IMG/VR virus record: IMGVR_UViG_3300020045_004684
Location: 1 to 28,704 of that record
Length of the DNA: 28,704 bases
Direction: 5' to 3' (one strand)
Source of the DNA: a virus
Taxonomy: Duplodnaviria; Caudoviricetes
A program made the translations under genes and the position numbers. Below, one piece after another: positions 1 to 28,704 of this stretch; positions within the stretch are counted from its first letter, which is position 1; each line of letters opens with the position of its first letter. The notes under the pieces are model-generated. The model was not told where the DNA came from. It did not search any database and worked only from the letters and a program-made list of their open reading frames with translations.

Positions 1-132
1 CTGATCATTCTCGCTGGTGATTTTGAGGTAACGACTGACTATTCTGTGACAGCAAAGGGTATTCGCTATCGCTTGCAAACGGCTGATCAGGACGCGGCTG
101 GTTCTCATTGGGTCTGCCGAGGTCGCCCATGA
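1..132 (+). CDS. Partial CDS (C-terminus), probable head-tail adaptor/closure protein
   Basis: Frame 1 is open from the window edge (LIILAGDFEVTTDYSVTAKGIRYRLQTADQDAAGSHWVCRGRP*). Its TGA overlaps the next ATG (ATGA). Position upstream of the tail genes. Confidence 0.6.
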   Translation: MIILAGDFEVTTDYSVTAKGIRYRLQTADQDAAGSHWVCRGRP

Positions 133-539
133 TCAAAGGCGCTGATTCACATATCAAGCGGATGGTGCGTCTAACCAGTCCTGCCATGGTCGCGGAAGCC
201 GGTAAGGCTGTCTATGCGGCTGCTAATATGCACGCTGTTGATGCTGCTTTGTCGATCACAAAGGGCGCTGTTTCAGGTAGGGGACACGTCGCATCAAAGC
301 CGGGTGAACCACCAAACGCTGATACTCATTTGCTTGATCGTTCGATTGAGGCGGCGAAAACAGGCCCGTTGAAAGCTGAAAGTTCGGCAAACGCGCCCTA
401 TGCTGTCAAACTTGAAAAAGGCTCAAGCAAGGTATCGGCCCGCCCATTTATGGAACCGGCTGCAAAGCGGGTTAGGCCGATGATGACTAAACTCCTGCAA
501 CAAGCGGTTGACCGCGTGGCAAAAGGTGGCACACTATGA
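129..539 (+). CDS. HK97 gp10-like tail/neck component
   Basis: Motifs 'SKPGEPPNADT..L', 'APYAVKLE.G' and 'ARPFMEPA'. ATG at 129 is coupled to the upstream stop. Confidence 0.8.
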   Translation: MIKGADSHIKRMVRLTSPAMVAEAGKAVYAAANMHAVDAALSITKGAVSGRGHVASKPGEPPNADTHLLDRSIEAAKTGPLKAESSANAPYAVKLEKGSSKVSARPFMEPAAKRVRPMMTKLLQQAVDRVAKGGTL

Positions 540-775
540 AAGTCCGATTCACAGAAGATTTTAACTATCGCTTCCCGTCGCGGGCTGAGCAGTTTTTCCC
601 GTCTGGTTTTGAAGGCACGGTAAAGCGCGAGATCGGCACGGCGGCGATAGCCAAAGGCAAGGCTATTGACACGACTCCCTCCAACGCAGGAAGCGATAGA
701 GCATTGGTTGAACCTGACGTTCCTGATGATGGTAGCGCCGTGCTTCGGTCTACCGTGGGTAGTGGCTCCGAGTAA
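536..775 (+). CDS. Small hypothetical virion-module protein
   Basis: 79-aa ORF with an ATGA overlap, inside the tail operon. Confidence 0.65.
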   Translation: MKVRFTEDFNYRFPSRAEQFFPSGFEGTVKREIGTAAIAKGKAIDTTPSNAGSDRALVEPDVPDDGSAVLRSTVGSGSE

Positions 776-780
776 CGACA

Positions 781-1182
781 ATGAGCCTAGACCCCTCTCT
801 GATCGTGCGTGGCATGATCCTGACAGCCCTGAAAGCCGATAGCGCGCTAGGATTGATCACATCGCGGCATTATCCCAAGAAAGCGCCTGCCAATCCGGTG
901 TTCCCGTTCACGCGAACTGAGGCCAATATCAACACGCCTATCCGCCCTTCAGGTTCGACAGGCGGGGTTGTTTCGGGCTCCGTCCATTGTTTCACGAAAC
1001 TAAGCGCGGCTGTGATTGACCCGGAAAGCCAGTGCGCTGCGATCAACAGTCGCGTGACTGAGATATTGCATGGGATGGATGAGGTCTACGTCTCTCAAAG
1101 CCAAATCGTCATGGACGCCGACGAGCCTGACTGTTTTCATGGCTTCGTTTCATTTGATGCGACGGTGATTGACCGTCCGTAG
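781..1182 (+). CDS. Tail terminator/completion protein (DUF3168-like)
   Basis: 133 aa with 'P..P.FPF' and a C-terminal 'FHGFVSFDA'. Lies directly upstream of the tail tube gene. Confidence 0.75.
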   Translation: MSLDPSLIVRGMILTALKADSALGLITSRHYPKKAPANPVFPFTRTEANINTPIRPSGSTGGVVSGSVHCFTKLSAAVIDPESQCAAINSRVTEILHGMDEVYVSQSQIVMDADEPDCFHGFVSFDATVIDRP

Positions 1183-1184
1183 CG
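1174..1184 (+). promoter_or_regulatory. Putative late-promoter motif CGTCCGTAGCG (copy 1)
   Basis: The same 11-mer occurs at 8594-8604. Both copies sit at the start of an intergenic gap in the late operon. Confidence 0.35.
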
Positions 1185-1234
1185 ACAAACCATAGCCATA
1201 CATAAGCCTATCCCGTATTTTCGGGAGACCATGA

Positions 1235-1684
1235 ATGGCTTACACCACAGTTTTGAAGGGCAATTATTGCGACGTCCTGTTTGGCGATGGCGCGGTAACT
1301 GAGGTTTTCACGCAGCTTTGCGGTATGTCCACGCGGGGCCTTTCAATCACATACGCCTCTGCTTTTGAAGGTGTTGACTATGACTGCGCAGACCCTGAGG
1401 CTATAGCGATCACGCTGCGTGAGGTAGGCGCACAAGACTGGTCAATCTCTGGCTCTGGCTTCTACAATCGCGGACAACAGACGGCATTGCGCGATCTTTT
1501 GGGTACGACCGGAAATTATCGTTTCCGCATTTCAGAAGATGCTGCGGACAACATTGATGACGGCTACTGGCAGGGCCGCGCTTTCATTTCCGCCTATGAA
1601 GTCACCGGCAATGACGGCGAAAATGCGCAAATCAGCATCACGATAACCGGCGCTGGCCTCATTGAATGGACGGCTGCTGTCTAA
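1235..1684 (+). CDS. Major tail (tube) protein, GTA/TP901-1-like
   Basis: 149 aa, acidic and beta-rich, with 'WSISGSG' and 'WQGRAFISAYEVTG'. GGAG RBS upstream; synteny. Confidence 0.85.
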   Translation: MAYTTVLKGNYCDVLFGDGAVTEVFTQLCGMSTRGLSITYASAFEGVDYDCADPEAIAITLREVGAQDWSISGSGFYNRGQQTALRDLLGTTGNYRFRISEDAADNIDDGYWQGRAFISAYEVTGNDGENAQISITITGAGLIEWTAAV

Positions 1685-2073
1685 TGCAGCAATCAATCCC
1701 CCTGCCCTTTGGTGACGGCGAATACCAGTTCCGTTTATCATGGGCGGGGGCATCTGAAATTGAGCGCAAGTCGAACGCTACGATCCTTGTTATTTTTGAC
1801 AGGGTGATGAACGGGCAAGCATCGCTTTCGGATATAGTCGAGACGATCCGGCAAGGTTTGATTGGCGGCGAGGGTGGGGTGGTCGATGCATCTCCCGTTG
1901 ATACCCCCCCTCATGTCGTAAATTCCTTGCTTGAGCGTTATGTGACAGGCCCTGAACGCGAGCCGCTGGCAGATAGCCTGTCGATCACGCGGGCTGTCTT
2001 GAGCGCATTTGTGGTTGGCTATGCACCGGCTCAAAAAAAAAGCGGGGACGCGGGGGAAGAGACACCCGAATAG
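1684..2073 (+). CDS. Tail assembly chaperone (gpG analogue, GTA gp10-like)
   Basis: Lies between tube and tape measure genes. 'ETIRQGLIGG' motif; ends in a slippery A-run. Confidence 0.8.
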   Translation: MQQSIPLPFGDGEYQFRLSWAGASEIERKSNATILVIFDRVMNGQASLSDIVETIRQGLIGGEGGVVDASPVDTPPHVVNSLLERYVTGPEREPLADSLSITRAVLSAFVVGYAPAQKKSGDAGEETPE

Positions 2074-2279
2074 ATAGGGGTGAAATACTCGGCAATTGTG
2101 CCCTTATGGGGATAGGCCCGGTAGAAGCCTCTAATTTGACTTTGAGTGATTATCAGGCGGTTTTGTTCCATTGGGAACGCGCCCATTCGGCAGAGGAAGA
2201 GTTGGAAGCGCCTGACCCTGAATTTGTCAAAACCCGCCAAGCTAAACTGGCAGCGGAAGGCGTAAGGATACTCCACTAA
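2040..2279 (+). CDS. -1 frameshift extension of the tail chaperone (gpGT analogue)
   Basis: A9 run at 2033-2041. The -1 frame is open to TAA 2277-2279, which overlaps the tape measure ATG. Confidence 0.8.
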   Translation, partial: KRGRGGRDTRIDRGEILGNCALMGIGPVEASNLTLSDYQAVLFHWERAHSAEEELEAPDPEFVKTRQAKLAAEGVRILH

Positions 2280-5149
2280 TGGCGGTCACTGCTGATAAAG
2301 TCATTGTCGAGTTTGAGGCCCGCTTGGCGAAATACAACGCTGACCTCAAATCGTCCACGTCGCTTTTCCAGTCCAGCATCAAGCGTCAAGAGGATAGCAT
2401 TAAGGCGCTTGAGCGTCAGATGCGCGCTTCATCCGGTCAGATTAGCGCTAATATCAAGGGTATCGCGGCAACGCTAGCAGCGGCATTTTCAACGCAACAG
2501 TTGGTTGGCTTGCTGGATAGCTTCACCCGACTGCAAAATAATCTCAAGGTGGCAGGGATTGAAGGCACGAACCTTAAGGAGGTTCAGGACCGTCTCTATG
2601 AAAGCGCGCAAAAATATGGGGTCGGTCTTGAAGGGTTGTCAGCGCTGTTCGGCAAGTCTGTGCAGGCGACGTCTGCATTTGGCGCAACGCAGGAACAATT
2701 ATTCACACTGACAGACGCTGTTTCCGCGTCCCTCAAAATTCAGGGCACATCTGCTGAACAGGCGCAGGGCGCGCTCTTGCAGTTGGCGCAAGCCTTGCAG
2801 TCTGGCACAGTGCGGGCGGAAGAATTTAATTCGATCAATGAAGGCATGTTCCCACTTTTGCAGGCGGCCGCGCGTGGTTCTGACCTTTGGGGTGGTTCCG
2901 TCGCGAAACTGCGTAAGGACGTGATTGATGGCAAGGTATCGAGTGAACAATTCTTCAATGCAATTCTTAAGGGCGCTGGAACACTTGAAGGCCCCGCGTC
3001 TAAAGCGACTCTGACATTATCTGGTGGCCTAACGACGCTAACCAATGCGATCACGGTATATTTTGGGGAAGCGGACAAGGCGAACGGGATCACAGCTGCG
3101 TTTGGTTCTGCCATGGCCGCGATGGCTGAAAATATCGATACTGTGATGGAAGCTTTGGCGGTTGTCGCAACGGTGCTGACTGCACGTTATCTGGCAGGGG
3201 TTGTGTCAGCGACTATCGCGACGGCGGCTCTAGGCGCGACTGCAACCGGGGCGGCTGGCGCAATGGGTATCATGGGCGCTGCGTCATTTGCCTTGTCAGC
3301 GCGTCTTGCAGGGGCTGCAACCACCATGGAAGCTGCTGCTTTCGCGGCTAGGGGTATGGGTGCTGCGATGATGGGCGCGGTTGGCGGGCCGATTGGTCTA
3401 GCTGTTCTCGCCCTTGCTGGTGGATTGGCGTATCTAGCGACACAAGAAACCTATGTCGAAAAGACTGCCAGCGCGGTCAAGAATGCCCAAAATGAAGCGG
3501 CTCAGGTAACGGACAAACTCCGTCAAGCGACCGACACTTTGGCGAATGCGACAGGACAGGCTCGCGTTGAGGCACTGGCGAATGCCAAAGCGGTTAGAGA
3601 GGAAACGCTGCAATATCTGGCGAATGCCAAGGCAGCCCTTGCCGCTGCAAAGGCTAAAGCCGTCCAGGCGCGGACTGAATTTGAAGTCAACAAGCGCACG
3701 GCTGAGAACTCAATGCGCTACAGCACACGTGACACAGGCGTATTGACTGCCGATGTGAGTGCGGGCGCTGTCCAAAACACGACGATTGCTGAAAAGGCGG
3801 CTGAGGCCAAGGTTAAGAAACTTGAGGCTGATGTTGCCGCAGCGTCCAAGATTATTGACACGTCAGCGCCAAAAGGTGTTGCGGCTGTCACGCCGGGGAA
3901 GGCGTCCAAGAGAACGGGCGGTAGTGGTGGCGCTGGTCCGTCCGGCCCTTCTGCGTCTGAAATTGAAGCCCGGTTCAATGAGGAAGTATCGCGGTTAGAC
4001 CAAGAGGAAATTCGCGCCAAGATGCAACTCGCCAAGGGGGCTGAGGATCGGGCAGACCTTGACGCTGAATTGCGAGCGGTCGAACGTGAGGACCGGATTA
4101 CGCAAGTCCAAGCGAATAAGGATTACACGGCTGCGCAGAAAGACGCGCTGATTAAGTCTATCAACGCGCTTTATGGCATCCCTGCGAAATATGACGAACA
4201 GGGCAACCTTATCGTTTCGGCAACGCAGAGCCTTTACGGGCAGGTTGCAGCGCTGGAAAAGACGCGCCAGATCGAACAGGAAATTGCGGACAAGGCATCT
4301 GCCAAATTTGACGCAGACCAAGAGACGTTAGACCTTCGATTGGCAGAGGCGAAAACCCTTGACGAACGCCGCACAATCCAACTCGAAATGGTGGACTTGG
4401 CAGGTCAGCACAAAAAGGCAATGCTTGAGGCTATTGTTGCGTCTCAGGCTTCCACCGATGCTGAAAAAGAGATTGCCCGCATTCGGTTGGGGCAACTTGT
4501 GGATGAGCAGAAGCGCGCCAAGATCGATGTGCGGAATAACAACCTATCGCCATTGGACGCATACCGCAAACAAGTCTCTGACGTTGGCAATGACATAAAT
4601 TCCTCTCTCGAAGCGGTTCAAGTGGACGGCCTTCAAGCGTTGAATGATGGTCTAACCGATGCGATTATGGGGGCAAAGTCGCTTGGCGATGTGTTCAAAA
4701 ATGTGGCGAAACAGATCATCTCTGACTTGATCCGCATTGCTATTCAGCAGGCGATTGTAGCGCCATTGCTACAATCTCTTGGCGCAAGTGGTGGAAGTAG
4801 TGGAAGCGGCTTCTTTACGTCTATCCTGTCCGCATTTGGCGGCGCTCGCGCAAGTGGCGGGCCTGTTTCAGCGGGTAATGCGTATCTCGTAGGCGAGAAT
4901 GGCCCGGAGATCATCACGCCACGGTCAAACGGCATGGTTATTCCAAACCACCAACTCAAGGCGAACGGCGGCGGGGGCATGTCACAAATCATCCAAGTTG
5001 ACGCTCGCGGCGCGGTGATGAATGATCAGTTCGCGTCGATGATCCTTGCGCGGGCTGATCAGTCCGCAAAGGGTTATGCGGGGGCCGCTTACACAAGCGC
5101 AGTTAAAGCCGCTCCGGGTGCTATTGCGAGTAAAAAGCGCTATGGCTAG
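2279..5149 (+). CDS. Tail tape measure protein
   Basis: 956 aa, Ala-rich and helical. N-terminal tape-measure domain ('QLAQALQSGTVRAEEFNSINE') and C-terminal 'RASGGPV..G..YLVGENGPE'. Confidence 0.95.
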   Translation: MAVTADKVIVEFEARLAKYNADLKSSTSLFQSSIKRQEDSIKALERQMRASSGQISANIKGIAATLAAAFSTQQLVGLLDSFTRLQNNLKVAGIEGTNLKEVQDRLYESAQKYGVGLEGLSALFGKSVQATSAFGATQEQLFTLTDAVSASLKIQGTSAEQAQGALLQLAQALQSGTVRAEEFNSINEGMFPLLQAAARGSDLWGGSVAKLRKDVIDGKVSSEQFFNAILKGAGTLEGPASKATLTLSGGLTTLTNAITVYFGEADKANGITAAFGSAMAAMAENIDTVMEALAVVATVLTARYLAGVVSATIATAALGATATGAAGAMGIMGAASFALSARLAGAATTMEAAAFAARGMGAAMMGAVGGPIGLAVLALAGGLAYLATQETYVEKTASAVKNAQNEAAQVTDKLRQATDTLANATGQARVEALANAKAVREETLQYLANAKAALAAAKAKAVQARTEFEVNKRTAENSMRYSTRDTGVLTADVSAGAVQNTTIAEKAAEAKVKKLEADVAAASKIIDTSAPKGVAAVTPGKASKRTGGSGGAGPSGPSASEIEARFNEEVSRLDQEEIRAKMQLAKGAEDRADLDAELRAVEREDRITQVQANKDYTAAQKDALIKSINALYGIPAKYDEQGNLIVSATQSLYGQVAALEKTRQIEQEIADKASAKFDADQETLDLRLAEAKTLDERRTIQLEMVDLAGQHKKAMLEAIVASQASTDAEKEIARIRLGQLVDEQKRAKIDVRNNNLSPLDAYRKQVSDVGNDINSSLEAVQVDGLQALNDGLTDAIMGAKSLGDVFKNVAKQIISDLIRIAIQQAIVAPLLQSLGASGGSSGSGFFTSILSAFGGARASGGPVSAGNAYLVGENGPEIITPRSNGMVIPNHQLKANGGGGMSQIIQVDARGAVMNDQFASMILARADQSAKGYAGAAYTSAVKAAPGAIASKKRYG

Positions 5150-5672
5150 TCACCGCTTCTCATATCTGATTGAAGTCGATTGCACCCCACCTGCTTATGT
5201 GTGGACGGGGCATGGTCGGCTTGAATATGCGTCAAAGACATATCTTGGCGCTGGCCATATCTTGTCTGTCCCGGATATTAAATTGCTAATCAACGGGGTT
5301 GCGGAGCGGCTGGAATTTTCCTTTTCTGGCGTGAGTGAGGAATCCTTGCGGCTTGCGGTAGAGGATAGAGAGACAGTCTATCTCGCGCCCGCTCGCATAG
5401 GTCGTGTGACGTTCGATACTGACTGGCAGGTAACAGGTATCGACTGGCAATGGCATGGTGTTGCAGACGGGATAACGGTTGCATCACGACCGACTGACAA
5501 TGGGCGTGAGCGCAAGGTTACAATCAAGCTGGCAAGCGCTGACACGAAGCGTTCTAACCCACAAATTGCTTTTTTCAGTGACGCAGATCAACGCAAGCGC
5601 TCGCCTGACGATGTTTTCTTTTCTCACGTTGCCAAGATCAATCGCGGCGTTTCTCGGAGGTTCGGCGGGTGA
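5142..5672 (+). CDS. Minor tail / baseplate hub protein (DUF2163-like)
   Basis: 'WTGHG.L......YLGAG' and 'DQRKRSPDD.FF'. ATG at 5142 overlaps the tape measure end. Confidence 0.7.
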   Translation: MASHRFSYLIEVDCTPPAYVWTGHGRLEYASKTYLGAGHILSVPDIKLLINGVAERLEFSFSGVSEESLRLAVEDRETVYLAPARIGRVTFDTDWQVTGIDWQWHGVADGITVASRPTDNGRERKVTIKLASADTKRSNPQIAFFSDADQRKRSPDDVFFSHVAKINRGVSRRFGG

Positions 5673-6043
5673 CACTTGGCGAGTATCTTAAACAGGCAGC
5701 GTCAAAGCCGTTTGCGTGGGCTATCCATGATTGCAGCACATTCGCGGCTGATTGGGTTGTGTCTCAAACTGGTAAAGACCCTATGGCGTCAATCCGGGGG
5801 CAGTATGATGATGAAGAAACGGGCTTGAGCCTAATTTCTAGCCACGCACAGGGCCTTTATGGCCTTTGGGCTGATAACATGGCTGGAATCTGGAAAGAGG
5901 GGCAGGGAGACGGCGCAATCGGCATCTTGAATATCGCGGGGCAGGACTATTGCGGCATCATGACTGGCGATAAATGGGCAGTGCTTTCCGTTCGTGGCCT
6001 TAGGGTTTCTCCCTTCAAGGCAGTGGTGTCGTGGCATGGCTAA
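5669..6043 (+). CDS. NlpC/P60-like tail-associated protein (DUF6950-like)
   Basis: 'PFAWAIHDCSTFAADWV' motif; position between hub and tip genes. Confidence 0.75.
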   Translation: MTLGEYLKQAASKPFAWAIHDCSTFAADWVVSQTGKDPMASIRGQYDDEETGLSLISSHAQGLYGLWADNMAGIWKEGQGDGAIGILNIAGQDYCGIMTGDKWAVLSVRGLRVSPFKAVVSWHG

Positions 6044-7868
6044 CTTTTTCGCATCAATTATCGGGATGCTTGGCGGACCGTTCGGGGTTCTCGGGGGCGT
6101 GGTTACAGGTCAAGATACGGGCTTGATCGGCGGTCTACTCGGCTTGAACCCAAAAGGGAAAAGGCCTGACATGGCTGAAACACAGTTGAGGGAGCCTGTT
6201 AGCCCGCGTGTGTATTGCTATGGAACGCGCCGGGTCTACGGTAATATCGATCTTTTTCAAACGTCTGCGGATGGCGCTGCTGTTGATGTGCTATCCTATC
6301 TCGATGGCAGGATTAGCGCTGTTCCTCGTATTTACCTCAATGACAAGCAGGTTACGGTGACGAGCGGCATCGTCCAGCCTTTGGCAGATGGTTCCTATAA
6401 AGACGATAATGTTAAAGTGGGCTTCAATCTTGGCCTTGCGACTGAAACTGCGTTCGCGCCGGTTGTCGCTAAACTGCCGACGATCTGGACAACGGATCAT
6501 CGCGGGGACGGGATCGTATCGGGCTATCTGATCAAGGAGCCGGTCAAGGCTAAGCATTTTCTGGAAATTTACCCGCAAGGCGACAATATCCAATTGTCAG
6601 CCGTTTTTGACGCGCAACTCTGCTTTGATCCACGTGAGGTGTCGCACGATATAAACGACCCTGACACATGGGCATTCGCGTATAATGGCGTCCTGCAATT
6701 GCTGCATTATTTCGTAGTGCGGCTGGGCTATGATTACACGACCCGCATTCTGCCTAAGATTGATATGTGGAAGGACGCCGCTGATATTTGTGATGAATCT
6801 ATCTCATTATCGGCTGGTGGTACGGAAGCCCGCTACCGCTCAAGCGTGATGTATGACAGCACGGCTGAGCCGAGTGAGGTTATAGCGTCCCTGCTAGAGA
6901 CGTTCGACGGATGGTATGCGGTCAATTCAGAAAACCAACTCATCATCTACGCCGGGGCTTACTATGCTCCGTCTGTTACAATCGGGCCTGAGCATATCAC
7001 AGAATATGAGCATCAAGCCTATGTTGAAGATGAAAACTTCTATAATGAATTTGCGATAACCTATATCTCAAGCCTTCATGATTATAACGAGGTCGATTGC
7101 GACCCGTGGCGCGATGATGTTGATATTTCGGCCCGTGGCGCTGTCAACTCGCAAGGAATTAGCCCGCAAACACCGTCATTCACACAAAACAGACGCCTCG
7201 CAAAAATGCTCATGGCACGAACGAACGCACCCGATAGAGGAAGTATCAAGACGAACTACGCGGGCCGCATTGCAGAAGGTGAGCGGTTCATCACACTTAA
7301 TCTTGTAGAGGCTGGCACGACGCTTTTCAGTGGACCTGTCGAGATTGTTGCAGTGACGCGCAATTCAGACACGGGTGGCATTACATTTGAATGGGTTAAG
7401 GCGGATAGCACCGCTTGGGATTGGGATAATGCCGATGATGGACAAGGAGCGCCTGTGGGTGATAGCGCCACGCTCGATACGTTGACGACGCCCACAATCA
7501 CAGGCGTGACAGCTACCTATGATGCCGCACAAGTGAATGCGGTTCTGGTTGTCTCCGTTTCCGCTTTAGATCGGGCAGACTTGACCTGGTATCTACGATG
7601 GAAGCCAAACGGGACAACGGATTGGCACGAAAGCCAATATGACGATCTTGACCCCGGCGCGACAGTTCAAATTCAGACGGGGACAGTGCCTGTTGATTCA
7701 GACGTTGACCTGCAAGTCTCATATGCGACGGGCACGGGGCAAAATTCGGCATGGTCTAGCACATACACATTCACGACCGACGCACCGGCTTTGGGTGGTA
7801 ACTTGGACGGTGGTAATGCCTCAAGCGTCTATGGCGGAACGGATATTATCGACGGGGGTAGTGCATAA
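6036..7868 (+). CDS. Tail tip / central fibre protein (gpJ-like)
   Basis: About 610 aa with 'PRVYCYGTRRVYG', 'W..DHRGDG' and a C-terminal FN3-like beta domain. ATG at 6036. Confidence 0.8.
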   Translation: MANFFASIIGMLGGPFGVLGGVVTGQDTGLIGGLLGLNPKGKRPDMAETQLREPVSPRVYCYGTRRVYGNIDLFQTSADGAAVDVLSYLDGRISAVPRIYLNDKQVTVTSGIVQPLADGSYKDDNVKVGFNLGLATETAFAPVVAKLPTIWTTDHRGDGIVSGYLIKEPVKAKHFLEIYPQGDNIQLSAVFDAQLCFDPREVSHDINDPDTWAFAYNGVLQLLHYFVVRLGYDYTTRILPKIDMWKDAADICDESISLSAGGTEARYRSSVMYDSTAEPSEVIASLLETFDGWYAVNSENQLIIYAGAYYAPSVTIGPEHITEYEHQAYVEDENFYNEFAITYISSLHDYNEVDCDPWRDDVDISARGAVNSQGISPQTPSFTQNRRLAKMLMARTNAPDRGSIKTNYAGRIAEGERFITLNLVEAGTTLFSGPVEIVAVTRNSDTGGITFEWVKADSTAWDWDNADDGQGAPVGDSATLDTLTTPTITGVTATYDAAQVNAVLVVSVSALDRADLTWYLRWKPNGTTDWHESQYDDLDPGATVQIQTGTVPVDSDVDLQVSYATGTGQNSAWSSTYTFTTDAPALGGNLDGGNASSVYGGTDIIDGGSA

Positions 7869-8590
7869 TGGCGCAGAAAATCCAGATCAGGCGCGACACG
7901 GCAGCGAATTGGACCTCTGCTGACCCGACGCTTGCACAAGGCGAATGGGGCCTTGAGACTGACACGAAAAAGCTAAAGTTAGGCGATGGCGCGACAGCGT
8001 GGGCTTCGCTTGCCTATGTGTCGTTTACCGCTGCTGATATTTCTGACTTTGCAGAGTCGGTTGACGATAGGGTCGCTGCTCTCGTTACTGCTGGTGGCAG
8101 CCTGATCATCAGCTATAACGACGCTGGCAATGCGCTGTCTATTTCAGATGGTTGGACATACATTAAACTGGCGTCGGACTTCACGACTGCCAGCGCGGCG
8201 GCTGTTGACGTGACTGCCTTCAACTTCACCCCGGCGGCGTCCAAGACCTATGTCATGGAAGGGGAGTTGCTAGTTCAGACCGCTACGGCAACAGAAGGCC
8301 CGCGCCCCGGCTTTTCGTGGGCAACAGGCTTGAGCGACGGTGTGGGCTGGGCTAACTGCCCAAACTCTGCCAGTGCGGAAGCTATCCACCGCGTTCCCTC
8401 AGGAACGGAAGTTGTGGCATCCTCTACCGGCCTCCCTCTGACAGGGACAAGTTACCCCGCAAAGATCGGCGCGACATTCATCACAGGGGCGTCACCCTCT
8501 GGCAACATTCAAGTGCGATTGAGGGCTGAAACAGGCGCGGCGAACGTTACCATGAAGGCTGGTAGCTGGTTGCGATACAGGACGATCTAG
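7868..8590 (+). CDS. Tail fibre protein with Mtd-N/hyaluronidase-like N-terminal domain
   Basis: N-terminus 'IQIRRDTAANWTSADPTLAQGEWGLETDTKKLKLGDG' is the characteristic motif. Confidence 0.8.
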   Translation: MAQKIQIRRDTAANWTSADPTLAQGEWGLETDTKKLKLGDGATAWASLAYVSFTAADISDFAESVDDRVAALVTAGGSLIISYNDAGNALSISDGWTYIKLASDFTTASAAAVDVTAFNFTPAASKTYVMEGELLVQTATATEGPRPGFSWATGLSDGVGWANCPNSASAEAIHRVPSGTEVVASSTGLPLTGTSYPAKIGATFITGASPSGNIQVRLRAETGAANVTMKAGSWLRYRTI

Positions 8591-8593
8591 CCG

Positions 8594-8604
8594 CGTCCGT
8601 AGCG
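8594..8604 (+). promoter_or_regulatory. Putative late-promoter motif CGTCCGTAGCG (copy 2)
   Basis: Identical to 1174-1184; lies in the gap before the 8636 ORF. Confidence 0.35.
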
Positions 8605-8635
8605 TCCGTAATGCAGGCATGGGCAAGCATCGCCT

Positions 8636-9298
8636 ATGTTTGTTTTTCCTATTCATCTGTTCAATCCCGGCGATGTGAAAGCGGACGTTATTGGTCGCAC
8701 GATCACGGGCGGGGAAGCATTGAACGGGGAAGAGGATGTTATCGCGACCGACGGCGGCGGGCGTTGGGAAATCTATTTCAGCAAGATCAATCTCAACACA
8801 CCTGATAAAATACGGATTTGGGATGCGTGGCAGGGCTATCTTGCAGCGGGGGTGGTTGAATGCCTTGTTCCTATCCTCTCGCTCGTGACAGCGCCCAGAC
8901 CGGCCCAAGGGAGGGGTTTTGCGAGACCATCAAATATCCTTGCTGATGATCCTGTCTTTCCGACGTCCGTAACCTTTGCCAGCCCCTATATCATTGCGAC
9001 AGCGGGCGCGGGGGCGCTCAGGGCAACGTCTATCGAACTGACTGTGACCCAAGGCGCGACGTTAAAAGGCGGGGAAAAATTCTCGATTGGCGGCCATGCC
9101 TATAAGGTTATCCGCGAGACAGCGCCGGGTATTTTCCAGATCACTCCACCCCTTCGTGAAGCGGTAACGCTTGGGGCGTCCGTAGAGTTTGGATGGCCTC
9201 TTGTAAAATGTCGGCAAACACCGGGGAATTCATTTTCGCCAACGCTTTCAATGTCGAAATTTGGTGAGGCTGAAATCAGCTTTGTGGAGGTGCCATGA
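8636..9298 (+). CDS. Distal tail (Dit)-like protein
   Basis: 'DGGGRWEI', 'ITPPLREAV' and a terminal 'ISFVEV' resemble distal tail proteins of alphaproteobacterial siphoviruses. Confidence 0.55.
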   Translation: MFVFPIHLFNPGDVKADVIGRTITGGEALNGEEDVIATDGGGRWEIYFSKINLNTPDKIRIWDAWQGYLAAGVVECLVPILSLVTAPRPAQGRGFARPSNILADDPVFPTSVTFASPYIIATAGAGALRATSIELTVTQGATLKGGEKFSIGGHAYKVIRETAPGIFQITPPLREAVTLGASVEFGWPLVKCRQTPGNSFSPTLSMSKFGEAEISFVEVP

Positions 9299-9657
9299 CG
9301 GTTTTAATCACGAATGGCATTCTGAACTTTGAGGTTCCACGTAACGGCCATTGCGTCCGCGAGATTGTTCTGCGTGATAAAGGCGGGGACGTTATCGACC
9401 TGACAGGACATTCTTTTGCAGTCGATGCGAAGGAAGTTGCGGGTGGCGGAAGCGTTCTAGCGTCTGCAATCGTCAACATTGTTGATGCTACCACAGGCAC
9501 AATCGAAATAATTTGGGATGGCAGCGACTTTGACGCTTTCGGTTCCCAGTTCGAGACCGTGCGTGTCGCCTATGACATCAAAGACACATATCCAGACGGA
9601 CTGATTGACATTCCGTTCAGAGGGCAACTTTTCATCATTCCAGAGGTGACACTATGA
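9295..9657 (+). CDS. BppU-like fibre/baseplate adaptor protein
   Basis: 'IDLTG', 'DATTGTIEI', 'YDI' and 'G.L.IIPEVT' pattern; directly precedes the spike gene. Confidence 0.6.
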   Translation: MTVLITNGILNFEVPRNGHCVREIVLRDKGGDVIDLTGHSFAVDAKEVAGGGSVLASAIVNIVDATTGTIEIIWDGSDFDAFGSQFETVRVAYDIKDTYPDGLIDIPFRGQLFIIPEVTL

Positions 9658-12600
9658 CTGCGGCGATTGTCGAAGTAAGCAATGCGCGTGGCGAAAGCAT
9701 CATCACTGCGGCGCGGCGTCTTGGCTCTATCGGTGGTATTACGGTCAACCCTGACGACACTGATCAGGAAATTCTCGATAAATATGTCTTGGCGACTGGT
9801 GAAACCATCGATACTGTAGCGCTCGCTGCGCAAGTCACTTATGACGTTTATGATTTGGTGGCTATCCCGCCTGTTCCGGCGGTTATTCCAGCAACGGCTT
9901 CGTCATTTTTCGGGCAGGAAAGCTGCGATAAACTGACAGACACCCCCGCTCGTGGTATCACGCTTCCTGCGAACGCCCTGCTCATGCCTGACGCTGGCAC
10001 AAACTGGTATTGCTATATCATATTCCGCACTGGCGATGTTGTGGCGAACGGCACGACCTATGAAGTTTTAGCGTCTACAGGCAGCACGATTATCACGGGT
10101 AGCAGTTCAAATCGTGCAATTGCGCTCTACGAACGTGCGGTCGCATCCCCTGCCAATATGGCGTGGAAGTTCCAGGCTGCAATCAATAATTCAAATCGTG
10201 ATTTGCTGACAGGCCTTTCTCCTGCGTTGACCGCTCAAGATAAGGTGCAATTCGGTGATTGGTGCATCTTGATTGGTGTGCGGGATGGTATCCCCCATTA
10301 TGCTGCGACACAGGTTGGTGTGCATGACGCACTACCGTTTACGGCAAAGGCATCTAGCGTTGCCGCCTTTGACAGCTTCCATTTCCCGGCTGCAACTACT
10401 GGCGACACAATCCAACGCACGTCCAATTTGGCGACGATCACGCGGGTGGCGGGTGTGGTTGGAACGCTTGCTATCGGTGATAGGGTGCTTGTTAATTCGT
10501 CTGACACGAGTTTCAATGGCATCCAGACGTTGACCGGAAAAACGGGGACCACAATTTCCTTTGCGTCAACCGGCGTGGACACGGGGACTGTCGCCAATCC
10601 AACCTATGCAGAACAGCGCACCCCAGTCACCCTATTTAACACGCTTGGACGTCTGGAAACTGCTGTAGCGTCAGACGCTTATGGGTGGGGTGGTGGTATC
10701 TCCCGCGTTGAAATGCGTTACGGCGATCTACCATTGACCGGCTCTGATTTAGACCTCGGCTGGTTCCAGAATGTCGCAAATCAATCTGTCGCATCTGCTG
10801 ACTTGCCGGGGACGAAACACTATGCTTCGAGCCTTAGCCCTGTTGCGAGCTATGCAGCTGACGGAGACGGGACTGTCAGCAGTGTTGCAACGGCTATCGG
10901 TTCTGTTCAGACAGCGGCTGCGATTGGCGCTTCTTGGTTGCACCTTGATCCATGGCCTCATGAAATGGGCATCCCTACGAAATTCGGGACGAACGCAACG
11001 CGAGAATGCGAGATTGGTTTTGATTATCTTGGCGCACCCGGCGGCATTATGGGGCGCGTTGTAGATAGCACAGGGGCAGTTGTGATGACTGACCGGCTGC
11101 TATCATCAACAATGCGCAATGGTCGTGGTGTGTTGATCCTGCCAGAGGGTATCCCGGCGGGCGTCGGATACGAACTCAAATACTGGTGGGCTGCGAATGA
11201 TGCTTATATCGGGACATGGAAAATGCCGCCGATTAAGCCACGCTATCCGGTATGGTCGCAATCGACTGGTGATGTGCTGTTCAAGGCTGCGAGCACTGGT
11301 GGAACGCGGACGCCTGTTGCAACCACAATCGGTTATAATGGAATCGGCGGCGTCGCTAGCGGTCTAGGATCGACGGGGACTAACCCGACCGACGCGCCGG
11401 GGGATTGGTGCAGGTTCTCCAATTTGCGGACGCGATACGCAAATCAGGCAGGTGATGGCATGATTGCTTGTGCTGATACCATCGCCACGCTGCGTAATTC
11501 AGCATTCGGCACAAATTGCGGCGTTGATCTGCTCAATATCACCCGCTCAGGCCATGCCATGGACATGATGTGGACTGACCGCAAACGGTGGGTCAATCTG
11601 ATAGGCACTGCAAGTGTTGGCGGCACGTTGTCTGGTAATTGGACCCCGCACCCCATGTATGCATCTACATCGCCTGTGTGGACGAAAACGGATAGCGTCA
11701 ATATCTATCGCGGCGGCACATGGACGCTCGGCAGTGATGGTATTTACACACTGACTGGTGGAACCCTTGTGGGGCAGGCTAGCACCGCTGGCGTTGTGTC
11801 TGGCGGTGTGACGGGAACCTATAACCACGACACAGGCGCTTATTCCATCACTGACCCCATTGGTGGAACGCTCTACATTTCTGGTGAAATGGAATTTGAC
11901 AGCCAGACAGGCAGCACAGCAACTCGGCAACCATCCGATGGCTTCACCTGCTTTGGACATGAGGATATTGACGATAGCGGGCACTTGTCGAACCTGCTGA
12001 AAACGTGCGGGCCTGTGACTGCTGTTGTCACCTTTTGGGCAAATTACCTACTTTCGTGGGCTTCGTCGCGTTCTCAGGCTGAGATTAACGCTAAGGTCGC
12101 GTTTGATCTTGATATGGTTCGCCGTCGCTTCGAGAGTTTCCCAAGTGTCGCTGGCGTCCCGTGGCTTGTGCTGGCAGACCCTCGCACCACGTCCACGAGT
12201 TCCATTGGCGAGCATAAACTGCGCGTTGCGATGCGGGAATATGGCCTGAACAACCCTGACACGTATTGGGGGATCAACGCAATCAACGCTGAAATGGATG
12301 GTGTGTCAAATTCGCCACACTTTGGAACAGCGGCTGCGTCCGGTCAACTTGTCGGGATCACGATAGGCCACGCCGTCTGCAAGATTGAAGGGGTGACAGG
12401 CGCAAAGGCAGATGAGGTTTTTCTGACTAATGCCGTGCGCTCTGTTGATGGCACCACGATTGATCTGACGTTTAATAATGCGTCCGGGAACCTGACGAAC
12501 AGCGGCGGGGAAGTGGAGGGCCTATATTGGGGCACTGTCGCTGGTAGCCTTTCCCTACTCGATACCGCTACGCATACGGTCACGATCACAAGCGCTAACA

Positions 12601-12812
12601 CGGTTCGCGTAGTGAAGGATAGTGGGACATGGGCTGCAACTACATATTGGAACTATGGCGTCGGCTATGTCTTTCCATATTCAGCCACAGCAGGTCTTGA
12701 AACAGCGCAACTCGCCAAGATGCTGGTGGTTGATACCGGCGGATACGAGGGTATTCGCCTTGGTTCTCCGGTCAGTTTCACACCTTATGATGTTGTTTCG
12801 ATCCAAGCATAA
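9654..12812 (+). CDS. Large tail spike / receptor-binding protein with a putative SGNH (sialate O-acetylesterase-like) domain
   Basis: 1052 aa, Thr/Gly/Ser-rich. 'WSQST' (block I-like) and 'DGVSNSPHF' (block V-like), flanked by Ig-like segments. Confidence 0.65.
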   Translation: MTAAIVEVSNARGESIITAARRLGSIGGITVNPDDTDQEILDKYVLATGETIDTVALAAQVTYDVYDLVAIPPVPAVIPATASSFFGQESCDKLTDTPARGITLPANALLMPDAGTNWYCYIIFRTGDVVANGTTYEVLASTGSTIITGSSSNRAIALYERAVASPANMAWKFQAAINNSNRDLLTGLSPALTAQDKVQFGDWCILIGVRDGIPHYAATQVGVHDALPFTAKASSVAAFDSFHFPAATTGDTIQRTSNLATITRVAGVVGTLAIGDRVLVNSSDTSFNGIQTLTGKTGTTISFASTGVDTGTVANPTYAEQRTPVTLFNTLGRLETAVASDAYGWGGGISRVEMRYGDLPLTGSDLDLGWFQNVANQSVASADLPGTKHYASSLSPVASYAADGDGTVSSVATAIGSVQTAAAIGASWLHLDPWPHEMGIPTKFGTNATRECEIGFDYLGAPGGIMGRVVDSTGAVVMTDRLLSSTMRNGRGVLILPEGIPAGVGYELKYWWAANDAYIGTWKMPPIKPRYPVWSQSTGDVLFKAASTGGTRTPVATTIGYNGIGGVASGLGSTGTNPTDAPGDWCRFSNLRTRYANQAGDGMIACADTIATLRNSAFGTNCGVDLLNITRSGHAMDMMWTDRKRWVNLIGTASVGGTLSGNWTPHPMYASTSPVWTKTDSVNIYRGGTWTLGSDGIYTLTGGTLVGQASTAGVVSGGVTGTYNHDTGAYSITDPIGGTLYISGEMEFDSQTGSTATRQPSDGFTCFGHEDIDDSGHLSNLLKTCGPVTAVVTFWANYLLSWASSRSQAEINAKVAFDLDMVRRRFESFPSVAGVPWLVLADPRTTSTSSIGEHKLRVAMREYGLNNPDTYWGINAINAEMDGVSNSPHFGTAAASGQLVGITIGHAVCKIEGVTGAKADEVFLTNAVRSVDGTTIDLTFNNASGNLTNSGGEVEGLYWGTVAGSLSLLDTATHTVTITSANTVRVVKDSGTWAATTYWNYGVGYVFPYSATAGLETAQLAKMLVVDTGGYEGIRLGSPVSFTPYDVVSIQA

Positions 12813-12824
12813 AGGAACCTTGAT

Positions 12825-13007
12825 ATGGCTGTTGCTCCTCCACCTCCCCCGTCATCTCGCACGTCGGCAAACGCGCACTTGAACTTGCGCGCTATCGCTG
12901 AGGAATTGCTGGCTATGTCTCAACGGTGCTTGCATCTGGCAGAACAGGTTCAGGCCGACGCGGACGATTTGCAGCTTACCATCAAGCGACTGGCAGACAA
13001 TGGATAA
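12825..13007 (+). CDS. Small hypothetical protein
   Basis: 60 aa with AAGGA RBS; overlaps the next ORF. Confidence 0.6.
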   Translation: MAVAPPPPPSSRTSANAHLNLRAIAEELLAMSQRCLHLAEQVQADADDLQLTIKRLADNG

Positions 13008-13509
13008 GGCGGCGTATCTCGCGTGGGCGATTGCGCTCTGGCCTGCCTTGCTGGCGATCACGCTCTATTGCGTCATGACAAAGAACTGGGACGGGCTGCG
13101 ATGTGCGGTCCTGCTTGGCGGCGCGCAATGGGGCATGGATATGTATCTGTCCTATACCGGATGGCTTCCAGAATATGGGCAGCCGTGGCAAGTTCATCTG
13201 GTTATCTACTCAATATGTTGCATTGTTGCAACAATACTGCCAGCCGGTCGCATTTGCTCTTTACTTGGCGCGGTATTTATTGCAGGCGTAGCATGGGCGA
13301 TAGTTCGCGGCGTGGTTGAATATACCATAGGGTCAACCGGCGCGGTGGATTATCTTTATTGGCGGGGAACGCTTTACAATGGTTGGCTAATGCTTGCTAT
13401 TACAGCCGGGGGCGCATCTGGTGAAACTGGAAAGCGCATTGTTAATTCTCTTTGGCGCGGCGTTATTGGCGTTCCTGTCGCGTCGCGTAATGAGGGTGTG
13501 GCGTCATGA
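13000..13509 (+). CDS. Multi-pass membrane protein in the lysis region
   Basis: 169 aa with about 5 hydrophobic segments. Confidence 0.7.
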   Translation: MDKAAYLAWAIALWPALLAITLYCVMTKNWDGLRCAVLLGGAQWGMDMYLSYTGWLPEYGQPWQVHLVIYSICCIVATILPAGRICSLLGAVFIAGVAWAIVRGVVEYTIGSTGAVDYLYWRGTLYNGWLMLAITAGGASGETGKRIVNSLWRGVIGVPVASRNEGVAS

Positions 13510-13700
13510 CCGTAAGACCGAAGACTGAGCGCCCGTCGATCCTCGCTATTGCGGCGCTGGTCATTTCGGCTCTTGGGTTGTTCCTGAATTTCTCCGCTGC
13601 GTCGTCTGAGCCTTGGAAGGCGCTGAACGACTGGAAACATGGAATTGAGGAACGGCTTTGCAGGCTTGAGGCGACGGCTCAAAAGGGGAATTGCAAATGA
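13506..13700 (+). CDS. Single-TM small protein (holin/antiholin-like)
   Basis: One TM segment plus a short coiled coil ('IEERLCRLE'). ATGA overlaps at both ends. Confidence 0.6.
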   Translation: MTVRPKTERPSILAIAALVISALGLFLNFSAASSEPWKALNDWKHGIEERLCRLEATAQKGNCK

Positions 13701-14470
13701 ACCTGCCGCGTGGCTATATCCTTTCTGGGCAGCCGTCTCTTTTCGGCAAGCCTGATGTGATTGGCTTTGGCGATGACGCGTTTTTCGTGCGGGAAATTGA
13801 CCGCGACCGGGCAAACGCCATCATCGTTCGCAATCATTATAGCCGCAAGTTTTACAGCGCCACATACATTCATCTTGGCGTCTATATCGATGGGGAATTG
13901 CACGGCATTTTGCAATTTGGCTATGCCATGAACCCTGCCAGTGCGGGCGGGGTTGTCGAAGGCACGGGCATTGATGAGTATCTAGAACTTAACCGCATGT
14001 GGTTGGATGACTTCGCCCCACATTGCAGTGAAAGCCGGGCCTTGTCATGCGCGATCAAGTTTATCCGCCGCCGCTATCCAAAAATCAAATGGGTGCAATC
14101 CTTCGCCGATGAACGGTGCGGTAAATTTGGCGCGGTTTATCAGGCGGCGGGCTTTCGGTATTTTGGCGAGCATGATTCCATTTTTTGGGAACTTGACGGG
14201 GTTGTTTATCATAATAGCTTGATGACCCGTTCTCCCGAATTGTCTAAGTCTGCTGCGTTATTGCGGTCTGGCAAGGATCGTGCCACCAGTTCAACACTTC
14301 GCCAATTCCGCTATCTGTATTTCATGGCCCCGCGCTTTGCCCGTGGGGTAAAATTCAAAGAACAACCATTTCCTAAACCTTCTGCGGCCCGTCTATTGGA
14401 CGCCCCGGTTCCCACCGGTGCGAGCAAGGCGCGAATCCTTGGGGCCGCTCCAAATCTAGTGGCAGCATGA
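13697..14470 (+). CDS. mom: Mom-family DNA adenine hypermodification enzyme (GNAT fold)
   Basis: Motifs 'NHYS.K', 'LQFGYAMNPAS', 'YLELNRMWLDD', 'ESRALS', 'WVQSFADERCG', 'VYQAA.F.Y.G.H', 'FWELDG..YH', 'QFRY' and 'QPFPK' match phage Mu Mom. Confidence 0.9.
   Translation: MNLPRGYILSGQPSLFGKPDVIGFGDDAFFVREIDRDRANAIIVRNHYSRKFYSATYIHLGVYIDGELHGILQFGYAMNPASAGGVVEGTGIDEYLELNRMWLDDFAPHCSESRALSCAIKFIRRRYPKIKWVQSFADERCGKFGAVYQAAGFRYFGEHDSIFWELDGVVYHNSLMTRSPELSKSAALLRSGKDRATSSTLRQFRYLYFMAPRFARGVKFKEQPFPKPSAARLLDAPVPTGASKARILGAAPNLVAA
14384..14452 (+). ncRNA. tRNA-Gly-like element (non-canonical) embedded in the mom 3' end
   Basis: Perfect 7-bp acceptor stem GCGGCCC/GGGCCGC followed by T and CCA. Perfect 5-bp T stem CAAGG/CCTTG with a 7-nt loop. 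Anticodon-like arm CCGG-TTCCCA-CCGG; reduced D arm GTC-TATTG-GAC. Confidence 0.75.
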
Positions 14471-14507
14471 TAATTGCTGCGATCTATTATGCAAAGGGGC
14501 AAGGTAG

Positions 14508-14960
14508 ATGAACCTATCCGAACACTTCACACTTGCGGAACTGACGCGAACAGCGCAGCCCTTCCCGAACGTGCCGAACGCGCAAGAGATTGCCAACCTG
14601 ACCGCTCTATGCGTGAACGTGCTTGAGCCTATCCGCGCTCATTATAAAATGCCGGTGCATGTCAATTCAGGCTTTCGTAGCGCTAAGGTGAACGCGGCGG
14701 TGGGGTCTAAACCAACGTCATGGCATCGCAAGGGGTGCGCTGCTGACATTGAGATGTGGGGCGTGACGAACGCTGCGCTGGCTTGCTGGGTGCGGGATAA
14801 TCTCAAATTCGCAGAGTTGATCTTGGAGAACTATCGCCCTGGCATTGTCGGCTCTGGCTGGGTGCATGTCGCCTATTGCGCTGGATGGAACGTGGGCAAG
14901 GTCAAGACAATGCGATTGGGTAGCCATGGCCCGGTTTATTCTGTGGGGATCAACGTATGA
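14508..14960 (+). CDS. Endolysin, peptidase M15 family (Zn D-Ala-D-Ala/L-Ala-D-Glu peptidase-like)
   Basis: 'LSEHFTLAEL', 'SGFRS..VN.AVG', 'S.H..G.AADI' and 'WVHV' zinc-binding motifs. Confidence 0.9.
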   Translation: MNLSEHFTLAELTRTAQPFPNVPNAQEIANLTALCVNVLEPIRAHYKMPVHVNSGFRSAKVNAAVGSKPTSWHRKGCAADIEMWGVTNAALACWVRDNLKFAELILENYRPGIVGSGWVHVAYCAGWNVGKVKTMRLGSHGPVYSVGINV

Positions 14961-15184
14961 CAAAGGGCATCTTTCGCGACGTGATAGGCGGTGGCCTTGT
15001 CTGCGGCTTCCTAGGGGCTGGCGCGGCGCTCTATGCGCTTCCAATCCCCGAGACGAACCACGATCTGGTTGTGTTCATGCTTGGGCAGCTTTCCGGCTTT
15101 GTCGGGGGTGTGGTTGCATACCACTACGGGACGAATGCGAGTTCAGCACGAAAGACTGAATTGATGTCCAAAGAGCAAGATTGA
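14957..15184 (+). CDS. Holin (two TM segments)
   Basis: Two hydrophobic helices, 'IPETNHDL' and 'Y.YG...SS.RK.E'; adjacent to the endolysin. Confidence 0.75.
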   Translation: MTKGIFRDVIGGGLVCGFLGAGAALYALPIPETNHDLVVFMLGQLSGFVGGVVAYHYGTNASSARKTELMSKEQD

Positions 15185-15246
15185 AGAGTTCCGCAATGCG
15201 GGAACCGGGCTGCGCGGGTCAGCAGTAAATACGAAAGGAAAGTAAC

Positions 15247-15600
15247 ATGCGCGAGTTGAACGATCATAAAGTTTACCTCGTGAACGATATAATTTCCATC
15301 ACTGTCGCGGATGAACCTGGTGCTGATGGTGCAAATCACAAATATGTGATCGGCGGATATGATGGCGCTCCTGTGATTGATTTTCAGAATGGCCCTATCA
15401 ATGAGGCTGGTGTTAATGGTGTCACACAAGAGGCTCTCTTGGCAATTGTGGCTGACAGGCTTCGTTCGTTCCAAGCAGGACCGTATAGTTCACGGGATAA
15501 CGCTATAGCGCTGACGAAAGTCGAGGAAGCTATGCAGTGGTTGCATAAACGGACACTCGATAGAATGCGCCGTAATGTTGAAGGAACGTCGCAAGTTTAA
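15247..15600 (+). CDS. tad1: Tad1-like anti-Thoeris signalling-molecule sponge
   Basis: 'EPG..GA.H.Y', 'FQ.G', 'LL.IV.DRLRSFQAGPYSSRDNA.ALT.VEEA..W...R..DR..RNV.GT' matches Tad1. Strong GAAAGGA RBS. Confidence 0.85.
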   Translation: MRELNDHKVYLVNDIISITVADEPGADGANHKYVIGGYDGAPVIDFQNGPINEAGVNGVTQEALLAIVADRLRSFQAGPYSSRDNAIALTKVEEAMQWLHKRTLDRMRRNVEGTSQV

Positions 15601-15607
15601 CCACTAA

Positions 15608-15633
15608 GGGCGGCTTGCGTTTGTGAGCCGCCC
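15608..15633 (+). terminator. GC-rich hairpin downstream of tad1
   Basis: GGGCGGCTTGC-GTTT-GTGAGCCGCCC stem. There is no U-tract, so a terminator role is uncertain. Confidence 0.4.
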
Positions 15634-15666
15634 GAAAGACTGAATTGCTTGGGAAGGATGGCGAAA

Positions 15667-15855
15667 ATGGCTGAGATTAAAACGCATCTTTATGCTCTCG
15701 ATTTGTGTGATGGGGAATCATATTGGGTGATTGGGCCAAAGCATACAGTCAATGATATTTTGAGGCACGTTCTTAATGAAGTTGGTGGTGAGGAATTGGC
15801 GTTCCTAGCGACGGAAATAGCAAGGGAAACGAGCGATGAAATTCAAGTTCTTTAA
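15667..15855 (+). CDS. Hypothetical protein
   Basis: 62-aa ORF starting MAEIKTHLYAL; overlaps the next ORF. Confidence 0.55.
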   Translation: MAEIKTHLYALDLCDGESYWVIGPKHTVNDILRHVLNEVGGEELAFLATEIARETSDEIQVL

Positions 15856-15988
15856 GCGCCTAGCAGGCCTAGCCGTAGCGCTCTCAGGCAAGCGCGGTGC
15901 AATCGACGCAGCGGGAGAGACTATCAGCCAGATCGGCGGCAAGAAGGCGCGCAAGATCGTGAAAAAGATCGGCGATCAGGTGGATTGA
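15836..15988 (+). CDS. Cationic amphipathic peptide (50 aa), possible outer-membrane disruptin
   Basis: Below the ORF-track cutoff. MKFKFFKRLAGLAVALSGKRGAIDAAGETISQIGGKKARKIVKKIGDQVD; last gene of the + operon. Confidence 0.55.
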   Translation: MKFKFFKRLAGLAVALSGKRGAIDAAGETISQIGGKKARKIVKKIGDQVD

Positions 15989-16035
15989 TCAGCGTCACCT
16001 TCCATCACGCTAGCAGGGGTTATAGCCCGCGTTTT

Positions 16036-16137
16036 GTAGTGGGTGTCAGGCGCTACCCTGATCTAGCTTGAACTACGCTAGAACAATATCCCCTTGTTCA
16101 TTCGGTTCGCTGGCAGGCTTCCAGCGTCACCCACTAC
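16036..16137. ncRNA. Candidate multibranch structured RNA
   Basis: A 10-bp closing stem GTAGTGGGTG/CACCCACTAC encloses four hairpins. Confidence 0.5.
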
Positions 16138-16286
16138 TGGCTGTGTCTCCGCCAACCGGGGAGAACAACACCCCAACCCAAGCAAATTTCCCCAATTTTA
16201 GCCGCTGCCAACCCTATTATCATGACCGGCGCTCTGATGAGAATAACCACTGGCGTCACTAGAGCGTTATATGCCCAAAATCTCAC
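16134..16286 (-). CDS. Small hydrophobic protein (50 aa)
   Basis: GTG start with GGAGA RBS; MRFWAYNALVTPVVILIRAPVMIIGLAAAKIGEICLGWGVVLPGWRRHSQ. Confidence 0.45.
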   Translation of the reverse strand: MRFWAYNALVTPVVILIRAPVMIIGLAAAKIGEICLGWGVVLPGWRRHSQ

Positions 16287-16334
16287 ATCAATCTCCAATC
16301 ACAGTAAGCATAGCAAAGAGCGCCCCTACAGTCA

Positions 16335-16775
16335 TCACTTACTCCTATCAGCCCACGCTCTCAGGGATGCGGAGAGGATGGCTAGCGCGGGGGTGGTTGC
16401 TTCCCCATAAACCTCCTCTTGGCGGACGCCAGTTTTAACCGTTGCCATCGCGCTTCCCGCGCCTGCAAAACCGCCTGTAGGATCGACGGTTAGATGATAC
16501 CGCATCCCCTCAGGCACAAACATAAGCGCGGCGTCCACATAGGCGCTGGCAGTGACACACGCGTGGAATTTCCTATTCGCTGTCAACCACTCTTTCGCCT
16601 CTTCTGTGTATGGCCCAATCCCATCTCCAGGCCATGGCGTTCCATCGCTTTGAACTGACACGCGGTAATGTTTTGGCGCTTCGAAAACAGCGTTCCACGC
16701 TTCCTCAAGCAACGCTCGCTGCTCATCAGCCCCCGCGCTCTCGCAGCGTTCGGCTAGGGTGGTTAGGGCGTTCAT
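16335..16775 (-). CDS. Hypothetical phage protein
   Basis: 146 aa, coupled ORF. 'DAALMFVPEG' and 'ATTPALAILSASLRA' are typical of a common phage accessory family. Confidence 0.7.
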   Translation of the reverse strand: MNALTTLAERCESAGADEQRALLEEAWNAVFEAPKHYRVSVQSDGTPWPGDGIGPYTEEAKEWLTANRKFHACVTASAYVDAALMFVPEGMRYHLTVDPTGGFAGAGSAMATVKTGVRQEEVYGEATTPALAILSASLRAWADRSK

Positions 16776-17026
16776 TGTGCGGCCCTTTCCCTTGCCCGCC
16801 GCTGTTGCCGCGTCTCAGGCCAACCACCTTCCGGCATGGCAGGATGCGGTGTTCGGTCGATCACCGGCTTGCGTTTCTTCATTGGTGGTCCGGGTGGTGG
16901 CATAATGTCATCGCCCAGCATGTCGTCATCAGACCTAAGCCGCGAAGCAGTGAGCCCGCCCAACCCCAGCGAAGCGACTGCTAGCCCCATAAGCATTGCT
17001 GTGCGTCTCATCGCTTCCCCTCCCAC
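16772..17026 (-). CDS. Hypothetical protein
   Basis: Coupled ORF with a hydrophobic N-terminus, ending 'ETRQQRRARERAAQ'. The start may be about 17011. Confidence 0.55.
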   Translation of the reverse strand: MGGEAMRRTAMLMGLAVASLGLGGLTASRLRSDDDMLGDDIMPPPGPPMKKRKPVIDRTPHPAMPEGGWPETRQQRRARERAAQ

Positions 17027-17196
17027 GCTTCGATTGCGTCGAGCGTGGCTATGGCTGCATCGCGCATGTCGCTATACAGTCCGAACGCTTGCGCGCTCTC
17101 ATACCATCCAGCCCCGCCAAAATGGTCACAGTGCGCACGTGCCACCGCTTCCACCAGATCATCCGGCCATGTGCCGTCTATGCGGCGTAGGGTCAT
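17008..17196 (-). CDS. Hypothetical protein
   Basis: Coupled ORF with 'LVEAVARA ... AAIA' accessory-gene pattern. Confidence 0.6.
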   Translation of the reverse strand: MTLRRIDGTWPDDLVEAVARAHCDHFGGAGWYESAQAFGLYSDMRDAAIATLDAIEAWEGKR

Positions 17197-17396
17197 GCCC
17201 TCTTTCCTTCCATTAATCGCTCGGCGATGTTTTCGACAAATACCGCTGTCTGGCGCGGTGTGCGCTGATAGAGTTTACCAATGCCAAGGCAGAGGCTTTC
17301 CAGCACCACCCAGCATTGCGCCTCGTTGTTGCCTTCTGCGATCAGCTTCAGCGCTGGCAATAGAACTGCGTTGTGCCTGTCTGTTGGGGTGTCCAT
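17193..17396 (-). CDS. Hypothetical protein
   Basis: 67 aa, tightly packed in the operon. Confidence 0.6.
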   Translation of the reverse strand: MDTPTDRHNAVLLPALKLIAEGNNEAQCWVVLESLCLGIGKLYQRTPRQTAVFVENIAERLMEGKRA

Positions 17397-17397
17397 A

Positions 17398-17712
17398 TCA
17401 AAATCCTTCCATCATACGGTCGCGGCGTGCTTGTGCGCGCCATTCTTCAGCATCTGCCCGAGCGTCAGCCATATCGTCAGCGCTGCGGGCAATAGCCATT
17501 TCAAGGATGGCATCTTCCTCTTCGTCAGACAGGGTTATCGGCTGGCCTTCGTGCTTGATGCTGACCACTTCCACCTCTGGGAACTCTTCCGGGTGCGGAT
17601 AGTCGCCATAGATCCTCGCAGGCCGTCCGGGTGTGACGCTATAGGTCACACGTAGTTCAACCTCGCGGCGTCCTATCATGTGATCAATGTCGAATGTGAA
17701 GCGTTGGGTCAT
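17398..17712 (-). CDS. Hypothetical acidic protein
   Basis: 104 aa, coupled ORF. Confidence 0.65.
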   Translation of the reverse strand: MTQRFTFDIDHMIGRREVELRVTYSVTPGRPARIYGDYPHPEEFPEVEVVSIKHEGQPITLSDEEEDAILEMAIARSADDMADARADAEEWRAQARRDRMMEGF

Positions 17713-17948
17713 GGAACAAGCTCCTCAATAGATAATTCAAGCGCAGCCGCAAAATCACGCAACCGCTTGAGTTCAATCACATGCCGCCCGCATTCGATAT
17801 TGGCGATGGTCGCGCGATGGACACCAGCCTTCTTCGCAAGTTGCTCCTGTGTCATTTTCAAGGCTTTGCGGCGCGCTGTCATAATAACGCCGATGTGGAC
17901 ATTCTTGGCGTCCACCTCGCCAGTGCCATCACATGTTGGACACCTCAT
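17709..17948 (-). CDS. XRE-family HTH protein with an N-terminal CxxCxGxG
   Basis: 'RRKALKMTQEQLAKKAGVHRATIANIECGR'. Confidence 0.85.
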   Translation of the reverse strand: MRCPTCDGTGEVDAKNVHIGVIMTARRKALKMTQEQLAKKAGVHRATIANIECGRHVIELKRLRDFAAALELSIEELVP

Positions 17949-18181
17949 TAGCAGTTTCCAATCGTTGCGAGAAACTGTTCAAACGGGATTTGGTCGCCGC
18001 CGTTGTTCAAAACGCCGGTCCATGGCTTGTGGCCTTGAACTTCGATCTTGGCTTTATCGCCGAACGAATGGCTGGCGATGGCGCGTAGGATGGCGACGGT
18101 TGACCGTTCCCCCGCTTCAAATTCCGTAAAGTGGTAATATCGGCGCGAACTTTCATCCTTGATATGGATGCGTGTCATCAT
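17948..18181 (-). CDS. Hypothetical protein
   Basis: 77 aa, coupled ORF. Confidence 0.55.
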   Translation of the reverse strand: MMTRIHIKDESSRRYYHFTEFEAGERSTVAILRAIASHSFGDKAKIEVQGHKPWTGVLNNGGDQIPFEQFLATIGNC

Positions 18182-18369
18182 AGCGTCTCTCCAATCAAAT
18201 AGGCTCGCACTTCAAGGCCGAGGGGTGTGAGGGTTCGATAGTCCCTTGCCAAACCTCGCCGCATCAATGCACGACACGTTGCGTCTGTAAAATGACCGTT
18301 CATCTGCATCACAAGGCAATTGTGCATCGCCTCACTGAGGCCTTCGGCTATTACCTTTGCGTCAGTCAT
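18178..18369 (-). CDS. Hypothetical protein (winged-helix-like; paralogue of 18565-18795)
   Basis: MTDAKVIAEGLSEA...LTPLGLEVRAYL. Confidence 0.6.
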   Translation of the reverse strand: MTDAKVIAEGLSEAMHNCLVMQMNGHFTDATCRALMRRGLARDYRTLTPLGLEVRAYLIGETL

Positions 18370-18568
18370 CACAGTTCTCCTCAAACCAAGCGTTAATCTC
18401 TTCGATCAGCGCAGCGTATGTTGGTGCGTCGGCCTTCTCTCCATTATCGATCCAGCCGTCCTCTTCGCCTTCCCATGATGCGTCATAGTTCGGGCTGGTT
18501 GCTTGCCATGCTGGTTCAGGCCAGCGCCCTTGCGTGATGGTCCAGCCGCGATAGGTTGCGTCGGTCAT
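18362..18568 (-). CDS. Hypothetical protein
   Basis: MTDATYRGWTI...; ATGA overlap and GGAG RBS. Confidence 0.65.
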   Translation of the reverse strand: MTDATYRGWTITQGRWPEPAWQATSPNYDASWEGEEDGWIDNGEKADAPTYAALIEEINAWFEENCDD

Positions 18569-18795
18569 GGTTGGTTCTCCAATATCTTGCGGACTTCGAG
18601 GCCAAGCGGGGTGAGGCTCCATTTCGGGAAGTGGTATTGCAGATACTGATGCCCCCCGAACCTAAGCGCTACAGCGGGCGCGATCTTGGCATGTCGGTGA
18701 ATTGCGCCCCAAGTTTTCGGCTTGCGTGATGCGGCTTTGATAAAGCGCTTCTGCGCCTCGGTCAGCCCCGCTGCGATTGTTGCTGGATCTGTCAT
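18565..18795 (-). CDS. Hypothetical protein (paralogue of 18178-18369)
   Basis: MTDPATIAAGLTEAQ...LTPLGLEVRKIL. Confidence 0.6.
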   Translation of the reverse strand: MTDPATIAAGLTEAQKRFIKAASRKPKTWGAIHRHAKIAPAVALRFGGHQYLQYHFPKWSLTPLGLEVRKILENQP

Positions 18796-19208
18796 CGTGC
18801 TTTATCCTCCAATGTTGGAGAATAATGCTTTCTGATGCGCGCCAAGTGATATGCCGTATTGTCCGCTGTCGGCTCGTTCGTATAATCGGCGGCGCGGGCG
18901 GCTCTTAATACATCAATGCAATCGCTGCACCCATCCCAAGAGTCGGCAGAAATGAATGCGGCGGCTGCGCGATAGCCTTCCAGAGCATCCCGCAGTTGAT
19001 CACTTGATTCCTCAGTAGCGAGGTATTCCCCGCAGCAATCGTCCCCGGACACCCAAGGCCATCCGTCGTTGTGATCTAGCCCAAACGCTATAGCGCTGGC
19101 GGCACCGCATGAGAACCAGCACACGACGCGGGGTAACTTTTGAGCATCGCTAGATGTTTTCCCCGCATCGGGTAAGATATTGGTGTTATTCATGCCTGTT
19201 TTCCCCAT
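18792..19208 (-). CDS. Chimeric ORF: PAPS-reductase-like N-terminal fragment fused to an unrelated C-terminus
   Basis: 'RVVCWFSCGAASAIA' PP-loop start, with no further PAPS-reductase motifs. Confidence 0.45.
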   Translation of the reverse strand: MGKTGMNNTNILPDAGKTSSDAQKLPRVVCWFSCGAASAIAFGLDHNDGWPWVSGDDCCGEYLATEESSDQLRDALEGYRAAAAFISADSWDGCSDCIDVLRAARAADYTNEPTADNTAYHLARIRKHYSPTLEDKAR

Positions 19209-19320
19209 GAAAAATGCTAAGTCATTGAAAACATTAACCCCGGCGTTAACTTTATTTTAGCGCTGTTCCGCGTATTTCTGCGGGTTTCCGGCCATGTTTT
19301 CCACTTGATTTCCCGGCCTT
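19150..19320. other. Putative attP-like region
   Basis: AT-rich gap with 'GCTAAGTCATTGAAAA', an inverted repeat TTAAC-N6-GTTAA (19234-19249) and repeated TTTTCC(CC) arm-like motifs. Confidence 0.4.
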
Positions 19321-19356
19321 GCTTTGTGCCGAGGATCGAATCACGTTGCGTTCCCG

Positions 19357-19797
19357 CTAACGACGCAGAAACTGGATTGTGTCGTCGCGCTTGGTAATCT
19401 CAGCCTCAAGGTCCGCGATCCGGCGCATAAGCAGTTCCTCGCCGCCATGCACAGCGACCGCTTTTCGTATGGCTTCACCCTTGGCATAATTAGCATATGG
19501 ATAGCGTTCCATCGCCCATTTTTCGCCGGTTAGGAGCGCTTGGACCGTCTGCTCGACCATGTAGCGGATATGACCTGATGCGTTGCATTCTGTGTCATAA
19601 ATGATGGAATCCCGCGCAGCGTCCCATAGCTTATCTGCAATGTCTTTGCCGATCTGGTCGATCAGCGGGCGCAGTTCATTTTCGTCCAACTTCTCAGTGA
19701 TGCTTTCCGCCCACCGCTGGCTTGCGCGATATTCCGGCCCAAGAACCGGACCGATTGCAATATCGTCTTCGGTGAACGTGGTGAGTGTTTCAACCAT
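19357..19797 (-). CDS. Hypothetical protein
   Basis: Start MVETLTT with GGAG RBS; coiled-coil C-terminus. Confidence 0.7.
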   Translation of the reverse strand: MVETLTTFTEDDIAIGPVLGPEYRASQRWAESITEKLDENELRPLIDQIGKDIADKLWDAARDSIIYDTECNASGHIRYMVEQTVQALLTGEKWAMERYPYANYAKGEAIRKAVAVHGGEELLMRRIADLEAEITKRDDTIQFLRR

Positions 19798-20044
19798 TGC
19801 GCTTCTCCAACGTTGCGTTCTCTGGCTTGGGTTGGTGTTCGCCGCAGCCCTGAAATTCGAACGTCCTCGGGAAATAACCACCCGCTCGGTAGGGTGCTGC
19901 AATACGACACTCCCCAAACTCTTGTGGCCTGTCTCCCGTTGTTCGCGATGACCACGCCGTTCTTTCTGGGATGGAGCCATATCCATCAACCGTATAAGTG
20001 CCACCGCGCATCCAAAACCGGCACGTCTCGCACGTATCATCCAT
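19790..20044 (-). CDS. Hypothetical Cys-containing protein
   Basis: 'TCETCRFW...GECR...P...GCGEH' metal-binding pattern; coupled ORF. Confidence 0.7.
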   Translation of the reverse strand: MDDTCETCRFWMRGGTYTVDGYGSIPERTAWSSRTTGDRPQEFGECRIAAPYRAGGYFPRTFEFQGCGEHQPKPENATLEKRNG

Positions 20045-20381
20045 TGCGCTTCTCCCATTGTGCTAGGCCCCGCTTAGCCACCGCGTAAGCGTAATCAAGC
20101 GCGCCCTCACGATCATCCCAACGGTAATTTTCGCCTGCGTCGTCTTCTGCGCTGGTGGCTTCTGCTATATCCCGCAACGCAGCGACCAACACCTCTACAA
20201 GCGGATCGTCGTGGCGGGTGTTCCATGCTGCATCAAATGCCGAGTCATCAGCGTTTGCGGATAAACTCATGAAACACCCCGGAGTATGATTCACAATAAG
20301 CCCATATGGCTCGCGTGGGCGGCTTTCGTCCCATTCGCGGCGCTCCGCCTCACCCCCACAGAACGGGCATGGTTTAAGCAT
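20037..20381 (-). CDS. Lar-like restriction alleviation family protein
   Basis: 'LKPCPFCGGEA ... AAWNTR'. Confidence 0.75.
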   Translation of the reverse strand: MLKPCPFCGGEAERREWDESRPREPYGLIVNHTPGCFMSLSANADDSAFDAAWNTRHDDPLVEVLVAALRDIAEATSAEDDAGENYRWDDREGALDYAYAVAKRGLAQWEKRNG

Positions 20382-20592
20382 TGCTCTGATCCTTCTTCAT
20401 GCGCCGCCTGAATTCAGCAGACAGCATGTATTCAACCGCGACCTGAACGGGGCCGGGGACTGTGTTCCCCTCCTGCTCCCATATCCTCACTGAACGGTCT
20501 CCGTTCTTCTCTGATAGGCGTAGTGCCTTGGCTAGACCGGATTGCGTCAGACCAAGGGCTTTACGAGCGGCGCGGAGTTCATCTGGTGTCAT
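20374..20592 (-). CDS. HTH DNA-binding protein (XRE-like)
   Basis: 'MTPDELRAARKALGLTQSGLAKAL...RSVRIWE...PGPV'. Confidence 0.85.
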   Translation of the reverse strand: MTPDELRAARKALGLTQSGLAKALRLSEKNGDRSVRIWEQEGNTVPGPVQVAVEYMLSAEFRRRMKKDQSNA

Positions 20593-20681
20593 ATTTCTCT
20601 TTTCAAAACAGGGGATTTTGATAATACCCCTATATTGCACGGGGACGGCCTCTCATTGAAGCACACTGTCCCCGTCTTCAT

Positions 20682-20957
20682 TTATGCCGCGAGTTGATAG
20701 GAATACAAACTATCAGGATAACCGCAACGACGGTGCCATTCAGCGCTTTTTGTCTCGCGCAGCACAGCAATCTCGCGCAGAAATTTTGCATCAGGCTTAC
20801 CCTGCGAAAAGCGCTTTCTGTCTGAAACGATAGCAGCGCGAAGGCAATCAGCGCCGATTGTTCCAAGAGCGCTAGTGCGGATTCCAACCTTTAACTTGCG
20901 GTTGCAGCAATCGCAGCGGACTTCCTGTTCTGCGCCTTCGATTGTGATCGTCGTCAT
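20682..20957 (-). CDS. Hypothetical Zn-finger-like protein
   Basis: 'CDCCNRKLK...GADC'; GGAG RBS. Confidence 0.7.
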   Translation of the reverse strand: MTTITIEGAEQEVRCDCCNRKLKVGIRTSALGTIGADCLRAAIVSDRKRFSQGKPDAKFLREIAVLRETKSAEWHRRCGYPDSLYSYQLAA

Positions 20958-20994
20958 AAATTTCTCCACTTCTGGCGGGGTCAATCCCCATAAA

Positions 20995-21026
20995 CAGAGA
21001 GGTAAACGATTCCGGTTTACCGGTCA
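20995..21026 (-). promoter_or_regulatory. Putative promoter with an overlapping palindromic operator
   Basis: -35 TTGACC on the minus strand. Palindrome GGTAAAC-N7-GTTTACC (21001-21021) spans the spacer and -10 region. Confidence 0.45.
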
Positions 21027-21166
21027 AGCCCCATAGGAATCTTTTCCCCATTTTTTCATGGCGCTCTTTGCCATCTTTCGCCGGTTCATTTTCTTGGCGT
21101 AATGCTCGACCATTTACAGCGATTGCCCTGTGTTCGACGCGACCAGGCTGCGCGTTCCTTGCCCAT
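21024..21166 (-). pseudogene. Tyrosine integrase remnant
   Basis: Minus-strand translation LVASNTGQSL*MVEHYAKKMNRRKMAKSAMKKW resembles the C-terminal catalytic-Tyr box of tyrosine recombinases. In-frame TAA at 21114-21116. Confidence 0.65.
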
Positions 21167-21393
21167 CATGACGCGCTCCTGTCTGGTGGTTCTGGTAGGG
21201 GCTGCCAGTGGGTTGGGTTTAATATCCCGCCGTGAACGTCATTGAGAAGCTCATCCTCATATTTAACAAAGTTCTCATTACTGTCATTGCACCGGCACAA
21301 CCTGCCAACAACCATTTGCGGTTGATCATCTGGGTCAAAAATCCATACTGCGCCGTGTTCAATGCGGAGCGTCTCAATCGGTCGCCACGTCAT
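21166..21393 (-). CDS. DUF551-like protein
   Basis: 'MTWRPIET ... PTHWQPLPEPP'. Confidence 0.8.
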   Translation of the reverse strand: MTWRPIETLRIEHGAVWIFDPDDQPQMVVGRLCRCNDSNENFVKYEDELLNDVHGGILNPTHWQPLPEPPDRSAS

Positions 21394-21965
21394 TTCAACA
21401 CCCCCTCTGCAATCAACTTTCGCGCAATGAAAATCGCGATGTTCGCGACGTATGTTTTGTCGTCGGGGTTGAGATGCTCTCCACTTTCCACCCACGCATC
21501 ATGCCAGCCCTTCGCCAGTGTTTCCGCACGATCCGGCAATGCAGGTGGGTTCCAATCTGGAAAGCGCTCCTGTGCCAGTGCAATCACCTGTTCGTCGGTT
21601 AGCTCAGTTGCGTCGGCTGTGATTTGCGGCAAGCGTTCGAAGGCCGCACGAGCGAACGCCCTCGCTTTACACTGCATGGTGCTATTCCCTCGGACTACCC
21701 AAGATGGTTTCTTAGTGTCGCCAAATTCATAGTGTTCAAAGATAGCTTTAGCGGCTTGTTCAATGAGTTCGGCGTCTGTCATGGTGCTTGCCTTGTAAAA
21801 GGGGTGGTTTGCTTCGAGGCGGTATTGGTGCTGTTTGTGCCAAATGGGAACCTTCACTTGGTTCCACCCGAACGAGGCGAAAACCTCCACATAGTCCCCA
21901 TCCTTCCACCCCTCAGGCGGCTTTCCTGTGCCGTAGAACGGCTCTCCCATGGTGCGTTCCATCAC
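21390..21965 (-). CDS. Hypothetical protein
   Basis: 191 aa, coupled ORF with a mosaic appearance. Confidence 0.6.
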   Translation of the reverse strand: MMERTMGEPFYGTGKPPEGWKDGDYVEVFASFGWNQVKVPIWHKQHQYRLEANHPFYKASTMTDAELIEQAAKAIFEHYEFGDTKKPSWVVRGNSTMQCKARAFARAAFERLPQITADATELTDEQVIALAQERFPDWNPPALPDRAETLAKGWHDAWVESGEHLNPDDKTYVANIAIFIARKLIAEGVLK

Positions 21966-22092
21966 CCTCTCCCCATAGCAGCGCGCTTGTCAGCAGCGAT
22001 GTGCATTGCGCCCCAGTTGATGCGCCTGCGTTCGGCCTGCGTTACAGCGACGATCTGCCGCTTGGGCTGTGGTTCCTTCTGTGCCATGATAT

Positions 22093-22122
22093 TAACCGGG
22101 GCGCTTGTTAGGCAGCCCCGGC
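22093..22122 (-). terminator. Hairpin downstream of gapR
   Basis: CCGGGGC...GCCCCGG stem followed by TTAAT on the minus strand. Confidence 0.4.
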
Positions 22123-22137
22123 CTCCTTGAGAACTGG

Positions 22138-22374
22138 TTAGAGATTCAGCGCGGTGCGATACACATCAAGCACCGCGTCCATTTCCTGCCGGTCGTGCGC
22201 TTCCATGGCGCGCAACTTGACGATCTGGCGCATGATCTTGCCGTCATATCCCCGGCTCTTGCCTTCCGCGTAGACGTCGCGAATGTCGTCTGAAATGCCC
22301 TTCTTCTCTTCGGACAAACGCTCAATGCGCTCGATCAGAAGCCGGAGTTCGTCGGCTGCTACTTGGTCTGTCAT
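22138..22374 (-). CDS. gapR: GapR/DUF2312 nucleoid-associated protein
   Basis: 'LRLLIERIERLSEEKKGISDDIRDVYAEGKSRGYD.KIMRQIVKLR'. Confidence 0.9.
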   Translation of the reverse strand: MTDQVAADELRLLIERIERLSEEKKGISDDIRDVYAEGKSRGYDGKIMRQIVKLRAMEAHDRQEMDAVLDVYRTALNL

Positions 22375-22384
22375 GATAGGTTCC

Positions 22385-22795
22385 TTAGTTCACATCTGAG
22401 AGTTTAAAGACGATACCCCGGCAATATTTCTCGCCATCCTCCATCACATCGAATGATGCGTGTGGGATGCTGGTTTCATAGGTCCATGAGTATTCTTCAG
22501 TTTCGCACCATACCGCTTCAATGGTTGCGCAAAGCGATTTGAACCGCTTTTCGTGCGGGCAATCATCATTGTCGCATTCTGTCTCGAAAAGGCCGTTTGA
22601 TGTCACGTAGGCGGTTCCACCATCATAGCACCCGACTTCATCATTTATCGCGCCGCGAAATTCCATGAGATCGTCTGATGCACCAAAGACGGCAACGCAG
22701 CCTGCGCTCGCCATACGCGCCCACAGTTCTTTGGTGCCTTCGCTTATATATTCGCAGCCGTTCAATTCTGCGGCAAATGTCTCTATGTCTGTCAT
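22385..22795 (-). CDS. Conserved hypothetical phage protein
   Basis: 'VFGASDDLMEFRGAINDE ... YCRGIVF'. Confidence 0.75.
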   Translation of the reverse strand: MTDIETFAAELNGCEYISEGTKELWARMASAGCVAVFGASDDLMEFRGAINDEVGCYDGGTAYVTSNGLFETECDNDDCPHEKRFKSLCATIEAVWCETEEYSWTYETSIPHASFDVMEDGEKYCRGIVFKLSDVN

Positions 22796-23193
22796 GCTGC
22801 TTTCCTTTCTTCGTAGGGGTTCGGCTCGCTCCACCGCACGTCAGGGAAGCGGGAATACATAAATTCAATCAGGTCGCGCATTTCTGCCACTGACAGCGCA
22901 CTTGTCGAAAACGGCGCGGGGAACGGTCGCCCGTCGAGGTCCAGTTCAAACCGCAGTTCGTATCCGAACGACGCCATGATTGCGGCCTTCCACAATTCAG
23001 GCGCCATCTTGCGGCCGTCCGGCTTTGCGCGGGATATGTCGGAAAGCATCGCCCACATTTTGGCGTTTTGGTCAGTCGTCCGCTTGGCCTCTTGCACGTT
23101 GACCACCGCACCATCCGGCGCAAGGTCGATCAGGCGCTTTGCCATGTCGCGCTGCATCTGGCCTATGAGGCGGATGGTCTGGCCTTTAGCCAC
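22792..23193 (-). CDS. ninB: NinB/Orf-family recombination protein
   Basis: 'KRTTDQNAKMWAMLSDISR', 'WK', 'TS.LS..EM.DLIEF'. Confidence 0.85.
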   Translation of the reverse strand: MAKGQTIRLIGQMQRDMAKRLIDLAPDGAVVNVQEAKRTTDQNAKMWAMLSDISRAKPDGRKMAPELWKAAIMASFGYELRFELDLDGRPFPAPFSTSALSVAEMRDLIEFMYSRFPDVRWSEPNPYEERKAA

Positions 23194-23500
23194 GCGCCTT
23201 GATCTCGCGGTATTTGGCTAGGGCTGCTTGAAAGTCGGGCGCGTTGTCGTGAGCACCCTTTCGGAATTCATCCGCCCACAATTCATCTACCAATTCGCCG
23301 GAAAACTCTGGTGTCTCTATCCAAACTGCCAACAACTCCCGCACATCAAGCACATCCTGATCGACAGGCGGTTGCTCATGCTCAGCGATGTATCGAGCGA
23401 AGGCTTCCCATATTGGGTTGTTTGCTTGCAAGGGAATTTCGTTTGCCAGTTTCTCAGCGCGATTTATTGCCCAATCAGGTGCCTTATCCATTGCTTTCAC
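23186..23500 (-). CDS. Hypothetical protein
   Basis: 104 aa, coupled ORF. Confidence 0.65.
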   Translation of the reverse strand: MKAMDKAPDWAINRAEKLANEIPLQANNPIWEAFARYIAEHEQPPVDQDVLDVRELLAVWIETPEFSGELVDELWADEFRKGAHDNAPDFQAALAKYREIKARG

Positions 23501-23783
23501 TCCATTCTGTCCAATATCTCTCAGCCAATTCCGTCAGGTCCACGCCGTGCAATTCCTGAAATGCCGTAACCCCCATGCGGTGGACGCTATGCCGCCCGAA
23601 ATTGTGCAAATCAGGCGCTAGGGGGACCATGTAGCGGTCGTTGCGTGTGATCCTGCACATCGCTTGCAGCCTGGTCAGGTGATGTGCCTCGACTGGAAAG
23701 CGTCCCGATACGCAGCATGGTTGCGTGTGAAGCCACGCTACGTATTTGGGATAGGGGGCAGGCTTAGCCAATGCGGTGCTCAT
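23484..23783 (-). CDS. DUF968-like HNH-type nuclease
   Basis: 'KYVAWLHTQPCCVSG...EAHH...VPL...H.....H'. Confidence 0.75.
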   Translation of the reverse strand: MSTALAKPAPYPKYVAWLHTQPCCVSGRFPVEAHHLTRLQAMCRITRNDRYMVPLAPDLHNFGRHSVHRMGVTAFQELHGVDLTELAERYWTEWSESNG

Positions 23784-24252
23784 AGGCCGCGCTGTTGGTG
23801 GCAAAAGGGACATCATCCGACAGATCCTCAGCATATGCGCCAGCGTCGCCCTTGTTACCCCAGTCGTTCCCGCCGCCTGATTTAGCCCCGGTCTGACCTT
23901 CCTGCTTTCCACCAAGCAAGACAAGCTCACCCCGGAAGCGCTGCAAAACAACCTCGGCCGTCGCCTTCTCGTTGCCGTCGCGGTCTGTGTATTTCCGCGT
24001 CTGCATTGCTCCCTCAAGGTAGCAAGTCGATCCCTTGCGGAGATACTGCTTGGCGATCTTGCCCAGCCCCTCGTTGAAAATAACGACATTATGCCACTCG
24101 GTCTTTTCCTTGCGCTCACCGGATTGCTTGTCGTTCCAACTTTCCGACGTGGCGAGGGAGAACGAAACAACCTCGCTCCCGTTCGACATTGACCGGGCTT
24201 CCGGGTCGCGCCCCAGATTGCCGACCAGAATAACCTTGTTGACGCTTGCCAT
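23764..24252 (-). CDS. ssb: Single-stranded DNA-binding protein
   Basis: 'MASVNKVILVGNLGRDPE', 'ATSESW.DK..GERKEKTEWH', 'DDVPF'. Confidence 0.95.
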   Translation of the reverse strand: MASVNKVILVGNLGRDPEARSMSNGSEVVSFSLATSESWNDKQSGERKEKTEWHNVVIFNEGLGKIAKQYLRKGSTCYLEGAMQTRKYTDRDGNEKATAEVVLQRFRGELVLLGGKQEGQTGAKSGGGNDWGNKGDAGAYAEDLSDDVPFATNSAAYEHRIG

Positions 24253-24254
24253 AT

Positions 24255-24917
24255 TTAAGCCCCTTCGATTTGTGCTTTGCGTGAGTTGTATTCTTTGAAC
24301 AGGAAGTCGTAAGCTGTCTGGCTTGTCTGCTTTATATGATCGAGCGTTATAGCGTTGTCTGACCAAGCAAGGCCGAGGTCATTCAAGTCGCCTGCCATAA
24401 GAATTTTCCGCCGAATTTTTGAAGCGCGCTGCTGAATGTCTGTCTCGTTGTCGCCACGGCTAACAATCGTGACTTGTTCCTTGTCAGGATCGTCACCCTC
24501 TCCTGTCGAGATATTGAACATTCCGCGCATAAGTTGCTTCAAAGCATAAGATTGTGAAGCGCCCGCAGATTGCGCGCCAAGCGCCTGCACCATCACGCTT
24601 TTTGTGATAGGCCCGTAACATTCACCGCTTTCATGAACGATTGTGAACGCGTGACTGACTTTCCACATCGAGTTAGGTTTCCCGTTTGCTGTTGTCACAT
24701 CGACAAGCTGCGGCTCAGTCGCTTCGCCGGGGATGAAGAAAATACCAAATTCATCAGTTGGGTCGCTTACAAATTCCATGAAGTCGTCAATCGACGCAAA
24801 CATGTATTTGCCATGCTCGTTCCTGCGAGACTTCCCAAGCCTGCCAAGACTGCGCTTCACTCCGACAATTGCGGCGGCAAGTTTAGGCGGGAAAGTTTGC
24901 GTATTTCCATCAACCAT
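24255..24917 (-). CDS. ERF-family single-strand annealing protein
   Basis: 'Y.FASIDD', 'IVHESGE', 'Q..GA..SYA.K..M...F.I.TG...DPD'; adjacent to ssb. Confidence 0.85.
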   Translation of the reverse strand: MVDGNTQTFPPKLAAAIVGVKRSLGRLGKSRRNEHGKYMFASIDDFMEFVSDPTDEFGIFFIPGEATEPQLVDVTTANGKPNSMWKVSHAFTIVHESGECYGPITKSVMVQALGAQSAGASQSYALKQLMRGMFNISTGEGDDPDKEQVTIVSRGDNETDIQQRASKIRRKILMAGDLNDLGLAWSDNAITLDHIKQTSQTAYDFLFKEYNSRKAQIEGA

Positions 24918-25156
24918 TCGAATTCTCCTTTTGAGCATGGGATTGCCCTGTTAAACAAACGCTCAGGGGCGATTGCCCGCAATTCAGTGTTATTGGTGGC
25001 AGGTGCCCAAACCGCTGATAGACGCTGATCGGATAGGAGTTCCCAAGTCTCAGGATCGCGCTCGCCATCCTCGAAATAGACAAATATGGGTATCCAGTGC
25101 CCTTTTGCGCGTGACCGCAGTTTGTAATAACCGGGATCAAGCCAATCGACCCGCAT
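24857..25156 (-). CDS. Hypothetical protein
   Basis: 99 aa with 'PGYYK.R...G.W.P'. Confidence 0.6.
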   Translation of the reverse strand: MRVDWLDPGYYKLRSRAKGHWIPIFVYFEDGERDPETWELLSDQRLSAVWAPATNNTELRAIAPERLFNRAIPCSKGEFEWLMEIRKLSRLNLPPQLSE

Positions 25157-25160
25157 AGCA

Positions 25161-25238
25161 TCACCACAGCCACGCCAGCATGATAAGCGTCATTGTCGGG
25201 GTGCCGAGAATGATTGTGAGAAGGTCTGTGCGGGTCAT
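25161..25238 (-). CDS. 25-aa hydrophobic micro-peptide
   Basis: MTRTDLLTIILGTPTMTLIMLAWLW; ATGA coupling and GGAG RBS. Confidence 0.45.
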   Translation of the reverse strand: MTRTDLLTIILGTPTMTLIMLAWLW

Positions 25239-25384
25239 GCCAGCCACTCCCAAACTGCGTAGACCATGCCCACGCCAAGGATGATTGCGGCTACCGTTTC
25301 CAGCCAGTTGCAGGGTTCCTGATCGTGCCAGTAAGGCTCGTCATCCACGCTGTAGAGGTGGCTGCTGTCGTGGAGGTCGTTCAT
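25235..25384 (-). CDS. 49-aa membrane peptide
   Basis: MNDLHDSSH...VAAIILGVGMVYAVWEWLA; ATGA coupling and GAGGAG RBS. Confidence 0.55.
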   Translation of the reverse strand: MNDLHDSSHLYSVDDEPYWHDQEPCNWLETVAAIILGVGMVYAVWEWLA

Positions 25385-25548
25385 GCCGCTTGCTCCTCAT
25401 CATGGCCGAAAAGAGCCCTGTCTTGGGCCTCTGCAAAGGCCTCCAACTTTTCAGCGAGTGCTCGCAAAACGCGAGCGCCAGAACGAAAGGCACCATCATC
25501 GCAGTAGGTTTCGGCAAGGCTGATTTGGTCATAAAAGAGGTCGTTCAT
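25381..25548 (-). CDS. 55-aa hypothetical protein
   Basis: MNDLFYDQISLAETYCDDGAFRSGARVLRALAEKL...; ATGA coupling at both ends. Confidence 0.6.
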   Translation of the reverse strand: MNDLFYDQISLAETYCDDGAFRSGARVLRALAEKLEAFAEAQDRALFGHDEEQAA

Positions 25549-26159
25549 GCCACCACCCCATCAACAACTGGCGTGATAAAACCGCGAATTTCAGCAATGC
25601 GCTCAAGGAAATCGAGGATCGCGAACGTCTCTTCTCCAAGGGCCGTCCCGCCGCGTGTTTTTTGCCAATGCTCACGCGCTTCGGGGAAGGTGAAATATCG
25701 GCAGCCTGCAATAATGCGAGGACCGTCTGGCGTCGGGGCAATTGAAAATGCATAACCGTCTGATCGTGGGGTAAAAGCATTGACGCCGTAGACCCGCGCA
25801 TTGCCGTAGACCCGCGCATTGCCGTAGACCCGCGCATCGCCGTAGACCCACGCATCGCCGTAGACCTGCGCATTGCCGTAGACCTGCGCATCGCCGGAGA
25901 CCTGCGCATTGCCGTAGACCTGCGCATCGCCGGAGACCTGCGCATTGCCGTAGACATGCGCATCGCCGTAGACCCACGCATTGCCGTAGACCCACGCATC
26001 GCCGGAGACCTGCGAAAAATTCTCCTCTTTCTCAATCCATCCGCCAATATCACCAACCTCAACGCCAATTGCTGCGATTGCAACCAATGCCCGAATGCGC
26101 TTGAGCGTGACGCCAAAGACAACCTTGGTTTCGCCGGTAAATTCGTATTTCTGTGTCAT
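25545..26159 (-). CDS. Hexapeptide-repeat (beta-helix) phage protein
   Basis: 'LKRIRAL...GDIGGWIEKEEN' followed by (x-V-Y/S-G-N/D-A) repeats. Confidence 0.85.
   Translation of the reverse strand: MTQKYEFTGETKVVFGVTLKRIRALVAIAAIGVEVGDIGGWIEKEENFSQVSGDAWVYGNAWVYGDAHVYGNAQVSGDAQVYGNAQVSGDAQVYGNAQVYGDAWVYGDARVYGNARVYGNARVYGVNAFTPRSDGYAFSIAPTPDGPRIIAGCRYFTFPEAREHWQKTRGGTALGEETFAILDFLERIAEIRGFITPVVDGVVA
25786..26013 (-). repeat. 18-bp tandem coding repeat, about 12-13 units
   Basis: Plus-strand unit approximately TAGACC(C/T)GCGCAT(T/C)GCCG; encodes the hexapeptide. Confidence 0.95.
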
Positions 26160-26344
26160 GCGATAATCTCCCGAATGTGGGCCAGTTCAAGGCCGGGGAT
26201 GGATGCAAGCAGTCTGGATTGCAGGCGCTCGCGTTCGGTCTGCCGGTCGCTCTCGTTTGATGCGCGGCGCAGATCGTAGAGGGGGTGGCCCGGTGCTGTC
26301 TGCGCAAGGGCATTGGCGAAGTGGCGCGTTCTCATGAAAAGCAT
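26156..26344 (-). CDS. Hypothetical protein
   Basis: Coupled ORF; the start may be 26335. Confidence 0.5.
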   Translation of the reverse strand: MLFMRTRHFANALAQTAPGHPLYDLRRASNESDRQTERERLQSRLLASIPGLELAHIREIIA

Positions 26345-26805
26345 CCCTTCGCTAGATTGTCACCGCCACCCCAGCACAAACGCTTAATGTCATCAGCGTC
26401 GTCATATGCAGCGCAGTTTGGGCATAAAGGCCGATTAGGCTCATCAAGCGCCCGCATATCATCTGGCCTTACGCTGATGAATTCAGGACTCTTGAAAATG
26501 TCCGCTGGCTTGAGGTCGTAATATTCCCCATCTTGATCTACGCGGATTGAAAAGCGCTTGTTTCCGGTCTTTTCCCGCATCACTGTTCCGTTGAACGTTG
26601 CGGTGTATCCATCGCCGCGACCATCTTCATCAAAATATCGCCAATCAAACTCCACACGCTGCCCGACATGGAAACGCGGGACACGGGTTGTGCACTTGAA
26701 TTTAACCGATGTGACACCAAGACCTGCAATACCCTTGCGGACTCCTTCGCGGCGCGGGCATGTGCTTTTATCGGCTGCACAGTTGAAGCATGGAGCATAT
26801 GTCAT
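26332..26805 (-). CDS. Hypothetical Cys-rich protein
   Basis: CxxC motifs at both ends around an SH3-like beta core; ATGA overlap. Confidence 0.7.
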   Translation of the reverse strand: MTYAPCFNCAADKSTCPRREGVRKGIAGLGVTSVKFKCTTRVPRFHVGQRVEFDWRYFDEDGRGDGYTATFNGTVMREKTGNKRFSIRVDQDGEYYDLKPADIFKSPEFISVRPDDMRALDEPNRPLCPNCAAYDDADDIKRLCWGGGDNLAKGCFS

Positions 26806-27107
26806 GCCACGCATCCCCAAACAGGAAGCACGGCAGTTACCGGCACAGTCAGGCTGTCAAGATGATCGTCATCGCCGTATTCGCCCGATGCGTTCGCGAT
26901 GATATAGCCGTTGCGGATGGCATGGAGACGGTCGCAAATAGCGTCATACATGCCCAACCGTGTTGCGTCGTTCGTGGCGTTATATGCCGCCATGAGCGCG
27001 AAGACTTCCGCGTCGTTCACCCATGCGTCAGTTTCACAGATTGCCGCGTCAAAGCCTGCGTCCGTCTTGCGGAATGCGGTTGCGGCGTAGTCTGTCTGCG
27101 TGTCCAT
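26802..27107 (-). CDS. First gene of the leftward early operon (hypothetical)
   Basis: GAGGA RBS; lies downstream of the PL-like promoter. Confidence 0.7.
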   Translation of the reverse strand: MDTQTDYAATAFRKTDAGFDAAICETDAWVNDAEVFALMAAYNATNDATRLGMYDAICDRLHAIRNGYIIANASGEYGDDDHLDSLTVPVTAVLPVWGCVA

Positions 27108-27136
27108 TGTCCGTCCTCACGTTGTCTGTGAGAACG

Positions 27137-27227
27137 GTATTACGCGCCGTAATTCAGGAATGCAAGGGGAAAATTACGCCGCGTAATTATTTTGTGGCTT
27201 GCCTTTTCAAATTACGGCGCGTAATTA
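27137..27227. promoter_or_regulatory. Divergent promoters with three palindromic operators
   Basis: ATTACG-N3-CGTAAT at 27139-27153, 27173-27187 and 27211-27225. Leftward TTGCAT-N17-TAATAC; rightward TTGCCT-N17-TAATTA. Confidence 0.85.
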
Positions 27228-27233
27228 AACGCT

Positions 27234-27470
27234 ATGGAAACGAAACCAACTCAAAAAACGCTCGTCGATGTGGTCGGGATCAGCCAAACCATGGCGAGTT
27301 TCATTCTACGTGGAGAGCGTAGTCCAAGCCGCTCTTTGGCTATCCACATTTTGAGAAAGACCGGATGGCGGCATGACGTGCTGACTGGCCTGTCCGACGC
27401 GGATATTTCCACGCTTGAGCGCATTGAGCCTTGGACGCCTTCCCGCGCCCCCGAAAGCGCAGCAGCATGA
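27234..27470 (+). CDS. Cro-like HTH repressor (probably leaderless)
   Basis: 'QKTLVDVVGISQTMASFILRGERSPSRSLAIHI'. ATG lies 6 nt after the -10 box with no SD. Confidence 0.8.
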   Translation: METKPTQKTLVDVVGISQTMASFILRGERSPSRSLAIHILRKTGWRHDVLTGLSDADISTLERIEPWTPSRAPESAAA

Positions 27471-27759
27471 ATACCGAGATCACGGGCAGGGGGCGTCACA
27501 ATGCTTCCCACTTGCAGGTGCCCGTGCGGGGAGAGGGGCAAACGGCAACGCAGCATCCGCGTTCGGTAGCTACGCCCTCTCCCCAACCTTTCCCCGCTGG
27601 GTCGCACCAAGGGGCGGGCGCGTTGGGTAACACTGACGCGCCCCAGTCCATCAAGGCGATCTACAGGTCGCGCCAAGTGTTGCGTGGACCGCACCTGGTC
27701 ACCGTTTTGAACGGTCGCGATCCGGCCCTTCTTATTCGCCCACTTCAATTCATACCAGT

Positions 27760-28431
27760 TCATGCCGCCGCTCCTTGAATGAACATGTCGCCTTGGCGTT
27801 GCGCGTCTTCGATGCGCTTGCAGGCAATGTCGAAGTAACGCTCTTCGCGCTCAATGCCGATGAACTTGCGGCCCATCTGGACGGCTGCGACTCCGGTGGT
27901 GCCACTGCCCATGAAGGGGTCTAGAATGGATTCGGCGTCTGGCAGAAAACCAAGGCACCACTTCATCACAGCTATTGGCTTTTGCGTCGGGTGGACTCGG
28001 CCATCTTGCAGAGCCTGCGGACGTGTATAGGTGAAGATGCGCGCAGCCTTACGCTGGCTGCTCCACGCAAATTCACAATCTGCGAGGCTAAAATCGCGCT
28101 GCCCCTTATCCCAAACCAACCACTGCATCGTAGGTGGAAGGATGTCTGCGAAATAGTTACCGCCCCAAATTATCTGGTGTTGAGTAGCAGCCAGCATTGC
28201 GTTGAACAAATCAGCGGCGGGGCGGTTTTCATCCCAATCAAAATCTTCGTAGTGCTTCCAGCGGTTCCGGTCGAGGCCACCATTGCCATCACCCTTACCT
28301 TTCATCTGCTTGCCGTAGTCAATACCATACGGAGGATCGGTCACGACTGCGTCAACCTTGCCCAGCGTTGGCAGAATGTCAGCGCAGTCCCCCAAGTAGA
28401 GCGTGGCGTTGCCGATTGTGCGAACAGTCAT
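27760..28431 (-). CDS. DNA amino-methyltransferase (N6-A/N4-C, beta class)
   Basis: 'VVTDPPYG', 'HPTQKP', 'ILDPFMGSGTTG', 'FIGIERE'. ATG at 28431 with GGAGG RBS. Confidence 0.95.
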   Translation of the reverse strand: MTVRTIGNATLYLGDCADILPTLGKVDAVVTDPPYGIDYGKQMKGKGDGNGGLDRNRWKHYEDFDWDENRPAADLFNAMLAATQHQIIWGGNYFADILPPTMQWLVWDKGQRDFSLADCEFAWSSQRKAARIFTYTRPQALQDGRVHPTQKPIAVMKWCLGFLPDAESILDPFMGSGTTGVAAVQMGRKFIGIEREERYFDIACKRIEDAQRQGDMFIQGAAA

Positions 28432-28610
28432 GCCATCCTCCAATCGATTATGTCGAACGGGTTTTCAGCGTGGTTCCAGCGCACCGCGTGTTGATCCGAT
28501 ACGCGAACCTGCATGGGGATAGTCTCGACGCCATTGCGCAGACGTGCGACAATCTTGTCGGTATCTATGAGCTTATGGGGGCGCTCTCCGGTGTTGACGT
28601 GCCAGTTCAT
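28428..28610 (-). CDS. Hypothetical protein
   Basis: MNWHVNTGERP...FDIIDWRMA; coupled to both neighbours. Confidence 0.65.
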   Translation of the reverse strand: MNWHVNTGERPHKLIDTDKIVARLRNGVETIPMQVRVSDQHAVRWNHAENPFDIIDWRMA

Positions 28611-28702
28611 GCTGCGCACCTCGCGATTTTCCCGATTGTGGTGATCCCACGCCCAAATTCACGCGCCACCCGTGCTAAGTTCGCAGGGCTTTTGTCGCGT
28701 CC
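28607..28702 (-). CDS. Partial CDS (C-terminus, HTH-like)
   Basis: Open frame from the window edge: GRDKSPANLARVAREFGRGITTIGKIARCAA*. Confidence 0.4.
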   Translation of the reverse strand, partial: GRDKSPANLARVAREFGRGITTIGKIARCAA

Positions 28703-28704
28703 AA

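Follow-up and report, generated by a model that had tools for sequence, protein, structure and literature searches.

The window, the whole 28,704-nt stretch of viral DNA analysed here (Caudoviricetes; IMG/VR record IMGVR_UViG_3300020045_004684), carries a mom-family gene followed by a short ORF and an endolysin gene (Table 1). The product of ORF 13697-14470 matches the Pfam family PF25680 (Mom) with an E value of 6e-68 and 228.9 bits, against a cut-off of 27.1, and is 45% identical to Mu Mom. The key residues of the Mu enzyme, taken from PMC13219725, are kept at H58, Y59, R111, S124, D149, R151 and Y159, which correspond to H47, Y48, R100, S113, D138, R140 and Y148; the equivalents of W48 and W181 differ. 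Towards its 3' end the ORF reads through a tRNA-Gly-like cloverleaf, as the translation confirms, and the combined sequence evidence establishes this element as genuine.

Table 1 Features of the mom locus and of the tRNA-Gly-like element in the window.
Feature	Position	Strand	Basis or remark
mom-family gene, 257 aa, predicted DNA adenine glycyltransferase, GNAT fold	13697..14470	+	PF25680, PHROG 1384
69-nt tRNA-Gly-like RNA element	14384..14452	+	direct read, fold, comparative covariation
acceptor stem 5' strand (G1, C2, G3)	14384..14390	+	pairs with 14442-14448, 7 bp
reduced D arm	14391..14401	+	3-bp stem, 5-nt loop
anticodon arm	14404..14419	+	6-nt loop 14409-14414; anticodon UCC at 14410-14412
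T arm	14425..14441	+	5-bp stem, 7-nt loop; A50-U64, A51-U63; loop without U54-U55
discriminator U73 (14449) and encoded CCA (14450-14452)	14449..14452	+	sequence read
read-through peptide tail ending Ala-Ala	14384..14470	+	possible protease tag
14-codon ORF	14467..14511	+	overlaps mom stop and endolysin start; possible translational coupler
endolysin (Peptidase M15)	14508..14960	+	puts mom in late tail-lysis region

The direct read matches the structure proposed in the first-pass annotation, namely a 7-bp acceptor stem, U73, CCA, a 5-bp T stem with a 7-nt loop, a missing connector and a 6-nt anticodon loop. Of the two anticodons named there, UCC is borne out as the register by homologues and CCC is not. 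The D stem directly abuts the acceptor strand without an 8/9 connector, and the D loop holds the G19 equivalent at 14398 and a U at the position-18 equivalent (14397). The anticodon stem consists of four Watson-Crick pairs and a C.U at 27:43. With C54-G55-C56 in the T loop and U18 in the D loop, the element lacks the U54-U55-C56/G18-G19 combination. The element scores 81 bits with its own model, R1, of whose training set it is a member. A descriptor composed after the element had been seen (GCG start, 7-bp acceptor, 5-bp T stem, TCCA) matches once in the window and in 0/200 Markov-resampled windows. Folded alone by RNAfold, the element forms the cloverleaf (z = -1.8; 11/200 shuffles do as well); within 181 nt of surrounding sequence (z -0.9), the minimum-energy structure is another fold, and the cloverleaf is kept in the centroid. 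These folding energies are weak and are not counted as support; the decisive evidence is comparative covariation.

The main alignment contains 77 distinct copies of the element, many of them mutually related, so the counts overstate independent events. All four stems covary, with 94.6% of cells paired (35-49% in slid controls) and two-sided change in 16 of 23 pairs; cells with two-sided change number 297 versus 82 in shuffles, and 0/500 shuffles are as good. The conserved covarying cloverleaf beside mom homologues that had been named as a check on the first-pass annotation is thus found. In the acceptor stem, 1-72 and 2-71 are invariant and 4-69, 5-68 and 7-66 covary; the D stem shows a G-C to C-G swap in 2/77 copies, and the anticodon stem (helix 6) covaries though no search ever required it. 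The top 15 MI pairs are made up of 12 stem or loop-closing pairs and three D-loop/T-loop contacts including 19-56, and 18-55 is also among the top covarying columns. The elbow pair 19-56 of translational tRNA is present in 72/77 copies, changing between G-C (58), C-G (5), A-U (2) and U-A (1). Among homologues the element is read in two reading frames.

The bases that specify glycine are retained. Bacterial GlyRS recognizes G1-C72, C2-G71, (G3-C70), U73, C35 and C36 (PMC9976931), and this set, together with CCA, is kept across copies; the window element holds the full set that had been ascribed to it. NCC occurs at a fixed offset in 73/77 copies, with C35/C36 part of no search pattern, and U73 is invariant in the 33 Mom-anchored copies, for which the search did not demand it. 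The wobble base is free (UCC 39, ACC 21, CCC 11, GCC 6).

Features of decoding are lost. The D stem begins at position 8, leaving no U8 or two-base connector, in 77/77 copies, a trait partly imposed by the search patterns and also seen in the 33 Mom-anchored copies. The 6-nt anticodon loop of the window element recurs in 33/77 copies, 43 of the 44 seven-nt loops pair position 32 with 38, U33 is found in 37/77 copies and G55 in 64/77. Two pairs known for tight EF-Tu binding, G49.U65 and G51-C63 (PMC7826273), are found in 1/77 and 7/77 copies respectively, versus 9/12 each in canonical tRNA-Gly. Also named for tRNA-Gly are the (G10-Y25):G45 triple region, which is not conserved in the rebuilt D arm, and the Thermus pair C50-G64, which is not conserved either (21/77 copies; A-U in the window element). 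By extrapolation from the T-stem rules, the element would bind EF-Tu poorly. ARAGORN calls no tRNA in the window and 0/77 copies, and Rfam over 13000-16000 gives one chance miRNA match and no tRNA match. The weak or pseudo call expected of tRNA finders appears in 3/77 copies, at a lowered ARAGORN threshold only. The element is an RNA family called by neither Rfam nor ARAGORN.

A DNA-only scan, with 100 matches yielding 63 cloverleafs, places 55 of the 63 next to a Mom-family gene, some of these genes being only 22-32% identical to that of the window; the other 8 have no Mom above the Pfam cut-off nearby. Three of 151 family-level genomes carry the element, each beside mom, and it is absent from 7 of the 10 Mom-bearing genomes of that sample and from 145 of the 200 Mom loci whose flanks are long enough. 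Each genome has one copy. No element follows mom in Mu, JD024, PAN70 or pAEv1818, and none lies beside the gene in Mosig, HTVC008M, S-SCSM2R or S-CAM9; the cultured phages examined have none, whole-record searches of five returning ARAGORN-callable tRNAs only. The pelagiphage HTVC008M has a DUF4338 gene and an odd tRNA-Gly(ACC). A broader model, R2, finds no reduced forms at 99 AT-rich Mom loci. Its absence from Mu and from the 145 loci marks the element as an accessory part, and since the tree was built by a quick method and has long branches, it is not read for the direction in which the element was gained, lost or transferred.

Placement varies, the element lying inside, 3' of, 5' of or inverted relative to the Mom gene; copies occur as far as 960 nt downstream, ahead of the gene, where the ORF begins or on the other strand, and some mom ORFs stop inside the element. 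Among prophages, Sphingomonas aquatilis DSM 15581 has a free-standing, inverted copy and Caulobacter sp. ErkDOM-C one that overlaps the stop; a Sphingomonas copy is 70 nt long. The description 'hidden in the 3' end' of mom therefore fits the window copy and fails as a rule, being one of several arrangements. A 67-nt form sits 5-8 nt after canonical tRNA-Gly genes in phage tRNA arrays. A promoter-like motif accompanies 30/37 free-standing copies versus 4/46 embedded ones, against a background of 4-6%, so an internal promoter for embedded copies is rejected; a sigma-70 scan of the window finds no promoter just before the element.

Smaller relatives of 63-68 nt follow DUF4338/DruA-like genes of T4-like phages. 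This arrangement is seen in 79 of 88 small-class copies with enough flank, and 15 of 71 DUF4338 loci lack the element. CC (C35/C36) is present in all 50 loops, G49.U65 in 2/50 and G51-C63 in 1/50, and a promoter-like motif accompanies 66/84 copies (background 6%). With their 4-nt anticodon loops, the 63-nt forms may be poor GlyRS substrates. The DUF4338 protein model (pLDDT 87.9) retrieves Mu Mom, 8bv8, at rank 1 in Foldseek (prob 0.99, E 0.009) and at rank 1 of 48,161 in VIA (Z 9.8, rmsd 4.0, 169 aligned), where its lead over other GNATs is a modest 1 Z unit or so. Comparison by hhalign gives no signal (probability under 1%), the profiles being shallow. The predicted GNAT fold of DUF4338 is thus closest to Mom, a link through fold and not through sequence profiles. 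The phage members of DUF4338/DruA (PF14236) resemble the Mom genes in preceding smaller versions of the element and in this predicted fold, and differ in their length of about 425 aa and in showing, with these shallow profiles, no profile-level similarity to Mom.

The element is probably a phage-encoded glycyl donor for Mom that is kept out of translation. Mu Mom transfers glycyl from Gly-tRNA-Gly, its co-substrate, to N6 of adenine in double-stranded DNA, and rearrangement then yields 6-NcmdA (PMC13219725), in agreement with the donor named in the first-pass annotation. The core idea put forward there, an enzyme with a dedicated glycyl-donor RNA, is strongly supported at the sequence level by covariation, the GlyRS bases, the lost decoding features, the tight linkage both to Mom-family genes whose proteins are far apart and to a second family of Mom-like GNATs, and the promoter motifs on free-standing copies. 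The RNA is not a requirement, since Mu has no element and its Mom accepts all three E. coli tRNA-Gly isoacceptors (PMC13219725).

In the window, RNase P would release the RNA from the late mRNA, and trimming of its 3' end would stop at the encoded CCA; elsewhere a separate promoter or a tRNA operon would drive its synthesis. Host GlyRS would charge it with glycine, and EF-Tu and the ribosome would use the charged RNA poorly, which would leave the charged pool to Mom for the modification of adenine in phage DNA. Such a private donor could raise modification density or spare host translation in late infection. As a secondary and weaker proposal, embedded copies would yield a cut mRNA without a stop and, when uncut, a protein with an AA-ended tail that is possibly a protease tag, so that both products may be short-lived.

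Several other functions can be set against a glycyl donor. As an inhibitor or sensor, the uncharged RNA would fill Mom's tRNA site and quiet the enzyme in the lysogen in an antitoxin-like manner, a role compatible with the housekeeping-type promoter motif on free-standing prophage copies and with the thought that Mom reads chiefly the acceptor end (PMC13219725). It is nonetheless unlikely, as the invariant C35/C36 are bases that GlyRS reads at a distance from the acceptor end, embedded copies can be produced only together with mom mRNA, and T4-like phages carry the element too. Altered anticodon loops could evade anticodon nucleases, TacT reads U73 and G71 of Gly-tRNA-Gly, and some copies lie within tRNA arrays; such points would suit an RNA that acts as decoy or reserve when host defences attack tRNA-Gly by cleavage or acetylation and that passes nothing directly to Mom. 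A general decoy, however, gives no reason for the Mom-type linkage in 55/63 and 79/88 cases, which makes it improbable, and if the RNA were a nuclease-proof donor serving Mom, that would be one form of the glycyl-donor explanation.

No better placed is a primary role in cis, in which an RNase P site splits the late transcript and the resulting nonstop mom mRNA limits the enzyme. G1 falls at the first codon position in 45/46 embedded copies, the spacer between the PK codons and the element is mostly a multiple of 3, the elbow pair is conserved, and tails end in AA in 53/75 element-type genes versus 1/45 others. Against these stand the distant, upstream, ORF-start and opposite-strand copies, the promoter motifs of free-standing copies, and a glycine identity that would be superfluous. 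The limit through nonstop mRNA, raised in the first-pass annotation, is arithmetically possible in the window, where a cut before G1 would leave 229 codons without a stop, and would apply to embedded copies only; it cannot be general, given the many copies located beyond the ORF and the ORFs that in some cases terminate within the element.

That the element is simply a peculiar tRNA-Gly of the phage serving translation is very improbable, and this reading is rejected: CCA, glycine anticodons, the class within tRNA arrays and the canonical or host tRNA-Gly as next-best match of the element model (34-39 bits) would fit, but the missing U8 and connector, the 4-6-nt or pair-closed anticodon loops, the free wobble base, the weak T stem and the absence of ARAGORN calls (0/77 and 0/50, the latter in the small class) do not. 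Hardly credible is an origin as the remains of an integration site within a host gene for tRNA-Gly, or as a chance structure in a GC-rich tail, which is already largely refuted by compensatory changes throughout and by the single copy per genome: prophage ends close to host tRNA genes are a frequent location of mom, but host tRNA-Gly genes (read with a loose pattern, swamped by chance matches in three host genomes and serving for this purpose only) share just their ends with the element, near-identity to a host tRNA 3' half is absent, T arms differ in the same genomes, and other tRNA genes near element loci (Val, Pro, Met, Lys, Tyr) are the likely integration sites.

Mu Mom (PF25680; PDB 8bv8; PMC13219725) shares the family, key catalytic residues and late-gene context of the window enzyme; in contrast, its sequence stops at PYPK, no RNA lies next to its gene and it scavenges host tRNA-Gly, and the main text of PMC13219725 contains no mention of a tRNA-like, mimic or encoded tRNA. 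The staphylococcal NP1-3 tRNA-Gly species that work with FemXAB (PMC7826273, PMC4574755) are likewise glycine tRNAs reserved as donors for GNAT-fold transferases, with similar weak T stems of the A51-U63 type and loss of G18/U55. They are chromosomal isoacceptors for cell-wall peptides, whereas the element is found in phage or prophage DNA next to Mom-type genes, has a reduced 63-73-nt fold without the 8/9 connector, lies within the gene of its enzyme or is linked to it, retains a covarying 19-56 pair, and would have DNA as acceptor. Canonical bacterial and phage tRNA-Gly share the acceptor and T-arm geometry, U73, CCA and NCC, and the element's D arm, connector and anticodon loop fall outside their pattern. 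Reduced D arms with lengthened anticodon stems, in chargeable L-shaped folds, are also present in tRNA-Pyl, mitochondrial tRNA-Ser and the tRNA-like domain of tmRNA; these enter the ribosome, and their identity and context differ from those of the element.

On balance, it seems fairly plausible that both size classes are minimal tRNA-Gly mimics (63-73 nt), charged by GlyRS, shut out of translation and held as private cofactors of DNA glycyltransferases, and that they mark the DUF4338/DruA proteins, a large family in aquatic T4-like phages, as Mom-like, Gly-tRNA-dependent modifiers of DNA. They would then form a widespread, unannotated phage class and a two-part DNA modification system of RNA plus enzyme, whose cofactor RNA in the window lies within the reading frame of its own enzyme. 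If true, an RNA component joins a phage DNA modification that is 50 years old and whose donor has come to light only recently, and phages build a private aminoacyl pool outside translation, through a class of RNA genes missed by tRNA scanners and lying in some cases within coding sequence. The 63-nt forms would rank with the smallest bacterial synthetase substrates that occur naturally and would offer natural tests of the recognition rules of GlyRS, RNase P and EF-Tu. DUF4338/DruA, a family that many aquatic phages carry and that figures by name in Druantia defence, would gain a testable function; the depositors of one cyanophage homologue labelled it 'methylcarbamoylase mom'.

At 28.7 kb, the virus record that forms the window is approximately 54% complete; it contains tail genes and a lysis region as well as a recombination and methylase block running leftward. 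Its mom product is 45% identical to Mu Mom, and the residues reported as catalytic are kept. Mu Mom has its C-terminus at the PYPK motif, whereas the window protein continues for 30 further residues, with the cloverleaf starting 6 nt past the Lys codon of the motif.

Coordinates of the mom gene, the tRNA-Gly-like element and related features (window numbering unless a locus, L plus number, or a phage is named)
Feature	Position	Strand	Observation
mom-family ORF	13697-14470	+	Between tail and endolysin genes; Mom family by Pfam
tRNA-Gly-like cloverleaf	14384-14452	+	Sequence reading and fold
14-codon ORF	14467-14511	+	Bridges mom stop and endolysin start
G+C hairpin	14459-14480		Downstream of the element
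117-aa ORF	15247-15600		Past lysis genes; weak Acb2/Tad1 hairpin match (E 2e-4, below cut-off); possible anti-defence sponge
N6/N4 DNA methyltransferase gene	27760-28443	-	A further DNA-modifying enzyme of this phage, besides Mom
Transposase-like insertion	L077:3166-4623		Interrupts the element in the anticodon arm, with 9-bp duplication; presumably IS256 type, judged from its protein
Distant Mom-like gene (weak)	L265:1434-1991	-	Apparent frameshift split; end overlaps intact element; complete 74.6-kb genome
67-nt form	L294, L301, L312, L318, L323, L335 (mostly 1501-1567)		Closes T4-like phage tRNA array, directly after tRNA-Gly(GCC) and tRNA-Gly(UCC)
Tandem pairs	L676, L678, L680, L700 (~2815-2960)		Two different tRNA-Gly-like elements after the DUF4338 gene
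tRNA-Gly(ACC), pelagiphage HTVC008M	91140-91213 (L729:1501-1574)		3.9 kb from the DUF4338 gene

The cloverleaf that the first-pass annotation placed in the 3' end of mom is confirmed by its sequence and fold and by its viral relatives: among 19 viral loci with a Mom relative, 7 hold the same fold in the same place with compensatory changes, 11 lack it and 1 is incomplete. A weak or pseudogene-like call by tRNA finders had been anticipated; the element is indeed not a standard tRNA call, but ARAGORN gives none at all, and Rfam does not call it either. The folding energy of the element alone is unimpressive (z -1.8), and in a longer sequence context the minimum free energy structure is another fold, with the cloverleaf retained in the centroid. 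Element-type tails are found in 75 of the 120 best Mom protein homologues and use two reading frames (51 end near AAP, 24 near GRS); which frame applies depends on a single-base difference within the anticodon loop. As judged from these sequences, the conserved entity is the RNA and not the read-through peptide.

A descriptor asking for stems and CCA only, run on the 200 nt past the PK motif of approximately 250 Mom loci, yields 33 distinct copies, all 33 beginning with GCG and finishing with U73-CCA; DNA-only scans bring the total to 77. The expected covariation across Mom homologues is borne out in a MAFFT alignment of 73 copies, where 94.6% of cells are paired and 16 of 23 pairs display two-sided change, although the copies are related by descent and such cell counts exceed the number of independent events. 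None of 500 shuffles matches on any measure, and slid controls pair in 35-49%. The searches partly imposed the acceptor and T stems, but not the anticodon stem and tertiary pairs. Across the 77 copies, the top 15 mutual-information pairs comprise 12 that belong to stems or close loops and three contacts between the D loop and the T loop. The three contacts join the first base of the D loop to 59, position 18 to 55, and position 19 to 56 (G-C 58, G.U 6, C-G 5, A-U 2, U-A 1, mismatch 5). These contacts form the tRNA elbow, which makes an L-shaped fold likely.

Two DNA patterns, scanned with no protein input, give 100 viral matches with a full cloverleaf in 63, of which 55 adjoin a Mom-family gene (29 by a close Mom, 22 by a Pfam-detected Mom, 2 duplicates of such loci and 2 from a record search). 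The 17 proteins aligned from the 22 Pfam-found loci are 21-32% identical to the window Mom, and at locus L284 an RNA almost identical to the window element adjoins a protein only 32% identical. The remaining eight cloverleafs are L265, L320 (a fragment, 12% complete) and six of the 67-nt form, located in phage tRNA arrays 5-8 nt downstream of canonical tRNA-Gly genes. The linkage does not hold in reverse, since Mom without the element is common: among the 200 Mom loci whose flank reaches 600 nt or more, the element is present in 55 and absent in 145 (50 more are excluded, their flank being too short), and it is nearly restricted to GC-rich loci (54/103 vs 1/97). It is not found in Mu or three other cultured phages. 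Among 151 genomes from the G011 family, it occurs in 3 genomes (78-89 bits), each time adjoining a close-type mom, and is absent from 7 with longer, distant Mom-like genes; the next-best model matches are host tRNA-Gly. In a quick tree of 110 representatives, the element is present among the deepest branches, and its distribution requires a minimum of five changes, two of them forced by strong branches; the distant Mom proteins were found via the RNA, and that portion is not a free sample.

In many Sphingomonadaceae prophages, the element lies as far as 960 nt past the mom stop; other arrangements are the opposite strand (L028, L030), an upstream position (L279, L308) and an ORF start (L280, L288). 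A promoter-like motif (TTG, a 17-nt spacer, 18 in one, and A at -11) sits 5-11 nt upstream of G1 in 30 of 37 free-standing versus 4 of 46 embedded copies, against a background of 4-6%, in a test designed after the motif was noticed. The absent -7 T is consistent with alpha-proteobacterial promoters in the available text of PMC8407463. Judged from position and upstream sequence, the element behaves as a separate gene. Of the 46 copies within mom ORFs, 45 have G1 at the first position of a codon, and a cut before the element in the window gene would leave 229 codons without a stop. The window Mom ends in Ala-Ala, as do 53 of the 75 read-through tails (both frames), compared with 1/45 other Mom homologues, 3/33 window ORFs and 8/56 neighbours. 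A C-terminal Ala-Ala is a ClpXP signal; overlap with start sites and common descent may also account for these ends.

The GlyRS identity elements claimed for the window copy hold generally: the bacterial determinants given in the available text of PMC9976931 (U73, G1-C72, C2-G71, C35, C36) are invariant across copies. Counted back from the 3' end, NCC stands at a constant distance in 73 of 77, the four exceptions being length variants, and C35/C36 formed part of no search pattern. Any base can occupy the wobble position (U 39, A 21, C 11, G 6), the anticodon loop has 6 nt in 33 of 77 copies, 32-38 is paired in 43 of the 44 loops that have seven nt, U33 occurs in 37 of 77, and the 8/9 connector is missing. 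The pairs described as tight for EF-Tu in the accessible part of PMC7826273 are scarce, with G49.U65 in 1/77 and G51-C63 in 7/77 copies versus 9/12 canonical tRNA-Gly genes each in the same data. Staphylococcal donor tRNAs have likewise lost G18/U55, according to the portion of PMC4574755 consulted.

A second enzyme family carries related elements. In one tRNA-array fragment, a DUF4338/DruA-like gene lies downstream of a helicase gene. Relaxed patterns give at least 220 matches, with at least 134 passing a stem test; among the matches listed, 88 have sufficient flank, and in 79 of these the element comes after a DUF4338 gene, 72 of them within 100 nt (two chance matches dropped, 44 left out for too little flank). 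The small class kept from the matches listed consists of 50 distinct copies of 63-68 nt, all with CC in the hairpin loop, which was not part of the search, and with 51-63 mostly A-U or U-A; ARAGORN calls none of the 50. Upstream regions contain -35 and -10 boxes in 66 of 84 cases versus a 6% background. Counted from the protein, 80 DUF4338 loci, many on the same contigs as the pattern-found ones, include 55 model matches, 1 more plain by eye, 9 incomplete and 15 without the element; divergent forms occur at 18 loci and tandem pairs at four, and all retain CC together with the glycine ends. For the DUF4338 protein, an AlphaFold model (pLDDT 87.9) has Mu Mom as its top match both in Foldseek (prob 0.99, E 0.009) and in VIA, the latter against 48,161 chains (Z 9.8, rmsd 4.0, 169 residues; runner-up 8.7). 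Comparison of shallow sequence profiles gives no DUF4338-Mom link. The HTVC008M tRNA-Gly(ACC), in which the D and T loops are non-canonical and 51-63 is A-U, is possibly a less-reduced form of the element.

The first-pass statement that Mom uses a Gly-tRNA-Gly donor proves correct: in the available text of PMC13219725, Mom moves glycine from Gly-tRNA-Gly onto N6 of adenine, works with each of the three E. coli tRNA-Gly isoacceptors and rejects glycine on tRNA-Ala. The element RNA is probably a private glycyl donor for Mom, as the synthetase determinants are kept, the ribosomal ones are dropped, and the RNA travels with two distant GNAT families. The dedicated-donor proposal of the first-pass annotation is largely upheld and widened by the comparative evidence and the second family, its functional part being a sequence-based proposal. 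Embedded copies would be released by RNase P and 3' trimming, and free-standing ones produced by their own transcription; the RNA would then be glycylated, poorly captured by EF-Tu, and used by Mom as the source of transferred glycine.

Two features speak against easy charging: a rebuilt (G10-Y25):G45 triple region and the lack of conservation of C50-G64. Among the alternatives, an uncharged inhibitor is improbable. A decoy is somewhat less probable still, and equally so is a cis processing signal, for which the codon-boundary position of embedded copies speaks and against which the promoter-like motif of free-standing ones speaks. An ordinary tRNA, with NCC kept and decoding features dropped, is very improbable, and a relic, set against the compensatory changes, is the least credible reading.

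Staphylococci are already known to have glycine tRNAs dedicated to GNAT enzymes, so the kind of system has a precedent. The literature searched, which included few subscription papers, describes neither this fold nor its phage origin, its placement within the enzyme gene or DNA as the target. Such an RNA is not mentioned in the main text of PMC13219725, nor in the available part of PMC7824862, which notes Mom enzymes in jumbo phages; in the YprA preprint, the whole words DruA and GNAT are absent. An att relic was rejected, as host tRNA-Gly genes differ, each genome has one copy, and other tRNA genes lie near element loci. In the AT-rich Mom clade (L025, L122, L126, L146, L159, L244), the first 100 nt past the PK motif hold a coding tail of 99 nt in which a short hairpin is conserved; it is not the tRNA-like element. 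Element-less mom often faces an opposite-strand host tRNA gene 150-700 nt downstream (L049, L051, L060, L063, L067, L068 and others), likely a prophage boundary.
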